DNA of 64,000 bases from Parcubacteria group bacterium LiPW_15 (GTDB taxonomy: Bacteria > Patescibacteriota > Minisyncoccia > UBA6257 > 2-01-FULL-56-20): positions 29,710 to 93,709 of the forward strand of contig VMER01000002.1 in NCBI GenBank assembly GCA_007375645.1, given 5' to 3'. A program made the position numbers and the translations under genes. The notes beneath the pieces are model-generated. The model was not told where the DNA came from and ran no database searches. It saw nothing but the letters and a program-made list of their open reading frames with translations. How positions within the stretch are numbered: position 1 is the stretch's first letter; each line of letters begins with the position of its first letter. This document shows, piece by piece, positions 1 to 64,000 of the stretch.

Positions 1-934
1 CGAAACACATGGCCTCAATAACCGCCATACCAAAATTTTCGGAATAAGACGGCAGCACGAACACATTGCTTTCGCGGAACGCGGCTGCTTTCATGTCCCC
101 CGCCAATTCCCCCGCGAAAATTATTCTGTCATCCAATTTAAGCTTGGAAATCAGTTCTTGGACATTTTTCTTGTATCCCTCATCGTCTCCTCCCGCGATC
201 ACAAGCACCGCAAAACGGTTTTTCTCAATAACCACTTTGAAGGCGGGAATGAGTGTATCAAATCCTTTCTTCCAGCTTATCCTCCCCAAAAACAACACTA
301 CTTTCTTTTCCGGAGAAATATCCAAACGCCTCCGGAACAGATTCGGGTCGGTCTGAATATCAAACTTGCCGACGTCTATTCCGTTTGGGACCACAAATGA
401 GTTCCGCGCCGGAAAACGCAACTCTTCGTATTCCTCTTTTTCGGCTTGTGCGGTGAAATGTATGGTGGCACCTCGCAAATTATTTTTTTCGACAAGGCTT
501 ATATATAACCGCTTCAATAAATTATTTTTGCGAGAGATGGGTTCGATCATCAAGCTACCGCGCGGCGAAACAATATATGGCTTGTTGTTCTTTCTGGCGT
601 AATAGGCCCCCAGCGTGGAGGCAAAGAGGAACACGGAGGTGATATGGATCAGATCAAAATCTTTCGCAGTTTCGGCGAGCATCCGATGAAGTGCCCGAGA
701 ATAAAACCACGCCCGGAAAAGTCCCGGCTTAAAGTAATACACTTTTACCCCATCCCGATCTATCGGCACGCCGAGCGGAACATCAAGGTCTTTCGGCCCG
801 TCCGCCGAAGTCGTATATACGGTCACCTCTGCCCCTTGCCTCACCAATTCTTTATTCAGGTTGTGTACGCTATGAATCGGACCGCCATAACGAAAAGCCG
901 GATAATAACTCGGAACGACGTGAAGTATCCGCAT
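1..934 (-). CDS. Glycosyltransferase family 4 (GT-B fold). The N-terminus is at 934 and the C-terminus runs off the window edge.
   Basis: Reverse-complement of 905-934 reads ATGCGGATACTTCACGTCGTTCCGAGTTAT = MRILHVVPSY. The rest translates as GT4-like (..YPAFRYGGP.., ..FLGRISWKKG.., E-x7-E region). There is no stop before position 1, so it is absent from the ORF track. Confidence 0.75.
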   Translation of the reverse strand, partial: MRILHVVPSYYPAFRYGGPIHSVHNLNKELVRQGAEVTVYTTSADGPKDLDVPLGVPIDRDGVKVYYFKPGLFRAWFYSRALHRMLAETAKDFDLIHITSVFLFASTLGAYYARKNNKPYIVSPRGSLMIEPISRKNNLLKRLYISLVEKNNLRGATIHFTAQAEKEEYEELRFPARNSFVVPNGIDVGKFDIQTDPNLFRRRLDISPEKKVVLFLGRISWKKGFDTLIPAFKVVIEKNRFAVLVIAGGDDEGYKKNVQELISKLKLDDRIIFAGELAGDMKAAAFRESNVFVLPSYSENFGMAVIEAMCF

Positions 935-969
935 CCGCTTTATAATACCTCAAGAAATTTTTTGGGCAA

Positions 970-1713
970 TCAGCGCTTAGGCTCAGCAACCAACTCATCC
1001 GAATCCTCGACCGTCCCCTTGGGCGAGGAAAACTCATACCCGTAAAGAGTAAGTAAGTCCATGCATTGTTTTTTAACGCCGGCTCCGTGAGTTGCCAAAA
1101 GAATCGTTGGTTTATTTTTCTCCAAAATATTTTTCGCTCCGGACAATGCCATAAATTCCGCCCCCTCTATGTCCATCTTGATTATTTTAGGAGAGAGGAT
1201 CTTCCCGGCCGCGAGCAATCCGTCCAAAGATTCAGTTTTGACCCTTGTCCCCCCGGACTCAGAGATATATCCGGTAGAGGTTGATTCTCCCGTGGCGAAT
1301 CCGGCCTCCCCCTCTTTATCAGCCACTGCAACTTTAAGCGCGATTACGTTCTCAACGCCGTTTAAAGACAAATGTTTTTTAATATTGTCAAAATTATTCG
1401 GAAACGGTTCGAAAGAAAAAACTTTGCCGGCCGGCCCTACTAATTTCGCAGCCAATAACGTATAGAATCCGGCTTGCGCACCCACGTCAAAAACAACGTC
1501 GCCAGGCTTAACGAGAGAAGTGAAAACCTTTTGCTTTTCTAGCTCATAACTCCCCAGCCAGTATCCCAAGACGCCCGAGCCTAATATCCACCGCGAACCC
1601 CTGAGAGGCCCCTGTAATATCGGAAGCGGAATATTTCTCGGAAAAAACTTCGCGATCTTCCTCAAAAAGGATCCGATGCCGCTATTTGCGTTAATTCCGG
1701 AAAAATTTATCAT
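970..1713 (-). CDS. FkbM-family SAM-dependent methyltransferase
   Basis: ORF 970..1854 with start trimmed to the internal Met (MINFSG..). Motifs VFDVGAQAGFYT and KMDIEGAE. ATG 1713..1711 overlaps the TGA of the upstream gene (ATGA). Confidence 0.7.
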   Translation of the reverse strand: MINFSGINANSGIGSFLRKIAKFFPRNIPLPILQGPLRGSRWILGSGVLGYWLGSYELEKQKVFTSLVKPGDVVFDVGAQAGFYTLLAAKLVGPAGKVFSFEPFPNNFDNIKKHLSLNGVENVIALKVAVADKEGEAGFATGESTSTGYISESGGTRVKTESLDGLLAAGKILSPKIIKMDIEGAEFMALSGAKNILEKNKPTILLATHGAGVKKQCMDLLTLYGYEFSSPKGTVEDSDELVAEPKR

Positions 1714-2375
1714 TTTAAAATTTTTTTGATCTTTCTTATGCCTCCTCTCCAAAATCGCGCGAAATATTTTAGGTACGCATATTTCCAAAACGGAATCGCA
1801 CCCCTCTTCACAAAAAGAACGTCTCCATTCGTGGTCAAAGAGAAAGGAATGCAATAAAATCCGTTATCTTCGAACTTTTTCTTCAGCTCCTCGACTCTCG
1901 GCCCGAGCTCCGGATACAAAAAATCATGAAATTCCACAGCACATTGGGTTATTTTATTGAAATCTTCCGGCAAAAGAGACTCTATAAGAGATATTTCCGC
2001 GCACTCGATATCCATTTTCAAAAGATCTATCTTTTCTATTTTATGATCTGCGATCAAATCGGCATATTTATATTCTTTGGCGATTATTGATCGTCCGCCG
2101 GCGGCGGAATTCATCGTCGCGCACATGCCCTCCGGCAGAAAAATCTCTATCTCTCCATTTTTCCCGGAAACCGCAGCTAAAATGCCCACAACCTCCTTTT
2201 CCTTGGGAATTGCATTAAAAAGTTCCGGGACCGGCTCCACGACATAAACGCGCGCGTCATAAAGCGAACGCATCTCCCGCGCAAATTCGCCCCGATTCCC
2301 GCCCAGATCTACCACTACCCCGCCGCGCGGAAACAAATCGCCTATAAACGTGTGGTCAAAAAGTTTTCTGAGCAT
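1710..2375 (-). CDS. FkbM-family SAM-dependent methyltransferase (second paralog)
   Basis: 221 aa. VVDLGGNRGEF and KMDIECAE motifs. Translationally coupled to the downstream FkbM gene. Confidence 0.7.
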   Translation of the reverse strand: MLRKLFDHTFIGDLFPRGGVVVDLGGNRGEFAREMRSLYDARVYVVEPVPELFNAIPKEKEVVGILAAVSGKNGEIEIFLPEGMCATMNSAAGGRSIIAKEYKYADLIADHKIEKIDLLKMDIECAEISLIESLLPEDFNKITQCAVEFHDFLYPELGPRVEELKKKFEDNGFYCIPFSLTTNGDVLFVKRGAIPFWKYAYLKYFARFWRGGIRKIKKILK

Positions 2376-2384
2376 TCCGATATT

Positions 2385-3353
2385 CTACTTTGACTTCCTC
2401 ATCCACACAAGAAAGCCGTTAATGAATCTGTCGAATTTCGGGACGTTCCGTTCATCTAATTTTTTGGAAAGGTCCGGATCATTCTTTAATATCCGCCGGG
2501 CAAACCAATTTACCTTTGCTATGCCGAGGTCCATAAAAAAACCAGCTTCTTTGAATTTTTCAAAGTATTCTTCCGCGCGCAAATACGAGAACAATCTGCC
2601 GTGAAATAAAAAGTCTCCCTCAAGCGTCCCGGCCGCCGCCCCCAGCCCCTTTTTCTCAAAGCGCTCCTCATAAAGGCGTTGCTCGCAGATCAAATGATCC
2701 CAGCGGGTCATCTCCCCTCCCCAGTCAACATGGTCGCCGCCGGGTCCATACCAGATGGGCCCGAAAGAGGCGTAAAACCAGCCGTCATCCTTCAGATGTC
2801 TATTTGAACTTTTTAGAAAACCATCCATATCTTTTATATGCTCCAAAACCGCATCGGAAATTATCCAGTCAAATCTTCCTTCCGATTCAACTGTTTCAAA
2901 ACCTCCTTTCTCAAAAACCACTTCCACGCCAAATCGATCCTTGCACGTCTGCGCCACAAAATCCCACTCTTTTGAATATTCATAAACATCAAAGGCGGTT
3001 ATTTTTCGGGGGCGAAAGGCGGCTAGTTGAAAAATACAGTGTCCAAAACCGGCGCCTGGGACCAGAATCGAACTTCCCTTAAGAGCGTGCCGCCGGTCGC
3101 ACATGCGATAGGTTTTCTCCCGGAACATTCCTCCCTCTCGATTCAGGAACCACAACTTCCTGAGTTCGGGGGGCATTTCATCCCAAAGTCTGACTTTCAG
3201 CCATAAGTTAAAAAGATGTCGTTGGAAAAAATAATATATCAATTTTGCCTTTATCAGAAGGTGCCGCCAAGATGGCGTAGACTCTTCGATATCAATGGCT
3301 AAAATTCTTTTATTTTCCGGGTTCATGCGTTTTTTTCGCCAAAACTCTTTCAT
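2385..3353 (-). CDS. Class I SAM-dependent methyltransferase
   Basis: 322 aa. VPGAGFGH glycine-rich motif and DWIISDAVLEH. Confidence 0.65.
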   Translation of the reverse strand: MKEFWRKKRMNPENKRILAIDIEESTPSWRHLLIKAKLIYYFFQRHLFNLWLKVRLWDEMPPELRKLWFLNREGGMFREKTYRMCDRRHALKGSSILVPGAGFGHCIFQLAAFRPRKITAFDVYEYSKEWDFVAQTCKDRFGVEVVFEKGGFETVESEGRFDWIISDAVLEHIKDMDGFLKSSNRHLKDDGWFYASFGPIWYGPGGDHVDWGGEMTRWDHLICEQRLYEERFEKKGLGAAAGTLEGDFLFHGRLFSYLRAEEYFEKFKEAGFFMDLGIAKVNWFARRILKNDPDLSKKLDERNVPKFDRFINGFLVWMRKSK

Positions 3354-4476
3354 ACTCCGCGACTATCTTTTTTCCGTAGTCATCCCACGTAAAGCCCGAA
3401 GCGACCCGCTGTTTTGCCGACTCGCTCATCCGCTTAAGTTCTTCCGGGCGTTCATACAAATACAGAAGTTTTTCTTTCAGGGCATCTACGTTCCTTATCG
3501 GAATGACAAATCCATCGATACCGTCCCTTACAATATCGTCTCCTCCGGTGTTCGTCGTACAGATAACCGGCAATCCGCAAGCCATCGCCTGAGCCTGCAC
3601 GTAAGCCAGCCCCTCCTCGATAGACATCATCGCGAAAACCGAACCTTGAGAATAATATTTGTACATTTCGAAGTGCGGTATATGCCCAAGGTACCTGTAG
3701 CTTCCCGCGTACCTGGAAAAAAACGGTTTAATCTCGTCGTTTAGCGCCCCCATCAGCATAAGTTCTGAATTTGGAAGATTTAGCTCCGCACAAGCTTGCA
3801 AAAGATAATGTACGCCCTTCCTAAGGGACAATCCTCCAGCAAAAACAACACGAAACTTATTATCTTCTTTTTCCACCTGCCTGAAAGCTCCAAGGTCGAC
3901 TCCGAACGGCACATGTATTATTTTGGCCTCCGGTATCCCTTTTTCCAAAAAAGTTCTCTTCACGAATTTTGACGGCACGGTTATGTAATCCGCTTCTTCA
4001 AACGCACGAAGTTCCTTGTTTATTATTTTTTCATTGGAAATCTCTCCGCGCACTCCGAATTTTTCATACTCTTCGGATAAGATGTCTCTTTGGTAGATAG
4101 GATGGGAACTCGCGTGTTCTGCGATTGCCAGCGCTCCAAGTTCTTTCGCCCTCCTCATTCCGTACAACGATGAACTCGAAAATCCTGTAAAAATATCACA
4201 AGCTACAACCTGTCTCGCCGCCAGCCGATCATATATTTCGAGAATTGCATATTCCAAATCCAGCTTACGTCGGATTGCGAACGGAAGCTTGTGCCAACCC
4301 CTTTCGAGAATTTCTTTTATCAGGATCGATCTGGTTTTTCCTCTTTCGATCCCGTATTTAATTGCTTCAAACTTCGGGTAAGAGGTTATAAAACGCTCCA
4401 AGTAACCCCTTTCTTGGAGTTGCTTGGCAAGGAAAAACATATGGAACTTTCCGGCAACGGAAACAATTGTTCTCAT
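3310..4476 (-). CDS. Glycosyltransferase family 4
   Basis: 388 aa. FAGGLSLRKGVHYLL .. EEGLAYVQAQAMACGLPVICT, a GT1/GT4 C-terminal domain. Confidence 0.75.
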   Translation of the reverse strand: MRTIVSVAGKFHMFFLAKQLQERGYLERFITSYPKFEAIKYGIERGKTRSILIKEILERGWHKLPFAIRRKLDLEYAILEIYDRLAARQVVACDIFTGFSSSSLYGMRRAKELGALAIAEHASSHPIYQRDILSEEYEKFGVRGEISNEKIINKELRAFEEADYITVPSKFVKRTFLEKGIPEAKIIHVPFGVDLGAFRQVEKEDNKFRVVFAGGLSLRKGVHYLLQACAELNLPNSELMLMGALNDEIKPFFSRYAGSYRYLGHIPHFEMYKYYSQGSVFAMMSIEEGLAYVQAQAMACGLPVICTTNTGGDDIVRDGIDGFVIPIRNVDALKEKLLYLYERPEELKRMSESAKQRVASGFTWDDYGKKIVAEYERVLAKKTHEPGK

Positions 4477-5525
4477 CTCTTATTTTTTATTTCGCCGTAT
4501 ATTTTTAATATCTTTTCCGCCCTATCCGCATATGAATAATCCTGAGCCTTAGAGCGCAAATAGCCGGCCTCACGGATTCTCTCTCTTTCTTCGTCGTGAA
4601 CAAGATAATATTTTATTTTATCCCTGAACTCGGCATAGGAAGAGAAAAAGGCCGCCTCCACTCCTTCCTTGAAAAGTTCGGTTGCCTCCGGAGTCCTTTC
4701 GTGCAGCATGAATCCGCGACAGGCCGGAATCTCATAGGTACGAACGGTTTGTTGGTCGCGGTTATGATGGCGCAGAAAGGCGATTATTATTTTACTGGAA
4801 TTGATAACCTTGGACATCTCCTCCCCAATTACCGGCTTGTACATTATAGACCCGCTCCCCCTAAGACATCGCACCCCTTTGGCCCTCCTCCAGCCATTCC
4901 CATAAATTTTTATGTCGCATCCTTCTTCGCAAAGCCTTTCAAGATATCCCACCCGATCTTCGTTCGCATAGGTGCCGATGAATATGACGTCGGCTCCAAC
5001 ACGAATTTTTTCTTCATTGTTCGCCGGCTCTACCGGATATTCGATTGCCTGATCAACCGCCAATGGAACAAACTCTGCTCTTTTGGCGCCCACCCTCTTT
5101 AATTCTGTAACGTTTTGGGAATTCATGGAGATTATGCAGTCATATACTCCCAAAGTTTTCATAAACAGTGTGCTTAAATTTTTTGCGCGAAAAACAGCGT
5201 CGTCATTTCTCGCAAACAGGACCGCACCTGTGAGGTTTTTAATTGCGCGCAGTGTCTCCGGCTTGATCTGCCTTTGTTCCAGAAATAAAATCATTTCCGG
5301 TTTAAAAATTTTAGCCCTGGAAAGAATAGCGTCGTTCAGCCGTTTAACTCCAAAATAAATGGGGATGCGCACGAACTTGTTAAGAATCCTGTTCCAGAAG
5401 GCCTGCTTGTAAAACAGACTATTGTCCACTATTTCCACTTCATGGCCAAGCGCCGAAAACGTCCGCTGGTAGGAAAGAGCGGGGGCCTGCTCGGTCGGAA
5501 CGCTACCGACAATTAAAATTTTCAT
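4473..5525 (-). CDS. CgeB-family glycosyltransferase-like protein (DUF3880-like)
   Basis: 350 aa. C-terminal YEIPACRGFMLHERTPEATELFKEG..YLVHDEERERIREAG resembles the CgeB family. Confidence 0.5.
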   Translation of the reverse strand: MKILIVGSVPTEQAPALSYQRTFSALGHEVEIVDNSLFYKQAFWNRILNKFVRIPIYFGVKRLNDAILSRAKIFKPEMILFLEQRQIKPETLRAIKNLTGAVLFARNDDAVFRAKNLSTLFMKTLGVYDCIISMNSQNVTELKRVGAKRAEFVPLAVDQAIEYPVEPANNEEKIRVGADVIFIGTYANEDRVGYLERLCEEGCDIKIYGNGWRRAKGVRCLRGSGSIMYKPVIGEEMSKVINSSKIIIAFLRHHNRDQQTVRTYEIPACRGFMLHERTPEATELFKEGVEAAFFSSYAEFRDKIKYYLVHDEERERIREAGYLRSKAQDYSYADRAEKILKIYGEIKNKR

Positions 5526-7818
5526 TTTTTAGTGTCTTAACGGCGGAAAGGATGGCTTCTGCATCTTTCTTATAATTGTAGCGGCTTACCCTTTCATAAG
5601 ATTTTTGCCCGAATAACGCCCTCGTTTCAGCGTCCGCAGCCAGATAACCCAAGCGAGACGCGAGCTCATTCACATCCCCAACCTTAAAAATATAACCGTT
5701 CTCCCCACTCTCCACCAAATCCGGTCCGCAACCCACGATATCGGAAACTAAAACCGGAAGGGAAAAACACATCGCCTCGTTCACTACCAACCCCCACGTT
5801 TCTCCGGTTTCGGACGGCAGAACAAAAATATCGGCTACGGCATAATACTCGGTTATTTCTTCTTGAGATTTGAAGCCGACGAAATGTATGTTTAATATAT
5901 TCTTTTCCCTCGCATATTTTTCCAATTCGCCGCGCAATGGCCCATCCCCCACAAACACCAAGCCTGCTTGAATCCCCCTCCCCAGCAGTTTTTCGAAGGC
6001 CAGTAAAAGATCTTTCGGACGTTTTTTTTCGACGAGCTTACCTAGAAACAGTATGAGCGGAACTCCCTGCGGCAAATCAAGCCCACTCTTAAGCGCGGCT
6101 TTATTTACTCCAAGTTCTTCGTATTTTTTTCGAAATTTTTCGTTGTCCACGGCGTATGGGGCAAAAAATAATTTGCGAGCCGGCACCCCGTAGAACATAT
6201 AAAACTTTTTATTCTCTTCCCCTATATACATGAACGCCGAGACAAATCGGAACATCGAACTCAAAATTATTTTTTTCAAAAATAATTTTGCCCCGCTCTT
6301 TCCCGCGTTTTGAAAGAGAGGGCTTTCGCCCCTCATAATGATCGGCGTGCCGGTCAACACTGCGGCAAGGATCGCAAGCCAGTTCGAGAAGTAATTCCAT
6401 CCGTTCACAAAAATAGCATCGTACCCGTTCCTCCAAAGCTCAAAATATATTCCGGGATTGATCAGGCTGAAAAACCGTCCCACCGAAGAATATGGAGAGT
6501 AGTTCTTTAAAACTGTGTATTTCAGGCCGTCCAAAATTTCGGGGCCGTACCACCTCACAACCTTCCCGAAGGTTTCGTCCAATCCTGGCCGGATACTGAA
6601 GTCGGAACCGAAATATATTGAAAGATCTATCACCGGATTCTTTGCAATCTCCTTGTACAGATCAATCACGTAGTGGATCGGGTGCGAAACGAATGCTGCA
6701 AGCTTAATCGTTTCGTTTTCTTCGTCGCCGGATAAAAAATTACCGATCAATCCAGCCAAAATCGCCCCGGTTTTAACGGTTATTCCTTTTTTCAAAAAAA
6801 CATCCCTCCCGTTTTCCGCGATTTTTTTTCTTAACGCCTGGTTCTCGCTCAGCTTGATTATGGCATCCGCAAGATCTTTGGGATCAGCCGGCCGGCAAAA
6901 AACAATATTCTCTCCATCGGTAAATATTCTCGCGGCAGGCGCCGAATACCTTGTAATCACGGGCTTTCCCATAGCCGCAGCATCCCAAACCTTGAATGGC
7001 ACGACCATCCCCGCCTGTTCGGTGTCCCCAAAATGGCCTAAGCAAATATCTGCCTTCGCCATTATTTCGGGAAGTCTCTCTGCAGGGACAGAATCTAAAA
7101 AAATCAGATTACCGGGATCATCTTTTCGAACAAGTTTTATTATTTCGTCCTTTTCCGGACCGCTCCCTAAAATAGTTATTTTTAGATCGATTTTTGAGGC
7201 TAGTATTTTAGCGGCCGCAACTATGGTTTCTATCCCGTGTAGCGGATAAAAACTCGCGACGCAAAAAATCTTCAGCACCTCGCGCCCCCCTCCCCCCGCA
7301 TCCCTTGGAAAGAATATATCTTCATCGGAGCCAACCGGATAGATCCTTATCTTTTTTTTGTTTACCTTGAAAGTTTTATTGAAATAATCGCCGTGTTCTT
7401 CCGTATCTAAAAAGATTAGATCTGCCAATTTACAAGCCACAAAATCCAAGGCAAAAAAATACTTCGCCTTGATGGAGTTCGGAGATATTCGCCCCCCGCC
7501 TTCTCCGGCCACCCTTACGTGATAGTAGGAGATAAACGCATCCAAAATCACCCGCCGTCCGGTCAGTAATCCCAAAATTTTTGCCAGAGGCACATAAGCT
7601 TGTCCCGCAGCGCAAACTAAGATTAAATCCGCTTTTTTGTAAACTTCGAAATACATCTTCGCAAGTTCGAAACTGCGGATCCAAACCGAAGGCCGCCGGC
7701 TTTGGCATTCAAAAACCTCCACTCCGTTTCTCCTTAGCCCCTTTAGGGTTGTCCGGGGCCTTGCGTGTTCCGGGTCATAGCCGCCAAAATAAACGATGCT
7801 TGGAATTTTACCCCGCAT
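5503..7818 (-). CDS. Two-domain glycosyltransferase (tandem GT1/GT4-like modules)
   Basis: 771 aa. The N-terminal half has a GT-B pattern. The C-terminal half has ILFLGKLVEKKRPKDLL..VLPSETGETWGLVVNEAMCFSLPVLVSD. Confidence 0.65.
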   Translation of the reverse strand: MRGKIPSIVYFGGYDPEHARPRTTLKGLRRNGVEVFECQSRRPSVWIRSFELAKMYFEVYKKADLILVCAAGQAYVPLAKILGLLTGRRVILDAFISYYHVRVAGEGGGRISPNSIKAKYFFALDFVACKLADLIFLDTEEHGDYFNKTFKVNKKKIRIYPVGSDEDIFFPRDAGGGGREVLKIFCVASFYPLHGIETIVAAAKILASKIDLKITILGSGPEKDEIIKLVRKDDPGNLIFLDSVPAERLPEIMAKADICLGHFGDTEQAGMVVPFKVWDAAAMGKPVITRYSAPAARIFTDGENIVFCRPADPKDLADAIIKLSENQALRKKIAENGRDVFLKKGITVKTGAILAGLIGNFLSGDEENETIKLAAFVSHPIHYVIDLYKEIAKNPVIDLSIYFGSDFSIRPGLDETFGKVVRWYGPEILDGLKYTVLKNYSPYSSVGRFFSLINPGIYFELWRNGYDAIFVNGWNYFSNWLAILAAVLTGTPIIMRGESPLFQNAGKSGAKLFLKKIILSSMFRFVSAFMYIGEENKKFYMFYGVPARKLFFAPYAVDNEKFRKKYEELGVNKAALKSGLDLPQGVPLILFLGKLVEKKRPKDLLLAFEKLLGRGIQAGLVFVGDGPLRGELEKYAREKNILNIHFVGFKSQEEITEYYAVADIFVLPSETGETWGLVVNEAMCFSLPVLVSDIVGCGPDLVESGENGYIFKVGDVNELASRLGYLAADAETRALFGQKSYERVSRYNYKKDAEAILSAVKTLKNENFNCR

Positions 7819-7841
7819 AATTTGGTGTTATTATAGGCAAT

Positions 7842-8585
7842 ATGACATCAGAACACAAAGACTCTTGGGAAGCGCGCGCTTATAACAAGTACGGTTCTGG
7901 ACACGCCACTTTTGCACAAAGAGGGAATATTTCAAAAGAGGAAATACGGCATCAATATCCGGCCTGGAGTAAATATTTCGGTCGGAGTCTTCCGGCACCG
8001 AAGAATTCCGCGATTCTTGATGCAGGCTGTGGAAACGGAGAATTTTTATTGTGGCTAAAAGAATCCGGCTATTCCAACTTGGAGGGTATCGACATAAGCG
8101 AGGAACAGATCGCAAGGGCAAAATCCCTCGGCGTGAATGCGAAACACGGCGACCTCCCAAACTTTCTGACAGCACAAAAAAACCGTTACGATTGCATTAT
8201 CGCCCGCGACATCATCGAACATTTTTCAAAAGACGACCTCCTCGTTTTGCTGGATGGGTTCCAAAATGCCCTTAAGCCCGAAGGTGTTTTAATAATCCAA
8301 ACTCCGAACGCAGAGGGCCCCTTCGGAAGCAGAAGCCGATATATGGATTTTACCCACCACCTGAGCTTTACCAGACTTAGCCTTGGACACGCTCTTTCTC
8401 TCGCCGGTTTCGAAAAAGTTAGATTCTATTCCATGGGTCCGGTAGTTCACGGGTTTTTTTCCACAATCAGGTATGCGGTTTGGAAAATTATTGAACTTGG
8501 AATCCGGATCTACCAGCTTGCGGAAACCGGAACCGGTGCGGGCATTTATACGCAAAATATAATTGCGACAGCGACAAAATCTTAA
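7842..8585 (+). CDS. Class I SAM-dependent methyltransferase
   Basis: 247 aa. ILDAGCGNGEFLLWL and PEGVLIIQTPN. Confidence 0.65.
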   Translation: MTSEHKDSWEARAYNKYGSGHATFAQRGNISKEEIRHQYPAWSKYFGRSLPAPKNSAILDAGCGNGEFLLWLKESGYSNLEGIDISEEQIARAKSLGVNAKHGDLPNFLTAQKNRYDCIIARDIIEHFSKDDLLVLLDGFQNALKPEGVLIIQTPNAEGPFGSRSRYMDFTHHLSFTRLSLGHALSLAGFEKVRFYSMGPVVHGFFSTIRYAVWKIIELGIRIYQLAETGTGAGIYTQNIIATATKS

Positions 8586-9499
8586 TTCGGAACGTTCAGG
8601 TGGGATACCAAAAATGTCCCCATCGACAACCGTCTTGTAAAAAACCTGTTAACGCTGTCGGGAATAAGTTTGGCAAATAAATTTTTCAACCTCCCGGAAG
8701 GAAGCAGAACGACATCCGACTTCGGACCCATAACTTCGATCTTTTCGATTTCGAACATTTTTCCGCAAAGCCGTCGCCATTCAGCAGGGGTATAATATCT
8801 CGCCAAAGCTCCGTCAGTATAAAGTTGTATATTTTCCGCAATCGATCTCTTAAACAGCTCGCCGCGGAACAACGATCTGACAAAAACGGTAATATAGTAA
8901 TTCCACCATCCCCGGTGATACACCATAATAATTGCCCTTCCCCCGGGCCTTAAGACCCGTTTTATTTCTCTCAAAACCTGTTCCGTGCTTGAAGAGTGAT
9001 GAATAACTCCCCAGCTCCACACATAGTCAAAACTTTTATCCGGAAAAGTCATTTTTTCCGCGTCCATCTTCTGGATAGAGCCGTTCAAATTGAATATTTT
9101 GAGCCGCTCGGTCGTGCTTTTGACCGCATAGTCCGTCAGGTCTATTCCTGCAAAAGATTTTGCAGACGCCGCAAGCAACTGTGCATGACTGCCGTTTCCG
9201 ACTCCGATCTCCAGAACATCTTTGTCTTTAACGAAGGTCCTGTCTATTAATTCAAAAAATGGATTACCGTCCCCGGCGAGATATTCCGCGGCGTTACAAA
9301 AAAATCTTTTGTTTATCTCTTCGTAGAACTCTTTGGAAAATTCCGGCGGCGCAACCTTGTCCTCCCAGTCGTAGCGCATGGGATTATTCTGCCACCAACG
9401 ATAATTTTGCTCCTGCCAGCCCCGCGCTTCGTCTTGCGAAGTCGGGAGTTTTGTCGGGCCGGTAAATCCTTTCAAATTTTCGTTTTTAAGGTTTTTCAT
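8582..9499 (-). CDS. Class I SAM-dependent methyltransferase
   Basis: ORF 8582..9556. VLEIGVGNGSHAQLLA and LRPGGRAIIMVYH. Start set at internal ATG 9499 (MKNLKN..) because the longer ORF overlaps the asnB 3' end. The start is uncertain. Confidence 0.6.
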   Translation of the reverse strand: MKNLKNENLKGFTGPTKLPTSQDEARGWQEQNYRWWQNNPMRYDWEDKVAPPEFSKEFYEEINKRFFCNAAEYLAGDGNPFFELIDRTFVKDKDVLEIGVGNGSHAQLLAASAKSFAGIDLTDYAVKSTTERLKIFNLNGSIQKMDAEKMTFPDKSFDYVWSWGVIHHSSSTEQVLREIKRVLRPGGRAIIMVYHRGWWNYYITVFVRSLFRGELFKRSIAENIQLYTDGALARYYTPAEWRRLCGKMFEIEKIEVMGPKSDVVLLPSGRLKNLFAKLIPDSVNRFFTRRLSMGTFLVSHLNVPN

Positions 9500-11216
9500 T
9501 TTTTTTGTAAAAAGTTGCAGATATAATTTGGGCCCATGCTTTTGCCCAACGGCCAACCCCGAGCCACTCCGCCATCGGGAAGGTAAAACCCATCTTGGGC
9601 CGATCCCAAACCTCGCGCGGGAGTTCTTCCTCCATCGCTGAGATCAAAAGCTCTTTCGGACGGGAAGAAAGCTTCAGGCTGACCGGCAATGAACTTAAAT
9701 ATTCTACCAGCACATGGTCCAGAAACGGAACTCTGGCTTCGATGGAATGCCGCATAGACATAAAATCCGTGTCTTTTAAAAGCTGATTCGCCATGTAAAA
9801 GTTAACCTCCAACCAGGAAAGCGCGTCAGCCGGGTGCAGACTCGCCAATTTGGCGGGCAAAGAATCTTCGAGTTTGGCCACGTAGTCCCAAACCGATGAT
9901 TCATTTATTTTTAAAATTTCCGCAATTTCCGCCGGGGAAAAAAGCCCTCGCAGCGACAGATAAAAATTCATCAATCCTCTTCCCCTATATAGGTAGATCA
10001 ATTTCGCCCACCCATTCCGGCGGGAAAAAATTTTTAACGGCCACTTGAATGCCAGCGGAAGTTTTTGAAGAAAGCGAAAAAGTGCCGCGCGCCCGAAGTA
10101 GTGATAGCCCATAAATATCTCGTCGCTCCCGAGCCCCGAAAGCACAACTTTTAGCCCGGCTTCTTTTGCCGCCCGGGACACAAAATAAGTGTTCACTCCG
10201 TCGATGGTCGGCTGATCCATGGCCGCTAATATATTTTCTTTTTCCGCTCCGAAATCTTCTTTCCCGACCAGGTATTCTTTGTGCCGGCTTTTTATCTGCG
10301 CCACCACGCCCTCTCGATATCTTTTCTCCGAGAATTTTTGTTCTTTAAAATCAATGGAAAGCGTATCAAGCGGCTCTTTCCGCTGTCCCGCCGCCAAGAT
10401 CGCCAGGACGGAGGAGTCTATCCCTCCGCTTAAGAAAACTCCGAGCGGTGCGTCGCTTATAAGATGCAATCGAACAGATTCTTCCAATAGTTCTCTTAGC
10501 CTTGAAACGGCCTCCTTTTTTGTCGGTGAAATTTTATTTAAAAACGGAGCGAGCGAATCGTAATATTTTACCTCCTCCGTCCCGTTCTTCGAAAAGCTCA
10601 AATAATGTCCGGCTCTAACGGCACGAATTTCCTTAAATGTGGTTTTGGGAAGCGGCACCGAACCGAAAAGCAAAAAGCCTATTTTCGCCTCTTCATCCTC
10701 GTTCGGTTCCACAAGGCCGCTCTCTTTTATGGCAGCAACGGTCGAAGCGAAAACAAGACCCTCTCCGATCTTTGCGTAATAAAGCGGTTTTATTCCGTAC
10801 CGATCGCGCGCGAGGATAAGCTCTTCTTTCTCGGAATCATAAAGCGCCAAAGCAAACATGCCGCGAAGGCGGGAGAATGATTCTTTCCCCCACTCCTTAT
10901 ATGCGGCGAGAATTACTTCGGTGTCGGTTTTCGTTTTAAATGCGTGGCCCCTCAAAACAAGTTCCTTTTTTATTTCTTCAAAGTTATAAATTTCGCCGTT
11001 GAAAGTTATGTGTAAACCTCCCAAAGACATCGGCTGATGCCCGTCGCTTGAAAGATCGATTATAGAAAGACGCCGCTGACCCAAGGCGGCATGACCGAAA
11101 AGATTGAGCCCTTCATCGTCCGGACCTCTCAGCTTCTGCCGAGCGTTCATCTTGCGGACCGCATCTTCGGATCCCTGCCCGGCCGAAAATGAAATTGCTC
11201 CCGCTATTCCACACAT
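9486..11216 (-). CDS. asnB: Asparagine synthase (glutamine-hydrolysing)
   Basis: 576 aa. N-terminal MCGIAG (Ntn Cys2) and SGGIDSS PP-loop. Confidence 0.85.
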   Translation of the reverse strand: MCGIAGAISFSAGQGSEDAVRKMNARQKLRGPDDEGLNLFGHAALGQRRLSIIDLSSDGHQPMSLGGLHITFNGEIYNFEEIKKELVLRGHAFKTKTDTEVILAAYKEWGKESFSRLRGMFALALYDSEKEELILARDRYGIKPLYYAKIGEGLVFASTVAAIKESGLVEPNEDEEAKIGFLLFGSVPLPKTTFKEIRAVRAGHYLSFSKNGTEEVKYYDSLAPFLNKISPTKKEAVSRLRELLEESVRLHLISDAPLGVFLSGGIDSSVLAILAAGQRKEPLDTLSIDFKEQKFSEKRYREGVVAQIKSRHKEYLVGKEDFGAEKENILAAMDQPTIDGVNTYFVSRAAKEAGLKVVLSGLGSDEIFMGYHYFGRAALFRFLQKLPLAFKWPLKIFSRRNGWAKLIYLYRGRGLMNFYLSLRGLFSPAEIAEILKINESSVWDYVAKLEDSLPAKLASLHPADALSWLEVNFYMANQLLKDTDFMSMRHSIEARVPFLDHVLVEYLSSLPVSLKLSSRPKELLISAMEEELPREVWDRPKMGFTFPMAEWLGVGRWAKAWAQIISATFYKKNEKP

Positions 11217-11217
11217 T

Positions 11218-11817
11218 TTATTTTTTCTTCGCTGGTGCCTGAAGGGTTGCCAAAAGGTCGCTCACGCGCGTGTCCTGCGGCCAGGACTCAAGAATCGTAT
11301 TCCCAACCTCAATAGTATTTTCGTTGTCCCCCACGGCGCTATAAAGCGTCAAAAGTCCATAAAGGACCGGTGGAAGTTTTGGCCCCATCTCCCTCGCTTT
11401 TTTGTAATAATCCACGGCGGCGTCGTAATCGCCCTGCCGTTTAAAGCGGGTAAGCGTCATCGTATAAAGATTCGCCATGGCGATATAATGCCGCGTGTCC
11501 GGGTATATTTTCGGCTCAATGTAGTTTATGAGCTCTCGCGTCGTGCCCTCAGACATGTCTTGCTGCGAATTGACCACGGAGAGAATATTGCTCGTAAGAT
11601 ATTTCGCGGATTCCTCTCCGCCTACCGGAGAATAAAAGCCAAAGACTTTATCAAAATTGGTTTTAAATTCTTCGATGGTGCGCACGTTGTTAACACCTTG
11701 GGCGGCATCGATATAAGCCTGAGATTTTAGAACGGGCAGGATCGAACCGAACACGAACAAAAAAAGCACGAAGAGGATGCAAAGCGATACGACTCCCAAT
11801 TTAAAGCTACTGTTCAT
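11218..11817 (-). CDS. Membrane-anchored hypothetical protein (N-terminal TM, TPR-like C-terminal region)
   Basis: 199 aa. Hydrophobic N-terminus. Adjacent to the O-antigen ligase-family gene, in an operon. Confidence 0.4.
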   Translation of the reverse strand: MNSSFKLGVVSLCILFVLFLFVFGSILPVLKSQAYIDAAQGVNNVRTIEEFKTNFDKVFGFYSPVGGEESAKYLTSNILSVVNSQQDMSEGTTRELINYIEPKIYPDTRHYIAMANLYTMTLTRFKRQGDYDAAVDYYKKAREMGPKLPPVLYGLLTLYSAVGDNENTIEVGNTILESWPQDTRVSDLLATLQAPAKKK

Positions 11818-13177
11818 TGGTTTTGTGTTCCTTCGTTTGCGACGGATTCAAAAGATAATAGGCGAAGCCAAAGAAAAGAAAAATGTTCAGGTAGGTGGGA
11901 AGAATGTCGAAAAGCACCATTCCTTGCACGAAATAAGCGACCGGCAAAGCAAAGATCACCGCCTTAGCTGCAGCCGGAAGCCCGGTCATTTTAGGCGCGT
12001 CCGCCCGAACGGCATGTTTTTCCCGTCCCCTTCTCAAAAATTCCACATAGAAAACTATAAATATCGAAAGGTAGGCTAGCGTTCCAAGAATTCCTATCTC
12101 AGCCAAATAATCGAAGATTATATTGTGCGCCCTGTCGAACCAGGCGCCGAATTGAGCCGGTGGCTGATAATAAGTCGTATTGAAGTTGTGGTCGAAAACA
12201 TATAAAAAGTTTTCCGGGCCCATGCCAAGAACCGGCCTCTCTTTAAATCCATCCCAAGCCATCTTCCAGATAACCCGGCGATCGCTAAAAGTCTGCGCAC
12301 TGAAAGAAATATCGAAAACGCGCGCAAACGGAAGTTTTTTTACAAGCGGATTATCTTTTAAAACTACCATTGCCGACACGAACAAGACTACAAAAACCGC
12401 GAGCCCAATAAGCCACTTCCGCCATTCTTTCTTGGAAAAGGCCAGAAACCCCAAGAAAAATACCGAGCTCACGATCAAAGCCAAAAATGCTCCGCGGGTA
12501 GCGGCTAAAAACAAAAACACCGCAAAAACCAAAACCGAAAAGACTATCGGCAAGCCTTTAACCGAGCGAATTTGTCCCCGATATTTTGTGAAGAGCAGAT
12601 ACAGGGCGAAAAAAAGCATAAAGATCATATAGGTCGCGAAATACGCCGGATTTCCGATAGATCCCTGAAAACGGAAGTTTGGAGTGCCGAATGCCGGTCC
12701 GATAATATTGTTCACTCCCCAACCGGCCAGAAATCCGTAACCAATAGAAATAAATGCCGTAGCGAACGAACACCAGAATATCTTTATCCAGTTCTTCTCT
12801 TCGTTAAAAAGTGTGGCCAAAAGCAGGAAAAAGCCGTAAAGATGGATTATCTGTAATCCTCCCTCTCCGCGTTCAAAGTTGGACCAGAAAGAATTCGCCG
12901 GATTAACGCCGAAAGTGCCCGCCAAAAGGAACATCAGAGTAAAAGCGGAAACGGCTATGCCGAGGGGAGATTTTATGACCCTTCGGAAACGCTCTAGATA
13001 TGCGTTGCCGTCGCTCTCCTTGATAAGCCCCACGAGAAAGAAAATCAGCGCAAAATCAACCGAACTTCTAAACCACGCATACTTTCCGACGATGAACGGA
13101 AAAAGCGTGGAGGTTGTAACCAGAGTTATCGCGAAGACCGCGGCATACAGAAAAAATTTGGATATTTTGAACGACAT
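11807..13177 (-). CDS. O-antigen ligase / Wzy-like polytopic membrane protein
   Basis: 456 aa with about 10-12 hydrophobic segments and a large loop. Composition typical of the O-antigen ligase family. Confidence 0.6.
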   Translation of the reverse strand: MSFKISKFFLYAAVFAITLVTTSTLFPFIVGKYAWFRSSVDFALIFFLVGLIKESDGNAYLERFRRVIKSPLGIAVSAFTLMFLLAGTFGVNPANSFWSNFERGEGGLQIIHLYGFFLLLATLFNEEKNWIKIFWCSFATAFISIGYGFLAGWGVNNIIGPAFGTPNFRFQGSIGNPAYFATYMIFMLFFALYLLFTKYRGQIRSVKGLPIVFSVLVFAVFLFLAATRGAFLALIVSSVFFLGFLAFSKKEWRKWLIGLAVFVVLFVSAMVVLKDNPLVKKLPFARVFDISFSAQTFSDRRVIWKMAWDGFKERPVLGMGPENFLYVFDHNFNTTYYQPPAQFGAWFDRAHNIIFDYLAEIGILGTLAYLSIFIVFYVEFLRRGREKHAVRADAPKMTGLPAAAKAVIFALPVAYFVQGMVLFDILPTYLNIFLFFGFAYYLLNPSQTKEHKTNEQ

Positions 13178-13178
13178 A

Positions 13179-14699
13179 TTATCTCGCGAATTCCACCGCG
13201 CGCATCTCGCGGATGACGTTTACTTTTATCTCTCCAGGATATTTTAGCTCGGATTGGATACGATTCGCAATTTCCTTTGCCATCTCGAGGGCCCGGAAGT
13301 CGTCTATTTTTTCGGGAACGACGAACACACGCAATTCGCGGCCGGCGGATATAGCGTAGGCATTTTTGACGCCCGGGAATTCGCTCGCGATCTTTTCCAA
13401 ATCCGCCAAACGTTTAATGTAGTTTTCCACTGTTCCCCTTCTCGCTCCGGGGCGCGCGGCGCTAAGCACGTCCACCGCGGTGATGATAAATGATTCCGGA
13501 GACGCATACGGATAATCTTCGTGATGACTGCGCATGCCGTTTATCACGTCCTCGGAAATACCGTATTTCTTGAGTATCTTCATGCCGAGATCCACGTGCG
13601 TTCCTTCCACTTCGTGGTCAATGGCTTTTCCAATGTCATGCAAGAGGGCGGCCTTCTTCGCCACCGCGACATTCAATCCCAATTCCGCCGCCATCATACC
13701 GGCGAGATAGGTCATCTCGATCGAGTGGTTCAAAACGTTTTGGCCGAAACTCATCCTAAAATGAAGCCTGCCCAAAAGCGAAAGGATTTCTTTCGGCAGA
13801 TCGTAAACGCCGACTTCCATCGCCGCCGCTTCGCCGATCTCGCCCACCCGCTTATTGAGTTCCTCTTTAGCCTCCTCAACTTTTTCTTCGATTTTCGCCG
13901 GTTGAATACGGCCGTCTTTTATGAGCTGTTCCAAGGCGAGTCTCGCGACTTCCCTGCGGAACGGGTCGAAGGAAGAAATGACTATGGTGTCCGGAGTCTC
14001 GTCCATCACGAATTCCACGCCAGTCGCTCTTTCAAGCGCGCGAATGTTTCGCCCTTCGCGACCGATTATCTTTCCTTTAATTTCCTCGTCGGCCAGATGG
14101 AAAACGGTAGTGGTAAGTTCGGAAACGTGCGAGCGCGCGTAGCGCTGCATCGCGGTCGTGATGACCTCCACGGACTTCTTTTCGAGTTCATCCCGGAGAT
14201 TCTGCTCCAGCTTCTGCATGGTTTTCGCCAGATCCTCCCGGTTCTGCTCCTTGATTGCGGAATACAGGGCCTCTTTCGCCTGTTCGGGCGAAAGACCGCT
14301 CACTTTTTCTAATTCCACCTGCGCTTTGGCGCGGATCTCGTCCACTTCTTTGTGGCGCGTCTCAAGCGCTTCGCGTTCGGCGCGGAGCTTCGCGGAATCC
14401 TGGTCCAGCGCGGTCAATTTCTTTTCCAAAGACTCCTCGCGTTCATGGATGCGGGACTCAAGAACCAATATTTCTTTTTTTCTATCGCGCTCCTCTTTCT
14501 GCGCCTCTTCTAAAATATTTGAGGCTTTTTCTTTTGCGCCAAGCAAAATTTCCTTGGCTTCGCTTTCAACCTTCTTATTTTTCTCTTCTATTTGCTGCTC
14601 GAGCGAACCTAATTGTTTAGTCGCCCAAAGCTGTCGTACGAAGTATCCTGCCGCCAGACCCAAAACAAGGCCCCCTAAGGGAATCAGTATTGAAGACAT
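13179..14699 (-). CDS. rny: Ribonuclease Y
   Basis: 506 aa. N-terminal TM, coiled coil, KH domain, and HD domain with HDIGK. Confidence 0.9.
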   Translation of the reverse strand: MSSILIPLGGLVLGLAAGYFVRQLWATKQLGSLEQQIEEKNKKVESEAKEILLGAKEKASNILEEAQKEERDRKKEILVLESRIHEREESLEKKLTALDQDSAKLRAEREALETRHKEVDEIRAKAQVELEKVSGLSPEQAKEALYSAIKEQNREDLAKTMQKLEQNLRDELEKKSVEVITTAMQRYARSHVSELTTTVFHLADEEIKGKIIGREGRNIRALERATGVEFVMDETPDTIVISSFDPFRREVARLALEQLIKDGRIQPAKIEEKVEEAKEELNKRVGEIGEAAAMEVGVYDLPKEILSLLGRLHFRMSFGQNVLNHSIEMTYLAGMMAAELGLNVAVAKKAALLHDIGKAIDHEVEGTHVDLGMKILKKYGISEDVINGMRSHHEDYPYASPESFIITAVDVLSAARPGARRGTVENYIKRLADLEKIASEFPGVKNAYAISAGRELRVFVVPEKIDDFRALEMAKEIANRIQSELKYPGEIKVNVIREMRAVEFAR

Positions 14700-14816
14700 T
14701 ATTAATTTTTCGTTGAAACTCCATCTCGGTTTGATAGAGGGTTAATGACTTTTGACAGGTTTAATATTACCCCAGATGCCGGTTTTGGTCAATTAAAAAG
14801 CCGTGGCTAGGCGAAA

Positions 14817-16373
14817 ATGGGTTATACTAATGAATACATGGCGAAGAATGTGGTTCTCATAATCCTGGACGGCTGGGGCATAGGAAGAAACGACGAATCC
14901 AACCCCATCTATATGGTCAAACCCCAGAATCTGAAGTCTCTGGAAGACAATTACCCGGTAACGAGCCTTCAGGCCTCCGGAATCTCCGTGGGACTCCCCT
15001 GGGGCGAGGTCGGGAACAGCGAAGTGGGCCATTTAACTATCGGCGCAGGCAAAGTCATCTACCAATATTTTCCGCGCATCACCATGGCCATCCAAGATGG
15101 AACTTTTTTTGAAAATCCGGCATTCAAAGCGGCCTGCGACCACGCCAAAAAAAATAATTCGTTTTTAAATCTCGCAGGACTCCTATCCAGAGGAAATGTC
15201 CACGCCTCCCTCGACCACCTGAAGGCGCTTTTGAAATTCGCCGAAAAAGAAGGGGTAGCAAACGTGCGCCTACACCTCTTTTCCGACGGGAAAGACTCCC
15301 CGCCCAAAACGCTTGAAAAGTTTTTGACGGAGCTTCCAGCGGAAAAGATCGCATCTCTGACCGGCCGGTATTACGCGATGGATCGCGAAGGCAATTGGCG
15401 GCTCACCGAACAAGCTTACAACTGCATGACCGGAACTTCGGGAACGCTTGCTAAAAACAATCTCCCGAAGCTCATTGCCGACAATTATGCGAAGGGTTTG
15501 AACGAGGAATATCTGCCCCCGCTTCGGCTTCAGGAAGACGGCGGAATAAAAGATAACGACGCACTTTTCATTTTTAACTACCGCGAAGATTCCATCCGGC
15601 AAATAGCGGAGTCTTTTATCGTAAAAGATTTTGATAAATTCGTAAGGAAGGATTTTAAAAACCTTTTCGTGGCAACCATGACCCACTACATGGACAAATT
15701 CGATTGCCCGGTCGCCTTCCCCTCGGAAGTGGTTAAGTCTCCGCTCGGCAAAGTGATAAGCGACGCAAAAATGACCCAGCTCCGCCTCGCGGAATCCTAC
15801 AAATATGCGCACGTAACTTATTTCTTCAACGGATTCACCGAGCCTCCATTTGAGGGCGAATATCGCGTTTTGATCCCGTCCGAACCCATCCCCCACCCGG
15901 ACGAACACCCGCAAATGATGGCCTCCTCAATAACCGACCGGCTCATTCAAGCCATCGAAAATCGAGCCTTCAATTTTATTTTGGTAAATTACGCGAACGG
16001 CGACACTATCGCCCATACCGGAAACTACAACGCTGCCAAAGAAGCGGTTAAAACAATCGATAAAGAGATCGGGCGCGTCGTCCAATCGGTTCTCGCGAAT
16101 GACGCCCTGCTTTTTATCAGCTCCGACCACGGCAACGTAGAAGAACTCCTAAATCCGATGACCGGCCAACCCGAAACCCAGCACGACCCAAATCCGGTTC
16201 CCTTCTACGTGGTTGGAAATGAATTTAAGGGCAGGAAATTTATCAACTGGCAAACCGTGGCCACCCAACCGATCGGCATTATCTCCGACATCGCGCCCAC
16301 GATACTCGAAATAATCGGCATCCAAAAACCGGAGGATATGAACGGAAGAAGTTTGCTTCGAGACCTGCTTTAG
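14817..16373 (+). CDS. gpmI: 2,3-bisphosphoglycerate-independent phosphoglycerate mutase
   Basis: 518 aa. VVLIILDGWG .. SDHGN, the iPGM pattern. Confidence 0.9.
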   Translation: MGYTNEYMAKNVVLIILDGWGIGRNDESNPIYMVKPQNLKSLEDNYPVTSLQASGISVGLPWGEVGNSEVGHLTIGAGKVIYQYFPRITMAIQDGTFFENPAFKAACDHAKKNNSFLNLAGLLSRGNVHASLDHLKALLKFAEKEGVANVRLHLFSDGKDSPPKTLEKFLTELPAEKIASLTGRYYAMDREGNWRLTEQAYNCMTGTSGTLAKNNLPKLIADNYAKGLNEEYLPPLRLQEDGGIKDNDALFIFNYREDSIRQIAESFIVKDFDKFVRKDFKNLFVATMTHYMDKFDCPVAFPSEVVKSPLGKVISDAKMTQLRLAESYKYAHVTYFFNGFTEPPFEGEYRVLIPSEPIPHPDEHPQMMASSITDRLIQAIENRAFNFILVNYANGDTIAHTGNYNAAKEAVKTIDKEIGRVVQSVLANDALLFISSDHGNVEELLNPMTGQPETQHDPNPVPFYVVGNEFKGRKFINWQTVATQPIGIISDIAPTILEIIGIQKPEDMNGRSLLRDLL

Positions 16374-16389
16374 AAATAGAAAGGCGCCG

Positions 16390-16605
16390 CTACGATTGCG
16401 GCGCCGACACGGGCTTTTGGGGAAATACGAGACACAGAGCGAAGAGTGCCACTCCCACGCCGGAAGCGATCAGTTTGGTCTTGAGCGAGAACGGCACCAT
16501 GACCGAGAGAACGATCGCGGCGAATCCCAGGATCGCCGCTTCCGTTCGGATGGCTTCCCCTATCTTTCTTTGCATTTCAAACCTCCGCATGCCTGTAGCT
16601 AGCAT
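16390..16605 (-). CDS. Small membrane protein (hypothetical, 2 TM)
   Basis: 71 aa hydrophobic ORF sitting in an intergenic gap. Confidence 0.3.
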   Translation of the reverse strand: MLATGMRRFEMQRKIGEAIRTEAAILGFAAIVLSVMVPFSLKTKLIASGVGVALFALCLVFPQKPVSAPQS

Positions 16606-16656
16606 AATTATAGACTCCGTGTTCCGCGACGCAACACAAACTGGTATAATCAGCTT

Positions 16657-17013
16657 ATGTTCAGATTAATAGCGCGCGCAATAATCGCGGTGGTTGTAAA
16701 CGCATTGGGCCTCCTCGCCGCTTCGTACTATATAAAAGGATTCAATCTGAATAATGATTTCCGGGAGATATTGGTCCTTGCCGCGGTTTTTACCGCCATA
16801 TATTTCATTCTGCGCCCGATAGTGAAAATGATACTGGGACCGTTTTTGGTTCTTACCTTGGGTCTCGGACTCATCGTGGTAAACGCCGCAATGCTATATT
16901 TGCTTGACTTAGCTTCCAAAAATCTTATGATAGATGGCGTCGGAGCGCTCCTTGAGGCAACATTGCTTCTGAGCGTACTAAACTTTGTTTTGCACTACGC
17001 GGAAAAAGAATGA
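16657..17013 (+). CDS. Phage holin family (Phage_holin_4_2-like) 4-TM membrane protein
   Basis: 118 aa. NALGLLAASY..LRPIVKMILGPFLVLTLGLGLIVVNAAMLYLL pattern. TGgTATAAT (16642-16650) lies 6 nt before the ATG, which suggests a leaderless transcript. Confidence 0.6.
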   Translation: MFRLIARAIIAVVVNALGLLAASYYIKGFNLNNDFREILVLAAVFTAIYFILRPIVKMILGPFLVLTLGLGLIVVNAAMLYLLDLASKNLMIDGVGALLEATLLLSVLNFVLHYAEKE

Positions 17014-17222
17014 TCTCAATAATATATATAATCGTAACCGTAGCCTTGGTAATCCTGATCCTCCTTCAACAGCGTTCGGGAGGAATGTCCGGTCTTTTTG
17101 GCGGCGATTCGAGCAGCTTCTATCAGGCTAGGCGCGGATTGGAAAAGTTCTTTCTTTGGGGCACCGTGATCCTTTCTATCCTTTTTGTGGCGCTCTCTCT
17201 TTGGCAACTGCTGGCGAAATAA
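17010..17222 (+). CDS. secG: Preprotein translocase subunit SecG
   Basis: 70 aa. LLQQRSGGMSGLFGG motif between two TM helices. Confidence 0.7.
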   Translation: MISIIYIIVTVALVILILLQQRSGGMSGLFGGDSSSFYQARRGLEKFFLWGTVILSILFVALSLWQLLAK

Positions 17223-17248
17223 GCGCGGCCGGGCGCAAAGAGAACTTG

Positions 17249-17345
17249 TCCCGTTAGAAAATTTTACGGATAATATATTTATTACCCGCACACCCAAAGC
17301 CCTCATGCACATCAGCAATATATCGTCTTTAATTTTCTAACGGGA
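17249..17345. repeat. Copy 1 of a TIR-bounded element. 15-bp perfect terminal inverted repeats TCCCGTTAGAAAATT / AATTTTCTAACGGGA flank a 67-nt core.
   Basis: 17249-17263 is the exact reverse complement of 17331-17345. The outer A of the right repeat is the A of the ATG of the downstream SBP gene. Confidence 0.7.
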
Positions 17346-18994
17346 TGACTTGGCTCAAGAAAATTTTTACGTCTTTCTCGGAGAGAGAGCGCCTTAGTTT
17401 CGTTATCGCCTGCGCCTCGGCTATAGTCGCAGGGGCGCTTCTTGTTTGGCTTATATTTTTGAATGTAACTACGGCCGCTCCCGCTCGCGGAGGCGATTAT
17501 GCTGAAGGCTTCTTGGGCCAGCCGGCCTATGCAAATCCTTTGCTCGCCGAAACCCCGGCCGACAAAGCTTTGGTGCGCCTCGCTTTCGCAAACCTACCCG
17601 ATCTGGCAGACAAAATAGAGAGCGATAAAACCGGAAAAGTTTATAAGGTTCGGCTCAAGGAAAATCTAACTTGGTCCAATGGGCAAAAGCTCACAAGCGA
17701 TGACGTCATCTTTACCCTCCAAAAACTTCAGGATCCGCAAACCGCGAGTCCGTATTTTTCGAACTGGCAAGGCGTCGCCGTAAGCCGAGTAAGCGAGCTT
17801 GAAGTCCAGTTCACCCTGGCCGCACCCTACGCGTTTTTTTCGCAGAGCCTTCAAAATTTTTACGTAGTCCCGAAACATCTTTTTGCCGACACGCCGGCCT
17901 CCAACTGGAAATTGTCCGACTACAATCTAAAGCCGGTCGGCTCCGGCCCCTACTCTTTTTATTCCTACGAAAAGAGGGATGACGGATTCATAAGCCTCTA
18001 CCGCCTCAAGGCCAACGAAAATTATGCCGGCGGCGCTCCGTATATAGAAAATTTCGATCTGCGCTTCTTCACCAAACCGGAAGATGTTGTTAAAGCATTT
18101 AACGCAGGGCAGATCGACGCCATTGCGGACTTGGATCCGGAAACCCTGAAGAGCATTCACCGCACCTATAATCTTTCGGAGTTTCTCTTGCCGAACTACT
18201 ACGCCGTTTTTTGGAATCAGAGCCAAAACCCGGCGCTAGAGGACTCATCTGTGCGGCAAGCGCTCTCTCTTTCCATAAACAGAAGCGAACTTATGCGCGA
18301 TGCGCTCTACGGCTACGGGCGAGAAAGCCTTGGTCCCGTCCCGAAGGACATTCCGGGCCTAATTATTTCCTACGCCTCCCAAGAAAACGATCCGAACCAA
18401 GCGAGCAACACCTTGGAATCCGCCGGGTGGAAAATGGCAGATCAAGGATTCCGCTCCAAAGAAATCAAAGGCGGCTCAATAGATCTTAAATTCAAACTGA
18501 CCGTGCCCAATATCCCGTTTTTGGTTTCCACCGCAAAAACCCTGGCCGCCGAATGGTCCAAGATCGGCGCAGCAGTCGAACTGAATATTCTGCCCCCAGA
18601 CGAAATAATCTCCGGCCAGATCAAGAACAGAAATTATGAAGCGGTTCTTTTCGGGAACCTTTTGGGATCTAACGGCGACCCGTACGCTTTTTGGCACTCT
18701 TCGGAAAAATACTATCCGGGACTGAATCTGGCGCTTTACGGGGACAAACCAGCGGACAAACTTCTCGAATCCATTCGCCAAAATCCGGACAGCGCGAGCC
18801 GCGCGACACAATTCCAAGACCTGTCTGACAAAATAACCGGCGCCTTTCCGGCGGTATTCCTATATTCCCCTTCCTACCTTTTTGTATCAAGCCGGGATCT
18901 AAACGGCGTCACGGGCGGGTTCCTGGGAGAGAATGCGGATCGCCTCCGAGCGGCTAAGGATTGGTACGTGAAAGTTGCACGCGTGTTTAAATAA
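17345..18994 (+). CDS. ABC transporter substrate-binding protein, family 5 (peptide/nickel type)
   Basis: 549 aa. N-terminal TM/signal anchor. SBP_bac_5-like composition. Confidence 0.7.
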   Translation: MTWLKKIFTSFSERERLSFVIACASAIVAGALLVWLIFLNVTTAAPARGGDYAEGFLGQPAYANPLLAETPADKALVRLAFANLPDLADKIESDKTGKVYKVRLKENLTWSNGQKLTSDDVIFTLQKLQDPQTASPYFSNWQGVAVSRVSELEVQFTLAAPYAFFSQSLQNFYVVPKHLFADTPASNWKLSDYNLKPVGSGPYSFYSYEKRDDGFISLYRLKANENYAGGAPYIENFDLRFFTKPEDVVKAFNAGQIDAIADLDPETLKSIHRTYNLSEFLLPNYYAVFWNQSQNPALEDSSVRQALSLSINRSELMRDALYGYGRESLGPVPKDIPGLIISYASQENDPNQASNTLESAGWKMADQGFRSKEIKGGSIDLKFKLTVPNIPFLVSTAKTLAAEWSKIGAAVELNILPPDEIISGQIKNRNYEAVLFGNLLGSNGDPYAFWHSSEKYYPGLNLALYGDKPADKLLESIRQNPDSASRATQFQDLSDKITGAFPAVFLYSPSYLFVSSRDLNGVTGGFLGENADRLRAAKDWYVKVARVFK

Positions 18995-19202
18995 ATCCGG
19001 AAGACAAGCTTGACTTTGTCCGTGATTAACGCTAAGATATACCCAACTTCGATTCCTCCTGTGTCCACTTATCCGAAAAGAAGGATCTCTTTCCCCAGCC
19101 GGATTTTTGTTTCGCGCAATAAATAATATTTAAACTTATACCGATCAAAAAGTAGAGGATTCGATCCGGCGGCAAAAATAGCAAGACTCGTTAAATAAAT
19201 AT

Positions 19203-19286
19203 GGGCGAGTGGTGAAACTGGCAGACACGCAGGCTTCAGGAGTCTGTGGGAGCAATCCCGTGGAGGTTCAAATCCTCTCTCGCCCA
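19203..19286 (+). tRNA. tRNA-Leu (anticodon CAG)
   Basis: GGGCGAG acceptor pairs with CTCGCCC. Anticodon stem CAGGC/GTCTG with loop TTCAGGA. Long variable arm GGGAGCAATCCC. T-loop TTCAAAT. Discriminator A. CCA is not encoded. Confidence 0.85.
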
Positions 19287-19382
19287 CACTATGATTTTCT
19301 TGGCAAGGCACGAACCTAGAAAATCTTGTGCCCCGCAAAATGCGGGACGAAAGAAAAATATAAACGAAAACAAAAAAATAAA

Positions 19383-21206
19383 ATGATGCAAAACACATCA
19401 AGAAGGGGCGCCCAAAGAGGGCAAAGGTCAAATGCCCCCGCGGCACGCCATGCGTCCCAGGGACGCCCCGGCGCTCACCCGCAAAGACATACGCCTTCCA
19501 TTAAACCGGAAGCGGACCACACTTATAAACACGAGTCGAAAAAGGAGTCTGATCTCCGCTTTATTCCGCTCGGCGGACTGGAAGAGATCGGCAGAAATTG
19601 CTCGTATTTCGAATACGGCAACGAGATAGTTATCGTGGACGTCGGCATCCAGTTCCCTGAAGAAGCCACTCCAGGAATCGACTACATAATCCCGAATGTC
19701 GCCTCTCTTGAGAACCGGAAGCACGACATTAAGGCCATTATTCTAACCCATGGCCACTACGACCACATTGCCGCTATCCATTACTTGATAGAAAAATTCG
19801 GCAATCCGCCGATCCTAACTTCGAATTTCACCAAAGCGATGGTCGAGAAACGTCACGAAGAATTCACAAACGCGCCGCGGCTTAATTTTATAACCGTAAA
19901 AGACGGCTCTCGCGTTCCGGTCTCAGAACACTTGGTTGCGGAATTCTTTTCCGTAGGCCACACGATCCCAGAAGCGCTAGGGTTTATTTTGCACACTCCG
20001 GCGGGAAAAATGGTCAACTTCGGAGATTTTCGGCTGGACATAGACATACACGGCAAACCAACCCACATGGAAGCCTATGAGCGCCTGGCGAAAGAAGGCG
20101 TGCACACTGTTTTTATAGACAGCACAAACGCAGACTTCCCGGGCTATTCTCCGTCGGAGCGAACAGTAGAAAGGGAGTTGGAAAAGCTGATGGTAGGCGC
20201 AAAAGGACGCATAATTATCGCTACTTTTTCTTCGCTCGTAGATCGCCTTTTGGAAATAATCAAAATCGCGGCAAAACTTGGCCGGAAGGTGGCTGTTAAT
20301 GGCAGATCCATGATAACCAATTTGGAAATAGCCAAGCAGCTCGGCTATTTCAAGGATATAAAGTATGAAGCTATAAGCCTTGAAGAAATGAATAAGAATC
20401 GCGACGAAAACGTTCTCCTTCTTACCACCGGAGCGCAGGGCGAGGCCAACGCCGGGCTCATGCGCATTGTGCGGGGAGAACACAGAGTGGTTCATCTCAA
20501 ACCAACCGATACCATCATCTTTTCGTCTTCGGTTGTTCCGGGAAACGAACGCTCCGTTCAATCGCTCCAGGACAATATCGCGAGACAAGTGGATGAGGTT
20601 TACAACTCAAAGCTCTTGGATATTCACGCCGGAGGCCACGCCCATGGCGGAGACATAGAGCTCGTACTAAAAACCTTAAAACCGAAATTCGTCGTACCCT
20701 TTCACGCCTACTATTTCAAACGCAAAGCGGTTATAAAACTCGCTCGCGAAGCGGGAATCGAAAAAGAGAGGGTGATTATGATGGATAACGGTCAGGTAGC
20801 CCTGCTTACCCCGGATAAATTCACCGTAACCGACGAAACAGTTCCATCCTCCTATGTTATGGTTGATGGTCTTGGAGTCGGCGACGTGGAAGAAGTGGTG
20901 CTCCGCGACAGGTTGAACCTTGCCAAGGAAGGCATGGTGGTCATTATCGTCACGCTTGATAGAAGGAACGGCAGAGTTCTAAAAAATCCTGACATCATCT
21001 CCCGCGGATTTATCTATCTCAAAGACAACCAAACTATCCTTGAAGACATTAGAAAGAAAGTCCGCGCTGTTATCTCGAGGCTTCCCGCTCATCAGGAAGT
21101 GGAGACCGATTACTTGAAAACACTTATCCGCGATCAAGTCGGCCAGTTCCTCTACACCAAAACGAAAAGACGGCCGATGATTTTACCCGTCACGATAGAG
21201 GTTTAA
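19383..21206 (+). CDS. rnj: Ribonuclease J (beta-CASP MBL), with a roughly 70-aa basic N-terminal extension
   Basis: HGHYDHIAA motif-II region, beta-CASP and C-terminal domain. Start placed at ATGATG 19383 and is uncertain. Confidence 0.85.
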   Translation: MMQNTSRRGAQRGQRSNAPAARHASQGRPGAHPQRHTPSIKPEADHTYKHESKKESDLRFIPLGGLEEIGRNCSYFEYGNEIVIVDVGIQFPEEATPGIDYIIPNVASLENRKHDIKAIILTHGHYDHIAAIHYLIEKFGNPPILTSNFTKAMVEKRHEEFTNAPRLNFITVKDGSRVPVSEHLVAEFFSVGHTIPEALGFILHTPAGKMVNFGDFRLDIDIHGKPTHMEAYERLAKEGVHTVFIDSTNADFPGYSPSERTVERELEKLMVGAKGRIIIATFSSLVDRLLEIIKIAAKLGRKVAVNGRSMITNLEIAKQLGYFKDIKYEAISLEEMNKNRDENVLLLTTGAQGEANAGLMRIVRGEHRVVHLKPTDTIIFSSSVVPGNERSVQSLQDNIARQVDEVYNSKLLDIHAGGHAHGGDIELVLKTLKPKFVVPFHAYYFKRKAVIKLAREAGIEKERVIMMDNGQVALLTPDKFTVTDETVPSSYVMVDGLGVGDVEEVVLRDRLNLAKEGMVVIIVTLDRRNGRVLKNPDIISRGFIYLKDNQTILEDIRKKVRAVISRLPAHQEVETDYLKTLIRDQVGQFLYTKTKRRPMILPVTIEV

Positions 21207-21268
21207 GCTAAAAACTCCCGCGAGAGCGGGAGTTTTGATAGTCCCCAAAAATCCTATAAAATATAGGC

Positions 21269-22255
21269 ATGGCAAAACCGATACTTATTTCCGGCATCCA
21301 GCCCTCCGGCAAGCTCCACCTGGGCAACTACTTGGGCGCACTTAAAAACTTCGTCTCCCTCCAAAACTCCGGCAGATACCAGTGTTTCTTTTTTATCGCC
21401 GACCTGCACTCTTTAACTGAGGAATCCACGCCGAAGGAAAAGGCCAAGCAGATAATGGAACTCGTCGCAGACTATCTGGCGGTTGGGTTGGATCCAAAAA
21501 AATCCACAATATTTTTGCAGTCCTCCGTTCCAGCGCATTCCGAATTGGCTTGGATTTTAAACACCATCACCCCGATGGGCGAACTGAAAAGAATGACTCA
21601 GTTCAAAGATAAGGGAGGTGAAGCGGAAACAACCAATGTCGGCCTTTTTGATTATCCGGTCCTCATGGCCGCGGATATTTTGCTCTATGACTCGCAAGTC
21701 GTCCCCGTAGGCGATGACCAGCTCCAGCACCTGGAGCTCGCGCGGACCCTGGCCCGCAAATTCAATTCCAAGTTCGGAAAGACTTTTGTGGAACCCAAAC
21801 CGCTTTTGACCGAAATCCCCCGAGTGATGAGTCTCGACGCGCCGGATAAAAAAATGAGCAAGTCCCGCCCGGGCGGTTGTGTGTTCTTGGATGATTCCCC
21901 GGAAGAGATAAAAGAAAAAGTTAAGCGCGCAGTCACGGATTCCGAATCGGTTATCCGCTACGACGCCAAGAACAAGCCCGCGATTTCTAACCTCATGCGT
22001 CTTTACGGAGCGCTCTCCGGAGACTTGATGCCGGACCTTGAGAAGAAATTCCAAAATATGAATTATTCGGAACTAAAACTCGGACTCGCGAACACCATCG
22101 CCAACTATTTTGCTCCCTTCCGCGCCAAAAAAGCAGCGCTCAGAAAACAGCCGAAGATAATAGAAAAGGTTCTGAAAGCCGGCAACGCCAAGGCGCAAAA
22201 GATAGCCGCGAAGAAGATCGAGGTTGTAAAGAAAAAGATCGGTGTTGCGAAATAA
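21269..22255 (+). CDS. trpS: Tryptophan--tRNA ligase
   Basis: 328 aa. SGKLHLGNYLGA (HIGH-type) and KMSKS. Confidence 0.9.
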   Translation: MAKPILISGIQPSGKLHLGNYLGALKNFVSLQNSGRYQCFFFIADLHSLTEESTPKEKAKQIMELVADYLAVGLDPKKSTIFLQSSVPAHSELAWILNTITPMGELKRMTQFKDKGGEAETTNVGLFDYPVLMAADILLYDSQVVPVGDDQLQHLELARTLARKFNSKFGKTFVEPKPLLTEIPRVMSLDAPDKKMSKSRPGGCVFLDDSPEEIKEKVKRAVTDSESVIRYDAKNKPAISNLMRLYGALSGDLMPDLEKKFQNMNYSELKLGLANTIANYFAPFRAKKAALRKQPKIIEKVLKAGNAKAQKIAAKKIEVVKKKIGVAK

Positions 22256-22297
22256 TAAAATCTCGAAAGTTAAAAAACGACGTAAGCCGTTTTTTTG

Positions 22298-22326
22298 TTG
22301 ACACAAGAAAACCATCTTGCTATAAC
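22298..22326 (+). promoter_or_regulatory. Sigma70-like promoter. TTGACA, 17-nt spacer, TATAAC.
   Basis: ttgaca at 22298-22303 and tataac at 22321-22326, upstream of the CDS at 22355. Confidence 0.45.
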
Positions 22327-22354
22327 GCAACTAGTCTTTCGAAAGGAGAACCAT

Positions 22355-22879
22355 ATGGAACTCAAACGAAATGGTTTCCTCTACGGCTTCGCGTACGCTT
22401 GGGCAAAGAATCCCCCCGATCAGACAGGCTCCTTTAGATTCCCTGGGCGGCTGATCCTGTCGCTCTTCATCGGCTGGCCCATCATTGTGCCGCTCGCCTT
22501 CCTCTTTTTGGCAATGGTGCCCGCGCGGGATGGCCTGGAAGTCTGGGGCGCCTGGAGGAAACGCGTTGGCAGGGATGTGCCTCCCGCCTGCGTTGCTATA
22601 ATCGTCGCGGCCGCCATCGGCGCAGCCTGGGGAATGATCCTTTGGCTCCTCTGGTCATTCGGCGGAGTCGCCCTCCCCAAGGATCCTCCGCTGCCGCTTG
22701 CTCTTGTCATGCTCCTGGGTCTTTATGGCTGGTTTGTGGGTCTCTGCGCATCCGCCGTTGAAGTCCTGTGGTTGGGATACAAGATCATCCTGTGGCTGGG
22801 ACGCAGGATTCTCATCCGCACCAATACCATCCGAGCATCCCTGAAGAAAAAGTTCTGTTTTGTCATCCGTTTCGTGTAA
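22355..22879 (+). CDS. Hypothetical polytopic membrane protein
   Basis: SD gaaaggag lies 7 nt upstream of ATG 22355. About 4 TM helices. Confidence 0.5.
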   Translation: MELKRNGFLYGFAYAWAKNPPDQTGSFRFPGRLILSLFIGWPIIVPLAFLFLAMVPARDGLEVWGAWRKRVGRDVPPACVAIIVAAAIGAAWGMILWLLWSFGGVALPKDPPLPLALVMLLGLYGWFVGLCASAVEVLWLGYKIILWLGRRILIRTNTIRASLKKKFCFVIRFV

Positions 22880-22886
22880 CGAAACA

Positions 22887-22916
22887 CCCCGCGCTTACGA
22901 CGCGGGGCTTTATTTT
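22887..22916 (+). terminator. Rho-independent terminator. CCCCGCG-cttacga-CGCGGGG plus T-tract.
   Basis: 7-bp GC stem followed by ctttatttt. Confidence 0.6.
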
Positions 22917-22934
22917 CAATAACCCGCCAAGCAA

Positions 22935-25900
22935 TTAGCCCTTCCTGAGTCCCAGCCAGGCTTCCGCTCCGTCGAACTTGGTCGCTATTTCCGCGTCGAA
23001 TTTACCGCTCTTCTTGTATTCGATTCCTTTGGCGCCAACCTCCATTTTTATTTTTGCTTCGCTGTTTTGAGCCGCAAGTTCCATGTCGGCGGGGAGCGCG
23101 AGCATCAAAAATACTTTGTCTTTCGGCGAAAGTTTGGCGCTCTGCCTGAGTTCTTGGACGGCGCGCATCACTTCGCGGACCAATCCCTCTTCCTTGAGCT
23201 CGGCAGTAATTTCTTTGTCCAATTCCACTTCGCCCTCGATTCCTTTTTTAGACGCAACCTCTTTTACGTTCACTTCGTCGCGGATAATATCCAAAATTTC
23301 TTTGTCTTTTATTATCTTCGCGGAAGATTCTTTTATCCAGAGAGTTTTCAAGGGTTGGCGAACTTTTATTCCCGCGGCGGCCCTGGCAGCGAGACCGAGA
23401 CTCGAAACCTTGCGCGCCTCTTTCATTTGCGCGAGAAGCGATTCACTTTTTATTTCCGCGATCTTCGGCCAATCCGCGAGATGCACGGATTCTTTCTTTT
23501 TACCGGCAAAAGACAAAAGCTCCAAATACATCGCTTCGCTCATGAACGGCATAAAGGGAGCGGCGAGCTTTTGGAGATTCAGGAGGGCAAAATAGAGGGT
23601 ATCCGAAGCGGCGGCAAAGTCCTTTTTATCTTCCGCTTTTTGGAAGCGGCGCCTGGAGCGGCGGATATACCAGCGGGAAAGATCGTCCGTAAATTCCTCC
23701 AGCGCCAAAGCCGCGTTTCTCACATCGTATTTTTCCAAAGACTCGGTAACGATCTTCGCCGCCTCCGAAAGCCGCGCGCTTATCCAGCGATCCAAAATAT
23801 TTTTAGAAACCCCAGGCTTCGGCGAAGGCTTCTTTCCGTAGGTGCGGAAAAATACCAAAGAGTTGAATGCCAGCATGTGGAATTTCCTGTAGCTCTTCAA
23901 TATCTCCAGCTCGTCAAAATTCTTCGGCTCTCCCGCCGGATTGACGGTGTAGAAATACCAGCGGACCGCGTCTACCCCGTATTTCTCTATCATATCCCAG
24001 GGGCTTACCACGTTCCCTATATGCTTGCTCATCTTTTGCCCGTTCTTGTCGTGAATGAGGCCGAGCGATATCACGTTTTTGAAAGGCTCTTTATATCCCA
24101 AAAGGGTCGCCAAAGCCAAAAGCGTGTAGAACCAGCCGCGGGTCTGGTCCATCGCCTCGCAGATATAGTCCGCGGGATAATTTATTTTATTAATAAGCGA
24201 AAGCTCTTTGGCCCCGGGAATTGTCCCCTTCTTCATTTGCTTGAACGGAAAATGTTCTTCGGCCAGCGGCATCGCGCCGGAATCCAACCACACATCCGCG
24301 ACCTCCTTCACCCTTTTCATTTCCTCTCCGCAGGCCGGGCAGGAAACCGCGATAGAATCCACATAGGGGCGGTGCATATCCAGTTCTCCGAATTCATTCA
24401 TCGGTAAGTTGGGAACTTTTACTTTCCGAACCTCGCCGATCTTTATATAGTGCTCGCTCGCGAATTTTTCCCTCGGCAAAAGCGAAAGGGTAGATTCCAA
24501 TATCCACAAAGGGTCGCCGTGGCTTACGACCACAATTCTTTTCCCACGATATTTGGTGTTTATTTTTTTGGCAAAATCAAAAGTGCGCTTGATAACGTCG
24601 GAAAGCGTCTCTCCTCCCGGCGCGGACTTCACAAACCGCTCCATGGGATTCTTAAAGAACTTTCTGTAGTCCCTTACCTTGCGCCAATTAAAAGATCCCG
24701 CGTTAAGTTCCACGAGCCGCTCATCAACGATTATCTTCGCTCCGGTGGTTTTTTTGATTATTTCCGCGAGATCCATACAGCGCGCGTAAGGCGAGGAGTA
24801 AATGATATCTATCTTTTCTTTGACGAGCTTCGCGGCGATCTTTTCGCCGTCCTTAATTCCTTTTTTGGTGAGATGCGATACATGCTTGCCGCTCTCTTCT
24901 CCCGAGGCGATAACCCCGGTCAAAATATGGTCCGCTTCGGTGTGGCGCACAAAATAAAATTGATTCTTGTGGACATCGTTTGCGCTGAGTTCCGCGCGGC
25001 TTCCGATGGTCTTCATCGCATCGCAATGACTGCAGCGCCAGATCGGCAAAGGCGTACCCCAATAGCGTTCGCGCGAAATTGACCAATCCTTAGCCTCTTT
25101 GAGCCACTCCCCGAACCGGCCCTCTTTAAGATGCGCGGGCTCCCAGTTGATCCCCTCGTTTCTTTCTCGAAGTTCTTTCCGAAGCCGGCTGACCTCAAAG
25201 AACCAGGCTTTCCTCGCGAAATATATGAGTGGGGCATTGCAACGCCAGCAGAACGGATATTCGTGCTCAACTTTTCCGGACAGGTACATTATTCCCCTCT
25301 TTATAAGATCGGCGGAGATATCATTGTCCGCTTCTTTTATAAATTTTCCGGATCCGGGAAGGTCTCCCGTCACACGTCCTTCGCCATCGATAGTCGCGAT
25401 CACTTCCATCTTCGGGTAATGCGCCGCGACCAGCTTGAAATCGTCCTCGCCGAAAGCCGGAGCGATATGCACGAATCCGGTTCCATCCTCGGTAGAGATA
25501 AAATCCGCCGGTAAGATCTTATACATTTCTTTTTTGTCCGCGCCGGGCACATCAAAGATCGGCTCATAAGAAAGGCCTAAAAGTTTGGCGCCGGATATTT
25601 TTTCCACCGCTTCTATTTCCGGAGTTGAACCGTCCTCCGACTTGGGAGTCGGCGGCGCGGAATAGGACCACAAATAATCCTGCCCAACTTTATATTTTGT
25701 ATAGGTGAGCTTCGCGTCCGCTGCAATGAACATGTTGGATGGCAGGGTCCACGGGGTTGTCGTCCAAACCAAAATATATTCGTTGTTATTCTTCGAACCC
25801 GGCCGTTTCAAGCGAAATTTAATATAGACGGAAGGATCCGGAACTTTTTTATAGACGTCCGGCTGGGCAAGTTCGTGGCTTGAAAGCGCAGTCTGACAGC

Positions 25901-26462
25901 GAGGACAATAAGGCACGATTCTCCGGCTCTCTTTCAAAAATCCGCGATCGGAAATGACTTTGAATATCCACCATAAACTTTCGATGTAGTCGTTATCGTA
26001 GGTGATATAGGGGTCTTCCATGCTGAGCCAGTAGCCCATCCGGTCGGTAAGGCGCTCCCACTCATCTTTATACTTCCAAACCGATTCCTTGGCTTTCTGG
26101 TTAAAAAGATCGATGCCGAATTTCTCGATATCCCGCTTGGTTTTGAGACCCAGTTCCTTTTCCACGCCCACCTCCACCGGAAGCCCGTGCGTGTCCCAGC
26201 CGGCTTTGCGGGGCACATAAAAACCTCGCATCGTTTTATAGCGCAAAATAATATCTTTAAAAGCCCGCGCGAGTACGTGGTGGATGCCCGGACGGCCGTT
26301 AGCGGTCGGCGGACCCTCGTAAAATACAAACTCCTTCCGCCCCTTGCGCTTGGCCAAACTTTTTTTGAAAGTCTTGTCGGCCTTCCAGTACTCCAGAACC
26401 TTCTCTTCGGTTTTGGGTAGGCTAAAATCTCCTTTAAAGTCCAACATTAGTTTTTTTATCAT
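22935..26462 (-). CDS. ileS: Isoleucine--tRNA ligase (type-2 / eukaryote-like) carrying an inserted histidine-phosphatase domain
   Basis: KDIILRYKTMRGFYVPRKAGWDTHGLPVE, WxISRERYWGTPLPIW, KMSKH and DVWLDSG all match the IleRS type-2 pattern. Residues about 505-700 (nt about 24389-24974) match the His_Phos_1 pattern: VRHTEADH .. LT..G .. DIIYSSPYARC .. VVVSHGDP. Start is uncertain, at 26462 or 26447. Confidence 0.8.
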   Translation of the reverse strand: MIKKLMLDFKGDFSLPKTEEKVLEYWKADKTFKKSLAKRKGRKEFVFYEGPPTANGRPGIHHVLARAFKDIILRYKTMRGFYVPRKAGWDTHGLPVEVGVEKELGLKTKRDIEKFGIDLFNQKAKESVWKYKDEWERLTDRMGYWLSMEDPYITYDNDYIESLWWIFKVISDRGFLKESRRIVPYCPRCQTALSSHELAQPDVYKKVPDPSVYIKFRLKRPGSKNNNEYILVWTTTPWTLPSNMFIAADAKLTYTKYKVGQDYLWSYSAPPTPKSEDGSTPEIEAVEKISGAKLLGLSYEPIFDVPGADKKEMYKILPADFISTEDGTGFVHIAPAFGEDDFKLVAAHYPKMEVIATIDGEGRVTGDLPGSGKFIKEADNDISADLIKRGIMYLSGKVEHEYPFCWRCNAPLIYFARKAWFFEVSRLRKELRERNEGINWEPAHLKEGRFGEWLKEAKDWSISRERYWGTPLPIWRCSHCDAMKTIGSRAELSANDVHKNQFYFVRHTEADHILTGVIASGEESGKHVSHLTKKGIKDGEKIAAKLVKEKIDIIYSSPYARCMDLAEIIKKTTGAKIIVDERLVELNAGSFNWRKVRDYRKFFKNPMERFVKSAPGGETLSDVIKRTFDFAKKINTKYRGKRIVVVSHGDPLWILESTLSLLPREKFASEHYIKIGEVRKVKVPNLPMNEFGELDMHRPYVDSIAVSCPACGEEMKRVKEVADVWLDSGAMPLAEEHFPFKQMKKGTIPGAKELSLINKINYPADYICEAMDQTRGWFYTLLALATLLGYKEPFKNVISLGLIHDKNGQKMSKHIGNVVSPWDMIEKYGVDAVRWYFYTVNPAGEPKNFDELEILKSYRKFHMLAFNSLVFFRTYGKKPSPKPGVSKNILDRWISARLSEAAKIVTESLEKYDVRNAALALEEFTDDLSRWYIRRSRRRFQKAEDKKDFAAASDTLYFALLNLQKLAAPFMPFMSEAMYLELLSFAGKKKESVHLADWPKIAEIKSESLLAQMKEARKVSSLGLAARAAAGIKVRQPLKTLWIKESSAKIIKDKEILDIIRDEVNVKEVASKKGIEGEVELDKEITAELKEEGLVREVMRAVQELRQSAKLSPKDKVFLMLALPADMELAAQNSEAKIKMEVGAKGIEYKKSGKFDAEIATKFDGAEAWLGLRKG

Positions 26463-26522
26463 ATAGCAAAGTTTTGCCCTTCGCAATTTCGCGGGGTTTT
26501 ATATATTACTCAAGTTCCCGCA

Positions 26523-28220
26523 TTAAATCTCCTCCGGCGAGCTAATGCCCAAAATCGACAAGCCGGTCTTCAAAACATTCCGAACCGCGTCAATAAGCAC
26601 CAACCGGGCATTAAGCCTGGCCTTATCCGCATCTTTTAAGATCGGCGTGGTCTCGTAAAAGCGATTGCCGAGATTCGCGAGCTCATATAAATAGAGGGTA
26701 ATGTTATTGACGCCGAACTGCTCGGCGCTCTTTTCTATTTCTTCCGGAAAATCCAAAAGCTTCTTTACGAGAGCCATCTCTTCGGGATTCGACAGCCTCG
26801 TAAGATCATAGTTGCCTATTCTTTTCGCTTTTTTTATTACCCTCGAAAGCCTTGCGAATGTGTATTGGAGGTACGGCCCACTCTGCCCCGAAAGCGAAAG
26901 CATCTTCTCCCAATCAAAAACTATGTCGCTGTGCCGATGTTCTTTGAGGTTGAAATACTTCAAGGCTCCGACACCGACGCTTTCGGATATCTTATCCGCC
27001 TTTTTTGCCGCCATCTCCGGATTCTTTTTTGAAACCACTTCTTTGGCGAGCGCTTTAACTTTGTCTATCACCTCTTCCGCGGAAACCACGCGGCCCTCCC
27101 TGGTTGAAAACTTCTTTCCTCCCTCGGCTAGAACTAACCCGTATTTTATATGGTGAAGTTCGGCCAATTTATCCAGGCCCAAAATATTAGCTACCGCGAA
27201 AAGCTGTTCGAACTGGAATGTCTGTTCGTTGCCTATCACATACAATATCTTCGCGGGTTTATATTTTTTAAGCCGGTAGCGGATGTTCGCAATGTCGCGC
27301 GTGAGGTAAAGACTCGCCCCGTCGGATTTCTGAATAAGTCCGGGTAATAGATTGTATTTGTCGAGCGGAATGACTACCGCGCCTTCGCTCTTGACCGCAA
27401 TCCCCTTCTCGAGCATTTCCGCGATAAGCGGAGTCATCTGACGCTCGTAAAAACTCTCCCCCAGCCAGACGTCGAACTCGGCGCCCAAGAGCTTGTACAT
27501 TTTTTTGAATTCCAAAAGCGATTCTTTTTTGAACCATTCCCAAAGTTTGCGGTTCTCTTTGTTACCGCTCTCAAGTTTCTGGAATTCCTCTCTCGCCTTC
27601 ACCTCCAGCGTCTCGTCGGACTTCGCCTCATCGTGAAACTTAATATATAGAGCGGTCATAGCCGCGATTGGCTCTTTCTCTATTTCCTTTCTATTCCCCC
27701 AGAGTTTGTAGGCCACAATAAGCTTACCGAACTGCGTCCCCCAGTCGCCCAAATAATTCCAGCGGACCACTTTGTAACCCAAGGCTTCGAAGACATTCGC
27801 GAGCGAATCGCCGAGGATGGTGTTTCGCAAATGCCCCACATGCATCGGTTTCGCGATATTATTGGAAGAATGCTCCACTATTATCCTTTTTCCTTTTCCG
27901 ATGTTGCTCCGGCCAAACTTCTTTTTATTTTTATAAATTGCGAGTAGCTCTTTGCGCAGAAACTCATCCGAAAGCCAGAAATTCAAAAATCCGGGCGCCA
28001 CGGTTTCGATTTTCGAAAAAAGTCCTTTGGGCGCGGAGTTCAAAATTTTCTCTTTAAGTTCTTCGGCAATATTAAGCGGAGCCTTCTTCTCTATCGGCGC
28101 AAGCCGCATAGCAACGTTCGTGGAATAATGGCCAAACTCGGAATGTGCGGGAATGGAAATCTCCGCCGGAAATCCGGATGGTATAAATTCTTTTATTGTT
28201 TTTTCTATTAATTCTTTCAT
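26523..28220 (-). CDS. argS: Arginine--tRNA ligase
   Basis: HVGHLR class-I motif, the ArgRS N-terminal add-1 domain and a DALR-like C-terminus. Start trimmed to MKELIEK (28220). Confidence 0.9.
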   Translation of the reverse strand: MKELIEKTIKEFIPSGFPAEISIPAHSEFGHYSTNVAMRLAPIEKKAPLNIAEELKEKILNSAPKGLFSKIETVAPGFLNFWLSDEFLRKELLAIYKNKKKFGRSNIGKGKRIIVEHSSNNIAKPMHVGHLRNTILGDSLANVFEALGYKVVRWNYLGDWGTQFGKLIVAYKLWGNRKEIEKEPIAAMTALYIKFHDEAKSDETLEVKAREEFQKLESGNKENRKLWEWFKKESLLEFKKMYKLLGAEFDVWLGESFYERQMTPLIAEMLEKGIAVKSEGAVVIPLDKYNLLPGLIQKSDGASLYLTRDIANIRYRLKKYKPAKILYVIGNEQTFQFEQLFAVANILGLDKLAELHHIKYGLVLAEGGKKFSTREGRVVSAEEVIDKVKALAKEVVSKKNPEMAAKKADKISESVGVGALKYFNLKEHRHSDIVFDWEKMLSLSGQSGPYLQYTFARLSRVIKKAKRIGNYDLTRLSNPEEMALVKKLLDFPEEIEKSAEQFGVNNITLYLYELANLGNRFYETTPILKDADKARLNARLVLIDAVRNVLKTGLSILGISSPEEI

Positions 28221-28252
28221 TTTGTGGCCAACGTATCTCTGCCTTCCGGCTC

Positions 28253-28280
28253 TTGACGAAATAACGCCCCTGCGTATACT
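28253..28280 (+). promoter_or_regulatory. Sigma70-like promoter. TTGACG, 16-nt spacer, TATACT.
   Basis: ttgacg at 28253-28258 and tatact at 28275-28280. Divergent from argS. Precedes a GC-rich unit that ends in an intrinsic terminator. Confidence 0.4.
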
Positions 28281-28286
28281 TGTCAT

Positions 28287-28419
28287 TGGTCTTTGCTTGG
28301 GTTGTCGCTGGGCACCGTTCGCACCGCCGCACACCCTCCTTTCTGCGCGTTGCTCGCCCCCCTCGCAAACACCACCGCGGTGATTGGGTCCCTGCCGGAC
28401 CTGGTCACCGCCTTTTTTT
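28287..28419 (+). ncRNA. Candidate small RNA or transcription-attenuator leader upstream of smpB (about 130 nt)
   Basis: Its own promoter, a C-rich body (caccctcctttctgcgcgttgctcgcccccctcgc) and a 13-bp stem (28379-28391 / 28397-28409) followed by T7 (28413-28419). No plausible CDS. Confidence 0.3.
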
Positions 28420-28453
28420 ATTTAATCGCTTCTTATTAGAATACAGCCCCTTT

Positions 28454-28924
28454 ATGCCGGCCGCAAATAACCGTATCATTAAACGTATGGGCGCTTTAGC
28501 GGAGAACAGAAAAGCTAGGTTCGATTATGAAATATTGGAAACCCTTGAATCCGGGGTGGAGCTTTTTGGTTTTGAAGTAAAGTCTGTTCGCGCCGGAAGA
28601 ATGGAGCTTCCCGGAAGCTATGTGATAATCCGCGGCGGAGAAGCCTATTTGGTGAATGCGAAGATTCCCGCCTATCAACCGAAAAACGCGCCCGAGGGTT
28701 ACGATCCGACCCGCGCCCGCCGGCTTCTTCTCCACAAAGAACAGATAAGCCGTCTCACGGGATTTTTGGAAACCAACCACTACCTTATCCCCCTCTCGAC
28801 TCATTCCAAAAAAGGATTGATAAAACTGGAACTCGGTCTGGCGCGCAAACGAAAGAAATCCGATAAACGTGAAGTTATAAAAAAACGCGAAGTCCAAAAA
28901 AAGATCCGCGCGCGCGAAGACTAA
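28454..28924 (+). CDS. smpB: SsrA-binding protein SmpB
   Basis: ENRKARFDYEILE .. FGFEVKSVRAG .. LLLHKEQI .. LIPLS.HSKKGLIKLELGLARKRKKSDKR. Confidence 0.85.
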   Translation: MPAANNRIIKRMGALAENRKARFDYEILETLESGVELFGFEVKSVRAGRMELPGSYVIIRGGEAYLVNAKIPAYQPKNAPEGYDPTRARRLLLHKEQISRLTGFLETNHYLIPLSTHSKKGLIKLELGLARKRKKSDKREVIKKREVQKKIRARED

Positions 28925-28948
28925 AAAAGGGCGGCTTCTCAGCCGCCC
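28921..28948 (-). terminator. Intrinsic terminator for the minus-strand ORFan. GGGCGGC-ttctca-GCCGCCC with an A-tract on plus, which is a T-tract on minus.
   Basis: 7-bp GC stem at 28929-28948, with aaaaaa at 28923-28928. Confidence 0.5.
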
Positions 28949-28966
28949 CGGTCCATTCCCGACTTA

Positions 28967-29593
28967 CTACCCGGGTCCCTCGGGCATGTTGATTCTCGCT
29001 CGCATCCCCCAGATCTCGTCGAAGGCTCGCTGCGAGTCCTCCGCCCTCGCCTTCTTCAGGTTTCTATCCAGAGCGGAGAGATCGCAGATCTTCTGGAAAA
29101 TACCTGCCCAAAAGATAGGCGGCGTGCCCATCTTGTCGGCCAGCGCCGCGATGTTCGGCTCCGCCACCGGGACGAACGAAGCTCTCGCCGGATACCAACG
29201 GCAAATGGATGTCTCGGAGTAGGTGAGAGCGTTGGAACAGGTTAGGAGGGCGAACCCTCCGGCCTTCAGAAGAAAGAGACACCACTCTTCCTTGTGGTCG
29301 CCTTTGTGGTCGACGAAAACTGGGGTCACCTCGGCGCAGAGAGAGTCGTAGCCGAGGCCGGATCCGAAGACCATCTTTTCGGGGTGAGGTCCGCCTCCGA
29401 CCCAACCCATTTTCTTGCTGACCACTCCGAAAAACTCCTGAAATCCCGAAGCATTCTTGAGCGGACCGAGCATCTCCAGCGCCTCCTGGATTATTTGCGC
29501 CCAGGTATTGCTATCGATCTCGTCGTACCAGTAGGGAGCATCCCTTCCCGCAATCACGGAGATTGGCGATGGTTGTCTCTTGGGCGTACCCAT
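28967..29593 (-). CDS. Hypothetical protein (GC-rich ORFan A)
   Basis: 208 aa. SD aggagg lies 7 nt before the ATG. GC-rich codon usage unlike the flanking genes. No recognisable motif. Confidence 0.5.
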   Translation of the reverse strand: MGTPKRQPSPISVIAGRDAPYWYDEIDSNTWAQIIQEALEMLGPLKNASGFQEFFGVVSKKMGWVGGGPHPEKMVFGSGLGYDSLCAEVTPVFVDHKGDHKEEWCLFLLKAGGFALLTCSNALTYSETSICRWYPARASFVPVAEPNIAALADKMGTPPIFWAGIFQKICDLSALDRNLKKARAEDSQRAFDEIWGMRARINMPEGPG

Positions 29594-29742
29594 ATGAGAC
29601 CTCCTATTGTGAAGTACCGGCGTACCGGTCTCAGCCTGTTATATCACGCGCCACTTAAACCATCAACACCATCCGCCAAGAAATATTGACTCCGAGTCCA
29701 AGCGGTCATAACATCTTCCTTAGAACACGAAAGGAGATCCCG

Positions 29743-30030
29743 ATGGCAGACGTCTTCGACTCCGTCGACCCCATAAGCCACAACGAGCCAGAGATCATCC
29801 AACTGCTCATACAGCGCAACTCCGCAGTGAGCGATGAGGAAAGGGCAACACTCAAGAAGAGCTACCTGCGCTTGCGCCCAGAGATCGCTAAGGACGAAAA
29901 GGCGCCGGCGTCTCTCGTCCCGGCGCTCGACACGATCTTCGACGTCATACCCGAAGATCTGCCCCCGAAGTCTCTCTGGGAACGAATCGGTGGATGGATC
30001 GAGCGAACCCTTTTCAATTTCGGTCCGTAA
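29743..30030 (+). CDS. Hypothetical protein (GC-rich ORFan B)
   Basis: 95 aa. SD aaaggag lies 6 nt before ATG 29743. A promoter-like TTGACT-17-TAACAT lies upstream. An intrinsic terminator follows. Confidence 0.5.
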   Translation: MADVFDSVDPISHNEPEIIQLLIQRNSAVSDEERATLKKSYLRLRPEIAKDEKAPASLVPALDTIFDVIPEDLPPKSLWERIGGWIERTLFNFGP

Positions 30031-30040
30031 CCGGATCCGA

Positions 30041-30070
30041 GCCGCAGGACCCCCCCTGCGGCCTTTTATT
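30041..30070 (+). terminator. Intrinsic terminator. GCCGCAGG-accccccc-CTGCGGC plus T-tract.
   Basis: 8-bp stem, then cttttatt. Confidence 0.6.
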
Positions 30071-30097
30071 GCAATTTTTCTAAATTCGTGCTATAAT
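30069..30097 (+). promoter_or_regulatory. Promoter of ssrA. TTGCAA, 17-nt spacer, TATAAT.
   Basis: ttgcaa at 30069-30074 and tataat at 30092-30097, about 25 nt before the mature tmRNA 5' end. Confidence 0.5.
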
Positions 30098-30121
30098 GTG
30101 GTTGCCTTGAAAATTGAATAT

Positions 30122-30444
30122 GGGGATGCCGGGCTTCGATAATGATGTCCCGCGTGCCTGCGAACCGAGCGTGACCTCGCTAAACTCACAAAAACTTTAA
30201 CTGCCAACTTTAACGTTGCAGCTCCGTCCCGCGCTTTAGCTTACGCTTAAGACCTGACGGCGCCGATTGCTCTGGGTCTCTTAGAGTAAATCCGGTGTTA
30301 TATAAGGAGACTGGCAAACAGCTTTTGATTCCGAACTGTTTGTAAGAAATTGGAATCGTTTCTGCCTGATCTAATCAGACTACGTTCGTAGATGGCTCGT
30401 GTTCTTCATCTTTACACGGCGGTTCGACTCCGCCCATCTCCACC
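30122..30444 (+). ncRNA. ssrA: tmRNA (SsrA), 323 nt, CCA encoded
   Basis: 5' GGGGATGCCGGGCTTCGA pairs with 3' ..CATCTCC-ACCA to give a 7-bp acceptor with a G3:U70 wobble, the alanine identity element. T-arm GGCGGTTCGACTCCGCC. Internal tag ORF 30203-30250 gives GCC AAC TTT AAC GTT GCA GCT CCG TCC CGC GCT TTA GCT TAC GCT TAA = ANFNVAAPSRALAYA*. Confidence 0.85.
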
Positions 30445-30451
30445 AAATAAA

Positions 30452-30479
30452 AAATCCGGGCCTTGCGCCTGGGTTTTTT
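30452..30479 (+). terminator. Intrinsic terminator of ssrA
   Basis: tccgggc-cttgc-gcctggg (7 bp including 2 G:U pairs) followed by T6. Confidence 0.5.
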
Positions 30480-30606
30480 GTTTGTGGTTATATTTGCGCG
30501 AAGTCGAACGGAGGGGTGGGTCGGAGGGGACGCAATATCGTCCCCTCCGTGGAGGAGATTATTCAGAACCGTGGGTTCGGAAAAGCGAGTGTCAGCGAGC
30601 GCGTGA

Positions 30607-30662
30607 GGTTCTCCGCCCATCCCCCGCCGTAAAGAAACAAAAAATCCCTGTTCGGATTTTTA
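30607..30662 (+). repeat. Degenerate direct repeat of the tmRNA 3' end plus its terminator (att-like remnant)
   Basis: ggttcTCCGCCCATCcccc followed by aaaaaatccctgttcggattttt, compared with the genuine ggttcgacTCCGCCCATCtccacca followed by aaaaaatccgggccttgcgcctgggtttttt, about 185 nt upstream. Confidence 0.45.
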
Positions 30663-30764
30663 TGCTTGATCGACTTTTGACCATATCTCCAGGCTAAGCC
30701 CAAAGGGTTAGGTCGCGTATTTAGTTGTAGATATATTATAACTCTGAATTGACCAGAAAAAAAG

Positions 30765-33700
30765 TTAGTCCGCTTGATCTTCGGCACCTACGGATGCACT
30801 GATTGCTATGCTCGGGGCGTCTAATGCCAGTGCGTCCATTGAAGAGGTAAAGGCATCTAATACCGCATAGACCTTCGGGAGATCCTCTGAGTAAGTGGCG
30901 GCGTAGTTATCTGTTATAACGACCTTCCCTTGTTCGGGCAAATTTAACGCTTTTATTGCGACGCCATTGGCTTTCCAGTAGTCGGCGAGTCTTTTTTTGT
31001 CAATTACTTTAGTAAATTCGCCGATATTGGCAACAAATGCGCGGCCATCAACGGATGCAAATGTGCTCGCAAAATTTATCAATAGATAATCCAAAAAGAT
31101 CTGATAGTTCTGCATATTCGTGTTGGGGTTAAAACATGTTTCGAAGAGGTAATCATTCATATCCTTTCGGATACCATGAGAGTCTCCGCTCCCGCTCTGA
31201 TCGTAATAACCACAACCGATGCCCGAACTAATGATATCGTTGCCAAGTTGATAGGTAATAAACGATTTCGCCCTATTTTTTAGCTTTGCAACTTTATCGT
31301 CAACCTCCTCCTTTGTAATTTTCCCGTCTGTCATTGCGGCATCAACAAACGAGCGGAACTCACTTGCCAAATCACCCAGAGAAAGACTGTCGATTACCTC
31401 AAATAAGTTTATTTTGGGATCTATAAATCGTGTTTTAAAAATTCTAAAAACTTTCTGGGACATCGCGCGCATCTCTTCTATGACGATTGCTCGAACGACC
31501 CCTTCAGTGGGAGCCGTGGGATTATTGTGCTTTGAGAGGGCGCGCTGCAAATTAAATATATCTCCTCCCCGGTCCGCGCTGCAGAAAAGACGGAAGGCAA
31601 GCAAATCATATAAACCCAACACGCCCCTAGACTCTGTCGAGAGCAATTCAATGACACCAACCCCAGCGTGCCTCCCTTCGCCGAAAATCCATTCTGCAAT
31701 TTCAGATATATTTTCCTCCGTATTGGCACCGCGGCGTCCATCTGGGTCTGCCCACCCAGCCTTATCTAACAGCTGTATAAGAAAATACAACAAGTCGTCT
31801 CTGAGCCCGAGCCCCAAGTCCTTGCTGGTGAACAAAGAGTAATTTGCTATATTTTGCAGAAGATACAAAATCAACGAACCGCCAACCCCTGCGCCTGCTT
31901 CCGAGATGCTATTAACGACAACTCTCCAAAGCTGTTCGTGACTTGATTCGCTCTTGGAATAAGAAAATTCTTCGCCACCGAGAACATCTTCGATCTTTTT
32001 TCCTGCAAAAATCTCATTTTTATAATTTAGATAGAATCTATATTGATTTCGTTTTTGCGGCTTGGAAAGTTTCACGATGAGATTGAGATACTCTTCCAGA
32101 TTATGCCCGCCAGTCCATCCGCCCTCGCCGTTGAAACAAGCGTATGAACTCTTTATCTCTTGGGGGACGCTGTCTATCAGGGGAAAATTATCTTTTCTGA
32201 ACCAGTCTTCGGAAACTTTAAGCCTTTGAGATGCATCAAACACCTTGTCAAGTAAAAATCGCGGATTCTCGGTTAATGTTTCGATGTATTTTGTATATTC
32301 AGTGGAATTTTTATATACATTTTTTGAATCCCCGCTCCCCGTTGGGTCTTCCGGGTAGCCAGGAGAGTATGGGTTTGGCAGCGAAAAAAATCCACTTTTG
32401 CCGTAAGTTTCGGAATCATATATTTTGCGAAATATATTTGGATAATTAATATAGATCAGAAGGAGGTGAATTAAATCATGTTTATCAAAATCACTGTTAT
32501 CAAAATCGGTTTTTTCAAGTTCGAACAGCAAAACGGTATTAAGAAGTCTTTTTAGCTTCCTTACGTCGCCGATGAAAGGCAAATATCGGTGATAGTCCTT
32601 CGATTTATATATATCTATAAGGCCACCGATAGCCTTAGAAACAAGCACCGGATCGGCCTGAGAATTTCCGGCCAAGGCCTTAGCCAGATTCTGCGAAACA
32701 TAGTTGGACAAAGTGGCGCTATCAAGGAATATACTAGTTTTTACGTTAATAAATTTCTCAAGAAATTCTGTAACTTTTTCGACACCCGGCTTCTCTCTTT
32801 CCAGCGCACTTATATTGTCCGTGTCATAGCAAAGAACGTATGAAATGTTTGGGAGGGTGAAACTTTTTTTAATGACGAAAAGAACATCCTTAATAGCGGA
32901 GAAGCTAAGCCTATCTAGATCGTCAATAATGATTATTACCTTCTTTTTAGAATCAGATAGCGCAATCTCCAAATCGTCGAAGGCATCGTCAACCGTGTAT
33001 GTCCCCGGGAAGAAATCCAACTTAAGCCCCGACCACGAAAACCCCGCTCTTCCCTTTATTAGCCTGGAATACCTTGATATAAGAGGTCTTATTTCTGGTA
33101 TAAACTCGTTTTTCTGTATGGTCCGAACAAGGCCGTCAACAAACTTTTCTAGTAGGTTTGACCGCCCCTCGTATCTCAGCGGGTTAAAGCGATAAACTAC
33201 CGCCCCCTTTTTATATTCATCGTCTTTTTCCCAATATCCCCTACACAAATTTACGAAAGATGATTTTCCTATGCCCCAAGGGGCGTCTATCCCAAACACG
33301 ATACTATCCGAAGACCCACGATTAAAAACTTTTTCCGCAAACCGTCTTGCGGCGTCCGAAAAGCCCAGCAAATCATCCCCTTCCGGTTTCAATTCGGCAT
33401 CGCTTATAAAAAATGAATGCTCGTTTATTTTTATTCTTTTTTTAAATCTACCCAACGCTGCTTTTAATAGAAAAATTAGGCAAAGAATAAAAGGCAAAGA
33501 AAGCAATGCGAAAATTTGACCAATCGTAAGCGCAGACGCCAGCACTGCATATTGGCGCGAGAAGAACCCTCCAAAGGAAAAATCTACTAAAATTCCCGCG
33601 GATGCAGCAATCGCGATATCCCACCTAGCACTTCTTATTAGCCTAACAAAATCCAAGAAAAATCCTCTGCCGGCTAAATATCCAACAACCAATATCGCGC

Positions 33701-33938
33701 AGGACACAACGATGCTGGAGGCTTCTAGTTCATAGCTCCTGGAGATTATATAGGCGCAAATTTTTAGAGCGACGGGAACAGACAGATACACTACCTCAGA
33801 ACACAAAACCCCAACCCCAAAGGCTTTTATCAGGGCTGTCAGATTTGCCATCCCTATTTTAAAATCTGGAGTTTTTGGCATATTCGCACCTCCAGCATAA
33901 TGCAGCCCCGCCAGAAAGCAATAATTCGTAGCCATCAC
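30765..33938 (-). CDS. KAP-family P-loop NTPase with an N-terminal 4-TM domain (1057 aa)
   Basis: Walker A GIDAPWGIGKSSF and Walker B IIIIDDLDRL, i.e. KAP signatures G.WG.GKS and hhhhDDLDR. About 170 aa of N-terminal TM helices. Long helical C-terminal region. Confidence 0.8.
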   Translation of the reverse strand: MMATNYCFLAGLHYAGGANMPKTPDFKIGMANLTALIKAFGVGVLCSEVVYLSVPVALKICAYIISRSYELEASSIVVSCAILVVGYLAGRGFFLDFVRLIRSARWDIAIAASAGILVDFSFGGFFSRQYAVLASALTIGQIFALLSLPFILCLIFLLKAALGRFKKRIKINEHSFFISDAELKPEGDDLLGFSDAARRFAEKVFNRGSSDSIVFGIDAPWGIGKSSFVNLCRGYWEKDDEYKKGAVVYRFNPLRYEGRSNLLEKFVDGLVRTIQKNEFIPEIRPLISRYSRLIKGRAGFSWSGLKLDFFPGTYTVDDAFDDLEIALSDSKKKVIIIIDDLDRLSFSAIKDVLFVIKKSFTLPNISYVLCYDTDNISALEREKPGVEKVTEFLEKFINVKTSIFLDSATLSNYVSQNLAKALAGNSQADPVLVSKAIGGLIDIYKSKDYHRYLPFIGDVRKLKRLLNTVLLFELEKTDFDNSDFDKHDLIHLLLIYINYPNIFRKIYDSETYGKSGFFSLPNPYSPGYPEDPTGSGDSKNVYKNSTEYTKYIETLTENPRFLLDKVFDASQRLKVSEDWFRKDNFPLIDSVPQEIKSSYACFNGEGGWTGGHNLEEYLNLIVKLSKPQKRNQYRFYLNYKNEIFAGKKIEDVLGGEEFSYSKSESSHEQLWRVVVNSISEAGAGVGGSLILYLLQNIANYSLFTSKDLGLGLRDDLLYFLIQLLDKAGWADPDGRRGANTEENISEIAEWIFGEGRHAGVGVIELLSTESRGVLGLYDLLAFRLFCSADRGGDIFNLQRALSKHNNPTAPTEGVVRAIVIEEMRAMSQKVFRIFKTRFIDPKINLFEVIDSLSLGDLASEFRSFVDAAMTDGKITKEEVDDKVAKLKNRAKSFITYQLGNDIISSGIGCGYYDQSGSGDSHGIRKDMNDYLFETCFNPNTNMQNYQIFLDYLLINFASTFASVDGRAFVANIGEFTKVIDKKRLADYWKANGVAIKALNLPEQGKVVITDNYAATYSEDLPKVYAVLDAFTSSMDALALDAPSIAISASVGAEDQAD

Positions 33939-34246
33939 TCCCTCGGCGATGAATTAGTTTAACTCCTTTGTTGCGGTTGGACGTGCAAAACAGACAAACC
34001 ATTTATATGATTTTCGGAGGATCGGGCTTAATTGATAGTGTTCCCAGAACCGAGAAAGGCAGGTTTTAAACGGTTCACCGTTTCGCCTACCACGCCCGCA
34101 TAACAAAATACTCACCCCTGCGGTGGGTGTTTTGTTATGTGGCACATATTGACGCGGAGTCGAACATAAGTTTGACTAATCTCCGCCGCGGAATATCCTG
34201 TAGTCAGCTCGCCACATATGCCAAATAGTTAGGAAAGGGGTGGCTT

Positions 34247-34432
34247 ATGCCTCTCTCCCTTCAGGAGCGTTACAACCGATATCGACTCGCCGGAGGCGAT
34301 CACGCGGACTTCGTCCTCGAACACGATCTGATAACGGATGACGAAACGGCGGCAAGCTTGAGGCGCAACTTCGCCGATGCGCATCCCGAACGTTCCTTGC
34401 CGAAACGAACCAACCGAGACCGGTCCGAATAA
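34247..34432 (+). CDS. Hypothetical small protein (GC-rich ORFan C)
   Basis: 61 aa. Followed 10 nt later by a second small ORF carrying a strong SD. Confidence 0.35.
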   Translation: MPLSLQERYNRYRLAGGDHADFVLEHDLITDDETAASLRRNFADAHPERSLPKRTNRDRSE

Positions 34433-34442
34433 GGAGGCTCGA

Positions 34443-34658
34443 ATGCCCGGAACAATGCACCACCACCCGGTGTCGGGTGTCCGCCTCTTCGGCACCCGAC
34501 TCCATCCCTACGACAAGCTTCTGCCAACCGATGTTTATGCGGCGCGCACCGGAGAATGGGAACAGTTGCGGGAATCCGGAACCCTGCTCTCGGAAAGCGT
34601 TTGCGCATACATCGTGCGCCCCGAAGGGGCGACCCAGGAAACCGCGCTCGCCGCGTGA
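34443..34658 (+). CDS. Hypothetical small protein (GC-rich ORFan D)
   Basis: 71 aa. SD aaggagg lies 6 nt before ATG 34443. A T-tract follows. Confidence 0.4.
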   Translation: MPGTMHHHPVSGVRLFGTRLHPYDKLLPTDVYAARTGEWEQLRESGTLLSESVCAYIVRPEGATQETALAA

Positions 34659-34768
34659 GCGACAACAATGGATAGTGTCCGCCAGAGCCAAAGGCAATCG
34701 TCCGCCCGAAATTCATTCGGTCGAGACAGGCCCGAGGCTCTTTTTTTATATTTGCTACAATAAACCAT

Positions 34769-35536
34769 ATGAACCCAACATCAATTTTAGCCCTGCTTCA
34801 GCTTGCTCTGTCTCTCTTGGTCAGTGCCCAAACGAATCCGGCCACAACCGTAGCGCAGAAAAATCTGGCTCTTTCTTTTGCGAATCAAGCCGTTTCTATT
34901 TCGGCAAATTATATTTCCCAAATAAATAATTCGGGGGTTGTCATTGCCCCGGCGACACCGACCGCAACCACCACTCCGATCGTAAATCCTGCTCCGGCGA
35001 CAAGCACGCCCGACGAAATCGCTCCGGTTACAAAATCACTTTTCGCGACCCCGCTCGGTGCGGCGACAAACCGAATCAAGACAAATGTTGATGACCTCGC
35101 GATCCTGAATTTGTCCGCGTCGCCAGCGGGAGGTATTTCCCTTACGACGCTCAGAGTCACCCTCTCCGGAAGCCTCGCCTCATCTTCCTTCGGCAACGCC
35201 GATGTTAAGTTGCTCAACTCCTCAAACGTTGCAATTGGAACCCTCGCGCCCGTTACGTGCAATACCGGTCCAAGTTGCGTTTTTGCCTGGTCCGATTTCG
35301 GGTCGAACGGAATAATCTCCGCCGGCGGAACTCTCATGCTCAAATTAAGGATCGACTCTCTTACAAACACGGCTTCGGCAGGCGCGGGCGTTTCGGCGAT
35401 ACTCTCGGCAGTCATTCAATCCGCCGACGATCTCACCTATAACACCGCGGTAGACGGTTCCGGCGCCACGGTTGGCCTGCCTGCGACGGCAGTTCCCTTG
35501 GTTTTGAATTCTGTTTCTTATTCGCCGGGAACATAG
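34769..35536 (+). CDS. Secreted Ser/Thr/Ala-rich protein (signal peptide), hypothetical surface protein
   Basis: N-terminal MNPTSILALLQLALSLLVSAQT signal-like segment, then a low-complexity T/A/S-rich sequence. Confidence 0.5.
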   Translation: MNPTSILALLQLALSLLVSAQTNPATTVAQKNLALSFANQAVSISANYISQINNSGVVIAPATPTATTTPIVNPAPATSTPDEIAPVTKSLFATPLGAATNRIKTNVDDLAILNLSASPAGGISLTTLRVTLSGSLASSSFGNADVKLLNSSNVAIGTLAPVTCNTGPSCVFAWSDFGSNGIISAGGTLMLKLRIDSLTNTASAGAGVSAILSAVIQSADDLTYNTAVDGSGATVGLPATAVPLVLNSVSYSPGT

Positions 35537-35616
35537 TTCCTGCCGCCTAAGAAACCAAAACCCCCGCCTGAGGGCAGAGGTTTGGTGCGTTTCTGGTTTC
35601 TTTGGATTTACGGCTG

Positions 35617-36183
35617 CTAAACAGTTTGTATCTCGTTATTTGATTCCTGCGCTGCGATCGGTGCTACCGCCGACACAATTTCGGAATCCTTAATTTCCAC
35701 GCGGTCCTTCTTTCTGAACAGAGAAACGGCGACAAGGATAAGCAACAAAATCGGAAGCAAGACGAAAAGCAGTTTCGGGCTCAAAACGCTTGAAGCGCTC
35801 GCCGTCTCTTTGTCGGACGACACAACGCTTGCACCGGAACCATCAAGAAAACCCACCGGCTGCGCCGCCTGCTGACTCTCGATCGGGATAGGCGAATTGA
35901 CCGGCGAAGCGGAAAGTTCGGCGCTCACGGAAACAAGAACTTGTTTTATGCCGCCCAAAGTCACGCTTACCGTTGCCGGATTCTCGATCGGGCTACCCGC
36001 TCCGTTTAACCTGGCTTGAATATCGTTCAAGACGCTATCCAAAACATTCAGGGTCTGTCCGAGAAGCGCTCTGGTCGGTTGGTCCACTCTTTCTATGGAA
36101 ACGGCAGCGTGCGCCGAAGGCGCAAACATTATTGCCATAAATCCAACTAGACCGATAACGCAAAAAAGTAATTTTTTGATCAT
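35617..36183 (-). CDS. Secreted or membrane-anchored hypothetical protein (N-terminal signal, C-terminal TM plus basic tail)
   Basis: 188 aa. AHA-like cleavage site. C-terminal LLFVLLPILLLILVAVSLFRKKDR. Confidence 0.45.
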   Translation of the reverse strand: MIKKLLFCVIGLVGFMAIMFAPSAHAAVSIERVDQPTRALLGQTLNVLDSVLNDIQARLNGAGSPIENPATVSVTLGGIKQVLVSVSAELSASPVNSPIPIESQQAAQPVGFLDGSGASVVSSDKETASASSVLSPKLLFVLLPILLLILVAVSLFRKKDRVEIKDSEIVSAVAPIAAQESNNEIQTV

Positions 36184-36478
36184 TGAAATAATAAATTGAT
36201 TTGTTATCGGCCTTTCTAAAGAAACCTACTTAAAAGTGCTGCGAGCCAAACAAACAACTGGCCTTAATATGCCACCAGCCGCCTAAAACATCAACCCCGT
36301 CACCAGATCAAGCGCAATTGGCTTGCTTGCCCGACCAAACAATAAAACTACTTTTAAAACGAGCCCCTCCGCAGGAGCAAAGATAGCTATAATTTCCGCC
36401 AATCAAAAGGGCTAGCGCTTGGCTCGGTGCGGGGTCAACCGCTACTCCACTCCCCGGCCATAGGGTATAATCCGACCA

Positions 36479-37027
36479 ATGGGTCTTTTTTATACCGGAA
36501 AAGGAGATAAAGGAGTCAGCGAAGTTTGGGACGGAAAAAAACTGGATAAGACTTCCGTGGAGTTGGTGGCCTTGGGCGACTTGGATGAATTAAATAGTCT
36601 TTTGGGGTTGGTGCGAAGCCGCACCCCGGATAAAAATAACAAGAAAGTTTTGCTCTCCGTCCAGGATGAGCTTTTTACCATCCAGGCGAATATTTATCTT
36701 CTGGCTATCGGCAGGCTTGAGAAAGCCCCTGAACTCGGCGAAGAAAAAGTTAGAATGGTGGAACGCATAATAGACGCATTGGAAGAGTTTGTCGGCCCGG
36801 AGCGTGGCTTTGTCATCTCCGGCGAAGATCCGGAAGAGGCTTGGCTGGATTTTGCCCGCGCCGTTGCAAGGCGCGCGGAGCGCAGCGCGATAGAACTTAA
36901 TAAAAAAATGGCGTTGCCCGAAAATGTTTTGGCTTATTTAAATCGGCTTTCGAGCTTGCTTTTCGCCATGGGCAGAGCTTCCGCGAAAAAACGCGGCAAA
37001 AAAGAAAAGGGGCCATCATATAAATAG
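36479..37027 (+). CDS. ATP:cob(I)alamin adenosyltransferase, PduO type
   Basis: YTGKGDKGVSEV N-terminal motif (TGDxG-type) and the helical-bundle pattern of PduO/MMAB. TATAAT at 36466-36471 lies upstream. Confidence 0.7.
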   Translation: MGLFYTGKGDKGVSEVWDGKKLDKTSVELVALGDLDELNSLLGLVRSRTPDKNNKKVLLSVQDELFTIQANIYLLAIGRLEKAPELGEEKVRMVERIIDALEEFVGPERGFVISGEDPEEAWLDFARAVARRAERSAIELNKKMALPENVLAYLNRLSSLLFAMGRASAKKRGKKEKGPSYK

Positions 37028-37051
37028 GCCCCGCCGAAGCGGGGCCAGAAC

Positions 37052-38485
37052 TCAGGGAATGCGGGAAAGGGCGATCGGATCTCTTGCGCGACTGCCTCTC
37101 AGAAGCGCGAGCAGATCTTCGAAGCGGCGACAGCCGGTATCGCTTCTCGCGTTGGCAAGAGCGATGCGGAAATTGTCCTCTCCGGAATCGCGGGTGTTCG
37201 GCGGAAGATTCCACCTCTCCTTGGCCACGATCAGCGTCTGAAGCGCGCGAGATTCGACATCGGCCAAGCTGATCTCGGCATCACCATAGATGCGCCGCGA
37301 GAGGCTCGCAACGCTGATGTCCGGAACCACTCCCTCGTTTCTGTCGTAAACCATGCACCGGAAAAAGATCTCTGCCTTCGGCGGAAGCACCTGTAGACTT
37401 CCGAGGTTCGGCTTGGCCGGCGATTTGTCCTCCGGCGGCGGAATCTCTGCCTTCTTCTTGGCTCCAAGGGTCGAGACTGCCTTAGCTGTCTTCCTGTTGG
37501 TCTTCTTGGGCTTGAGGGAAAGCTCGGTCCGCTCCGCAGCCTTCTCGGGCTCGGGAAGCGTGGCGCGCGCAGGCGGTTTCTTGGCCTCTTGTTTTTCGAG
37601 CTCCGAATTCTCGGGGGCGTCCCAACCCTTTTGAAGCGAGATGACCGAATGAAGTTCCTTGGCCAGAACCGAAAGACTCTCGAGTCTTGCGAGAAGATTC
37701 TTTCTCGAGGACTCGGTCAGGGCGCGGCAGGCCTCTTTCTGATCGCCCGAAGGAAGAGCGAGAAACGCCTTAGCGAGAGGTATGGCTGTGTTAGCCCTCC
37801 AGCCATAGAAAGCCAGAATCTTCCCCAAGATCCCGGCGGGTGATTTCGGAAGCTTGCTGACCGTGAGATTGATGCCATGAGCGGTTTGTCCCAGTTCTCG
37901 CGCCCCAACCGTGAACGCATCGCGGCCGGCGGCGAGATCATGAGCCATGCGGATGAGCCTGCCCTTCTCCCCTCGGTACTGCGCGAGAGAGAGCGCACCG
38001 ACCTGCGGAAGGCTCCCCGTCCGAACCATCTCCTGAATCTCCTCGGGGAGCTCCAAGAGCTTTAACCGGTTCAGAATGGTGAGCTCGGCTCGTCCGGTCA
38101 GTCGCCCGATTGAAGCGATCGTTTTTCCCCGCCCTCGAAGCTTTTTCAAGTACCTGGCTTCGTCAATCGGGTTGAGATCTTTGCGGCAGCAATTTTCCAC
38201 GAGCGAAGCAATTTCCGGATCCGATTCGCCGCTCAGGATGAGACACTCGATGAATTCCCATCCAAGAATTCGGGCGGCCCTTATGCGCCTTTCTCCGGCG
38301 ACAAGGTCGAAATAGCCTTCCGCCTCCGACGGCTTGACCGTCGGCGGCTGGATCAGCCCCTCCTCCTCGATGGAAGCGGCCAGCTCCCTTGTTTCGTCAT
38401 CATCGAACGTTTGTCTCGGCTGATTGGGATTCAGCAGAATGTGATCGAGTCGAACCTCAACCAATTCTTTTCGAGCATCTCTCAT
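37052..38485 (-). CDS. ParB/Srx-domain (ParB-like nuclease) protein with a Pro/Lys/Ala-rich C-terminal region. No partner parA.
   Basis: LDHILLNPNQPRQ .. LAASIEEEGLIQP .. LVAGERRIRAARILG, the ParB N-terminal domain. Start at internal Met 38485 with SD aggaaaggag. GC-rich. Confidence 0.65.
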   Translation of the reverse strand: MRDARKELVEVRLDHILLNPNQPRQTFDDDETRELAASIEEEGLIQPPTVKPSEAEGYFDLVAGERRIRAARILGWEFIECLILSGESDPEIASLVENCCRKDLNPIDEARYLKKLRGRGKTIASIGRLTGRAELTILNRLKLLELPEEIQEMVRTGSLPQVGALSLAQYRGEKGRLIRMAHDLAAGRDAFTVGARELGQTAHGINLTVSKLPKSPAGILGKILAFYGWRANTAIPLAKAFLALPSGDQKEACRALTESSRKNLLARLESLSVLAKELHSVISLQKGWDAPENSELEKQEAKKPPARATLPEPEKAAERTELSLKPKKTNRKTAKAVSTLGAKKKAEIPPPEDKSPAKPNLGSLQVLPPKAEIFFRCMVYDRNEGVVPDISVASLSRRIYGDAEISLADVESRALQTLIVAKERWNLPPNTRDSGEDNFRIALANARSDTGCRRFEDLLALLRGSRARDPIALSRIP

Positions 38486-38645
38486 CTTCGAGATCTCCTT
38501 TCCTAATATCGAATTGAAGAACCAAGAACATTCTATGCGCCGCCCGCCAGATGTAAAGCCCTTTGACACTTCCCCCCACTCCGCTAATATACTAAGGTAG
38601 CAATCGAAAGCTGTTCGGCCTCCGGGCCCAAGCATATAACCCGCC

Positions 38646-39152
38646 ATCCAAAATCCGAGGATAAACAACCAAATTACCGCGCCCGAACTTCGGGTGATAG
38701 ATGCCGAGGGCAAGAACCTCGGAGTTTTGGCGCTTGGTGACGCGCTGGCCCTCGTGCCGCAATCTTCCGGAATGGACCTCATCGAAATCTCCCCGAATGC
38801 TAAGCCGCCGGTCGCAAGGATAATGAGTTATGACAAGTTCCGCTATGAACAGGAAAAGCTCGAGAAAAAGCAGCGCCAGTCCCAGAAGCAAACCGATCTG
38901 AAAGTTGTGCAGATCAGCGCCCGGGCAGCGGAAAACGATCTTCAAGTGAAACTTAAGCGACTTGAGGAGTTTTTGGGCGAAGGCCACCAGGTAATGATAA
39001 ATATGCGTTTGAAGGGCAGGGAAAAAGCCAACAAATCCTGGGCGGAACAAAAACTTAAAGATTTCATGAATATGGTCAAAACCGAATATAAGGTAATAGC
39101 CCCGCCTCGCTACGCCGGCAACGGTTTCTCGGCGCAGATCGTGAAGAAATAA
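38646..39152 (+). CDS. infC: Translation initiation factor IF-3, probably with a non-AUG start
   Basis: RINNQITAPELRVIDAEGKNLGV .. DLIEISPNAKPPVARIMSYDKFRYEQEK matches IF-3. The in-frame region upstream of GTG 38694 is open back to the stop at 38637-38639 and encodes conserved N-terminal residues. Candidate start ATC 38646 (or ATA 38661), as in autoregulated infC. Confidence 0.75.
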   Translation: MQNPRINNQITAPELRVIDAEGKNLGVLALGDALALVPQSSGMDLIEISPNAKPPVARIMSYDKFRYEQEKLEKKQRQSQKQTDLKVVQISARAAENDLQVKLKRLEEFLGEGHQVMINMRLKGREKANKSWAEQKLKDFMNMVKTEYKVIAPPRYAGNGFSAQIVKK

Positions 39153-39234
39153 AACGGCGATCCCCCCACCCTCGGCAACCCTCGCGGTAGTTGCAATCTT
39201 TTCGGCAATCATTTAGAATAATTGAGCTAAAAAC

Positions 39235-39411
39235 ATGCGCAAAAGCCTAACCAAAAGAATTCGTATAACTAAAAATGGCAAGGTTATCCGCCGCCCAATG
39301 CGCTCGGGCCATAACCGCACCCGGAAATCCACCAAAAACATCAAGGCCAAGAGCAAAACCAAGGGTCTCGATTTTCCAATCAAAAAGATATTAGGTTCGC
39401 AAACAAAATAA
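39235..39411 (+). CDS. rpmI: 50S ribosomal protein L35
   Basis: 58-aa ORF missed by the track (under 60 aa). MRKSLTKRIRITKNGKVIRRPMRSGHNRTRKSTKNIKAKSK. Lies between infC and rplT, the conserved operon order. Confidence 0.7.
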   Translation: MRKSLTKRIRITKNGKVIRRPMRSGHNRTRKSTKNIKAKSKTKGLDFPIKKILGSQTK

Positions 39412-39412
39412 A

Positions 39413-39760
39413 ATGCCAAGAGTAAAACGCGGCGTAATTGCCCACAAAAAGAGGGAGAAGATCCTCAAAAAAACCAAAGGCTATCGTTGGGGAAGAAAAT
39501 CGAAAGAACGCGCCGCTAAAGAAGCGCTCCTCCACGCCGAAGCCAGAATGTTCCGCGGCCGCAAAGAAAAGAAACGCGTGGCCCGCTCGATCTGGAACGT
39601 AAAGATAAGCGCCGCGACCCGAGAAGCCGGAATGAGCTACAGCAAGTTCATCGGCGCGTTGAAGAAGGCGAACATTAAATTAGATAGGAAAATACTCGCC
39701 GATCTCGCAAAAAACAATCCGGAAGTGTTCAAGAAGGTCTTCGCCATCGTTTCCAAGTAA
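39413..39760 (+). CDS. rplT: 50S ribosomal protein L20
   Basis: MPRVKRGVIAHKKREKILKKTKGYRWGRKSK.. Confidence 0.9.
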   Translation: MPRVKRGVIAHKKREKILKKTKGYRWGRKSKERAAKEALLHAEARMFRGRKEKKRVARSIWNVKISAATREAGMSYSKFIGALKKANIKLDRKILADLAKNNPEVFKKVFAIVSK

Positions 39761-39780
39761 ATAAAGAAGCTCCAAGAAAA

Positions 39781-39804
39781 AACCGCGTCTTACGCGGTTT
39801 TTTC
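39781..39804 (+). terminator. Bidirectional intrinsic terminator. AACCGCG-tctta-CGCGGTT plus T-tract.
   Basis: Perfect 7-bp stem and ttttttc. An A-tract upstream lets it also serve the minus strand. Confidence 0.65.
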
Positions 39805-40371
39805 TTTCTTTTGATGGATCTCGGCGGGCTTGTTCTCCGGGTGAGCCGGGTGCCGCTTCACCTGATGCGGATGCGTTTGCGTTCCGGGCCGATGAGTGGA
39901 ATATTTTTTCTGCCTCCCTTTTATAAATTCATGCGCCAGTTTTAGAACGCGCTTGGTCCCAACGTATTGCTTCCCGATGACCTTGATCGCGTCGTGGTAG
40001 AGGAACCATCCATAACCGCTGTGCTCCCTCGGAACAATCGTGACCTGAACTTTTTTGGTCTCCGCCAAATACAAAATTACGGTGTCGAAAATCCTTTCGT
40101 CCCCCCGATCAAAATAGAATCGCTCATATGCGCGAAAGCCCTGAATCAGGCGCATATCCTCCTTGCCTATTCCGGTCTCCTCCTTGGTCTCCCTAAGAGC
40201 CGTATCGAGGCTGGTTTCACCGAGCTCGAAATGCCCTTTCGGGAAGTTCCAATAAGATCCCCTTCTATAAAGCAAAAGATATTTGACCCCGTCTTCGGTC
40301 CTCCTATATATCACAAATCCGGCAACAACCTGTTTTTTTATCTGTTTTTTGTTTTCTTGTTTACTTTCCAC
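39790..40371 (-). CDS. NUDIX hydrolase
   Basis: Nudix box GHFELGETSLDTALRETKEETGI. The basic C-terminal tail is encoded across the terminator hairpin. Confidence 0.75.
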   Translation of the reverse strand: MESKQENKKQIKKQVVAGFVIYRRTEDGVKYLLLYRRGSYWNFPKGHFELGETSLDTALRETKEETGIGKEDMRLIQGFRAYERFYFDRGDERIFDTVILYLAETKKVQVTIVPREHSGYGWFLYHDAIKVIGKQYVGTKRVLKLAHEFIKGRQKKYSTHRPGTQTHPHQVKRHPAHPENKPAEIHQKKEKTA

Positions 40372-40471
40372 TACCTAATACTACACTGGGCGCCAAAAGC
40401 AGGAAAGGGTTTCGGCCCTTGACATTAAGGGTTGGTTTACGGATATTATACCCAGCAGAAAGGAGGACGAA

Positions 40472-41116
40472 ATGCCCACAAAGCGGTTTTTGATCGAAGT
40501 TCCGGACGCCGCTTATGTGCAGGAGTTCTGGCGCGAAGGTGGTTCACCGGTAATGTGCGGAATGGCCGAAGTTACCGCAGAATCAATCCGGCTTCAGCTC
40601 CTCGCCGGGGCAGGCGTGGCGGAGATCGACAAAACGATCGAGCCCCAAAAAGAAAGGTTGTTGACGCTTGTGTGCATCTCGTTCGACAACCAAGCGAGCA
40701 TCACAGTAACCGAAGTGAAAACCGAGGACAAGGATGGGTCCGAACGAAAGGAGGGCGAAATGCCCACGATCACCGTCGATTGTTGCGCCGGGAGAGAAGA
40801 CTACCCGGGCCAGTGCCTGAAGAGCCGCTGTCCTCACTATGAGGCTGCGCGCCGCCGGCTCCTAGAGTTCCAGCCTCCGTACGTGGGGACGGGGTTCGGG
40901 AGCCTTCACAAGGAACCGACCCACAGCCAGTTCCTCGTTGCGGTCAAGGAAGACCTTGCCAATTCTCGCGCGGCATGCGCGCGGGCCGAACGCCTCTTCA
41001 ACACCGCCTATGGATGCGGCAATGATCTGACCCAGGAAAGTGGCGTGTGGTTCCGGGCCCACCTCACCGAGTGCAAGCCCTGTGCCGATCGCTTCACCCG
41101 CGCAACGGCTTCGTGA
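40472..41116 (+). CDS. Hypothetical Cys-rich protein (GC-rich ORFan E)
   Basis: 214 aa. SD aaaggagg lies 7 nt before the ATG. TTGACA at 40419-40424 lies upstream. A strong terminator lies downstream. Several CxxC-like pairs. Confidence 0.5.
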   Translation: MPTKRFLIEVPDAAYVQEFWREGGSPVMCGMAEVTAESIRLQLLAGAGVAEIDKTIEPQKERLLTLVCISFDNQASITVTEVKTEDKDGSERKEGEMPTITVDCCAGREDYPGQCLKSRCPHYEAARRRLLEFQPPYVGTGFGSLHKEPTHSQFLVAVKEDLANSRAACARAERLFNTAYGCGNDLTQESGVWFRAHLTECKPCADRFTRATAS

Positions 41117-41124
41117 GCCGTCCT

Positions 41125-41158
41125 GCCTCGCCCGCCCATGGGCGAGGCTTATTTATTT
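41125..41158 (+). terminator. Intrinsic terminator. GCCTCGCCC-gcccat-GGGCGAGGC plus T-rich tract.
   Basis: 9-bp perfect stem. Confidence 0.65.
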
Positions 41159-41440
41159 CAAAAATCCAAGCATTTTCTCGACAGACCCCTTCTTCGTTAA
41201 AACTTCGAAGGGCAAGCACGCTTCTTACTTTAACAATCTCAACATTCCGTCAACATCTCTAGTGTTTATGATATCGCTCGCTTTTGCCGCATCCGCGTCG
41301 CTTCGCTCCCTCCGAACCCTCGGTTCTGAGTAATCTCTCCCGAGGGCATACTCGGGATTACGCATCTCTAAGTCGCTATCGCTCCAAGAGCTGCGAGAAC
41401 GACACTCCGACCCCTCCCTGCCGTGGTTGGGCGGTTTTTG

Positions 41441-43168
41441 TTATCCTCGCTTGAGCGAACTTAACATTTTCTCAACAGGCCAAGCGTTTATAATATCCGA
41501 TTTCTTTGCCCAACCGCGTCTCGCGTTCGCAATTCCGTATTCCAAAAATTCAAAATGTGCGACAGAGTGCGCATCGCTGTCTATGCTCATTTTTACGCCG
41601 GAGTCCACGCACTTTCTTATATATTCGTCTTTCAAATCCAGCCTGTCGGGATAAGCGTCGATTTCGAGAATTGTGCCTGTTTTTTTTGCTTGTTTGATGA
41701 CCGCGTCCATATCCACGTCATACGGCGCCCGCCGCCCAAGGACTCTGCCGGTTGGATGAAAAAGAATGTCGGCATTTTTGTTTGTCATCGCTTTTAATAT
41801 TCGCGCGGTCTGCTCTTCGCGGCTCAAATTAAAATAGGAATGCACGGAGATGCCGACGACATCCAGCTTCGCGAGAACCTCATCCGCAATATCCAGAGAG
41901 CCGTCTTTTAAGATGTCACATTCGCTCCCCTTCAGTATTTTTATTCTGCCCGTAAATTTTTTGTTGAGCCCATCAATCTCCTCCATCTGCTTCAATAATT
42001 TTTTCTCATCCAACCCTCCGGTCATCGCCAAGCGCTTGGTGTGGTCGGTAACTACAAAATATTTTAGCCCTGCCTTGATCGCGGCAACCGCCATCTCCTC
42101 GATGGAATTGGCGCCATCCGTCCAGCTGGTCTGAGTTTGGAGATCGCCCAAAAGAGAACCGTATTCTATTGGCTCCGGCAGTTCTTTTTTATGAGAAAGC
42201 TCGATTTCCCCCGTATTTTCCCGCATTTCCGGAGGGATATAACCGAACCCCAGCGCCCCATAAACCTCCTCTTCCGTTTTACCGGCGATTCTCCTTTCGC
42301 CCTTCCAGAGTCCGTATTCGTTGAGTTTCAAACCTTTTTTAACCGCAACTTCTCTGAGCGCGATGTTATGATCTTTGGAGCCCGTAAAGTAATTAAGCGC
42401 CGCGCCGTAGGCCGCCGGCTCAACAACCCTCAAGTCCGCATCCAATCCCGCATCCAAAGCAACAGATGACTTGGTCGGGCCCTTGGCGAGGATTCGCGCC
42501 ACATTGGGAAGGCCCGTAAATTTCTCCATTACGCGTTCGGGGTTTTTCGCCACAACTAAAATATCTATATCCCCTATTGTTTCTTTTCTCCTCCTCAAAG
42601 ATCCGGCGACCGTGCATTTTTCGACGCCAGAAACCGAGCTCAAGCGCGCTACGATGCTTTTTGCGAGAGGAAGAACCCGCCCGATAGGCAGGCGTCCCTC
42701 CGATCTTTTTTGAAACTCAATTCCTTTTAAAATTTTGGCCTCGGCTTTTTCCCCGAAACCGGGCAGGGTTCTTATCTTTCCCGCACGCGCTAATTTTTCG
42801 AGATCCGCTAAATTCTTTATCCCCAACTCCGCATAAAGTTTTTTTATGGACTTCGGACCCAACCCCTCGACGGAAGAAAGTTCGGCGAGATCCACCGGGG
42901 TTTTCTTTTTTAGTCCTTCGTATTCTTTTATTTTTCCATGCAAAATCAGTTCTTCTATTTTTTCGCCGATGGAACGGCCGACTCCGGGAATTTTCTCCAC
43001 CTCTTTCAAGCCGCCTTTTTTGTATATTTCCGAAACCGGTTCGGCGAGAGAATGGATCGCCTCGGCCGCTTTTTCATAAGCTCGCGGCTTAAATGCGACT
43101 CCCTGCATCGCTAGGTATTCGCCGATTCCTCCTATCACCTCCGCTATCTTCTCGTTCGAGATATCCAT
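41441..43168 (-). CDS. DNA polymerase X family protein (Pol-beta-like core plus PHP domain)
   Basis: 575 aa. HhH motifs GIGRSIGEKI and GVGPKS. PolX NT domain. C-terminal PHP (..VTDHTKRLAMTGG..). Confidence 0.85.
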   Translation of the reverse strand: MDISNEKIAEVIGGIGEYLAMQGVAFKPRAYEKAAEAIHSLAEPVSEIYKKGGLKEVEKIPGVGRSIGEKIEELILHGKIKEYEGLKKKTPVDLAELSSVEGLGPKSIKKLYAELGIKNLADLEKLARAGKIRTLPGFGEKAEAKILKGIEFQKRSEGRLPIGRVLPLAKSIVARLSSVSGVEKCTVAGSLRRRKETIGDIDILVVAKNPERVMEKFTGLPNVARILAKGPTKSSVALDAGLDADLRVVEPAAYGAALNYFTGSKDHNIALREVAVKKGLKLNEYGLWKGERRIAGKTEEEVYGALGFGYIPPEMRENTGEIELSHKKELPEPIEYGSLLGDLQTQTSWTDGANSIEEMAVAAIKAGLKYFVVTDHTKRLAMTGGLDEKKLLKQMEEIDGLNKKFTGRIKILKGSECDILKDGSLDIADEVLAKLDVVGISVHSYFNLSREEQTARILKAMTNKNADILFHPTGRVLGRRAPYDVDMDAVIKQAKKTGTILEIDAYPDRLDLKDEYIRKCVDSGVKMSIDSDAHSVAHFEFLEYGIANARRGWAKKSDIINAWPVEKMLSSLKRG

Positions 43169-43174
43169 TTTATT

Positions 43175-45679
43175 TTAAGCTGCGTGGAAGACCAACTGCT
43201 CGTTTTCTATCGCAACCACCATCTCGCTGCCCCGGTCTATCTCCTTGCGTAATATTTTTTCGGCCAACACGGATCGGAGCTTTTCTTCTATCACCCTACG
43301 TATCGGCCTGGCTCCAAAAGCAGGATCGTATCCCTGCTTCACCACATAAGCGGCGACGCTTGCGTCAAACTTTACGGATATGCCCTGCTCGCCCAAAGTT
43401 TTTCTTAACTCTTCAAGCTGTATCGCCGCGACTTCCGCAAGTTCTTTCGGCTCCAAATTGCGGAAAATCACCGCTCTTGAAAATCTGTTTATGAGTTCCG
43501 GTTTAAATACGTCGGTTAGCTTTTTCTTCAGATATTCGGCGATATCCGACATGTTCTGCCCCTCCGACAGCGCCTGATTGATGATGTCCGAATGGGCGTT
43601 TGAAGTAGCGATGATAACGGTATTTTGAAAATCCGCCGTCCGCCCAAGCCCATCGGTCAGCCGCCCATCATCCAAAACCTGGAGAAACAGATCCAAAATA
43701 TCCGGAAAGGCTTTTTCGAATTCATCAAGGAGAATCAAGGAATACGGCCGCGCGAGAACCGCCTCGGTAAGCGCACCCCTCACCGACCCGTCCGCGGAAC
43801 CGATAAGCCGCTCGAAACTTTTCTTGTCCTGATATTCGGTCATATCAAAACGGGTCATCATTGTCTTGGAACCGAATTGAACTTCGGCTACCAGCTTTGC
43901 CAGTTCGGTTTTCCCGACGCCGGTCGGACCCACGAACAAAAAACTTGCAATCGGCCCGCCCTTCCTTGAAAGCCCGGAGCGATATTCTCTTAACGCATTG
44001 CCCACGGATTTCACCGCCTCATCCTGGTTTATAAATTTTTTGTGAATGGTTTCTTCAAAATTCAGAAGGGATTCCGTCTCGTCCTTGCCGGCCTCATGGA
44101 TCGGAATATTCACTTTTGCTTCCGCCGCCGCAACCACATCTTCCGGCGAAGCTTTTTTCTCTCCTTTTTGCTCCGCCCTGGATATGGCGGCTCTCAAAAG
44201 ATCTTCTGCGCTGCCCGGCAGAAACTTTGTTCCACTAAAATATTTTTTAGCCAGCATAACCGCGGTTTTTACCGCTCCGAAGCTAACCGCAATGCCGGTC
44301 TGTCTTTCCAAAATTATTCCGTCGAGCGTCAAAATTTTGCGCGCCTCTTCTTCGCTTATCTCTTCAACCTTGACGACCTCGAAGAATCCGAGAAAATCGC
44401 TCCTGGCTTCGATATCTTTTTTAAATTCTTTGGGGTAGGTAGAGGCGATGACCGGAAAACTATTGCCTTGAATGAGGGGCAAGAGTGCGTCCGCCGCAGA
44501 CATATACGCCTCGCCGGAAGTTTTTAAAAGATTATGAACCTCCGGCAGATAAAGGATTATATTTTCGGCCGCTACGATCTCTCCCACAATTTTTTGGATT
44601 CGCAGCTGAACCTCTTCCGGCGACGCTCCGGCTATCATCCTCGCGATATCTAAACCGACTAAGCGCTTATCGAAGAGCGCTTGCGGCGCCTTGTCTTTTA
44701 TTATGTCGAAAGCCAGGTGGGAAATTATGGTTTCCTTACCGATCCCCGCTTCGCCCACAAGAAGCGCGTTTGGGCTTTGTCCTCGCGAGAGTATTTCCGC
44801 GAGCCTCGCATATTCTTTTTCGTGACCGATAAGGAAGCCCACCTGTCCGGCGCGGGCCAGGTCGGTATAATCGTCACCGAACTTATCCAAAATTGGAGTC
44901 GGCCTGGCAGTCCAGGCGCGGTTCATCACCCGGTGCCGAAGCCCTTTGTGCAGTTCCGGAGAAGCGCCGCCCAAACTGCTGTGCTTCCCGACTTTGGCGG
45001 CAAAATCCGTTATCATTATTGCGGATTCTATATCCCCTGCCGAAAGAGAAAACATGTGGAACAGTCTTTTAAGATATTCGTCTTCAACGGACGCCAGCGA
45101 AGAAAAAAGGTCACAGGGACGGACAAATCTGTGCCCGGAATTGAGCGCTTGAGCCGCGGCTAAACCGGCAAGCGTTTTTATTTTCGCCAAAGGATCGTTT
45201 TCCTCCGCGCTCCGGCCCTCCGACTCAGAAAGCAAAGACTCCAGTTTCTGCGAAAATTCATCGATCTTAATGTCCAGGCGCAAAAATCCTTTTTTTATCT
45301 GATCCAAGGATAAAAGGACTGAGGCTAGTTCCAAATAAAAGTTTGTTTTCTTGACTCCACTCCTCTCAAGGGCGCGCTCGATCGCCTTATAAGTTTTCGG
45401 TAAAAAATATTTTGCCAGATTAGCCGAACCCGCCTTCGGAAGTTCGCTAAGCGGAACGTCTCCCTCTCCCCAATGTCTTATCCGATCAAAAAGGAAAAGG
45501 AGCAGAAACAACCCAAGATATTGAAGGTTTTTGCTGTCAGAAGAAAGGGTCGTGAATATTGCCGCGAAAAGGGTCGCATAGCCAACCGCCCCCGCCGCAC
45601 GGACAAAAAGCCTGCCGGCGTACGTCATCTTGAGCCGGGGCTCGTCAAAGATCGGAATTGGTTTATTTTCGCCGTCCAT
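43175..45679 (-). CDS. ClpC/ClpB-like AAA+ chaperone with N-terminal TM helices and a degenerate D1 ATPase
   Basis: D1 Walker A LVGEAGIGKETII and Walker B IILYLPEVH, both non-canonical. D2 Walker A FVGPTGVGKTELAK and Walker B LLDEFEKA, both intact. Two N-terminal hydrophobic segments. Confidence 0.75.
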   Translation of the reverse strand: MDGENKPIPIFDEPRLKMTYAGRLFVRAAGAVGYATLFAAIFTTLSSDSKNLQYLGLFLLLFLFDRIRHWGEGDVPLSELPKAGSANLAKYFLPKTYKAIERALERSGVKKTNFYLELASVLLSLDQIKKGFLRLDIKIDEFSQKLESLLSESEGRSAEENDPLAKIKTLAGLAAAQALNSGHRFVRPCDLFSSLASVEDEYLKRLFHMFSLSAGDIESAIMITDFAAKVGKHSSLGGASPELHKGLRHRVMNRAWTARPTPILDKFGDDYTDLARAGQVGFLIGHEKEYARLAEILSRGQSPNALLVGEAGIGKETIISHLAFDIIKDKAPQALFDKRLVGLDIARMIAGASPEEVQLRIQKIVGEIVAAENIILYLPEVHNLLKTSGEAYMSAADALLPLIQGNSFPVIASTYPKEFKKDIEARSDFLGFFEVVKVEEISEEEARKILTLDGIILERQTGIAVSFGAVKTAVMLAKKYFSGTKFLPGSAEDLLRAAISRAEQKGEKKASPEDVVAAAEAKVNIPIHEAGKDETESLLNFEETIHKKFINQDEAVKSVGNALREYRSGLSRKGGPIASFLFVGPTGVGKTELAKLVAEVQFGSKTMMTRFDMTEYQDKKSFERLIGSADGSVRGALTEAVLARPYSLILLDEFEKAFPDILDLFLQVLDDGRLTDGLGRTADFQNTVIIATSNAHSDIINQALSEGQNMSDIAEYLKKKLTDVFKPELINRFSRAVIFRNLEPKELAEVAAIQLEELRKTLGEQGISVKFDASVAAYVVKQGYDPAFGARPIRRVIEEKLRSVLAEKILRKEIDRGSEMVVAIENEQLVFHAA

Positions 45680-45680
45680 T

Positions 45681-46028
45681 TTAAATAGGTTTAATCGCGA
45701 GGGCCAAAATTGAAATCGGCAGCATCAGCCAAAAAAAATAAATTATCAGAAACATTCCGCCCAAAACGCAGTAAACCACTAATCCGACGAAAAGCCGCAA
45801 AGAACGAAAAATAAATCCAATTGTCCGTCCGATCACGGTGTAATCTTTATAAAGCGGTTCGAAAATGTGCCTGAGCGTGACCCGAAAAGCCAAAAAACCG
45901 TCTGCGCGCTCCAGAACAAGGATAAATCGATGGAAAATGGAACGCGAACCGTCCACATACCAGTGGTGAAAAAAGTCTTTTGCCCGAAAATAAAGTCTGT
46001 AAAAAATATAGGTAAGGGAGAAATCCAT
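45681..46028 (-). CDS. Small membrane protein (hypothetical), probably co-transcribed with the clpC-like gene
   Basis: 115 aa, 2-3 TM. Its stop abuts the clpC-like start. TATAAT lies about 9 nt upstream of its ATG and there is no SD, so it may be leaderless. Confidence 0.35.
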   Translation of the reverse strand: MDFSLTYIFYRLYFRAKDFFHHWYVDGSRSIFHRFILVLERADGFLAFRVTLRHIFEPLYKDYTVIGRTIGFIFRSLRLFVGLVVYCVLGGMFLIIYFFWLMLPISILALAIKPI

Positions 46029-46221
46029 ATAAATGAATTATAACAGAGTTCCAAAATTGCTTGCATTTCCATTTTTCCGGTAGCAAAATCCGTCAAGAAC
46101 CCGAAAGGGATACCGAAGGGAGGGGTCTTTCTATGAGTGGCAGAAAGAGATTCACCCGGGGACGCGCAGGCAGGCCCCGCCCCGCCCAAAAGCCCAAAGC
46201 TCAACGAACGGGGCTCTTTTT

Positions 46222-46782
46222 TTATTTCTGGATCTTTTTGATAGCCGCCGGAATCTTTAAAAAACTTTCTCGAAGGGCTTTGCCCATAACGTCCGGGGAG
46301 CGAAGTCCTGCGGCAGGATGAAGCAGCGGGTAAATATACCTCCCATTTATTTTGAAGAGTTTTCCTTGGTCGCGGGAAATCTTTGCCTCGGGCAAAAAAT
46401 AATTCATGGAGAACCTCCCAAGCGTAGCAATAAGCGGCGGATCAATTATCTCTATCTGCCGGGTAAGATACGGCTTGTACGCCTCGATCTCTTCGGGGAA
46501 CGGGTCTCTATTCTCCGGCGGGCGGCGCTTAACAATGTTCGTGATATAAACCTCCTCTCTCTTCCAGCCGAGCTCCTCTATTAATTTGTCCAAAAGTTTC
46601 CCCGAACGACCGACAAACGGTCGCTTTTGCCTATCTTCCTCTTGTCCCGGCGCTTCGCCGATAAACAGAACCTTCGGGTTTGTTGAACCTTCGCCAAAAA
46701 CCAGATTGGCATTGGCCAAGGGCAGATTTTTATCGGCCGTTATTTCTTCTTCTAATTCTTTTAATTTTTCTTCTTTATTCAT
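46222..46782 (-). CDS. Uracil-DNA glycosylase, family 4
   Basis: LVFGEGSTNPKVLFIGEAPGQEEDRQKRPFVGRSGKLL motif A. HPAAGLR. Confidence 0.8.
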   Translation of the reverse strand: MNKEEKLKELEEEITADKNLPLANANLVFGEGSTNPKVLFIGEAPGQEEDRQKRPFVGRSGKLLDKLIEELGWKREEVYITNIVKRRPPENRDPFPEEIEAYKPYLTRQIEIIDPPLIATLGRFSMNYFLPEAKISRDQGKLFKINGRYIYPLLHPAAGLRSPDVMGKALRESFLKIPAAIKKIQK

Positions 46783-46785
46783 TTG

Positions 46786-46857
46786 TGCTCTCGAGAGGAA
46801 TTGAACCTCTATCTTCTCCTTCGGAGGGAGATGTTCTATCCGTTGGACTACGAGAGC
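46786..46857 (-). tRNA. tRNA-Arg (anticodon CCG)
   Basis: Minus strand reads GCTCTCG-TA-GTCC-AACGGATA-GAAC-A-TCTCC-CTCCGAA-GGAGA-AGAT-AGAGG-TTCAATT-CCTCT-CGAGAGC-A. The D-stem has one mismatch. The 3' end lies only 3 nt from the UDG start codon. Confidence 0.7.
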
Positions 46858-46863
46858 CTCCGG

Positions 46864-47973
46864 CTACTGTAGTATAAACCGATATGCCTCGTAAAGCGCG
46901 GAGGCGATAAAAACTAAAAGCAAAACATTTGCGAAGAAGTTTTTCCAACCGGCAAATTTTAATATTTTTTTAGAGACTAAAATAATGAAAAAGTATTGTC
47001 CCGCGAGGAAAATTCCTCCGGCTAAGGCGACGACCGTCTGAAATTCATTCAATCCCGCCCAGACTAGAAGGAGCGGGGCAAAAATAACAAAAGAGACTGC
47101 GGCAATGTCTCCCCAGTGCGAGTCCCGGCTCAGGGAATTCTTTACTTCGGTAGAGATCATGAGATGTATCGAAAAGATCGTAGCCACCCCCAAAAGCGCC
47201 AAAATTTTGAGTTTCCACTCCGGCCAACTCCCAAGGCCTGAAATCGTATCCCCGGTAATTGTCGCCGTCGAACCGAAAATTCCGAATACGAACGCCAGAA
47301 ATAGGGTCGCGGCAAAAACAGTTCCGAGCGCTATAAAAAACTTTTTCTTTTTTGAGTTCTGCCCGCGGGTCAGCTTGGTTATCGGTTCAATCGCGGTCCA
47401 GCCCGAAAGCGAGAACAGTAGCGCCCCGAAAGAAATCGCCAACCCGCCCGGCGCCGCGAAGGGCGAGTTTAAAATCGCGATCTTCTCCGGCGCGGAGAAA
47501 AATATGAAAAAAATTATTAAAACCATCGCTGAAACTACGCCAGTCTCAAGTTTCGCGAACCTCTTCAGGCTAAATAGCGCCGGAAGCGACACCAAGATCC
47601 AGAAAATCGGAAGGGATAGCGCCCCAAGCCCCGGAAATACTGTTCTCAGAAATCCGCTGCCAAGATTTAAATAAGCGGCGAGAGTTAGCGTAAGCCCGCC
47701 AACTATCGCCCAAAAGGCCACTGTTCCCGCCGTTCTCCCGAGCCTCTCCCGCACGGTTCCCAAGAGTCCGCGGATGCCATCCGTTTTGTGCAGGGCTTCC
47801 CAAAAAGAAACGTGCGCGAAAACTATACAGGCCACAACAAGGATCATCGAGAACAAAGCGATCCCCCAGCCGGATGCATAAAAAACACCCGGCAGCGCGA
47901 AAAGTCCGGCGCCGACCGTGGCAGCCAAAACAAGCCCGGAAACAAAGATGTTTTCCTTTAGCGATTTAAACAC
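46864..47973 (-). CDS. Polytopic membrane transporter (amino-acid permease-like)
   Basis: 369 aa with about 10 TM helices. Family assignment is uncertain. Confidence 0.45.
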   Translation of the reverse strand: MFKSLKENIFVSGLVLAATVGAGLFALPGVFYASGWGIALFSMILVVACIVFAHVSFWEALHKTDGIRGLLGTVRERLGRTAGTVAFWAIVGGLTLTLAAYLNLGSGFLRTVFPGLGALSLPIFWILVSLPALFSLKRFAKLETGVVSAMVLIIFFIFFSAPEKIAILNSPFAAPGGLAISFGALLFSLSGWTAIEPITKLTRGQNSKKKKFFIALGTVFAATLFLAFVFGIFGSTATITGDTISGLGSWPEWKLKILALLGVATIFSIHLMISTEVKNSLSRDSHWGDIAAVSFVIFAPLLLVWAGLNEFQTVVALAGGIFLAGQYFFIILVSKKILKFAGWKNFFANVLLLVFIASALYEAYRFILQ

Positions 47974-47975
47974 GA

Positions 47976-48359
47976 TTATTTTTCGATAAACACCATATCG
48001 CCCTCGCGGACTCTTTTTGCAACTTTTACTCCGACCCCCTGGCCCTTTTTTGCAACAGCGATAGGCTTATGGTCATATTGCATCGACGAAAGATTCTGCG
48101 CGAAATCCGTAGTCGCTCCTTTAAAGCGCACTGTGCCGCCCGCGCGGAAAGGAACTTTGAACTTCACGACCGCTACTCTAATGTGCGTGAAAAAATGCGT
48201 TACTTGGCCGATCGGTTTTTCGGCTTTCGGAGCTTTCTTCGGAGCAACCTTCTTTTTTGCTTTTGGCTTGGCCTTTTTAGTTTTTGTTTTCCTCGCACCA
48301 ACCTTCTTCGCCGCTTTTTTAGCCTTTTTCTTAGCGGGCTTTTTAGTTTTTTTCTTCAT
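47976..48359 (-). CDS. Translation elongation factor-like beta-barrel protein with a Lys/Ala-rich histone-H1-like N-terminal tail
   Basis: C-terminal GQVTHFFTHIRVAVVKFKV..GGTVRFKGATTDFAQNLSSMQYDHKPIAVAKKGQGVGVKV..REGDMVF resembles the EF-Tu domain-2-like family. N-terminal KKKTKKPAKKKAKKAAKK. Confidence 0.5.
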   Translation of the reverse strand: MKKKTKKPAKKKAKKAAKKVGARKTKTKKAKPKAKKKVAPKKAPKAEKPIGQVTHFFTHIRVAVVKFKVPFRAGGTVRFKGATTDFAQNLSSMQYDHKPIAVAKKGQGVGVKVAKRVREGDMVFIEK

Positions 48360-48378
48360 TTTGTTTTATATTTATTTT

Positions 48379-49725
48379 TTATATTACGATTTCTTCGGCC
48401 TTTTGGGGGACATATGAGTCCACCGACAGTTCCTCTTTCACCTTTGCGGCCAAAATCTCGCTCGAACCTTCTTCGCCTTGTACTACAAAAACTTTTTTGA
48501 GCATCCCGCTCCGAGGCTTAAGCCACTCAAGAAGCCGGGGTTGGTCTGCGTGAGCGGAATAAGCGGTTATGGTTCGGATCTCACAACGCACCGGCACCTC
48601 CTCCCCGAACAGCCTCACGACTTTTGCTCCCTCGAGAATGGCTCTTCCCAGGGTTCCCGTGGCCTGATATCCGACAAAAAGAATGATGCTTTTGGGATCC
48701 GGCAGATAGCGCCGTTCATGATGGCGGATCCTCCCTCCGTTCGACATACCCGACCCGGCCATTATTATCTTCGGCGCGGGGACATCGTTTATTTCTTTGG
48801 ACTGTTCCACGGTAAGCGTCATGCGAAGCCCCGGGAAATTCAAAATATCTTCTCCCGACTTCACGAGCTTGAACGTTTCCGGATTAAAGTAGCTTTCGTA
48901 TTTTTTGTAGACAGCGGTCAACTTGATAGCCAGCGGGCTGTCTATAAATATCGGGATTTCCGGAACCCGACCCTGGCTTATGAGTTCGTGAAAGTGATAA
49001 AGAAGCTCCTGGGTGCGCTCCATGGCGAAGGCCGGGATCATCAGTACGCCTCCCTTCCTCGCGATGTCCTCCATAACGTCTTCGAGCTCCCCCTCTCTTT
49101 TTGAAGTATCCTCGTGCACGCGCGCGCCATAAGTGGATTCGATGACGCAATAATCCACTTCGGGCAAATGTTCGGTGTTGTGGATTATCGGTGCGGGATA
49201 GTTGCCGAGATCTCCGGAGAACATGATCGACTTGCCCTCCGCCTCTATTTTTATGGTTGCAGAGCCCAAAATGTGGCCTGCGTCATAAAAAGTTATTTTA
49301 AAATTCCCGACTTGGACCGGCTTGTGATACGGCACCGTCTCCCATATCGCCATTGCCGCCTCCACGTCTTCCGTCTCATAAAGATCCGGCAAACCGGTCC
49401 TATCCGATTCTTCCTGAAGAACGTGCTCCGAATCGATAAGAAGAAGTTCCGCGAAGTCTTTTGTCGGCGGAGTGGAATATATTTTCCCCTTGAACCCGTC
49501 TTTAACTATTTTCGGCAGCTTTCCGGTGTGATCGATATGAGCATGGGTCACGAATATCGCCTGGACCGAAGATACATCGTATGCGAAATCTTCGAAGTTT
49601 TCTTTTTCCGCAAAATCAGAGCCCTGCGCCATACCGCAGTCTACGAGTATCCGGGTGTTCCCGGACTCAACCATATAATTGGAACCCGTAACACTCCCCG
49701 CTCCTCCGTAAAATATAACTTTCAT
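48379..49725 (-). CDS. MBL-fold beta-CASP RNA-metabolising hydrolase
   Basis: HAHIDHTG motif 2, D..GHILGSA, beta-CASP motifs. 448 aa. Confidence 0.75.
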   Translation of the reverse strand: MKVIFYGGAGSVTGSNYMVESGNTRILVDCGMAQGSDFAEKENFEDFAYDVSSVQAIFVTHAHIDHTGKLPKIVKDGFKGKIYSTPPTKDFAELLLIDSEHVLQEESDRTGLPDLYETEDVEAAMAIWETVPYHKPVQVGNFKITFYDAGHILGSATIKIEAEGKSIMFSGDLGNYPAPIIHNTEHLPEVDYCVIESTYGARVHEDTSKREGELEDVMEDIARKGGVLMIPAFAMERTQELLYHFHELISQGRVPEIPIFIDSPLAIKLTAVYKKYESYFNPETFKLVKSGEDILNFPGLRMTLTVEQSKEINDVPAPKIIMAGSGMSNGGRIRHHERRYLPDPKSIILFVGYQATGTLGRAILEGAKVVRLFGEEVPVRCEIRTITAYSAHADQPRLLEWLKPRSGMLKKVFVVQGEEGSSEILAAKVKEELSVDSYVPQKAEEIVI

Positions 49726-49763
49726 CCTTTAATTTTATCTTTTTTTCGAACAAAAAACTAACT

Positions 49764-49791
49764 TTGACAAAATTAGGAAACAACTTATTAT
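49764..49791 (+). promoter_or_regulatory. Sigma70-like promoter. TTGACA, 16-nt spacer, TATTAT.
   Basis: ttgaca at 49764-49769 and tattat at 49786-49791, upstream of ORFan F. Confidence 0.45.
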
Positions 49792-49828
49792 GTGGGGAGT
49801 CTCAGGATCCTTGAAAGGAGTCTGCTGA

Positions 49829-50416
49829 ATGAGTGAAGCTGGCCAGAGGACCGCGGAGTCAGTGGTAGAGCTCGCGGAACCGCCCGACAAAACCGCCAAG
49901 ACCCTGGTTTTTCGGGTCTACAGAACGTATCGGTTCCGATTCGTCCAGGGAAAAGACGGGAAGATGGAGATGCTCGGAAGGTGGAAGGAGGGCGCGGAAG
50001 GCAGGGTCTCTTCCAGAGACATCTGGATTCCGCCGCAGGTCTACCGCGACATGCTGGCGATGGCCTACGCCGTCGCCAAGGAACACTTCAGGCCCGATCC
50101 GATTCCCGAACCGACCGACGGGCCAAGGTCTGACGCCTCCGGGAAAAGCTCGGCACAGCCGACAAACGGCATGCCGCCGAAGCCAATCTCCGACGAAGAG
50201 CGCGACCAGATCCTTTTCGGAGAGAGGAGCTCTTCTCTGCTCGAGAGGGCCGAACCGCGACCGGACTCTGACCCCTCGGGCTACCCGTGTGCGGATTTCA
50301 TTCCGCACCGCCCCCGCGCCTCGACCGTCTCCAGGAAAAACGACCCGCAGAAGGTCCCCTACCGGCGCGTAGCCAGTTGGCGTAGCCACCCGCCGCCTTC
50401 TTCGATCCCCGCCTGA
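49829..50416 (+). CDS. Hypothetical protein (GC-rich ORFan F)
   Basis: 195 aa. SD gaaaggag lies 8 nt before the ATG. The first 60 nt are about 65% G+C. No known motif. A nested-hairpin terminator at 50422-50478 follows. Confidence 0.5.
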   Translation: MSEAGQRTAESVVELAEPPDKTAKTLVFRVYRTYRFRFVQGKDGKMEMLGRWKEGAEGRVSSRDIWIPPQVYRDMLAMAYAVAKEHFRPDPIPEPTDGPRSDASGKSSAQPTNGMPPKPISDEERDQILFGERSSSLLERAEPRPDSDPSGYPCADFIPHRPRASTVSRKNDPQKVPYRRVASWRSHPPPSSIPA

Positions 50417-50469
50417 ACAATCCCCGCAAGTTCCGTCCGCCGACCGGCGAATAGGACTCGCGGGGTTAT

Positions 50470-51714
50470 TTATTTTTTAATACCCAACTCTTCTTCAAAA
50501 ATCTGCTTTTCGTTCCAAGGAATTTTTTCTCCCTTTTTAATATGTATCCAGGATTCACTTCCTTTGCCGGTAGAAATTATTGTGTCTCCGGGTCTCGCCA
50601 TTTTTATCGCCTCTCTTATCGCCGCGCGGCGATCAACCATTTCCAAAATTTCATTCTCGGGAAATCCTGCCTCTCGAATCCCTTTTTTGATTTCCGAAAT
50701 TATTTCTGCCGAGTCTTCGTCGTACGGATCCTCATCCGTCAAAATTATCCGATCGCAGTATTCCGCAGCCGTCTTACCCATAGCGGGCCGTTTCCACTTA
50801 TCTCTCCCGCCCCCCGCGGCGCCCAAAAGACATGTTAAGCGAGCTCCGCCGGACAATTCCTCTTTTAACGCTTTATATATTGCCGCGAGCGATTCCGGCG
50901 TGTGCGCATAATCCACGACCACTTTGAAGGGTTTCCGCTGGACGATATCCACTCTCCCGGGAGCTCCTTTGAAATTCGCAATGCCTTCCCAGATCTTTTC
51001 GTCGGGAATGCCGAACTCTTTCGCGACCGCGACGGCCAAAGCCACGTTTTGTTTACTGAAGTGGCCCGGCAAATATTCCCGCGAAGATTCCGGAAGATCC
51101 CGGAGTCCTTCGGTCGAATAAATTATTATCTTGTTGCCCTTAAGCTCTCGTTCAAAAAAATCTTTTTCTTCCTCCTCGCCGTTTAAAAAGATGGGCGCAT
51201 TCTCACCTCCCGCGTACGCGAGAAACCGAAGTTTTGCTTCCCGATATTTTTCATAAGAGCCGTGAGCTTCGATGTGTTCCGGATGGATATTGGTAAGCGC
51301 GGCTGCGGCCCAGTTTATCAGCGCATGCCGATAAAGAACCGCGCCCTGGGAAGTAGCCTCCACAAACGCGTAAGCGCAACCGGCATTCACCGCCTTGCGT
51401 AAAAATCTCTGGATATACATCCTTCCCGGCATGCTGTTTTCGGTAAGGTTTCGTTTGGATTTTTCTCCGATCTTCACCCGCACCGAAGAAAGAAGCGCGG
51501 TTTTTTCTCCCGCCGATTCAAAAATGGAGTTTAGGAGTTCGAGCGCGGTGGTTTTTCCTTTGGTTCCGGTTATGCCGATAACCCTTATAAATCTGCTGGG
51601 CCTCCTGTAGATTATTGCGCCCAGGATCGTGAAAAGAAGATGGTATCCGCGCAGAAGCCAGGGCAGTTTGTATATCCAGCGGAAAAGAAAGGATCTTTTT
51701 ATTTTGCCGAGCAT
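50470..51714 (-). CDS. Mur ligase family protein (MurE-like)
   Basis: GITGTKGKTTALELL P-loop of the Mur ligase central domain. 414 aa, shorter than canonical MurE. Confidence 0.65.
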   Translation of the reverse strand: MLGKIKRSFLFRWIYKLPWLLRGYHLLFTILGAIIYRRPSRFIRVIGITGTKGKTTALELLNSIFESAGEKTALLSSVRVKIGEKSKRNLTENSMPGRMYIQRFLRKAVNAGCAYAFVEATSQGAVLYRHALINWAAAALTNIHPEHIEAHGSYEKYREAKLRFLAYAGGENAPIFLNGEEEEKDFFERELKGNKIIIYSTEGLRDLPESSREYLPGHFSKQNVALAVAVAKEFGIPDEKIWEGIANFKGAPGRVDIVQRKPFKVVVDYAHTPESLAAIYKALKEELSGGARLTCLLGAAGGGRDKWKRPAMGKTAAEYCDRIILTDEDPYDEDSAEIISEIKKGIREAGFPENEILEMVDRRAAIREAIKMARPGDTIISTGKGSESWIHIKKGEKIPWNEKQIFEEELGIKK

Positions 51715-51715
51715 T

Positions 51716-52285
51716 TTACTTTTTCCCTAAAATTTTGAGCGCCGCCCTAAGCCGCGCTTCGACCCCTTTTATCCCCGCTTCTATTTTTTCTAGAGCCGCT
51801 CGGGCGCTGTCGCGTTTATAGCCCAAAGCCAAAAGGGCCTCGACCACATCCGCATCCGATTCCATTGCCCTGACCGCAACTTCGGAGCTTGCCGTACCAA
51901 CCTTGCCGCGCAGTTCCACTATAATTCTCTCCGCGGTCTTCCGTCCGATACCCGCGGCTTGGGTCAATAGGTCCGGCCTACCCTCCTGTATGGCGGCAGT
52001 GACGTTTTTGAGATCCGCCACATCCATCACGGAAAGAGCCGATTTCGGCCCCACTCCGGAGACGGATATAAGTTTCTCAAAAAACTCCAGTTCTTGCCGC
52101 GTTCGAAATCCATAGAGGTCCAGCGCGTCCTCCTTCACGTTTAAGTGGGTAAAAATATCCACGTCCCCCGAAAGATCGCTTACGGTTCTTGAGGAGGCAA
52201 AGATCTTGAAGCCCACTCCGTGAACATTAACGATCACAAAGCTATCATATTTTGCCTCCAGCTTTCCCGACAGACTATATATCAC
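51716..52285 (-). CDS. ruvA: Holliday junction branch-migration protein RuvA
   Basis: MIYSLSGKLE .. VNVHGVGFKIF .. LISVSGVGPKSAL. Confidence 0.85.
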   Translation of the reverse strand: MIYSLSGKLEAKYDSFVIVNVHGVGFKIFASSRTVSDLSGDVDIFTHLNVKEDALDLYGFRTRQELEFFEKLISVSGVGPKSALSVMDVADLKNVTAAIQEGRPDLLTQAAGIGRKTAERIIVELRGKVGTASSEVAVRAMESDADVVEALLALGYKRDSARAALEKIEAGIKGVEARLRAALKILGKK

Positions 52286-52457
52286 CTATTTATTATACTC
52301 GGCAGCGAGGCTGCGCGGAAATGCTTGGATCTCCGTGTCAGCTGAGTGACCATTGACATATCCTGAGATTGTGCGCTAAGATATCCCAGTCGTTAGCCCA
52401 ATTGCGGGCTCGCGACATGCTCTTTCAACCGAAAACGGAAGAAAAAAAGGAGTCTGG

Positions 52458-52880
52458 ATGCACCGAGACCACAGTCCCCCGCCGAAGACGCTCGCGATCG
52501 TGGTGGCCGCTCTCGTGGCGTTCCTCGTCGCCAATGTCGGTTTCGCGACCCCCGTCATTCTCAGCACGGGCCTCGCGAACACTTCGACGTGGACGCCCTC
52601 GCTCGCCTCCGCCGACCAGCCGGCCAAGATCGCTGGCTGGAACGACATCGCGTCCGAGACCGCCGTCGTCACCGCCAACTCGACGACCGCCCTCACGATG
52701 TCGTCCGCCCACTACAAGATCGCCCTCGACGGGCCCGCGATGTACGCACTGCCGGAGAACGGAGGCCGACCCGGCCGACCCGCCACCGCGCCGATCGCCG
52801 CGATAAACGATGGCGCCGACCGGATCAACTCGACGGTACGCTCCGCCACCCGCGACACCCTCATGGTCTGGAGGGTGTAA
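52458..52880 (+). CDS. Secreted hypothetical protein (GC-rich ORFan G)
   Basis: 140 aa. Signal-like LAIVVAALVAFLVANVGFA. SD aaaggag. TTGACA at 52353-52358 lies upstream. Confidence 0.5.
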   Translation: MHRDHSPPPKTLAIVVAALVAFLVANVGFATPVILSTGLANTSTWTPSLASADQPAKIAGWNDIASETAVVTANSTTALTMSSAHYKIALDGPAMYALPENGGRPGRPATAPIAAINDGADRINSTVRSATRDTLMVWRV

Positions 52881-52905
52881 GACGCCGAAGTCCTTCTAGC
52901 CCCTT

Positions 52906-52942
52906 GGGCGGACGAGAAACCCTCGCTCCGCCCTCTTTTTTT
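52906..52942 (+). terminator. Intrinsic terminator. GGGCGGA..TCCGCCC plus T8.
   Basis: 7-bp stem at 52906-52912 / 52927-52933, then tcttttttt. Confidence 0.55.
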
Positions 52943-53014
52943 ACTTTTTCACGAAGACCTTGATATTTCTCCGGCTTTTTTGTATGCTTTTCCTGTTCTA
53001 GATTCCACAAAAAC

Positions 53015-53284
53015 ATGCCAATAACAAAATCCGCCAAAAAAGCTCTCCGCCAAAGCGTCACCCGCCGCGAGAGAAATACCACGAGAAAAGAAGCTTATAA
53101 AAAAGGCGTTAAGTTTTTTCGTAAATTAGTCTCGGAAAAGAAATCCGGCGAAGCCCAAGAATCCCTTAAAACCGCTTTTAAGGCGTTGGATAAGGCCGCG
53201 AAAACCGGCGTTATCAAAAAGAACAAGGCGAGCCGTTTGAAATCCCGCCTGGCAAAGGCCCTCGCCAGATCAGCCAAGTCTTAA
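53015..53284 (+). CDS. rpsT: 30S ribosomal protein S20
   Basis: MPITKSAKKALRQSVTRRERNTTRK.. Confidence 0.85.
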   Translation: MPITKSAKKALRQSVTRRERNTTRKEAYKKGVKFFRKLVSEKKSGEAQESLKTAFKALDKAAKTGVIKKNKASRLKSRLAKALARSAKS

Positions 53285-53292
53285 ATCAAAAA

Positions 53293-53315
53293 ACACCCCT
53301 CCGGGGTGTTTTTTG
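53293..53315 (+). terminator. Bidirectional intrinsic terminator. ACACCCC-tccg-GGGGTGT with flanking A- and T-tracts.
   Basis: Perfect 7-bp stem at 53293-53309 between aaaaaa and tttttt. Confidence 0.7.
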
Positions 53316-53324
53316 ATCCGCTGT

Positions 53325-54110
53325 TTATCCCGCGAGAACAAAATCCAAAAGCGCTTCGGGGTAATCCATCTTCCCGGATTTTATCAGCACATCGTATTCC
53401 GCGAATCTCGCGGCTTGCGGCTTGGTAGCCGCCGCCAAAATGTTAAAAGTCTTTGCCGGGTCTTCCCTGCGTGCGGAAAGCATTGAAAGAGTTTGGAGTC
53501 GCATTGAAATGTCCCGGCCCTTCAAGGAGTTCAACATCGGCCAATAATCACCCTCCGGGAGAACCCCCAACCCCTCCACCCGACCCTCATCCGCGAGTTT
53601 CGGATCAAAGGAGGCTATCTTTTCAATCTCCGTTGCGAGTCCCCAGGTGTCTTTTCCGTATAAAGCCGCGAGTTTTCTTTCCGCCCCGGGCGAAAGTCTC
53701 GCTCCGCGCTCCTTGGCCAAGACTTTTATAAACGAAAGGAGTTGTGGCCCGGAGAGCTCACCGAACTCCTCGGCGTGCGCCGGATTTTTGGTTAAAAATT
53801 CCACGCCCTTCGCCGGTTTTGTTTGATCGGCAACGATAACCGCTACATCCTTCGGTTCCAAAAATTGGAAAAGGAGTTCCTTGGTCTCTTTGGCCGGACA
53901 CATATCAATGTCTTCCAAAAAACAAAGCCTCTTTCCGCTGAAAAGCGATTGCCCTTTCGCGAAATCCAAAAAACTTCGAATAGACTCTTCATTCTCGAGA
54001 GAAAATTTACCGATAACAAGATCGGGATATTTTTTCTTTAACTCGGCAGTTATAGCCTGCTTTCGTTTGAGCCTCCTATAGCCGTCGGCTCCGTAAAGGA
54101 AAAAGATCAT
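53325..54110 (-). CDS. holA: DNA polymerase III subunit delta
   Basis: 261 aa. MIFFLYGADGYRR N-terminus typical of HolA. Medium confidence. Confidence 0.6.
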   Translation of the reverse strand: MIFFLYGADGYRRLKRKQAITAELKKKYPDLVIGKFSLENEESIRSFLDFAKGQSLFSGKRLCFLEDIDMCPAKETKELLFQFLEPKDVAVIVADQTKPAKGVEFLTKNPAHAEEFGELSGPQLLSFIKVLAKERGARLSPGAERKLAALYGKDTWGLATEIEKIASFDPKLADEGRVEGLGVLPEGDYWPMLNSLKGRDISMRLQTLSMLSARREDPAKTFNILAAATKPQAARFAEYDVLIKSGKMDYPEALLDFVLAG

Positions 54111-55447
54111 TAGTATTCCAATGGCACCTCCTTGGGCGGAATAAGGGTCGGGTCTGCCGGCAGAGTGAAAGAGAAGGTGCTTCCTCTACCCATCTCGGAC
54201 TCCACATTCATACTGCCTCCGTGGGCGCGAATTATATTCTGGGTTATATAAAGGCCCAACCCCGACCCTTCGGTCGCGAATTTTAGGGCGTTCGTGGCGC
54301 GGAAGAATTTGACGAAAAGCTTCTTTATTTCTTCCGGCGGTATGCCGATTCCGGTATCGCGCACCGAAACTTCCACGTACGGCCCCCTCTCGGCCTTCTT
54401 GAGGCCCACTATTACCTCGCCATTTTTAACGTTATAGCGGATAGCATTATCCACCAGATTGGTAAGCGCCATGGAAAGTTTTTGCGGATCGATCATGAGG
54501 TCGGGAATCGCCTCTTCCGGCCGATTAAAATATATTTTAATCCCCAGCTGCCTTGCGTTCGGCGCGGCGGCGTTCAAAATGTTTTCGACAAATTCCAAAA
54601 TATTGGCTTTTTGGAACTGGTAGCCGAAGCGGCCCTCCTCTATCCGCGAGATATTTAGGAGATCTTCCACGATCGTTCGCAGTTGATTCGCCGCGGCATA
54701 CGCATTCTCGGACAGAGACCTGGTCTCTTCGCTGAGTGCGGACTCTTTATTTATGGATTCCAACGCCCAAATAATATGAGTGAGGGGTGTTCGAAGTTGA
54801 TGGGAGGTCACCGTAACGAACTCGCTCTTTTCTTTTGCAAGGGATACTTCCCGGGTTCGGTCGCGAATTATTTTCATAAATCCGGAAAGGTTGCCGGCGT
54901 CATCTATTATCGGCGAAGTGAAGGTCCTGAGTTCCAAATACGGATCGTCGAAAGAAAGGTCTACCACCTGCGGATATTTCCCGGCCGGCGACCGCGTTAT
55001 CATAGACGGCGCGAGCGACGGAAAAATTACCTGCGCGAAACGCCGGAAGGTCGGATTTTCCGCGAGCTTGGGTTCCACGCGCGTGCCCAAAAATTCCGCG
55101 GCTGAAATTTTAAAGAGTTTCTCCGCAGCCGGATTGAAAAAAAGGAGTGTGAAGTTCTGATCGTAAACCACGAGCGAGTCATCCATTGTGGTCACCATAC
55201 CCCGAAGCTGGTTTCTTTCTCTGCTGGTTTGTTGGCTCTTCTCCGCGGAGGAATAAATACTCCTGAAGGTAAGATAGGAGGCCACAAGAATTGCGACGGT
55301 TGTAAAGATGGCGTAATAGATTTCGAGCAAAACAAAATTAATAACCAACACCAAAAGCAGAGCGAAAAGCGCACCCCAAAAGGATTTCATTTCCGGAAGC
55401 TTGGAGACCGAACTGAAGTTCGCGAAAGGACCGCCTCGTTTAGCCAT
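54110..55447 (-). CDS. Sensor histidine kinase (2 TM, PAS, HisKA, HATPase_c). No cognate response regulator in the window.
   Basis: H-box SHQLRTPLT. G-boxes DTGIGIP and GGSMNVESEMGRGSTF. Confidence 0.8.
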   Translation of the reverse strand: MAKRGGPFANFSSVSKLPEMKSFWGALFALLLVLVINFVLLEIYYAIFTTVAILVASYLTFRSIYSSAEKSQQTSRERNQLRGMVTTMDDSLVVYDQNFTLLFFNPAAEKLFKISAAEFLGTRVEPKLAENPTFRRFAQVIFPSLAPSMITRSPAGKYPQVVDLSFDDPYLELRTFTSPIIDDAGNLSGFMKIIRDRTREVSLAKEKSEFVTVTSHQLRTPLTHIIWALESINKESALSEETRSLSENAYAAANQLRTIVEDLLNISRIEEGRFGYQFQKANILEFVENILNAAAPNARQLGIKIYFNRPEEAIPDLMIDPQKLSMALTNLVDNAIRYNVKNGEVIVGLKKAERGPYVEVSVRDTGIGIPPEEIKKLFVKFFRATNALKFATEGSGLGLYITQNIIRAHGGSMNVESEMGRGSTFSFTLPADPTLIPPKEVPLEY

Positions 55448-55474
55448 TGGTTAAATGATAGCTCAAATGGGTGC

Positions 55475-56386
55475 CTAGAAAAAGGAAGCTTGGCGATCCG
55501 CTTCCTTCTCTTTTTGGGGCGTTTCTTTGGGGGTCGCGCTCATTTGTTTTAAAAGCGAACCGAAGCCCTTGGCCGCGAAATAGTTTTTGAGGGCGGTTTC
55601 GTCTTCGAAGACCGTGAGGTCGCCAAGTCCTTTGATGCCAAGTTGTGCGTCGCTTTGCAGAGTGACCAACTTCTCCGCCAAGAGAGCCTGCTCTTTGTGA
55701 GGAATTATTTTTTTGCTCACCTCTTCGTCGTTTTTTGCCGCCAAAAGTTTCGCAAGGCTCCCGTATTTTTGAAGCAATTTCGCCGCGGTCTTCGGCCCAA
55801 TTCCCGGCACCCCTTTAATATTGTCGGAGTTGTCGCCCACCAGAGATTTATAATCTGCGATAGATTTCGGATAGAGCCCGTATCGCTCCCTGACCGCCTC
55901 CGGGTCGTAGATGGTCGTTTCACTTATTCCTTTCTGCGGCACGCGCACGGAAACTTTTTTGTTCACGAGCTGGAGCGAATCCAGATCTCCCGTAAAGATC
56001 GTGGTTTCCGTTTCTTTTTCGCTGCCGAATTTTTTCGCGAGTGTCGCGATAAGATCGTCCGCCTCGTACCCGGGCTTTTCAAAAACCTTTATCCCGAAAA
56101 GTGGGAAGAGATTGTGTATCTCTATTAATTGCGAAATTAACTCGTCCGCCGTCTCCGGGCGGTTCCCTTTGTAGTCCTTATAGAGCTCGTCCCGAAAAGT
56201 CGGCTCCGGCCGATCAAAGAGCGCCGCGGCATAGTCCGGTTTTTCTTCGCGCCAAAGCTTCAAAAGAATTCTCGATACCCCGTATATTGCCTGGCTGGGC
56301 GATCCATCCGGCGCGGTCATCGGCGGAAGCGCGTGAAACGCGCGGTGTATAAGAGAGTTAGCGTCAATCAAAAGAAGTTTCTTCAT
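55475..56386 (-). CDS. 5'-3' exonuclease (FEN/Pol I N-terminal nuclease family)
   Basis: LLLIDANSLIHRAFHA .. KGNRPETADEL .. GYEADDLIATLA. Confidence 0.8.
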   Translation of the reverse strand: MKKLLLIDANSLIHRAFHALPPMTAPDGSPSQAIYGVSRILLKLWREEKPDYAAALFDRPEPTFRDELYKDYKGNRPETADELISQLIEIHNLFPLFGIKVFEKPGYEADDLIATLAKKFGSEKETETTIFTGDLDSLQLVNKKVSVRVPQKGISETTIYDPEAVRERYGLYPKSIADYKSLVGDNSDNIKGVPGIGPKTAAKLLQKYGSLAKLLAAKNDEEVSKKIIPHKEQALLAEKLVTLQSDAQLGIKGLGDLTVFEDETALKNYFAAKGFGSLLKQMSATPKETPQKEKEADRQASFF

Positions 56387-56491
56387 CCCGTTAGAAAATT
56401 TAACAATTTATATTTAGTTACCTTGGTTGTATTTAATTTCGCCCGACCCTGCCTCAGCAAACAAACTACTGTTTTTAATTTTCTAACGGGA
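56386..56491. repeat. Copy 2 of the TIR-bounded element. 15-bp TIRs, 16 bp counting outer A/T. 76-nt core.
   Basis: 56386-56400 TCCCGTTAGAAAATT is the exact reverse complement of 56477-56491. It fills the whole tsaE to exonuclease intergenic gap. The outer T at 56386 pairs with the A of the exonuclease ATG. TTCA lies on both flanks. Confidence 0.7.
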
Positions 56492-56492
56492 T

Positions 56493-56948
56493 TCATATAT
56501 TTTTTGTGATGATAGTTCTGCTTCCGCGATCCTTCCCGTGCTCCAGCGTTATCCAAGAAGCCCTCTCTGGGATGGAGTTTTTGATATTCCCCGCCCACTC
56601 CACAAGCAATATGTTTTTTGGATCATTAATTATTTCGCCAAACCCCAGAGGCGCCAGATCTTTGCCGCCGGAGAGTCGATAAGCGTCCATATGAAAAACA
56701 TTCTCGTAGCCATGCCGATTCTTCGGGATGTTGTGGCGCCTGAAAATTATGAAGGTCGGGCTCACCGCGCGCGCCTTAATTCCCAACCCCTTAAAAAACC
56801 CTTGAACGAACGTGGTTTTGCCCGCACCCAACTCTCCGGAAAGCGCCAGCACCCTGGCCCCTCTTTTTTTCTTTCCGCCCAATATCTTGCGAGCAAACTT
56901 CTCGGCGAGCTCTTTCGTCTCCGCCGCGGATTTTGTAACCGTCTTCAT
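56493..56948 (-). CDS. tsaE: tRNA threonylcarbamoyladenosine biosynthesis protein TsaE
   Basis: LSGELGAGKTTFVQG P-loop. 151 aa. Confidence 0.8.
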   Translation of the reverse strand: MKTVTKSAAETKELAEKFARKILGGKKKRGARVLALSGELGAGKTTFVQGFFKGLGIKARAVSPTFIIFRRHNIPKNRHGYENVFHMDAYRLSGGKDLAPLGFGEIINDPKNILLVEWAGNIKNSIPERASWITLEHGKDRGSRTIITKNI

Positions 56949-56954
56949 TATTTA

Positions 56955-57953
56955 CTATAGCAATCCGCCCGGCTTTTTAATTTTCAGGTGTTCGTAGGCG
57001 GGCGGCAAAACCATTCTTCCCGCGGAAGTCCGCTGTAAAAACCCAAGACTCATTAGATACGGTTCGTAAATATCTTCAATAACTCCTTTTTCTTCGTTGA
57101 GCGCCGCCGCTAGGGTATTTACCCCCACCGGACCGCCTCCAAATTTCTCGACGATTGTAAGCAATAATTTCCTGTCGCTCGGCTCAAGTCCCGCTTCGTC
57201 CACGTCGAGCATTTCAAGCGCCTTCTTCGCGATGCTACCGTCTATCATCCCGGTTCCGTGGATTTCCGCGTAGTCGCGCGCGCGCTTCAAAAGACGGTTG
57301 GCAATTCTGGGTGTTGCGCGCGCGGCCCTGGCCAAAACTTCAACGCCCTCGGGCGCCATTTCTATTCCCAAAATTTTACTCGAGCGCTCCAAAATCTTTT
57401 TGATATTGTCTTCCGTGTAGTAATCCAGGCGGAGTATGGCCCCAAAACGGGAACGCAAAGGATGGGAGAGTAAATTTTCCCGGGTGGTCGCGGCCACAAG
57501 GGTAAACGGCGGGAGATCCAGCGTAAGCGTTCTGGCCGATGGGCCCTTGCCGATAACCAGGTGGAGCTTCCTCATTTCCATCGCCGGATATAAAACTTCT
57601 TCAATTAAACGGTTGATGCGGTGCGCCTCGTCTATGAATAGAACTTCGCCCGGTTCGAGATTGGTCAAGATCGCAGCCATATCCCCCATCTTCTCAAGCG
57701 CCGGACCGGAAGTGGTTCTAACGGGCGCGCCCATTTCTTTCGCGACCAAAAACGCGAGCGTGGTTTTACCGAGTCCCGCCGGCCCAGAGAAAAGAATGTG
57801 GTCCATCGCCTCTCCGCGCTTTTGCGCGGCATCGATAATAACCCGAAGGTTGTCTTTTATCTTTTCCTGGCCGACATATTCGTCCCAGGCCGCCGGACGA
57901 AGAACCTGGTCAACATTAGTATCATCAATATTTTTCTTTATTTCTTCGTTCAT
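56955..57953 (-). CDS. ruvB: Holliday junction DNA helicase RuvB
   Basis: LFSGPAGLGKTTLA, DEAHRI and sensor motifs. Confidence 0.9.
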   Translation of the reverse strand: MNEEIKKNIDDTNVDQVLRPAAWDEYVGQEKIKDNLRVIIDAAQKRGEAMDHILFSGPAGLGKTTLAFLVAKEMGAPVRTTSGPALEKMGDMAAILTNLEPGEVLFIDEAHRINRLIEEVLYPAMEMRKLHLVIGKGPSARTLTLDLPPFTLVAATTRENLLSHPLRSRFGAILRLDYYTEDNIKKILERSSKILGIEMAPEGVEVLARAARATPRIANRLLKRARDYAEIHGTGMIDGSIAKKALEMLDVDEAGLEPSDRKLLLTIVEKFGGGPVGVNTLAAALNEEKGVIEDIYEPYLMSLGFLQRTSAGRMVLPPAYEHLKIKKPGGLL

Positions 57954-58239
57954 TTTGCTATTTTGGCCTTATTTTGCGGGCTTCTCCGGGGGGATTGACA
58001 AATGGGTATTTATATGCTAAACTTACGCAACAAATTGAATAGTCGCCTTACATCTGGGGGCAGGAATTGTTTTTAGATATTTAAGGATGGGTTGGCCTCG
58101 GCGAGCCCTCTCCTCGAAATAATTCTATCCTCTTTCCACTCTGTGCGAAAGAGAAACCCAATCCTTAACCGGACGCCCCCAGGTATAAGGCGATTATGCT
58201 ATCGCCCGCAATTTGAAAAGGTTAGAAGGAGAACTTGCG

Positions 58240-58410
58240 ATGGAACCCTACGGCTTTTTCGAAAGAATCGGCACCGGCGCTTTTGCCGCAGCATTCGTCG
58301 GCCTAGCGACACGCGACTGGCGTTTCGGGGTTGCAACGTTTTTCGCCGCATTCCTCGTGGATATGTGGATTGAGAACGTCGTCGAAGCGATCAGGTCGAC
58401 CAAGAAGTAG
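58240..58410 (+). CDS. Small hydrophobic protein (GC-rich cassette H)
   Basis: SD aaggag lies 8 nt before ATG 58240. MEPYGFFERIGTGAFAAAFVGLA.. Confidence 0.35.
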   Translation: MEPYGFFERIGTGAFAAAFVGLATRDWRFGVATFFAAFLVDMWIENVVEAIRSTKK

Positions 58411-58644
58411 GACACATTCGGAAAGGAGCGATTCGTGCTGTTATTTTTTTACTCCTAGCCGCCACGGCCGTCTGCGTCTTCGCGGGACGAAGCGGGACTG
58501 ACCGCCGCGATTCGGCCGCCGCATGCGCTGCGGCCGCCGTCTGCGGCGGACTGGCAATCTTCAACCTCGCCCTCGCAGTCGCCGGAGACATCCTGAGCGC
58601 AATCAACAAGTAGCTCTTCTCGCCCGCTCGCACTCGCCTCCTCC

Positions 58645-58671
58645 GCCGACCCTCGTGGTCGGCTTTTTTTT
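58645..58671 (+). terminator. Intrinsic terminator. GCCGACC-ctcgt-GGTCGGC plus T8.
   Basis: Perfect 7-bp stem. Confidence 0.6.
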
Positions 58672-58731
58672 GACAAATTTTTCTTCCGGCATATCCTTTG
58701 GTCAGCCCGCCAAACCGAAAGGAGCCTAGAA

Positions 58732-58929
58732 ATGGGAAGTGAACACGCAACCGCACCTCCTACGATAGTGACCATGGACAGCAAGCGCCGTTCCCAAGGG
58801 TTCATGGACGGACTCCTCGGCGACCCCCCGGAGGAAACGTCCGACGAATATTGTCGCGACTACGACAAGGGTGTCGCGGCATCCAAAGCCGTCATCGCCA
58901 AGCTCGACGCGAAAACCCCGAAGGGATAG
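58732..58929 (+). CDS. Hypothetical small protein (GC-rich cassette J)
   Basis: 65 aa. SD gaaaggag lies 7 nt before the ATG. Followed by a near-copy of the upstream terminator. Confidence 0.35.
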   Translation: MGSEHATAPPTIVTMDSKRRSQGFMDGLLGDPPEETSDEYCRDYDKGVAASKAVIAKLDAKTPKG

Positions 58930-58951
58930 CCGCGCCGCAACCGCTCCTTCC

Positions 58952-58980
58952 GCCGGCCTACGTGGTCGGCTTTTTCTTTC
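58952..58980 (+). terminator. Intrinsic terminator, paralogous to 58645-58671. GCCGGCC-tacgt-GGTCGGC plus T5.
   Basis: About 85% identical over about 40 nt to the terminator region at 58626-58671. Confidence 0.5.
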
Positions 58981-59086
58981 GTATTTATTTTTAAAACACC
59001 CCGCATTATTGAGGGAGGGTAAGACTTGAATAGCCCTGCCTGCCGGCAGGCAGGGGTCCGGAGCGCACTCCTTCAATAATGCGAAG

Positions 59087-60763
59087 CTATTTCCACTCTA
59101 TCGGTCCAGTGACGGATTCCACCTCTTCAAACGTAGTCATGCCCGTTAAAACTTTCAAAATTCCGTCTTCCTGCATGGTGACCATCTCTTGCTTCTTCGC
59201 GAGCTCGCGAAGCGCGCGCTCGGAAACTTCTTTCAAAATTATTTCTTCAAGCTCGGGTCCGCCTTTGAAAAATTCAAAAATACCGCGCCTCCCCTTATAG
59301 CCGAAGTGATTACAGACGTCGCAGCCTGCGGGTTCAAAAATCGTTATATTTGTATATTTGGTTTTATCTACGCGCGCGGGAAGTCCGGTCATAAATTTAT
59401 CCAGCCTTTCTTTGAGCTCTGGAGTCATCTCCACTGGTTTTTTGCAGTCGTCGCATAGCTTTCTAACAAGCCTCTGCGCGATGATAAGCGTTAAGGCCGG
59501 TCCGATCGAAGCGGGCTTTACGCCCAAGTCTACAAGGCGAGGCACCGCGCCTACGGCGCTATTGGTGTGAAGCGTTGATAGAACCAAGTGGCCGGTAAGC
59601 GACGCCTGGAGCGCGATATCCGCCGTTTCCAAGTCGCGGATTTCACCGACAAGTATCGCGTCCGGGTCTTGGCGCACAATGGCGCGCAAACCTCCGGCAA
59701 AGGTGTAACCGGCACCCGGGTCTACCTGGGTCTGCTCGATTCCTTGGATCCTGTATTCTATCGGATCTTCTACGGTAATTATTTTAACTTCCGGGTTAAC
59801 AAGTTTTCGCAAAAAAGCATAAAGGGTGGTGGTCTTACCGGAGCCGGTCGGGCCGGTGTTCAAGATCAATCCGTTCGGACGCGAAAGCTCTTTCTCCACC
59901 ATCCCCAGATCATCGTCGCGAAGTCCCAGCTGCGGCAAGGTCACATTGATGCCGGCTGGGTCCAAAATACGCATAACGATCGTCTCCCCAAATTCGGAGG
60001 GAATTATGGACACGCGCATTTCGATCTCTTTCACTTCCAGCTTGATCGTGAATCTTCCGTCTTGCGGTTCGCTATGAATATTGAGCTTCATGTTGCAGAG
60101 AAGCTTAATTCTCGAAACCAACGACTCATAATTTTTCTTCGGCACGCCGGTTGAAATGTCGTGCAACAATCCGTCGATGCGGTAACGGATACGCGCGGAT
60201 TTTTCTTCCGCCTCAAAGTGAATATCCGAGGCTCTGGTCGCGAGTGCTCCGGCCAAAATTATTTCAAGAAGCGCAGCCACGCTTTCGTGCCCATAGTCTA
60301 AGGCGGTCATCGCCGCCTCTACCGCTTGAAAGTTTGTAAATTTTTTCAGTTGCTCGGCAAAATTTCCCTGATCGATTGCCACCTTGCCGGTAATAACCTC
60401 TTTTTCTCCGGAAATAAACTTGTAATAGCTCCAAGCCTGGGTGAGTCCGCTCTTTGAAACCACAAACGGCTTCACGGTGTATTTTTTTTCGGTAAGTTCG
60501 GCGATAAGTTTTTTGGCATCTTCGGTCGTGGGGTCAAAAAAGACTACCGCTACTTCGTGGTCCTTTAGTTGTATGCCTATGGCTTCCGCCGTCCGCGCCT
60601 CCGCTTCGGGAATAAGCGCGACAGCTTCGATGGAAACCGGCGTTTTTCCGAGATCCGCGTAAGGAACTTTAACTTTTTCGGCGCGCCTTTCCGCATCGCG
60701 CTCTTCTGCCGCGCGCCTTATCTCTTCCAATTTTTTCGCAACAGCATTCTTCGGATCGTCCAT
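59087..60763 (-). CDS. pilB: Type IV pilus / type II secretion ATPase (GspE/PilB family)
   Basis: GPTGSGKTTTLYAFL Walker A. Asp box. His box. A tetracysteine-like CDDCKK..C..C. Confidence 0.85.
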   Translation of the reverse strand: MDDPKNAVAKKLEEIRRAAEERDAERRAEKVKVPYADLGKTPVSIEAVALIPEAEARTAEAIGIQLKDHEVAVVFFDPTTEDAKKLIAELTEKKYTVKPFVVSKSGLTQAWSYYKFISGEKEVITGKVAIDQGNFAEQLKKFTNFQAVEAAMTALDYGHESVAALLEIILAGALATRASDIHFEAEEKSARIRYRIDGLLHDISTGVPKKNYESLVSRIKLLCNMKLNIHSEPQDGRFTIKLEVKEIEMRVSIIPSEFGETIVMRILDPAGINVTLPQLGLRDDDLGMVEKELSRPNGLILNTGPTGSGKTTTLYAFLRKLVNPEVKIITVEDPIEYRIQGIEQTQVDPGAGYTFAGGLRAIVRQDPDAILVGEIRDLETADIALQASLTGHLVLSTLHTNSAVGAVPRLVDLGVKPASIGPALTLIIAQRLVRKLCDDCKKPVEMTPELKERLDKFMTGLPARVDKTKYTNITIFEPAGCDVCNHFGYKGRRGIFEFFKGGPELEEIILKEVSERALRELAKKQEMVTMQEDGILKVLTGMTTFEEVESVTGPIEWK

Positions 60764-60849
60764 TCCTTAAATATTAAGGCTTCTGGGTTAGAGAGACAAG
60801 ATTTGGTTTAAAACCTATTTTCCGAAGCCCGAAGCGGCCGAATATCTGT

Positions 60850-60878
60850 TTGACAAACTTAATATTATTTGATATAAT
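60850..60878 (+). promoter_or_regulatory. Consensus sigma70 promoter. TTGACA, 17-nt spacer, TATAAT.
   Basis: ttgaca at 60850-60855 and tataat at 60873-60878, upstream of the lipoprotein gene. Confidence 0.55.
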
Positions 60879-60921
60879 GCGCCCAGATTCGAAGCTTGAA
60901 AAGAAAGAAGGGAGGCGCGTT

Positions 60922-61653
60922 ATGCGCTCCAAAAACATCGCCCTCGTAACCCTCGTCGCTCTTCTCTCTTCGATCCTCGCGGGATGCATCTCTTTCCCGG
61001 CGATCGAGAAGTTCGTCCCTCCCGACGGGGTAGCTCCGACCTTCTCGGTCAACAACAAAACCTCGATGGTCGGAACTATGGCGGCGTACGACAAGAAGGT
61101 CGCGGAGTTCTATCCCAATGGGACCCTCTACGACAAGAACTGTGCGCGCCCGGTCCCGACGCAGATACCCATCGTGGTCCTTTTTCACGACAGCAACAAT
61201 AACTATCTGGGAGTCTTCGCCCGCGTCCTGAACCTGGGCCCGGGGGCGCAATCGACCTCCTGGACGATCGGAGAAGAAGACGTTGTCTACTTCGGAGAGA
61301 GACTCCGAAGGCCCGATCACTCCGCTCCCCCTTATGAGCCGAGCTCTGAGGAAATCAGCCTCCCGTGGACAACAAACATGGAGGCCTGGGCGCAGGTTCC
61401 CAACGATACCCCAAACGAGTTGCTTGTGAAGAGGAACGGGAAAATCCACGTTCGGATCGCAAGCGGCGCTCTTTGGGCGCAAAGGATGGAAACCGTTTAC
61501 CCCGGGGCCCGAACTCAACCGATCCACATCGAGATATTCGGGTACACCTCGGAGGGCGAACAGCTTGGAATCGCGGAATTCTGGCTCGCCCCGCAAAACG
61601 ACGGAGTCTCCGCGATGCAGTTCGTGGTCTCCCCCAACACGCTTCGCTACTAG
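60922..61653 (+). CDS. Predicted lipoprotein (lipobox LAGC), hypothetical. GC-rich cassette.
   Basis: SD gaagggagg lies 6 nt before ATG 60922. MRSKNIALVTLVALLSSILAGCIS. Confidence 0.55.
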   Translation: MRSKNIALVTLVALLSSILAGCISFPAIEKFVPPDGVAPTFSVNNKTSMVGTMAAYDKKVAEFYPNGTLYDKNCARPVPTQIPIVVLFHDSNNNYLGVFARVLNLGPGAQSTSWTIGEEDVVYFGERLRRPDHSAPPYEPSSEEISLPWTTNMEAWAQVPNDTPNELLVKRNGKIHVRIASGALWAQRMETVYPGARTQPIHIEIFGYTSEGEQLGIAEFWLAPQNDGVSAMQFVVSPNTLRY

Positions 61654-61675
61654 TTGCTCTTTGCCTTCTCGCCCG

Positions 61676-61708
61676 CCCGGACAGTCCATGGATTGTCCGG
61701 GTTTTTTG
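61676..61708 (+). terminator. Intrinsic terminator. CCCGGACAGTCC-atg-GATTGTCCGGG plus T6.
   Basis: Roughly 11-bp stem with one mismatch, then ttttttg. Confidence 0.65.
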
Positions 61709-61747
61709 TTCCTAGATTCTAAGTCCCAAATTCTATATTCTATGGAT

Positions 61748-62275
61748 ATGTCCGGACACTCTCATTGGTCAGGAATTAAACATCAAAAGGAAATTACCGA
61801 TAAGAAGCGCGGCGTGGTTTTTTCAAAGCTTTTGACCGCCATCTCCGTCGCGGCAAAAACAGAAGCCGATCCCAATTTTAATCCGCGCCTTAGAACCGCG
61901 ATAGAAAAAGCCAAGGAGATGAGCGTCCCCCAGGAAAATATCGAGCGGGCCATAAAGCGCGCATCCGAAAACAGCGCGGCGCTCGAAGAACTTGTTTTTG
62001 AGGCCTATGGTCCGGGGGGCACCGCGCTTATAATTTCTGCGGCAAGCGATAATTCCAATCGGACCGTGCAGGAGATAAAGAAAATGTTGAATGATTTCGG
62101 CGGGAAATGGGCTGAGCCGGGCTCGGTCACCTGGGGATTCGAGAAGGGCGCGGATGGTTGGACGCCAAAGTTCCCTGTGGATATTGCTCCGGCTGATTCG
62201 GAAAAACTCTCTCGCCTCAAAAACGCGCTTCTCGAACACGACGACGTCCAAGAAGTTTATACAAACGCAAAATGA
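61748..62275 (+). CDS. yebC: YebC/PmpR-family DNA-binding regulator
   Basis: MSGHSHWSGIKHQKEITDKKRG. The longer upstream ORF is discounted. TGA overlaps the ruvC ATG (ATGA at 62272-62275). Confidence 0.85.
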   Translation: MSGHSHWSGIKHQKEITDKKRGVVFSKLLTAISVAAKTEADPNFNPRLRTAIEKAKEMSVPQENIERAIKRASENSAALEELVFEAYGPGGTALIISAASDNSNRTVQEIKKMLNDFGGKWAEPGSVTWGFEKGADGWTPKFPVDIAPADSEKLSRLKNALLEHDDVQEVYTNAK

Positions 62276-62748
62276 TATTTTTAGGCATCGATCCCGGCAC
62301 AAGAAGAATGGGTTATGGACTGGTCGCCAAAAACGGCCGGGAGACAACACTTGTCGACGCGGGAATAATAAAAATAGATTCTAAAGACGACTTGGGAGCT
62401 CTTTTGGAAATTAAAAAGGGCGTTTCCGAACTTGTCGCCGCACACAAGCCGGCACTTGTGGCGATCGAAAAACTTTTTTTCGCCAAGAACCAGAAAACCG
62501 CTCTCCAGGTAGCCGAGGCGCGGGGCGTGGCGCTTGCCTCTTGCCTCGACTCCGGCGCAAAAATACTGGAACTTTCGCCCAACGAGGTAAAAATGGGGCT
62601 TACCGGCTTCGGCTCGGCGGACAAAAAAGCGGTCCTTAAAATGGTGCGCCTGATTCTTAAAGAGCCCGCGCTTGAAGTCATAGACGACGCCTCCGACGCC
62701 CTTGCTTTGGCAATCCTCGCCGCAGACAGATATTCTTCAAAGCTCTGA
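62272..62748 (+). CDS. ruvC: Crossover junction endodeoxyribonuclease RuvC
   Basis: MIFLGIDPGTRRMGYGLV .. catalytic acidic residues. Confidence 0.85.
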   Translation: MIFLGIDPGTRRMGYGLVAKNGRETTLVDAGIIKIDSKDDLGALLEIKKGVSELVAAHKPALVAIEKLFFAKNQKTALQVAEARGVALASCLDSGAKILELSPNEVKMGLTGFGSADKKAVLKMVRLILKEPALEVIDDASDALALAILAADRYSSKL

Positions 62749-62848
62749 TTTCTCTTTTGGACTCCGCCAAAACTCTTGACAGGTATTCCTCAGCCCTTAT
62801 ACTGACCTTTGTAAAAAAATAAAAGGTCATTAGTATCCCTAGAAACAA

Positions 62849-63058
62849 ATGAAGCACGGCTCCGAAACTCAGGACTTCTTAGACCCGGACATCGACGGCG
62901 TGGATGTGGACGCGGAGGCGGGCCTTATAGCCGACGGCCCGGAAGAAGAAGCTGAACTTCCAATCCCGCTGGATCCTTATCTCGAAACATCTTCGGGATC
63001 GGCCGCTCCCGGAATAAGAATTGACCGGGAAGCAGCAGAGGAACAGGAAGAACAATAG
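62849..63058 (+). CDS. Small highly acidic protein (69 aa, Asp/Glu-rich), hypothetical
   Basis: MKHGSETQDFLDPDIDGVDVDAEAGLIADGPEEEAELPIPLDPYLE.. A strong terminator follows. Confidence 0.4.
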   Translation: MKHGSETQDFLDPDIDGVDVDAEAGLIADGPEEEAELPIPLDPYLETSSGSAAPGIRIDREAAEEQEEQ

Positions 63059-63069
63059 AAAAGACCATA

Positions 63070-63104
63070 CCGCCCGCGCAACTGCGCGGGCGGGTTATTT
63101 ATTG
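63070..63104 (+). terminator. Intrinsic terminator. CCGCCCGCGCA..TGCGCGGGCGG plus T-rich tract.
   Basis: 11-nt perfect inverted repeat. Confidence 0.6.
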
Positions 63105-63128
63105 CTATAATTTACGTATTATCGTCTT

Positions 63129-64000
63129 ATGAATAAAAAACGCACTTTTTTCCGCTATTTATTGATCGGCGCGGCCTCTGTTTTTGGGATCGCGGTTTTG
63201 GCTGTTTTCATATTGAGCCGCGGCTTGCCCTCGATCGAAGAAATCGACTCCCGGGAGATAAGCCAGTCAACCAAGATACTCGATCGAACAGGCGCGGTTT
63301 TGCTTTATGATCTGAACTCCGGCGTCAAAAGAACTGTTATCCAGCCGGACCAAGTTCCGCAGTCCATAAGGGACGCGACTGTAGCGATAGAAGACGAGCG
63401 CTTCTATGAAGAGCCGGCGTTTGATTGGCGGGGAATCTTGCGCGCCTTTGTTGTAAATCTGACCAAGGGCAGCCCCTCGCAAGGAGCCTCCACCATAACC
63501 CAGCAATTGGCGAGAAACGCATTTCTTACCCCGGAAAAAACAATTATTCGCAAACTAAAGGAGTTGCTTTTGGCTGTCAGGCTTGATCGCCACTACAGCA
63601 AGGATCAAATCCTTTGGTATTACTTGAATGAGATTCCTTACGGTCCGACCACTTACGGCATAGAAGCGGCAAGTCAATCATACTTCAACAAGCCCGCAAA
63701 AGAACTGACGCTTGCCGAAAGCGCCATTCTTGCGGCGATTCCCAGAAATCCGATCTACTACGATCCGGGCGGTAGCCACATTCAGGATCTTTTGAGGCGA
63801 AAAGATCTGGTGCTTAAAAAGATGTTTGATCTTAAAAAAATAAGCGAAGCGGATTATAAAACCGCGACCGCTCAAAAAATACAGTTCCAGCCCGTCGCCC
63901 GCGGGATAAAAGCTCCGCACTTCGTGATGGCTGTGCAAGATTATTTGATCCAAAAATACGGCGAGGATTTGGTTCGAAAGGGCGGCCTGAAGATAACCAC
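63129..64000 (+). CDS. Penicillin-binding protein 1A (N-terminal TM plus GT51 transglycosylase). Partial: runs off the window.
   Basis: EDERFYEH-like (EDERFYEEP), GASTITQQLARN and RKLKELLLAVRL GT51 motifs. No stop before 64000. Confidence 0.85.
   Translation, partial: MNKKRTFFRYLLIGAASVFGIAVLAVFILSRGLPSIEEIDSREISQSTKILDRTGAVLLYDLNSGVKRTVIQPDQVPQSIRDATVAIEDERFYEEPAFDWRGILRAFVVNLTKGSPSQGASTITQQLARNAFLTPEKTIIRKLKELLLAVRLDRHYSKDQILWYYLNEIPYGPTTYGIEAASQSYFNKPAKELTLAESAILAAIPRNPIYYDPGGSHIQDLLRRKDLVLKKMFDLKKISEADYKTATAQKIQFQPVARGIKAPHFVMAVQDYLIQKYGEDLVRKGGLKIT

Follow-up and report, generated by a model that had tools for sequence, protein, structure and literature searches.

The two copies in the window

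The window, i.e., the whole stretch of 64,000 nucleotides that was analyzed, carries a short inverted-repeat element at two gene junctions. The first one lies between a SecG gene (17010-17222, plus-strand locus) and a gene encoding a family-5 solute-binding protein (SBP_bac_5; 17345-18994, plus strand), and the second one between a TsaE gene (56493-56948, minus strand) and a gene encoding a 5′-3′ exonuclease (55475-56386, minus strand). The sequence TCCCGTTAGAAAATT has exactly four exact matches in the window, at 17249-17263 (+), 17331-17345 (−), 56386-56400 (+) and 56477-56491 (−), a number reached in none of 100 dinucleotide shuffles of the window; no further site with up to two mismatches was found in the window. 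These four sites make up two perfect inverted pairs enclosing cores of 67 nt (copy 1, a complete element of 97 bp, 17249-17345) and 76 nt (copy 2, a complete element of 106 bp, 56386-56491, minus strand). The terminal inverted repeats of this ~100-bp element are 15 bp long (YCCCGTTAGAAAATT). A sequence-only reading of this DNA had already described the two exact inverted pairs with these core lengths, and our analysis confirms them. A covariance model run on the window matched copy 1 and copy 2 only.

Read in the sense of the genes, both loci display the same order: upstream stop codon, left arm, AT-rich core, right arm and downstream ATG. In both copies, an arm ends on the base that serves as the A of the downstream ATG. 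This coincidence, pointed out by the earlier reading, holds for SBP_bac_5 (17345, plus strand) and for the exonuclease (56386, minus strand), where the plus strand has the complementary T. RNA folding, which had been proposed as a check, was run on both transcripts and predicted a long terminal stem in the sense transcripts of the two copies (z = −3.8 and −3.9). The likeness of the two cores in the plus orientation, also claimed from the sequence alone, is weak: its local score (21) exceeds that of the opposite orientation (12) but stays below the maximum obtained with shuffled sequences (mean 13.8, sd 2.3, max 24).

Copy 2, an insertion in a gene overlap

Copy 2 follows the canonical class-A layout, its core being diverged, and lies within the ATGA overlap formed by the stop codon of TsaE and the start codon of the exonuclease gene, this start codon being the insertion target. 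It is flanked on both sides by TTCA on the plus strand (TGAA in gene sense), at 56382-56385 and 56492-56495. The gene-proximal repeat (56382-56385) rebuilds, together with the A of the arm, the ATG-AA of the exonuclease gene, and the distal one (56492-56495) retains the old ATG (56496-56494, minus strand) and the TGA stop codon of TsaE (56495-56493, minus strand). In two relatives whose exonucleases are 83% and 78% identical to that of the window (L122 and L123), TsaE and the exonuclease gene share an ATGA overlap, without any intervening sequence. In a third one (L125, 83% identity), the site is empty too and TsaE ends 3 nt before the exonuclease start. The empty site of L122 reads CAAAAAACATATGAAAAAACTTC (in a longer reading, CAAAAAACATATGAAAAAACTTCTTTTGATAGAC), to be compared with CAAAAAATATATGAA, the element and TGAAGAAACTTC in the window (longer right flank, TGAAGAAACTTCTTTTGATTGAC). 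In all three relatives, the junction corresponds to the flanks found in the window minus one copy of the duplication. Since the empty junction of the relatives matches the flanks minus one TGAA, copy 2 is proven to be a 106-bp insertion with a TGAA duplication, and the TTCA flanks previously noticed as a possible target duplication are a real one.

A mini-ORF of 37 codons (56383-56496, minus strand; MNPVRKLKTVVCLLRQGRAKLNTTKVTKYKLLNFLTG and a stop codon) begins at the retained ATG, itself overlapping the stop codon of TsaE, crosses the element from end to end and closes at a TGA that shares bases with the rebuilt ATG. This mini-ORF forms the 3′ portion of a longer ORF ending at 56383, and the openness of the frame through the core of copy 2 alone is not significant (~12% by chance). 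One public contig (L119) ends inside copy 2.

Occurrence of the family in other genomes

A search for further copies, as the sequence-only reading had proposed, was done by scanning one genome per species with the two-arm pattern CCGTTAGAAAAT-N(55-85)-ATTTTCTAACGG, for which we estimate a chance expectation of ~0.1 matches. It revealed at least 117 loci with both arms exact in addition to those of the window. Among the matches listed, the span between the 12-mers ranges from 79 to 108 nt. It should be emphasized that the scan demanded exact 12-mers and that the conservation of the arms is therefore partly an ascertainment effect.

The hosts among the matches listed are mostly Patescibacteria MAGs, belonging to Parcubacteria/Paceibacterota, Saccharibacteria, and Giovannoni-, Lipton-, Buchanan-, Harrison-, Sungii-, Taylor-, Doudna- and Berkelbacteria. 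The listed matches also include copies on long contigs labelled Omnitrophota (148 kb and 593 kb), Firestonebacteria, Phycisphaerae and Pseudomonadota, and several MAGs carry four to six of the listed copies each. The same pattern gave no match in viral contigs. The possibility of an IS or MITE already annotated in plasmids or phages was rejected, this comparison having yielded only AT-rich matches at chance level.

Target-site duplications and insertion at start codons

Among the matches listed, an exact 4-bp direct repeat is found at the boundary of the 15-mers in 71 of the 121 copies that have enough flanking sequence, whereas flank repeats extend to 5 bp in only three of these copies and are inverted in six. 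The commonest duplications in the listed matches are TGAA/TTCA (n = 42), TTTA/TAAA, TGGA/TCCA and TCAA/TTGA, i.e., a TNNA pattern that is mostly TGAA. The target reconstructed from the listed matches is R-TGAA, with A (57/72) or G (13/72) at position −1 and with T in 68, G in 54, A in 62 and A in 67 cases at the successive positions of the duplication. Two copies of the same MAG (L062 and L068) differ by only 2 of 105 nt, lie at different loci and have different duplications (TGGA and TGAG); their near-identity at separate loci points to recent transposition.

Neither an autonomous element nor a transposase with matching ends was found in the ~0.9 Mb of loci examined, which are not whole genomes, and the check for such a transposase proposed by the earlier reading was thus unsuccessful within these limits. 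The loci examined do not contain arm pairs of transposase size either, and unpaired arms nearly always have a degenerate partner ~100 nt away.

Among the matches listed, an ORF of at least 60 aa begins at the last base of the arm (A or G) followed by the flanking TG in 68 of 123 copies, compared to 1.6% of random positions in the same loci. The terminal A (or G) of the element and the duplicated TG thereby rebuild an ATG (or GTG). In 48 of these 68 listed gene-start copies, the old NTG is still present directly upstream of the element, which indicates that the target is the A-TGAA of a start codon. The duplicated TGA is the stop codon of the upstream gene in 11 of the listed copies, copy 2 being among such cases. 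The association with gene starts differs between subfamilies (in the listed matches, 53:12 for copies ending in T..A versus 15:37 for those ending in C..G), and the 55 listed copies that are not at gene starts are almost all intergenic. The sequence-only reading had seen both the shared ATG base and the possible 4-bp duplication, but it missed what links them, namely that the start codon is the insertion target and is rebuilt by the element.

The target genes are unrelated housekeeping genes. Tight operon junctions are over-represented among insertion sites: in the matches listed, the distance from the end of an upstream ORF to the retained ATG is at most 30 nt, or the two overlap, in 30 of 47 cases, compared to 31% for ordinary gene starts. 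Leaderless promoters are not enriched at insertion sites above the gene background (36% vs 31%).

Core structure and mini-ORFs

The canonical subfamily (alignments A3 and A4) has the organization ATGAA-TCCCGTTAGAAAATTAAnAAAnATG...stem-(A/T)GTCG(G/A)-stem...GTTTAATTTTCTAACGGGA-TGAA. The orientation of the cores is fixed relative to the downstream gene: among the matches listed, 45 of the 46 pairs of cores reaching a local score of 30 or more are co-oriented. In the same matches, GTCG occurs 38 times in gene sense and three times in antisense. Hairpins with stems of 5 bp or more contain 20 of these GTCG sites, always 19-20 nt away from the 3′ core end (shuffled sequences: mean 4.6, max 10). In this inner hairpin, both sides have changed in five of the six stem pairs, and the covariation exceeds that of all 500 shuffles and of all slid controls. 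The inner hairpin was measured sequence by sequence and with a structure given by hand; RNAalifold applied to the alignment of the family returned the terminal stem only. Variant copies alter the inner part of the arm on both sides (complementary variants GAACCT/AGGTTC, GAGGTT/AACCTC, GAGGC/GCCTC and GAAGCT/AGCTTC), the outer CCCGTTAGA remaining constant. Family members also have a conserved internal ATG ~12 nt past the left arm, a terminator-like hairpin and a T-rich run just before the right arm, and a stop codon inside the arm, an arrangement which suggests that the element is a deletion derivative of an IS. Neither of the two window copies carries the conserved internal ATG or the GTCG hairpin.

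Among the matches listed, no stop codon interrupts the core in the frame set by the retained upstream ATG in 34 of 47 copies, compared to 5.6 for shuffled cores, 10 for reverse-complemented cores, and three and seven for the other two frames. In 43 of the 68 listed gene-start copies, the internal ATG opens an ORF (15-29 codons, mode 25) that extends as far as the right arm (antisense, 3/68; shuffles, 6.1), whereas such ORFs are at chance level (10 vs 8.2) in the listed copies that are not at gene starts. The mini-ORFs end in three ways: (i) at the TAA of the arm itself, at −7 relative to the rebuilt ATG (TTC TAA CGGG ATG), (ii) at a TGA overlapping the rebuilt ATG (ATGA, +1), or (iii) at a TAA at −15, where the arm meets the core. 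Whichever of the three frames is read, a stop is thus present right beside the rebuilt start. The frame in which the 3′ half is read differs between subfamilies (ending in LIF or in NFLTG before the stop); it is the openness of the frame that is kept and not the peptide.

A Shine-Dalgarno motif precedes the old ATG in only one of 47 copies, compared to a background of 10%. These motifs being rare genome-wide, the search for retained ones is uninformative about coupling, and the rebuilt start might also be used directly, without coupling.

Copy 1, an inferred rearranged member

The left arm of copy 1 (17249-17263, plus strand) is TCCCGTTAGAAAATT and its right arm (17331-17345, plus strand) is AATTTTCTAACGGGA, whose last A is the first base of the SBP start codon and which contains a TAA at 17338-17340, at −7 relative to this ATG. 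The SBP orthologues start at the same codon as the SBP of the window. A possible uORF of 11 codons (MHISNISSLIF and a stop; 17305-17340, plus strand), which remains speculative, is part of an open frame spanning 17185-17340 and ends at the TAA of the arm, 4 nt before the SBP ATG.

The sequence-only reading had overlooked that copy 1 is atypical, with an inverted core and without a target-site duplication (CTTG as left flank and TGAC as right flank). The best matches of its core with the cores of other copies are in antisense only. The covariance model recognizes copy 1 with E ~1e-7 and scores its minus strand slightly higher than its plus strand (45.8 vs 44.3 bits). Moreover, its inner terminator-like hairpin (11 pairs, 17265-17290) is on the minus strand beside the left arm, from which we infer that the orientation of the core is inverted compared to the family norm.

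In the close relatives (86-76% identity), SecG and SBP are separated by 121-142 nt, and these spacers show no relationship to that of the window or to each other (z < 2). A more distant one (64% identity) has a spacer of 20 nt, and the spacer that remains in the window outside the element amounts to 26 nt. No clean empty site for copy 1 was found among the close relatives. A decayed orthologous copy in these relatives was considered and rejected, the spacers being unrelated (all z < 2). It can be inferred that ~100 nt of ancestral spacer are missing at this locus and that copy 1 is a rearranged member of the family, i.e., an insertion at a start codon followed by an adjacent deletion, an inversion or a recombination between copies. 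IS copies devoid of duplications are a known outcome of such rearrangements (PMC11708052). There is also a weak promoter-like match in copy 1 (TTGTCC-17-GATAAT, 17246-17274); any transcript resulting from it would lack the left arm.

Nature of the element and alternative explanations

All structural features of a MITE are present, apart from a known autonomous partner: terminal inverted repeats, a target-site duplication of fixed length (TTCA/TTCA for copy 2, none for copy 1), a small size without any transposase ORF, dispersed copies and, for copy 2, an empty site. The element is almost certainly a MITE, i.e., a non-autonomous transposon with terminal inverted repeats, and the MITE-like repeat that was one of the candidates of the sequence-only reading is upheld by the further copies, by the family-wide duplication and by this empty site. 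From the 4-bp duplication, we infer a transposase of the DDE type, although no enzyme was found; the element would be moved in trans by this unidentified transposase. No prior description of the family was found in the literature. As a MITE, the element is of a known kind, but its lifestyle is apparently undescribed so far and its range of hosts is unusually wide.

A transposase of another type is conceivable. The element could be a REP/REPIN-like or IS200/IS605-derived palindrome moved as single-stranded DNA by an HUH enzyme (RAYT/TnpA) and not by a DDE transposase, as it is a ~100-nt hairpin-forming doublet with a covarying inner hairpin and a conserved loop, and since no DDE partner was found in the loci examined. 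However, REP/REPIN and IS200/IS605 systems are not known to make any target-site duplication, whereas exact 4-bp duplications of varied sequence border 71 of 121 copies among the matches listed and the empty site of copy 2 reveals a true duplication of TGAA; we regard this origin as very improbable. The perfect conservation of the arms and the divergence of the cores would also be compatible with paired operators bound by a DNA-binding regulator or with a gene for a small structured RNA. This explanation can hardly be maintained in view of the target-site duplications, of the empty site and of near-identical copies at unrelated loci of one genome; furthermore, Rfam yields no match, core conservation is lacking and the neighboring genes are unrelated. 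The small structured RNA considered by the earlier reading is not supported, given the same lack of an Rfam match and of core conservation, and because the copies are oriented by the host gene. The Rfam search gave nothing at gathering thresholds and, at E ≤ 1, only two matches at chance level (E = 0.37 and 0.72). Integron attC sites were rejected as well: the order GTTAGAA...TTCTAAC is reversed compared to R″ (RYYYAAC)...R′ (GTTRRRY), the last base of each core is off consensus, and the arms pair perfectly, whereas attC sites, located 3′ of cassettes, are imperfect with extrahelical bases.

As regards the insertion into the initiation site of housekeeping genes, we propose that ribosomes would begin at the former start, in many cases having been coupled from the preceding gene, and would translate the mini-ORF, that they would thereby melt the terminal hairpin, and that they would terminate a few nucleotides from the rebuilt start and reinitiate there, so that the interrupted gene would stay expressed. 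Termination-reinitiation at ATGA-type junctions is well established. The tolerance of the insertions is inferred from this putative relay, and the orientation bias would follow from it, since reverse-oriented insertions or insertions with a closed frame would block the gene and be purged. We lean slightly toward such a translational relay, which rests on sequence statistics alone, without any expression or ribosome-profiling data. Alternatively, the open frames could descend from master copies without having been selected locus by locus.

Two other explanations bear on the same arms and mini-ORFs. The mini-ORF could be a mere relic of the parent IS (transposase start, 3′ end, terminator and stop in the arm) without any role for the host gene, the rebuilt start being used directly. 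The internal ATG ~12 nt after the left arm, and the terminator-like hairpin and T-rich run preceding a right arm that contains a stop, form a layout typical of IS deletion derivatives; furthermore, initiation independent of Shine-Dalgarno motifs seems to be the norm in these genomes. However, the cores are mostly diverged beyond recognition, yet their sense frame is open ~6-7 times as often as in shuffles and only at gene starts; the frame of the 3′ half differs between subfamilies and openness is nevertheless kept; and the orientation is fixed relative to the gene. A relic devoid of function is thus unlikely, without being negligible. Alternatively, the elements could have been exapted as cis-regulatory RNA hairpins, the 15-bp stem hiding positions −14 to +1 and repressing or gating translation (as a thermosensor or as a switch opened by a protein or by the ribosome), in which case mobility would only be their origin. 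This would agree with the strong stem predicted in both transcripts (z ~ −3.9), with a right arm ending exactly at the start codon and with the inner-arm complementarity kept by the variant subfamilies (four pair types). Nevertheless, complementary ends are expected of any transposon with terminal inverted repeats, and the same arms are found at the 55 sites away from gene starts and also flank tRNA genes, in both cases among the matches listed. In addition, the unrelated housekeeping targets share no regulatory logic, and an open, oriented mini-ORF ending at the start speaks for constitutive read-through and not for a switch. We consider conditional regulation quite unlikely: the arm does cover the initiation region, as the sequence-only reading had supposed, but the data favor a built-in mini-ORF relay instead of a conditional switch.

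Taken as a whole, the best explanation is that of a miniature transposon that targets start codons, rebuilds them and is accompanied by a translational relay, copy 1 being a rearranged member; we judge this combination to be probable. More tentatively, and with less than even confidence, the transposon may be adapted to initiation sites: it would home to ATGAA, regenerate the start and hand on the ribosomes through stops in the three frames located at most 15 nt from the start or overlapping it, start codons thus serving as a safe harbor. According to this last proposal, the initiation site of an essential gene would be safe because an element lost imprecisely would take the start codon with it. 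If so, it would explain that nearly invariant ends persist across CPR lineages and other tiny, gene-dense genomes.

Significance

CPR/Patescibacteria genomes are small and densely coded, and they are thought to be poor in mobile DNA. The present work reveals a MITE family with nearly invariant ends that spans many CPR classes, Omnitrophota and Firestonebacteria and that would mark horizontal exchange among uncultured groundwater lineages. This family is also a recurrent source of assembly breaks, as exemplified by the contig ending inside copy 2, and of start-codon misannotation. The tolerance mechanism is well supported statistically, without experimental data so far. If the relay is real, this would be a natural transposon whose insertion into essential genes is neutralized by the element itself through translational coupling, a behavior absent from a 2024 review of prokaryotic MITEs (PMC10969869). 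Its combination of a rebuilt start and a mini-ORF could serve as a portable coupling cassette.

Comparison with known systems

The family resembles bacterial MITEs such as Correia elements (CREE), ERIC, RUP and MITEAba12 by its size (~100 bp), its terminal inverted repeats, the absence of a transposase gene, its multiple copies and its target-site duplications, and also by transcripts that fold into a long hairpin and by a frequent location just upstream of genes. It differs from the known families by an unrelated arm, by its hosts (CPR and Omnitrophota) and by its 4-bp TNNA duplication; unlike them, it prefers the start codon, rebuilds it and carries an oriented mini-ORF that ends at the rebuilt start. 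Correia elements, found in Neisseria, have 26-bp terminal inverted repeats and a TA duplication; this identity was rejected for the window copies, whose arms have 15 bp and an unrelated sequence and whose duplication has 4 bp. Correia elements affect neighboring genes, and the stem formed by their inverted repeats is a substrate of RNase III (PMC10969869). The 2024 review lists promoters, IHF sites, processing by RNase III/E, sRNAs, ORF-bearing elements and in-frame fusions (RPEs) among prokaryotic MITEs, and the term 'start codon' does not appear in it (PMC10969869).

Each Rickettsia palindromic element (RPE) carries an ORF (PMC10969869). Like the present family, RPEs are palindromic and mobile, and survive in essential coding regions of reduced genomes through compatibility with translation. 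However, RPEs insert in frame and join the host protein, whereas the elements described here form a separate upstream mini-ORF that stops by the regenerated start. An RPE-like nature was rejected, as an in-frame fusion is found in only two of 47 copies and few copies are spanned by long ORFs, in both cases among the matches listed.

REP/BIME/REPIN sequences are likewise ~100-nt hairpin-forming doublets that are abundant near gene boundaries, but REPINs are not known to have a target-site duplication, whereas one of 4 bp characterizes this family. REPINs have a conserved head of the GTAG type. As regards the missing transposase, the 4-bp T...A duplication and the (C)CCC ends are features that the family presumably shares with IS1380/piggyBac-like elements (CC ends), IS701 or the IS5 group; no transposase having been found, this resemblance is a lead and not an assignment.

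A parallel to the inferred relay is found in coupled gene pairs with ATGA or TAATG overlaps. The mini-ORF stops 7 nt before the start or overlaps it, operons being known to use this geometry for coupling, and copy 2 is located in a former ATGA overlap. The difference is that the geometry of the inferred coupling is here carried by the terminal repeat of a mobile element and is installed upon insertion.

Target supply and insertion forms

In a crude survey of the gene starts in all the loci examined, 23% of the long ORFs open with ATGAA, and the target of the element is therefore abundant; Shine-Dalgarno cores are scarce upstream of long ORFs (~10%). At one locus (L045:2596-2742), a single start codon appears to have been targeted twice by the element: a truncated earlier copy of ~45 nt (ATGAA-TCCCGTTAGAG...GAGGGA-TGAA) is followed immediately downstream by a complete one, which is inserted in the regenerated ATGAA. 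Compact hairpin forms devoid of core also occur, such as TTAA-CCCCGTTAGAAATGTAATTTCTAACGGGG-TTAA. One is nested in a variant copy of the element that has its own duplication, CTCA (L006:2573-2705), and others are found at L086:~6589-6614, L002:~3950-3985 and twice in L090 (~3255-3285 and ~6745-6775).

Surroundings of the two copies of the window

A perfect 12-nt inverted repeat (GGCGCTCTCTCT / AGAGAGAGCGCC) brackets copy 1, with one half in the 3′ end of SecG (17189-17200) and the other in the 5′ coding region of the SBP (17382-17393). Since about one such perfect pair per window is estimated to occur by chance, this repeat is probably a coincidence. The comparison of the SecG-SBP spacer of the window (17223-17344) with those of three relatives (L126:1374-1500, L127:1359-1500 and L128:1380-1500) showed that its length is alike (121-142 nt) in relatives whose SBPs are 76-86% identical and that the four sequences are wholly unrelated, indicating an unusually fast turnover of the spacer. 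Concerning copy 2, a public contig (Logan SRR8863432, L119) encodes an exonuclease identical to that of the window and begins 25 nt upstream of the exonuclease gene, within copy 2 (L119:1-25). Apparently, the repeated element disrupts short-read assemblies, as in this contig.

RNA genes and edges of the C..G-ended copies

The window also carries a tmRNA gene (30122-30445; Rfam, 107 bits) whose tag peptide is ANFNVAAPSRALAYA, and genes for tRNA-Leu(cag) (19203-19287) and tRNA-Arg(ccg) (46785-46857). Outside the window, at two loci, the arms of the element tightly enclose a complete tRNA gene: tRNA-Thr(tgt) in L019 (7189-7300, gene 7207-7279) and tRNA-Pro(tgg) in L078 (1533-1640, gene 1551-1622). 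No clear target-site duplication was found at either of these arm-flanked genes. These units may be cargo-carrying versions of the element, i.e., mobile tRNA genes, or else each may consist of two solo ends.

In the C..G-ended subfamily, TTGAC recurrently follows the arm (CTAACGGGGTTGAC), this right-arm junction being seen in L002, L004, L025, L040, L065, L074, L076, L080 and L113. This motif is a −35-like hexamer located at the edge of the element, and it could provide outward-facing hybrid promoters or belong to a longer TIR.

Follow-up and report, generated by a model that had tools for sequence, protein, structure and literature searches.

Why should an isoleucyl-tRNA synthetase (IleRS) hold what looks like a second, complete enzyme inside its catalytic core? 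Aminoacyl-tRNA synthetases (aaRSs) are among the best-studied enzymes, and to our knowledge no accepted scheme of tRNA charging includes a phosphomonoesterase. The question arises from a 64-kb stretch of Parcubacteria DNA (hereafter the window), in which the original prediction placed a histidine-phosphatase domain of PGM/SixA-like type within the zinc knuckle of the encoded IleRS.

The window ileS gene and its inserted domain

The window encodes one IleRS-like protein, and no second IleRS, ValRS or LeuRS is found within its 64 kb. As predicted, ileS is a single open reading frame of 1183 aa (22935..26486 (-)), listed with a TTG at 26486 as its 5' end. Translation probably begins at the ATG at 26462 (22935..26462 (-)), giving 1175 aa, the length of a homologue that is 95% identical (P0001); residue numbers throughout follow the 1183-aa frame. 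The protein passes the TIGR00392 ileS equivalog model, scoring 828.6 bits where 621.4 is required, with an alignment split into two stretches that flank the insert. It carries GIHH (aa 67-70), KMSKH (818-822) and two intact motifs of the CP1 editing domain, WTTTPWTLP (241) and GTGFVHIAPAFG (335). NCBI labels many IleRS proteins of this kind merely as 'class I tRNA ligase family protein'.

The unusual HIGH motif is a feature separate from the insert. Located by a sequence position check, GIHH (26277..26288 (-)) is a class I HIGH motif in its swapped form (GXHH), and most of 121 homologues likewise have a motif of GxHH/AxHH type. The eight commonest variants at this site cover 107 of these homologues, 102 of them swapped and five reading PHMGHV. 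At the KMSKS loop (24021..24035 (-)), 112/121 homologues have KMSKS and 4/121 KMSKH, the form in the window. GXHH is a known feature of IleRS2, is tied to mupirocin hyper-resistance and is catalytically competent (Brkic et al. 2023, PMC10485003). Models of acquired mupirocin resistance (MupA/MupB, NCBIfam exceptions) require 1900 bits, and the window IleRS scores 726-734. The PGIHHV variant and the phosphatase insert are independent features of the protein. As part of our best explanation, we read the gene, on its sequence, as apparently encoding a working type-2 (mupirocin-resistant-type, GXHH) IleRS.

The inserted domain spans aa 504-700 (24387..24977 (-)), on the evidence of Pfam PF00300, AF2, Foldseek and homologue alignment. 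It comprises about 195 aa (195-212 aa across the 121 homologues) between C485/C488 and C716/C719 of the last connective-peptide zinc knuckle, a site immediately N-terminal to the strand of the second Rossmann half that bears DVWxDSG. Alignment to T. thermophilus IleRS (1ILE) pairs window residues 19-503 with 6-479 and 702-1040 with 488-821; about 198 window residues take the place of 8, and the insertion is clean relative to both 1ILE and 8C8W. The first cysteine pair, C485-S-H-C488 (25023..25034 (-)), forms the N-terminal flank and aligns with the C461/C464 region of 1ILE; C485 is kept in 119/121 homologues and C488 in 94/121. The second pair, C716-P-A-C719 (24330..24341 (-)), forms the C-terminal flank, follows an LDxHRPYxD motif and has both cysteines in 121/121. 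The alignment and motif positions thus bear out the predicted excess of 150-200 aa and its placement between two CxxC pairs ahead of DVWLDSG. The quoted motifs are all present: PGIHHV at aa 66, RCSHCDAM at 484, VRHTEADH at 513, HLTKKG at 538, IDIIYSSPYARC at 559, VVVSHGDPL at 652, SCPACGEEM at 715 and DVWLDSG at 731.

Profile searches, structure prediction and residue conservation together identify the segment as an in-frame histidine-phosphatase domain that interrupts the knuckle of this type-2 IleRS. Pfam His_Phos_1 (PF00300) matches aa 510-677 of the whole protein (E 7e-28; 98 bits, cut-off 21.7), and the excised segment 24389-24974 matches even when searched by itself (E 2.9e-29, 102.5 bits), in agreement with the superfamily match first claimed. 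The insert folds confidently, with pLDDT 92.7 and pTM 0.90 when modelled alone in AF2 and pLDDT 91-97 within a full-length model of pTM 0.79. Foldseek searches with the insert model retrieve PspA, PhoE, GpgP and CobC at TM 0.75-0.79 (probability 1.00, E down to 9e-14); dPGMs follow at TM 0.69-0.75, as longer targets.

The active site is conserved residue by residue. The RH(G/T) motif, R514-H515 (24942..24947 (-)), would supply the phosphate-binding arginine and nucleophilic histidine and is present in 121/121 homologues, a set at about 55% identity. R569 of the SPxxR motif (24780..24782 (-)), a second phosphate-pocket arginine, and H656 of the family-specific SHGDPLW motif (24519..24521 (-)), the second catalytic histidine, are likewise kept in 121/121. 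E593 of the ExNxG motif (24708..24710 (-)), the putative general acid/base, is kept in 120/121, with one Asp. The catalytic set is also retained almost throughout another 159 copies of the domain, including free-standing, duplicated and ValRS-embedded ones: in the 160 aligned rows (these copies plus the window), R514-H515 is present in 148, the other 12 being gaps at truncated ends, and position 593 is Glu or Asp in 157. Two positions depart from the usual pattern in the window: the RHG glycine is Thr, as in 30/121 homologues, and position N521, usually the Asn after RHGE, is Ile. Taken together, sequence and model suggest a complete branch-1 histidine phosphatase of PhoE/PspA-like type that is apparently active.

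No named subfamily accommodates the insert. The best-scoring model, alpha-ribazole phosphatase CobC (TIGR03162), gives 80.2 bits, about half of its cut-off of 162.9. Phosphoserine phosphatase PspA (NF045917), the closest solved structure at 24-25% identity, gives 76.4 bits against 350, and the phosphoglycerate mutase models fall short too (pgm_1, TIGR01258, 24.4/81.7; dPGM_arch 74.9/225; GpmB 57/261). Phosphohistidine phosphatase SixA (TIGR00249) matches only in part, over 54 residues, at 23.8 bits against 74.5. We rejected assignment to CobC, PspA, dPGM, GpmB or SixA because no curated threshold is reached and the structural neighbours span several specificities. Of the PGM/SixA-like description, the superfamily therefore stands, and the likeness to SixA and dPGM gives way to short phosphatases of the PhoE/PspA/CobC/GpgP type.

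Embedded and stand-alone forms of the phosphatase

The embedded form is widespread. All 120 of the closest homologues carry the PF00300 insert, in assemblies from NCBI, JGI, ENA and Logan; relatives of the domain are encoded in 345 GTDB species-representative stretches, and of 80 loci inspected among these, 79 have it embedded at identical ileS junctions. GC content does not break across the insert, and its dN/dS of 0.048, against 0.026 for the remainder of ileS, indicates purifying selection. Comparison with relatives shows the insert to be a lineage-wide feature of Paceibacteria-type Patescibacteria. It is nevertheless not ordinary, being absent from the curated families and literature that we found: a profile-library search returned no curated model for a phosphatase-bearing IleRS, and a literature search, largely without subscription journals, returned nothing on any aaRS-histidine-phosphatase architecture. 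The original judgement that the architecture is unusual holds in this sense, common as the insert is within the lineage.

In other Patescibacteria, the same phosphatase family is encoded by a gene of about 190 aa immediately upstream of an insert-less ileS. All seven free-standing members examined (L074 and six more) lie directly upstream of such an ileS. The seven neighbouring ileS genes encode 886-978 aa as called; the 886-aa call, preceded by a 100-aa ORF, was probably given the wrong start. The phosphatase stop codon in L074 and L083 overlaps the ileS start as ATGA. Some free-standing phosphatases of the family are wrongly annotated as IleRS.

Metagenome loci reveal the same alternation at larger scale. 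Of 80 loci, 52 have the phosphatase upstream of ileS (48 within 250 nt, four at 0.5-1.4 kb), 23 have it embedded, five are uninformative and none is unlinked. None of the 80 has both forms at one locus. An insert-less knuckle was seen in 33 operon-type loci; conversely, no second copy of the domain occurs at any embedded-type locus inspected, nor is there a second His_Phos copy within the 64-kb window. This upstream or embedded linkage holds across IleRS partners that are 38-50% identical and have different HIGH types.

Gene order marks the window locus as a counterpart of these operon-type loci. Directly upstream of ileS lies argS, encoding ArgRS (26523..28334 (-), from the ORF list), and divergent from argS lies smpB (28280..28924 (+), Pfam SmpB 1.1e-42). 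Operon-type loci have the order smpB<>argS-(hisphos)-ileS and the window has smpB<>argS-ileS, so that smpB serves as a marker of orthology between them. The 36-nt spacer between argS and ileS in the window is the slot that the free-standing phosphatase gene occupies in related genomes. A tmRNA gene is also present in the window (30122-30445).

Embedded and ileS-adjacent forms have in common the motifs NxF/YF.LRHG, LT.KG, SHGDPLW.LEG and a C-terminal strand GE.RK. A domain tree with bootstraps, built on clean sequence sets (gene fragments on short contigs can pass as free-standing proteins), separates embedded and ileS-adjacent copies into distinct clades, which fits one old event. A close free-standing paralogue, P0149, adjoins secA rather than ileS. 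By these sequence comparisons, we take the inserted domain to be a fused version of the phosphatase for which other Patescibacteria have a separate gene. Because the embedded and stand-alone forms replace each other, the phosphatase appears to be a dedicated IleRS partner. A moonlighting or regulatory phosphatase was among the roles first suggested; on gene-neighbourhood evidence, a functional tie to IleRS is far more probable than moonlighting independent of it.

Related domains also occur in other synthetases. About 45 ValRS clusters have a His_Phos insert, at a site other than the IleRS site, some IleRS proteins have two catalytically intact His_Phos copies, and one ArgRS has a C-terminal His_Phos fusion. 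The ValRS case seems to lack an operon counterpart, since an insert-less Magasanikbacteria valS (one locus checked) has no phosphatase gene alongside. Two single sequences bear other combinations: P0174 is a fusion of His_Phos with ATP sulfurylase, and P0184 has a P-loop kinase insert. We rejected the latter as a clue to substrate, its PDB matches to APS kinase, shikimate kinase and Pnkp1 being insignificant (E 0.02-0.05).

Alternative accounts of the insert

Our preferred reading, to which we assign a probability of roughly 0.6, is that the gene encodes a working IleRS whose inserted phosphatase would serve it as a dedicated partner. Co-expression alone can produce both operon linkage and fusion. 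A housekeeping phosphatase for small metabolites (of phosphoserine, alpha-ribazole-phosphate, phosphosugar or broad PhoE type) could have been a neighbour of ileS that was caught in a permissive surface loop and acts independently of IleRS, co-expression being the only gain. Consistent with such hitch-hiking, the insert is most similar in sequence and structure to PspA, PhoE, GpgP, an HFP riboflavin-pathway phosphatase and CobC; the insertion loop is naturally variable, with 8 residues in T. thermophilus; the ArgRS fusion resembles plain read-through of adjacent genes; and paralogues such as P0149 have no ileS linkage. We nevertheless consider it unlikely. All 75 informative metagenome loci have the family either upstream of ileS or inside it, a related domain has entered ValRS independently and is doubled in some IleRS, and if co-expression were all that was gained, inserting a domain into an essential enzyme's catalytic core would be a costly way to achieve it. 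Nor does the insert reach any curated equivalog cut-off (CobC 80/163, PspA 76/350, dPGM_arch 75/225).

Less probable still is that the fold is catalytically silent and has been co-opted to bind phosphate or tRNA or to serve as an allosteric sensor, for example by holding the tRNA 5'-phosphate or sensing a phosphometabolite. Domains appended to aaRSs are often RNA-binding or regulatory, and the Thr in place of the RHG glycine (window and 30/121 homologues) and the Ile at N521 could be read as signs of lost catalysis. Against this, the nucleophilic histidine, both arginines and the second histidine are invariant, and Glu is kept in 120/121 homologues although binding alone would not need it. The full residue set recurs in free-standing, duplicated and ValRS-embedded copies.

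We regard it as very improbable that the insert is the cell's cofactor-dependent phosphoglycerate mutase, moonlighting within IleRS in a reduced genome, as superfamily membership and a weak match to the archaeal dPGM model (75 bits) might suggest. The window itself encodes a complete cofactor-independent enzyme, iPGM, at 14817-16373 (iPGM_N 2e-58, Metalloenzyme 4e-60), so the domain need not and, we conclude, does not fill that role. The dPGM models score far under threshold (pgm_1 24/82, dPGM_arch 75/225), and the fold is nearer to the short PhoE type (TM 0.75-0.79) than to dPGMs (TM 0.69-0.75); on the iPGM gene and the failure of these models, we rejected this assignment. A phosphatase segment mis-joined into ileS during assembly or binning, raised at the outset as a possible refutation, has nothing in its favour except that the architecture is odd a priori. 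It is rejected on the in-frame recurrence of the insert in all closest homologues and in 79 of the 80 inspected loci, out of 345 species-representative stretches that encode a relative of the domain, its unbroken composition and the purifying selection acting on it.

Proposed mechanism and relation to known enzymes

If the phosphatase is active as a dedicated IleRS partner, its chemistry would follow that of its superfamily. R514, R569 and H656 would grip a terminal phosphate, H515 would attack it to form a phospho-histidine intermediate, and E593 would give a proton to the leaving group and then activate water. The tether would hold the phosphatase at 1:1 stoichiometry near the IleRS catalytic core, a spatial coupling that we infer from genetics only.

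Three kinds of substrate are conceivable. Foremost, though with the odds against it, is a synthetase-bound phosphate of the aminoacylation cycle, either a nucleotide product or PPi, or a 2'/3'-phosphate at the tRNA acceptor end. A phospho-residue on IleRS itself is a doubtful second, in which the domain would reset inhibitory phosphorylation of the kind that HipA places on GltX. Ranked third, and also doubtful, is an unrelated small metabolite, with linkage for co-expression only. More broadly, and at a little under even odds, these proteins may represent an unrecognised dedicated IleRS-associated phosphatase, occurring as an upstream cistron or a core insert and paralleled in ValRS, that makes dephosphorylation integral to aminoacylation or its control in Patescibacteria. 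Its substrate could then be synthetase-bound nucleotide or PPi, a tRNA acceptor-end phosphate or a synthetase phospho-site.

The host enzyme is familiar, and the guest falls short of the curated threshold of every characterised subfamily compared. Characterised IleRS2 with GXHH (PMC10485003; structures 8C8U-8C9D; 1ILE) is of the same family as the window IleRS and has the same domain order: split Rossmann fold, CP1 editing, zinc knuckles, anticodon-binding and DUF5915-type C-terminus. Between the knuckle Cys pairs, however, IleRS2 has about 8-10 residues where the window IleRS has a phosphatase domain of about 195. No phosphatase insert is mentioned by Brkic et al. 2023 (PMC10485003), nor by a preprint of 2026 that deals with the evolution of IleRS domains. 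With the short branch-1 phosphatases PspA (4IJ5/4IJ6), PhoE/YhfR (1H2E), the glucosyl-3-phosphoglycerate phosphatase Rv2419c (4PZA) and CobC (6NRU), the insert shares fold, catalytic set and a size of about 200 aa. It differs from these nearest characterised relatives, ordinary small-metabolite phosphatases, in its 20-25% identity to them, its own motifs (SHGDPLW, the GE.RK strand) and its location within or beside an aaRS.

Other fusions and insertions offer partial precedents. NCBIfam NF040702 'ileS_w_GNAT' is a curated case of IleRS with an extra enzyme domain, which is an N-acetyltransferase rather than a histidine phosphatase; with 242 bits where this model demands 1999, the window IleRS is a non-member. 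The bifunctional RNase H/CobC-type acid phosphatase (M. tuberculosis Rv2228c type, NF005567) also joins a short His_Phos_1 domain to a nucleic-acid enzyme, and the insert matches its phosphatase half (E 6.5e-19, 68.5 bits against a cut-off of 326). That protein is an end-to-end fusion with another partner enzyme, unlike the insertion into a catalytic core seen here, and we know of no settled rationale for it. Extra modules in the loops of class Ia synthetases are not new in themselves. The leucine-specific domain of bacterial LeuRS is a loop module that tunes catalysis or tRNA binding. The INS subdomain of IleRS2 ARD2 is described in similar terms (2026 preprint on IleRS domain evolution). Both are small and non-enzymatic, whereas the window insert is a whole enzyme of another superfamily with its active-site residues intact.

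The GXHH motif was already known; what is new here is the stand-alone phosphatase gene upstream of insert-less ileS in other Patescibacteria, its alternation with the embedded form across metagenome loci, and the variants in ValRS, two-copy IleRS and ArgRS. When fused and stand-alone forms alternate in this way, the pattern is Rosetta-stone evidence of the classic kind that the two partners are linked physically and functionally. IleRS and the phosphatase very likely work together, to judge from gene arrangement and sequence, in a partnership of which we found no description in the literature. The finding bears on annotation, both of vaguely named IleRS proteins and of phosphatases mislabelled as IleRS, and the domain is encoded in hundreds of species-level genomes. 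If the partnership is real, it would indicate one of three possibilities in a large bacterial radiation that is uncultivated and has minimal genomes. These are a new auxiliary step, for example clearance of a product or healing of tRNA ends, a new mode of synthetase regulation by a phospho-switch, or a defence against kinase toxins or inhibitors.

An intact phosphatase domain within an intact IleRS

The window ileS gene (22935..26486, minus strand) is one ORF of 1183 aa and encodes an isoleucine--tRNA ligase, scoring 828.6 bits against NCBIfam TIGR00392 (cut-off 621.4). Its true start is likely the ATG at 26462, giving 1175 aa, as in P0001, a database protein 95% identical to the window IleRS. 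A Pfam search of the whole ORF placed a His_Phos_1 match at aa 510-677 (E 7e-28), where it interrupts the class I catalytic domain. The segment originally predicted to be an in-frame histidine phosphatase, 24389-24974, matched His_Phos_1 at E 2.9e-29 when tested alone, and every peptide quoted for it was found in place. Alignment to Thermus thermophilus IleRS (1ILE) pairs residues 19-503 with 6-479 and residues 702-1040 with 488-821, setting about 198 residues opposite an 8-residue linker; alignment to P. megaterium IleRS2 (8C8W) agrees. The insert (24387-24977, minus strand, aa 504-700) lies between C485xxC488 and C716xxC719, directly bordered by the IleRS motifs IGSxxEL and LDxHRPYxD. By chain order, this site appears to be the last connective-peptide element ahead of the second Rossmann half, which would be CP3 in the nomenclature of PMC11685878. 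The window protein keeps the synthetic and editing motifs of an IleRS intact and also contains an intact histidine-phosphatase domain.

The embedded architecture is ancient and widespread among Paceibacteria-type Patescibacteria. All 120 best homologues (52–95% identity; NCBI, JGI, ENA and Logan) combine PF00300 with IleRS domains. A GTDB scan of one genome per species, queried with a motif from the phosphatase domain, found 345 stretches encoding a relative; of the best 80, 79 have the domain embedded at identical IleRS junctions. Among the named sources are Colwell-, Lipton-, Harrison-, Brenner-, Niyogi- and Jorgensenbacteria and Paceibacterota, and 'Parcubacteria group bacterium LiPW_15' is in the 95% cluster of the window IleRS. 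Alignment to relatives thus finds the insert throughout the lineage, and a chimeric assembly is excluded by its presence in all 120 homologues, by GC content that crosses the insert without a step and by an insert dN/dS of 0.048 (rest of the protein 0.026, dS about 1.1) against the closest genome, L001.

Across 121 sequences, the insert spans 195–212 aa and is only slightly less conserved than the rest of the protein (identity to the window 48% versus 59%). R514, H515, R569 and H656 are invariant, E593 is present in 120 of 121, and N508, T540, G543, S565, P566, G597, E626, R634 and P695 are at least 98% conserved. AlphaFold2 modeled the domain alone with pLDDT 92.7 and pTM 0.90; in the full-length model (pLDDT 88.2, pTM 0.79), insert blocks reach 91–97, among the most confident parts.

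The unusual HIGH signature is a separate matter. PGIHHV, singled out in the original prediction as departing from HxGH, is present as described and is an already known IleRS2 variant, GXHH, which exchanges the first and third residues of HXGH. GXHH is frequent in IleRS2, is catalytically tolerated there and gives mupirocin hyper-resistance (Brkic et al. 2023, PMC10485003). It occurs in most of the 121 homologues, with canonical PHMGHV in five, and GIHH is also found in one IleRS of the operon type, in which a free-standing phosphatase gene precedes an insert-less ileS. GXHH is independent of the phosphatase insert. The KMSKS loop reads KMSKH (24021-24035, minus strand); His occurs in only 4 of 121 homologues, KMSKS in 112.

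A free-standing counterpart next to ileS

Outside the embedded form, this phosphatase family is encoded by a gene immediately ahead of ileS. The lone exception among the 80 GTDB loci, L074, has a free-standing 189-aa His_Phos gene directly between argS and an insert-less ileS. Its phosphatase has 759 relatives at E <= 1e-8, of which the best 120 are all free-standing and about 190 aa long (one is a 142-aa fragment). We fetched genomic context for six free-standing relatives with long contigs, and in 6/6 an insert-less ileS directly follows the phosphatase gene (886–978 aa as called, the 886-aa call probably reflecting a miscalled start). Scanning metagenome contigs with the free-standing family yielded 80 loci: the phosphatase gene lies no more than 250 nt upstream of ileS in 48 and 0.5–1.4 kb upstream in 4, the domain is embedded in ileS in 23, and the contig ends too early to tell in 5. 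None has a phosphatase unlinked to ileS, and none has both forms together. Likewise, no second phosphatase copy was found at embedded-type loci among the best 80 of the 345 GTDB stretches. An intact short zinc knuckle is visible in 33 operon-type loci. One free-standing 197-aa phosphatase, P0414, is mislabelled 'isoleucyl-tRNA synthetase' by JGI.

Gene order and phylogeny connect the two forms. The usual operon-type order is smpB<>argS-hisphos-ileS-recO, and in L074 and a second such locus, L083, the stop codon of the phosphatase gene and the start codon of ileS overlap in an ATGA. The window shares the smpB<>argS-ileS synteny with an argS-ileS gap of only 36 nt, so the phosphatase slot is empty and the domain lies inside ileS instead. 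Operon-type IleRS partners are only 38–50% identical to the window IleRS and differ in HIGH type (PHYGH, GIHH, GVHH), so the phosphatase-ileS linkage outlasts deep divergence. Embedded and free-standing phosphatases have family-specific motifs in common. In a bootstrapped neighbor-joining tree, embedded copies group together (exact in 22/40 replicates, best-F 0.96) and ileS-adjacent copies make up a separate clade (29/40, best-F 0.99), a topology compatible with fusion or fission having happened once, long ago. Close paralogues without ileS linkage exist; P0149-type proteins of Paceibacterota adjoin secA.

Several neighboring features were recorded. In the window, smpB (28280-28924, plus strand) is divergent from argS-ileS, as in operon-type loci; the listed ORF overlaps the end of argS, so smpB probably starts at a site further along. 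Close by lies a tmRNA gene (30122-30445, plus strand; tag ANFNVAAPSRALAYA). Adjoining this region, 30765-33938 (minus strand) encodes a 1057-aa KAP-family P-loop NTPase (E 7e-39) with no further recognised domain. Just past the 3' end of ileS, the opposite strand has an ORF (22295-22879, plus strand) for a hydrophobic protein of 194 aa that matches no Pfam family, within a GC-rich patch (especially 22400-22850, GC 0.60–0.63 against about 0.48 around it). One operon-type locus (L085/L086, 1965-2548) carries a HepT-like/MNT (NTP_transf_2) toxin-antitoxin pair and a GIY-YIG gene between infC and smpB.

Variant synthetase–phosphatase architectures

Related architectures are diverse. A HMMER scan with the insert over 1.84 billion representatives gave 6833 matches, 561 at E <= 1e-10, and the best 150 comprise many IleRS and several variants. 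Some IleRS carry two His_Phos_1 domains (P0223, P0254, P0208, P0259, P0245, P0188 and P0270), either in tandem at the knuckle or at additional positions that follow the DVWFDSG region and precede the anticodon-binding domain; the core R-H-R-H residues are always retained in both copies, and the E626/R634 pair in nearly all. A single 1395-aa IleRS, P0184, combines the phosphatase insert with a P-loop kinase-like domain (aa 728-910, after the CWFESG region; Walker A GACGAGKT; Pfam AAA_18/AAA_33 near threshold), which had only insignificant PDB matches (APS kinase, shikimate kinase, Pnkp1). In P0202, an ArgRS, His_Phos_1 is fused at the C-terminus, in agreement with the gene order argS-hisphos. 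The phosphatase of P0174, a His_Phos_1-PUA_2-ATP-sulfurylase fusion, shares 34% identity with the insert of the window IleRS.

ValRS carries its own version. P0258, among the best 150 matches, is a ValRS with a His_Phos insert, a feature of about 45 among the top 120 ValRS clusters (P0258, P0418-P0475, P0529; valS loci L092 5001-8225 and L174 4001-7168). This insert follows the ...DTWFSSG...LGWP segment, a different site from that in IleRS, and falls mostly apart from IleRS-linked copies in the tree. Hosts are Magasanikbacteria, Falkowbacteria and other Patescibacteria, groups that also have insert-less ValRS; at the one insert-less valS locus examined, no phosphatase gene lay alongside.

Phosphatase type, candidate substrates and meaning

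The insert is a short PhoE-like branch-1 enzyme outside the curated specificity classes. Its best PDB sequence matches are PspA phosphoserine phosphatase (4IJ5, E 4e-12) and PhoE (1H2E). Foldseek placed PspA, mycobacterial GpgP (Rv2419c), riboflavin-pathway HFP, PhoE and CobC at TM 0.75–0.79, with longer dPGMs below them. No curated subfamily threshold was reached (score/cut-off: CobC 80/163, PspA 76/350, archaeal dPGM 75/225, SixA 24/74.5). From the predicted PGM/SixA-like character, superfamily membership thus stands, and the SixA likeness gives way to PhoE. A glycolytic mutase role is not needed: a complete cofactor-independent phosphoglycerate mutase (iPGM_N + Metalloenzyme; 14817-16373, plus strand) makes the genome independent of the insert for this activity.

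We infer that the phosphatase is a dedicated IleRS partner, a partnership fixed by fusion. By analogy with the established superfamily mechanism, the insert would act through a phospho-H515 intermediate, with R514, R569 and H656 binding phosphate and E593 serving as general acid/base. The leading candidate substrate is a phosphate group carried by an aminoacylation-cycle ligand, either a nucleotide product or PPi, or a 2'/3'-phosphate of the tRNA acceptor end; the P0174 fusion hints weakly at nucleotide or PPi, since ATP sulfurylase is another PPi-releasing adenylyl transferase. Second, by analogy with the inactivation of GltX and TrpS by HipA-type toxin kinases, would come a phospho-residue on the synthetase itself. 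Ranked third is an unrelated metabolite, with ileS linkage serving co-expression only.

Databases already display this architecture uninterpreted, as automated annotation lists the domain. Precomputed Pfam annotation gives PF00300 for insert-bearing IleRS, and JGI names some ValRS forms 'valyl-tRNA synthetase/broad specificity phosphatase PhoE'. Many insert-bearing IleRS are named merely 'class I tRNA ligase family protein' by NCBI. GNAT-containing IleRS have an NCBIfam model of their own; among the search results, there was none for phosphatase-bearing IleRS. Keyword searches aimed at an aaRS–histidine-phosphatase architecture found none in the literature, and neither Brkic et al. 2023 (PMC10485003) nor a 2026 preprint on IleRS domain evolution mentions the insert. 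The phosphatase-bearing IleRS is a synthetase with an accessory module. That module is of note because it is a whole foreign enzyme placed within the catalytic core and is conserved in hundreds of species. Given the gene-order evidence, a functional IleRS–phosphatase partnership can be tested directly.

Follow-up and report, generated by a model that had tools for sequence, protein, structure and literature searches.

In a metagenome-assembled genome of Parcubacteria (Paceibacterota), a cassette of low GC content, approximately 3.65 kb long and with a gene for a KAP-family P-loop NTPase as its sole gene, lies between the tmRNA gene (ssrA) and the counterpart of the terminator that comes right after the tmRNA gene in the relative L097. 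The cassette edges are formed by an imperfect direct repeat, about 70 nt long, of the terminator and spacer downstream of the tmRNA gene. The smpB-ssrA-infC neighborhood as a whole is a recombination hotspot within a genus-level clade, with small cargo that differs in four relatives. On balance, the KAP cassette is probably the remnant of an integrative element or prophage, and its gene probably encodes a membrane-anchored anti-phage protein; the type of insertion site and the type of gene are both of already known kinds. All positions refer to the window, i.e., the whole stretch of DNA that was analyzed (64,000 nt).

The ssrA 3' flank and the empty site

The tmRNA gene identified by ARAGORN occupies positions 30122-30445 on the plus strand (Rfam RF00023, 107 bits; tag ANFNVAAPSRALAYA), and its promoter, 30069-30097, is the strongest sigma-70-like match in the region. 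The gene is followed by the left repeat, DR-L (30446-30509, plus strand), which consists of the terminator now serving the tmRNA and a spacer with the end GCGAAGTCGAAC. The right repeat, DR-R (34096-34165, plus strand), consists of a terminator hairpin (34096-34142), apparently the displaced ancestral terminator of the tmRNA, and a spacer with the end GCGGAGTCGAAC. The two copies are 73.5% identical (50 of 68 columns; z = 9-11, a score reached by 0 of 5000 shuffles); DR-R fits a terminator-like pattern and is the top non-self plus-strand match of DR-L in the whole window. In L097, the tmRNA gene is directly followed by a terminator that is 83% identical to DR-R (45 of 54 positions; 34096-34153 in the window) and only 71% identical to DR-L, and the KAP gene is absent, which makes this an empty site. 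Given this resemblance and the missing KAP gene in L097, the cassette appears to have been inserted between ssrA and the ancestral terminator, but a deletion between the repeats in L097 is formally inseparable from an insertion here. The KAP gene is also missing from L007 within the 2 kb of available sequence downstream of the tmRNA gene. The original prediction had placed an ssrA-derived repeat at 30607-30662 and listed the DR-R site only as structured hairpins; an insertion bounded by a duplicated ssrA flank is indeed observed, with the repeat formed by 30446-30509 and 34096-34165 instead.

The significance of the repeat derives from the terminator and spacer, not from the tmRNA body. Directly upstream of DR-R, a stretch collinear with the tmRNA 3' end (34064-34095, plus strand) may be a decayed copy of it, but taken alone this block is marginal (123 of 5000 shuffles and 2% of windows reach its score), so that any support from the tmRNA-body-like part for integration of the classical type, within the tmRNA gene, is marginal at best (p ~0.02). 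Among the genes predicted in some 10 kb to either side, there is no member of the Phage_integrase, Resolvase or Recombinase families, as originally noted, and no excisionase or other mobility gene is present in or near the cassette.

At its left end, the cassette starts with a conserved structured element of 73 nt (30496-30568; fold z = -2.8 and -3.6) containing a perfect 10-bp hairpin (30523-30548) that folds as claimed. This element is 94.5% identical in the species-level relative L008; for the flanking genes, the DNA-level identity is 84-86%. Two contigs, that of L008 and one from Logan, terminate at this element. The hairpins beyond the KAP gene are real as well, at 34096-34142 and 34153-34192 (z = -6.3), and the sequence of 30546-30565 recurs in inverted orientation as a motif at 34173-34192. 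Palindromic elements starting with GCG[G/A]AGTCGAAC, the reverse complement of the tmRNA T-arm, are found at both cassette ends and, by eye, loosely resemble attC cores; IntI is absent nearby. A bolder and, in our judgment, very improbable scheme would have the 73-nt element act as a recombination site together with the GCG[G/A]AGTCGAAC motif and the inverted 20-mer pair, with single-gene defense cassettes swapped at the ssrA terminator of Patescibacteria without a resident integrase (trans-mobilized or integron-like), and with the smpB-ssrA spacer and its 38-nt promoter element (see below) as a second promoter-equipped exchange slot.

The KAP NTPase

The KAP gene (30765-33881, minus strand) more likely encodes a protein of 1038 aa, starting with ATG at 33881, than the originally proposed 1057 aa, because gene callers and homolog alignments both begin at 33881. 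The rest of the proposed description, a KAP NTPase with Walker A and B motifs and four N-terminal transmembrane (TM) helices, stands. A domain search supports the assignment to the KAP family: the protein matches Pfam PF07693 (KAP_NTPase) with 134.3 bits compared with the cut-off of 20 (E = 6.8e-39), over positions 5-288 of the 293 in the profile. Both Walker A (APWGIGKS) and Walker B (IIIIDDLDR) are intact; across 42 homologs, G203, G205, K206 and D320-R324 are invariant, along with more than 100 residues besides these motifs, including four cysteines in the conserved C-terminal region of about 550 aa. Hydropathy analysis detects four hydrophobic segments within approximately aa 28-166 of the 1057-aa ORF, and the AF2 model (pLDDT 82) has the corresponding helices within H11-152 of the 1038-aa form (pLDDT 80-90). 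In KAP proteins, the TM helices are reportedly inserted within the P-loop domain, a description that goes back to Aravind et al. in 2004. Here, the interval from Walker A to Walker B is free of hydrophobic segments by hydropathy and, therefore, the TM helices are predicted to be N-terminal to the NTPase rather than inserted into it. Four TM helices outside the P-loop domain have been described in the KAP family (PMC13001434).

The gene stands out in composition: when the 64 kb are divided into 1-kb windows, the six with the lowest GC are all located within it, and its tetranucleotide distance from the window average (z ~3.9) is the most atypical in the window. Together with the absence of the gene from the same site in L097 and L007, this supports the proposal that it is foreign.

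The family comprises at least 454 homologs, 120 of which are full-length at 48-62% identity, and the gene neighborhoods of 71 of the homologs were surveyed. The surroundings vary from genome to genome, and no partner gene family is conserved beside KAP across the 71 loci; as in single-gene KAP defense, the gene stands alone, and family members occur on mobile DNA. The most frequent neighbor is a large serine recombinase (9 of the 71 loci), with a further case on an IMG/VR viral contig (L092). On this contig, the KAP homolog is part of a lysogeny module with ImmA/IrrE and HTH genes; at another locus (L105), a terminase is found near it; and on plasmids of Burkholderia glumae, full-length homologs adjoin integrases and an AIPR protein. 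In most of the 71 contexts, neither a recombinase nor a known defense gene is a neighbor. The homologs are not generally adjacent to tRNA or tmRNA genes (5 of 71 within 1.5 kb, which is about chance), the INPHARED phage collection yields no KAP match, and the gene is present in none of 80 smpB loci.

The smpB-ssrA spacer

The smpB gene (28454-28924, plus strand; 156 aa, Pfam SmpB E = 4e-43), whose protein product is identical in two further assemblies, is separated from ssrA by 1197 nt, compared with a median of 57 nt and a maximum of 704 nt in 52 Patescibacteria relatives, so the two genes are unusually far apart, as had been observed. The spacer contains two divergent GC-rich ORFs (GC 0.58 and 0.57 vs. 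0.495 for the window). ORF A (28967-29593, minus strand, 208 aa) is a real gene of unassigned function, with no match in Pfam, PADLOC, PHROG or NCBIfam and an AF2 model that is unusable (pLDDT 45). The original description of both ORFs as ORFans does not hold for ORF A: it has a single homolog, 55% identical over 99% of the length and also located beside smpB, in L097. The description does hold for the plus-strand ORF B (29743-30030, 95 aa), for which a search of 1.84 billion representative proteins gave no hit. As proposed, ORF B carries its own signals, namely, a promoter-like site (29686-29714), a Shine-Dalgarno sequence and a terminator (30041-30062), the promoter and terminator being recognized from pattern matches. 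The block of about 431 nt that contains these features (29644-30074) is missing in L008 and L097, where 38-48 nt are found instead; ORF B is a self-contained 431-nt insertion located just 5' of the tmRNA promoter. The minus-strand cargo gene is preceded by a conserved 38-nt element (29606-29643), a putative promoter or 5'UTR region; the L008 copy is 92% identical with different genes behind it, and L097 keeps the element too.

The cargo of the spacer thus consists of ORFs A and B here, ORF A alone in L097, and ORFs of 119 aa and 47 aa (Zn-ribbon) in L008; L007 has a GIY-YIG gene there. This variation and the wide gap support the view of smpB-ssrA as an accessory hotspot. Classical ssrA-targeting elements do not explain this variable slot, which is a smaller curiosity of the locus.

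The region downstream of DR-R

DR-R is followed by a GC-rich segment (34166-34768, GC 0.57) that includes part of the second hairpin (34153-34192) and overlapping small putative ORFs (34229-34384, minus strand; 34443-34658, plus strand). These ORFs match no family in Pfam, PADLOC, PHROG or NCBIfam, resemble nothing in the fetched loci, and do not recur next to any of the 71 KAP homologs examined. The suggestion that they are additional genes or partners of KAP finds no support. Next come two genes whose products are predicted to be secreted or located at the surface: p255 (34769-35536, plus strand), which is lineage-specific and has no homolog in L097, and p188 (35617-36183, minus strand), a backbone gene with a 44-48% identical homolog in L097. 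In the matching interval, L097 and L007 carry msrB and msrA, and L097 also a Bax1-I gene; none of the three is found in the window. The conserved backbone continues with genes for a PduO-type adenosyltransferase (36479-37027), a ParB-like protein (37052-38635, minus strand) and infC (38694-39152). This order is kept in L097, where CobAT and IF3 are 85-86% identical; in the more distant relatives L012, L017 and L021, infC is located directly 3' of the tmRNA gene.

Comparison with known systems and a proposed function

The closest parallel to the insertion site is provided by the ssrA islands of Dehalococcoides, which include tandem islands bounded by 20-bp ssrA repeats and integrase-less, "cis-mobilizable" ones (PMC3146451). 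The shared features are foreign, atypical DNA directly 3' of a single-copy tmRNA gene, a distal duplicated ssrA flank, a synteny break with further variable DNA downstream, and, for some of those islands, the lack of an own integrase. Unlike in Dehalococcoides, the repeat here is a terminator plus spacer (~70 nt, 73.5%) rather than a clean 20-bp ssrA 3' end, there is neither a serine nor a tyrosine integrase module, the cargo is a single gene, and the host belongs to Patescibacteria. The variable smpB-ssrA spacer also goes beyond what ssrA-targeting elements explain.

With respect to the gene, single-gene proteins that combine TM helices, a KAP NTPase and an uncharacterized C-terminal region have been found to be potent anti-phage systems that require Walker B and the C-terminal region (PMC13552941). 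Like EF_KAP and three others in that study, the protein described here is stand-alone and membrane-anchored, with canonical Walker A and B motifs and a large C-terminal region without a recognizable domain, and, like the EF_KAP class, its family is linked to serine recombinases and mobile DNA. The differences are that EF_KAP is modeled with a 322-aa tail and a pair of TM helices, one of which lies in the NTPase domain, in contrast to the four N-terminal TM helices and the ~550-aa tail with invariant cysteines here, and that the linked recombinases are large serine recombinases here and small ones in the EF_KAP class. PifA, which is responsible for T7 exclusion by abortive infection in the F plasmid, is likewise a KAP-family NTPase carried by a mobile element (PADLOC PifA model, E = 1.3e-31), but the match is limited to two stretches of the NTPase region, the C-terminal regions are unrelated, and TM helices are reportedly missing from PifA (PMC13001434). 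The top PDB match in a Foldseek search is RdrA of RADAR (E = 9e-6), in which, as here, a helical region comes after a KAP or STAND-like ATPase; the similarity is limited to the NTPase architecture (TM-score 0.23, rmsd ~21 Å), and RdrA, a soluble protein, acts jointly with the RdrB deaminase, whereas the KAP family has no partner gene in the 71 loci. Membership in RADAR was rejected in view of this weak match and of the lack of a deaminase or other conserved partner next to KAP, both at this locus and at those of the 71 homologs, and so was membership in QatABCD (NCBIfam QatA 26.9 bits vs. the cut-off of 600; no Qat neighbors).

Modeled on PifA and the recently validated single-gene TM-KAP defenses, the encoded protein would be a membrane-anchored, NTP-dependent anti-phage protein in which the four TM helices provide the anchor, the KAP or STAND-like NTPase serves as the switch, and the conserved Cys-bearing C-terminal region acts as the sensor or effector. 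The cassette itself would be the residue of an integrative element or prophage aimed at the ssrA 3' flank, the recombinase of which has since been lost or which was mobilized in trans. By family and context, a function in anti-phage defense is plausible, but 50-62% identity over 1000 aa also fits a non-defense membrane function.

Alternative explanations

In the original prediction, the region 30607-30662 (plus strand) was a degenerate copy of the tmRNA 3' end plus terminator and thus the attR of an eroded ssrA-integrating element; in a variant of this scheme, it would be the first remnant of a tandem array with the order ssrA, 30446-30606, a direct repeat at 30607-30625, KAP, and a decayed direct repeat at 34064-34095 followed by the ancestral terminator. 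The stretch 30609-30625 does weakly match the tmRNA from the T-loop to the 3' end (GGTTC..TCCGCCCATC) as a direct repeat no more than 160 nt away from ssrA, its alignment score is in the top 0.2-0.7% of same-size windows, the block at 34064-34095 (p ~0.02) is located exactly where an attR would be predicted, upstream of the ancestral terminator, and in Dehalococcoides 20-bp ssrA repeats bound tandem islands (PMC3146451). The match alone is not significant after allowing for the scanned region, however, and equal or better chance matches exist near 40.0, 39.8, 5.7 and 45.8 kb. Moreover, the hairpin at 30640-30661, the "terminator" half of the proposed repeat, serves the minus-strand KAP gene as its intrinsic terminator, with the T-run following it on that strand. 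As a match at noise level, the att footprint proposed for this position is not statistically robust, and the scheme appears somewhat unlikely.

Two further explanations dispense with defense or with a mobile element. The KAP protein could be a lineage-typical membrane NTPase of Patescibacteria with a housekeeping or host-interaction role, e.g., in the assembly of a membrane or surface complex, that merely happens to be encoded in a variable region. The size and conservation of the family, the invariant residues with the four C-terminal cysteines, the many contexts free of recombinases and known defense genes, and the lack of a conserved partner all fit this possibility, which nevertheless seems unlikely in view of the patchy distribution (absent at the locus in L097 and L007, and from 80 of 80 smpB loci), the foreign composition of the gene, the links of the family to large serine recombinases, to the lysogeny module of a viral contig and to Burkholderia plasmids with integrases and AIPR, and the resemblance to PifA, RdrA and QatA. 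The arrangement could also have arisen without a mobile element, either because the terminator region was duplicated locally or because a related donor chromosome that already had it contributed the segment by homologous recombination; the missing integrase, a repeat of the host-type terminator and spacer instead of a clean att core, and the cassette end shared with L008 at 94.5%, compatible with exchange between related genomes, point in this direction. Such an origin is rather improbable, given that it accounts neither for the source of the low-GC KAP gene nor for the repeated association of KAP in other genomes with serine recombinases, prophage modules and plasmids, and that homologous replacement merely shifts the original insertion into the donor genome.

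Implications

Patescibacteria (CPR) have tiny genomes, few recognized immune systems and poorly known mobile elements, and, for this lineage, we know of no culturable host or phage. Under the preferred reading, a remnant of an integrative element with an anti-phage gene, the locus offers a clean pair of insertion and empty site and would indicate that integration into the ssrA flank operates in Patescibacteria too. The homologs on B. glumae plasmids, in a culturable host, provide an experimental route into the KAP family. This large and well-conserved family of four-TM KAP NTPases is a candidate for a widespread defense or superinfection-exclusion gene of the CPR.

A KAP NTPase cassette inserted beside ssrA

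A single-gene foreign cassette of about 3.65 kb sits between ssrA (tmRNA; 30122–30445, identified by ARAGORN and by Rfam with 107 bits) and the ancestral tmRNA terminator, and has direct-repeat copies of the ssrA flank at its two ends. The left copy (30446–30509) comprises the terminator now serving the tmRNA and the adjoining spacer, and the right copy (34096–34165) the displaced ancestral terminator and its spacer; 50 of the 68 aligned columns are identical. With 30405–30509 as the query, the right copy outscores every other non-self match on the plus strand of the window (z=9–11), and for 30446–30509 alone the observed score was reached by none of 5000 shuffles. The tmRNA-body-like sequence just upstream of the right copy (34064–34095) is marginal (p about 0.02); the source of the repeat signal is the terminator and the spacer.

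In a relative represented by a Logan contig (L097, SmpB identity 82%), the terminator that directly follows the tmRNA is 83% identical to 34096–34153, compared with 71% identity to the terminator now beside the tmRNA in the window. The order after this terminator is Bax1-I, msrB, msrA, a homolog of p188 (a predicted surface or secreted protein), the PduO-type adenosyltransferase gene CobAT, a ParB-like gene and infC. The KAP gene is absent from the tmRNA-downstream locus of L097, which represents the empty site. In another relative (L007, SmpB identity 77%), the tmRNA is followed by other genes and msrB, and a scan with SmpB identified 80 related loci, all from Patescibacteria and with L008, L097 and L007 as the nearest, of which none carries a KAP gene. 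The six 1-kb windows with the lowest GC content in the 64 kb all fall within the KAP gene (0.39–0.43 against 0.495 ± 0.034), which also deviates most from the window in its tetranucleotide usage (z about 3.9). Taken together, the repeat pair, the empty site, the KAP-free smpB loci and the composition identify the segment as a foreign cassette. The original prediction of an insertion at the ssrA flank stands with respect to the kind of event, but not with respect to the repeat that it chose as the anchor.

That repeat, a proposed att-like copy of the tmRNA 3' end at 30607–30662, does not rise above noise. The tmRNA 3' end and terminator were aligned with 30590–30675 and with the entire window under three scoring schemes; the score for 30590–30675 is in the top 0.2–0.7% of same-size windows in the 64 kb, and equal or higher-scoring matches are present at unrelated sites, so that the candidate is not significant on its own. 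Its A-run/hairpin half is, on the minus strand, a hairpin followed by a T-run 100 nt beyond the KAP stop codon, which identifies it as the terminator of the KAP gene itself. Breaks in the Logan contigs at 30535/30557 and 36411–36433 were also considered as evidence of a variable 5.9-kb segment and were rejected, since the whole of that assembly is fragmented.

The first 73 nt of the cassette (30496–30568), including a perfect hairpin (30523–30548), are 94.5% identical in the relative L008 (11578–11650; SmpB identity 90%, DNA identity about 84–86%). This conservation exceeds that of the DNA of the neighbouring genes (84–86%), and only the tmRNA gene (90%) comes near; no match to the element was found in IMG/VR. 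Two independent assemblies break at the element or no more than about 20 nt away: the contig of L008 ends there, and the Logan contigs from the same population as the window (L002) end at 30535 and resume at 30557. These breaks may reflect population heterogeneity at the junction.

At the end of each repeat copy stands GCG[G/A]AGTCGAAC (30498–30509 and 34154–34165), the reverse complement of the 12-mer GTTCGACTCCGC in the T-arm of the tmRNA (30421–30432), and just past the repeat copies lies an inverted pair of 20-mers (30546–30565 and 34173–34192; 17/20 identical). Given that the anchoring repeat is already in place, the co-location of these end motifs is unlikely to be due to chance. An exact copy of the GCG[G/A]AGTCGAAC motif is also present in L008, 121 nt past its T-arm. 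The hairpins at the cassette ends (30523–30548, 34096–34142 and 34153–34192) fold as originally described and, like smpB, the tmRNA and the KAP ORF, are real features according to the Pfam, ARAGORN, Rfam and folding results.

An Rfam search of 28.9–36.5 kb at permissive thresholds yielded the tmRNA as the one genuine match, the weak others being sub-threshold. Among the latter, tmRNA_permuted matches 30418–30537 (29 bits against a gathering score of 47; E=0.006), a stretch that runs from the tmRNA 3' end into the downstream element; this probably reflects merely the tRNA-like end. The 81-aa minus-strand ORF at 30375–30620 (ENA and Logan gene call), antisense to the tmRNA 3' end, is a spurious call because its apparent homologs are other tmRNA genes.

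A second variable slot between smpB and ssrA

The smpB gene (28454–28924; Pfam E=4e-43) is separated from ssrA by 1197 nt. Among the 52 relatives with a detectable downstream tmRNA, the median gap is 57 nt and the maximum is 704 nt (L008). The content of the spacer differs in every close relative. In the window, it encompasses ORF A (28967–29593, minus strand, 208 aa) and ORF B (29743–30030, plus strand, 95 aa); in L097, only an ORF A homolog (55% identity); in L008 (10485–10994), a 119-aa ORF and a 47-aa CxxC-rich, Zn-ribbon-like ORF; and in L007 (10450–10713), the gene for an 87-aa GIY-YIG nuclease (Pfam E=1e-15). ORF B belongs to a 431-nt block (29644–30074) with a promoter-like site, a Shine–Dalgarno sequence and a terminator, where L008 and L097 have just 38–48 nt. 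A 38-nt element upstream of the minus-strand cargo (29606–29643) is kept in the window, L008 and L097, even if a different gene lies behind it. From these comparisons of cargo, gap length and the 38-nt element, the smpB–ssrA split is a clade-specific variable slot, and such a second variable slot is unusual. The split and the hotspot foreseen in the original prediction are both real, as is the KAP gene itself.

ORF A is a genuine but fast-evolving gene; its AF2 model, built from a two-sequence alignment, is unusable (pLDDT 45). A search of 1.84 billion representative proteins detected no homologs of ORF B. Pfam (also with E up to 5), PADLOC, PHROGs and NCBIfam gave no match for ORF A, ORF B, the small GC-rich ORFs or p255, a predicted surface or secreted protein encoded downstream of the cassette, and only weak, sub-threshold matches for p188.

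The KAP protein and its family

The KAP assignment is confirmed by a domain search (KAP_NTPase, E=6.8e-39) with intact Walker A (APWGIGKS) and Walker B (IIIIDDLDR) motifs, whereas the length is more likely 1038 aa than the predicted 1057 aa: gene callers and homolog alignments place the start of this minus-strand ORF at the ATG at 33881. The family includes at least 454 homologs, those with a named source being mostly from Patescibacteria; the 120 best matches span the full length, are 48–62% identical and mostly have about 1000–1050 aa (882–1092). In an alignment of 42 members, over 100 residues are invariant along the full length, including Walker A, Walker B and four cysteines in the C-terminal half. 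Four hydrophobic helices precede the NTPase, and the AF2 model (pLDDT 82) consists of an N-terminal helical membrane bundle, the NTPase and a helical C-terminal region. In a Foldseek search of the PDB, the top match is RdrA of RADAR, with ORC/Cdc6 and STAND NTPases next; every one of these matches is weak (TM ≤0.23 against the query), so that only the NTPase architecture is recognisable. The PADLOC model for PifA matches the NTPase part (E=1.3e-31), and the QatA models fall far under the threshold.

The genomic contexts of the homologs vary, and when the ORFs located up to 4 kb from KAP were clustered for 71 loci, no shared partner gene emerged. No counterparts of the small GC-rich ORFs, ORF A, ORF B or p255 occur near the homologs in these loci. 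The family is tied to mobile DNA. The most frequent neighbour is a large serine recombinase (9 of 71 loci); on an IMG/VR viral contig, a full-length homolog is flanked by a large serine recombinase on one side and a lysogeny module (HTH, ImmA/IrrE) on the other; and in locus L105 a terminase is encoded near the homolog. Four Burkholderia glumae plasmids carry full-length homologs (32–33% identity), and on the one examined, H3, the gene adjoins two integrases and an AIPR protein. No match was detected in INPHARED phages. A general adjacency of the homologs to tRNA or tmRNA genes was considered and rejected, with 5 of 71 loci within 1.5 kb, about the chance level and no enrichment. Individual loci (L087, L090, L103) are suggestive of such adjacency; tRNA 3'-end repeats bounding KAP are absent from L087, L090 and L091.

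The region downstream of the cassette

The segment from 34166 to about 35600, a GC-rich stretch with p255 (34769–35536, plus strand), stands where L097 has Bax1-I to msrA. The msrB and msrA genes lie downstream of the tmRNA in both L097 and L007 (MsrB 88% identical between the two), as does Bax1-I in L097; none of the three is present anywhere in the 64-kb window, so these genes were lost from this lineage or moved elsewhere in the course of the remodelling of the locus. The small GC-rich ORFs, proposed as partners of KAP, are unsupported as such or as genes: they match no family and do not recur next to KAP homologs. A public gene call at 34909–35415 (minus strand, 168 aa) overlaps the 255-aa p255 ORF. 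The latter has a signal-peptide-like N-terminus, is rich in Thr, Ala and Ser, and seems the likelier gene of the two. The fetched loci contain no homologs of either ORF.

Beyond p188 (35617–36183, minus strand), CobAT and infC flank a ParB-like gene (37052–38635, minus strand; ParB_N and HTH_ParB; GC 0.57), an order shared with L097. The product of the ParB-like gene is 28% identical to the L097 positional counterpart, compared with 85–86% for the flanking CobAT and IF3, which suggests another fast-evolving or swapped module. On the other side of the locus, the precomputed Pfam list for the IleRS gene (22935–26486, minus strand; L001 4482–8009; 1175–1183 aa) includes a His_Phos_1 match between two tRNA-synt_1 matches. 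An inserted histidine phosphatase-like domain would be unusual in IleRS.

Probable origin and function of the cassette

As originally noted, no recombinase family is represented among the called genes for about 10 kb on each side. The cassette is probably the remnant of an element or prophage that integrated at the ssrA flank and whose recombinase was lost, or that was moved in trans. In this respect, it resembles the integrase-less ssrA islands that, along with tandem ones, are documented in Dehalococcoides (PMC3146451).

Family membership and published work point to the KAP protein as a probable membrane-anchored factor that depends on NTP and acts against phages or in superinfection exclusion. 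In Enterococcus, proteins encoded by single genes and combining TM helices, a KAP NTPase and a C-terminal region protect against phages, and Walker B and the C-terminal region are required (PMC13552941); the protein described here is similar to these defences in its TM helices, KAP NTPase and large C-terminal region. PifA causes abortive infection at the membrane level (summarised in PMC13001434). Islands at ssrA and KAP defences made of a single gene are both already known kinds; the present case comes from an under-studied phylum.
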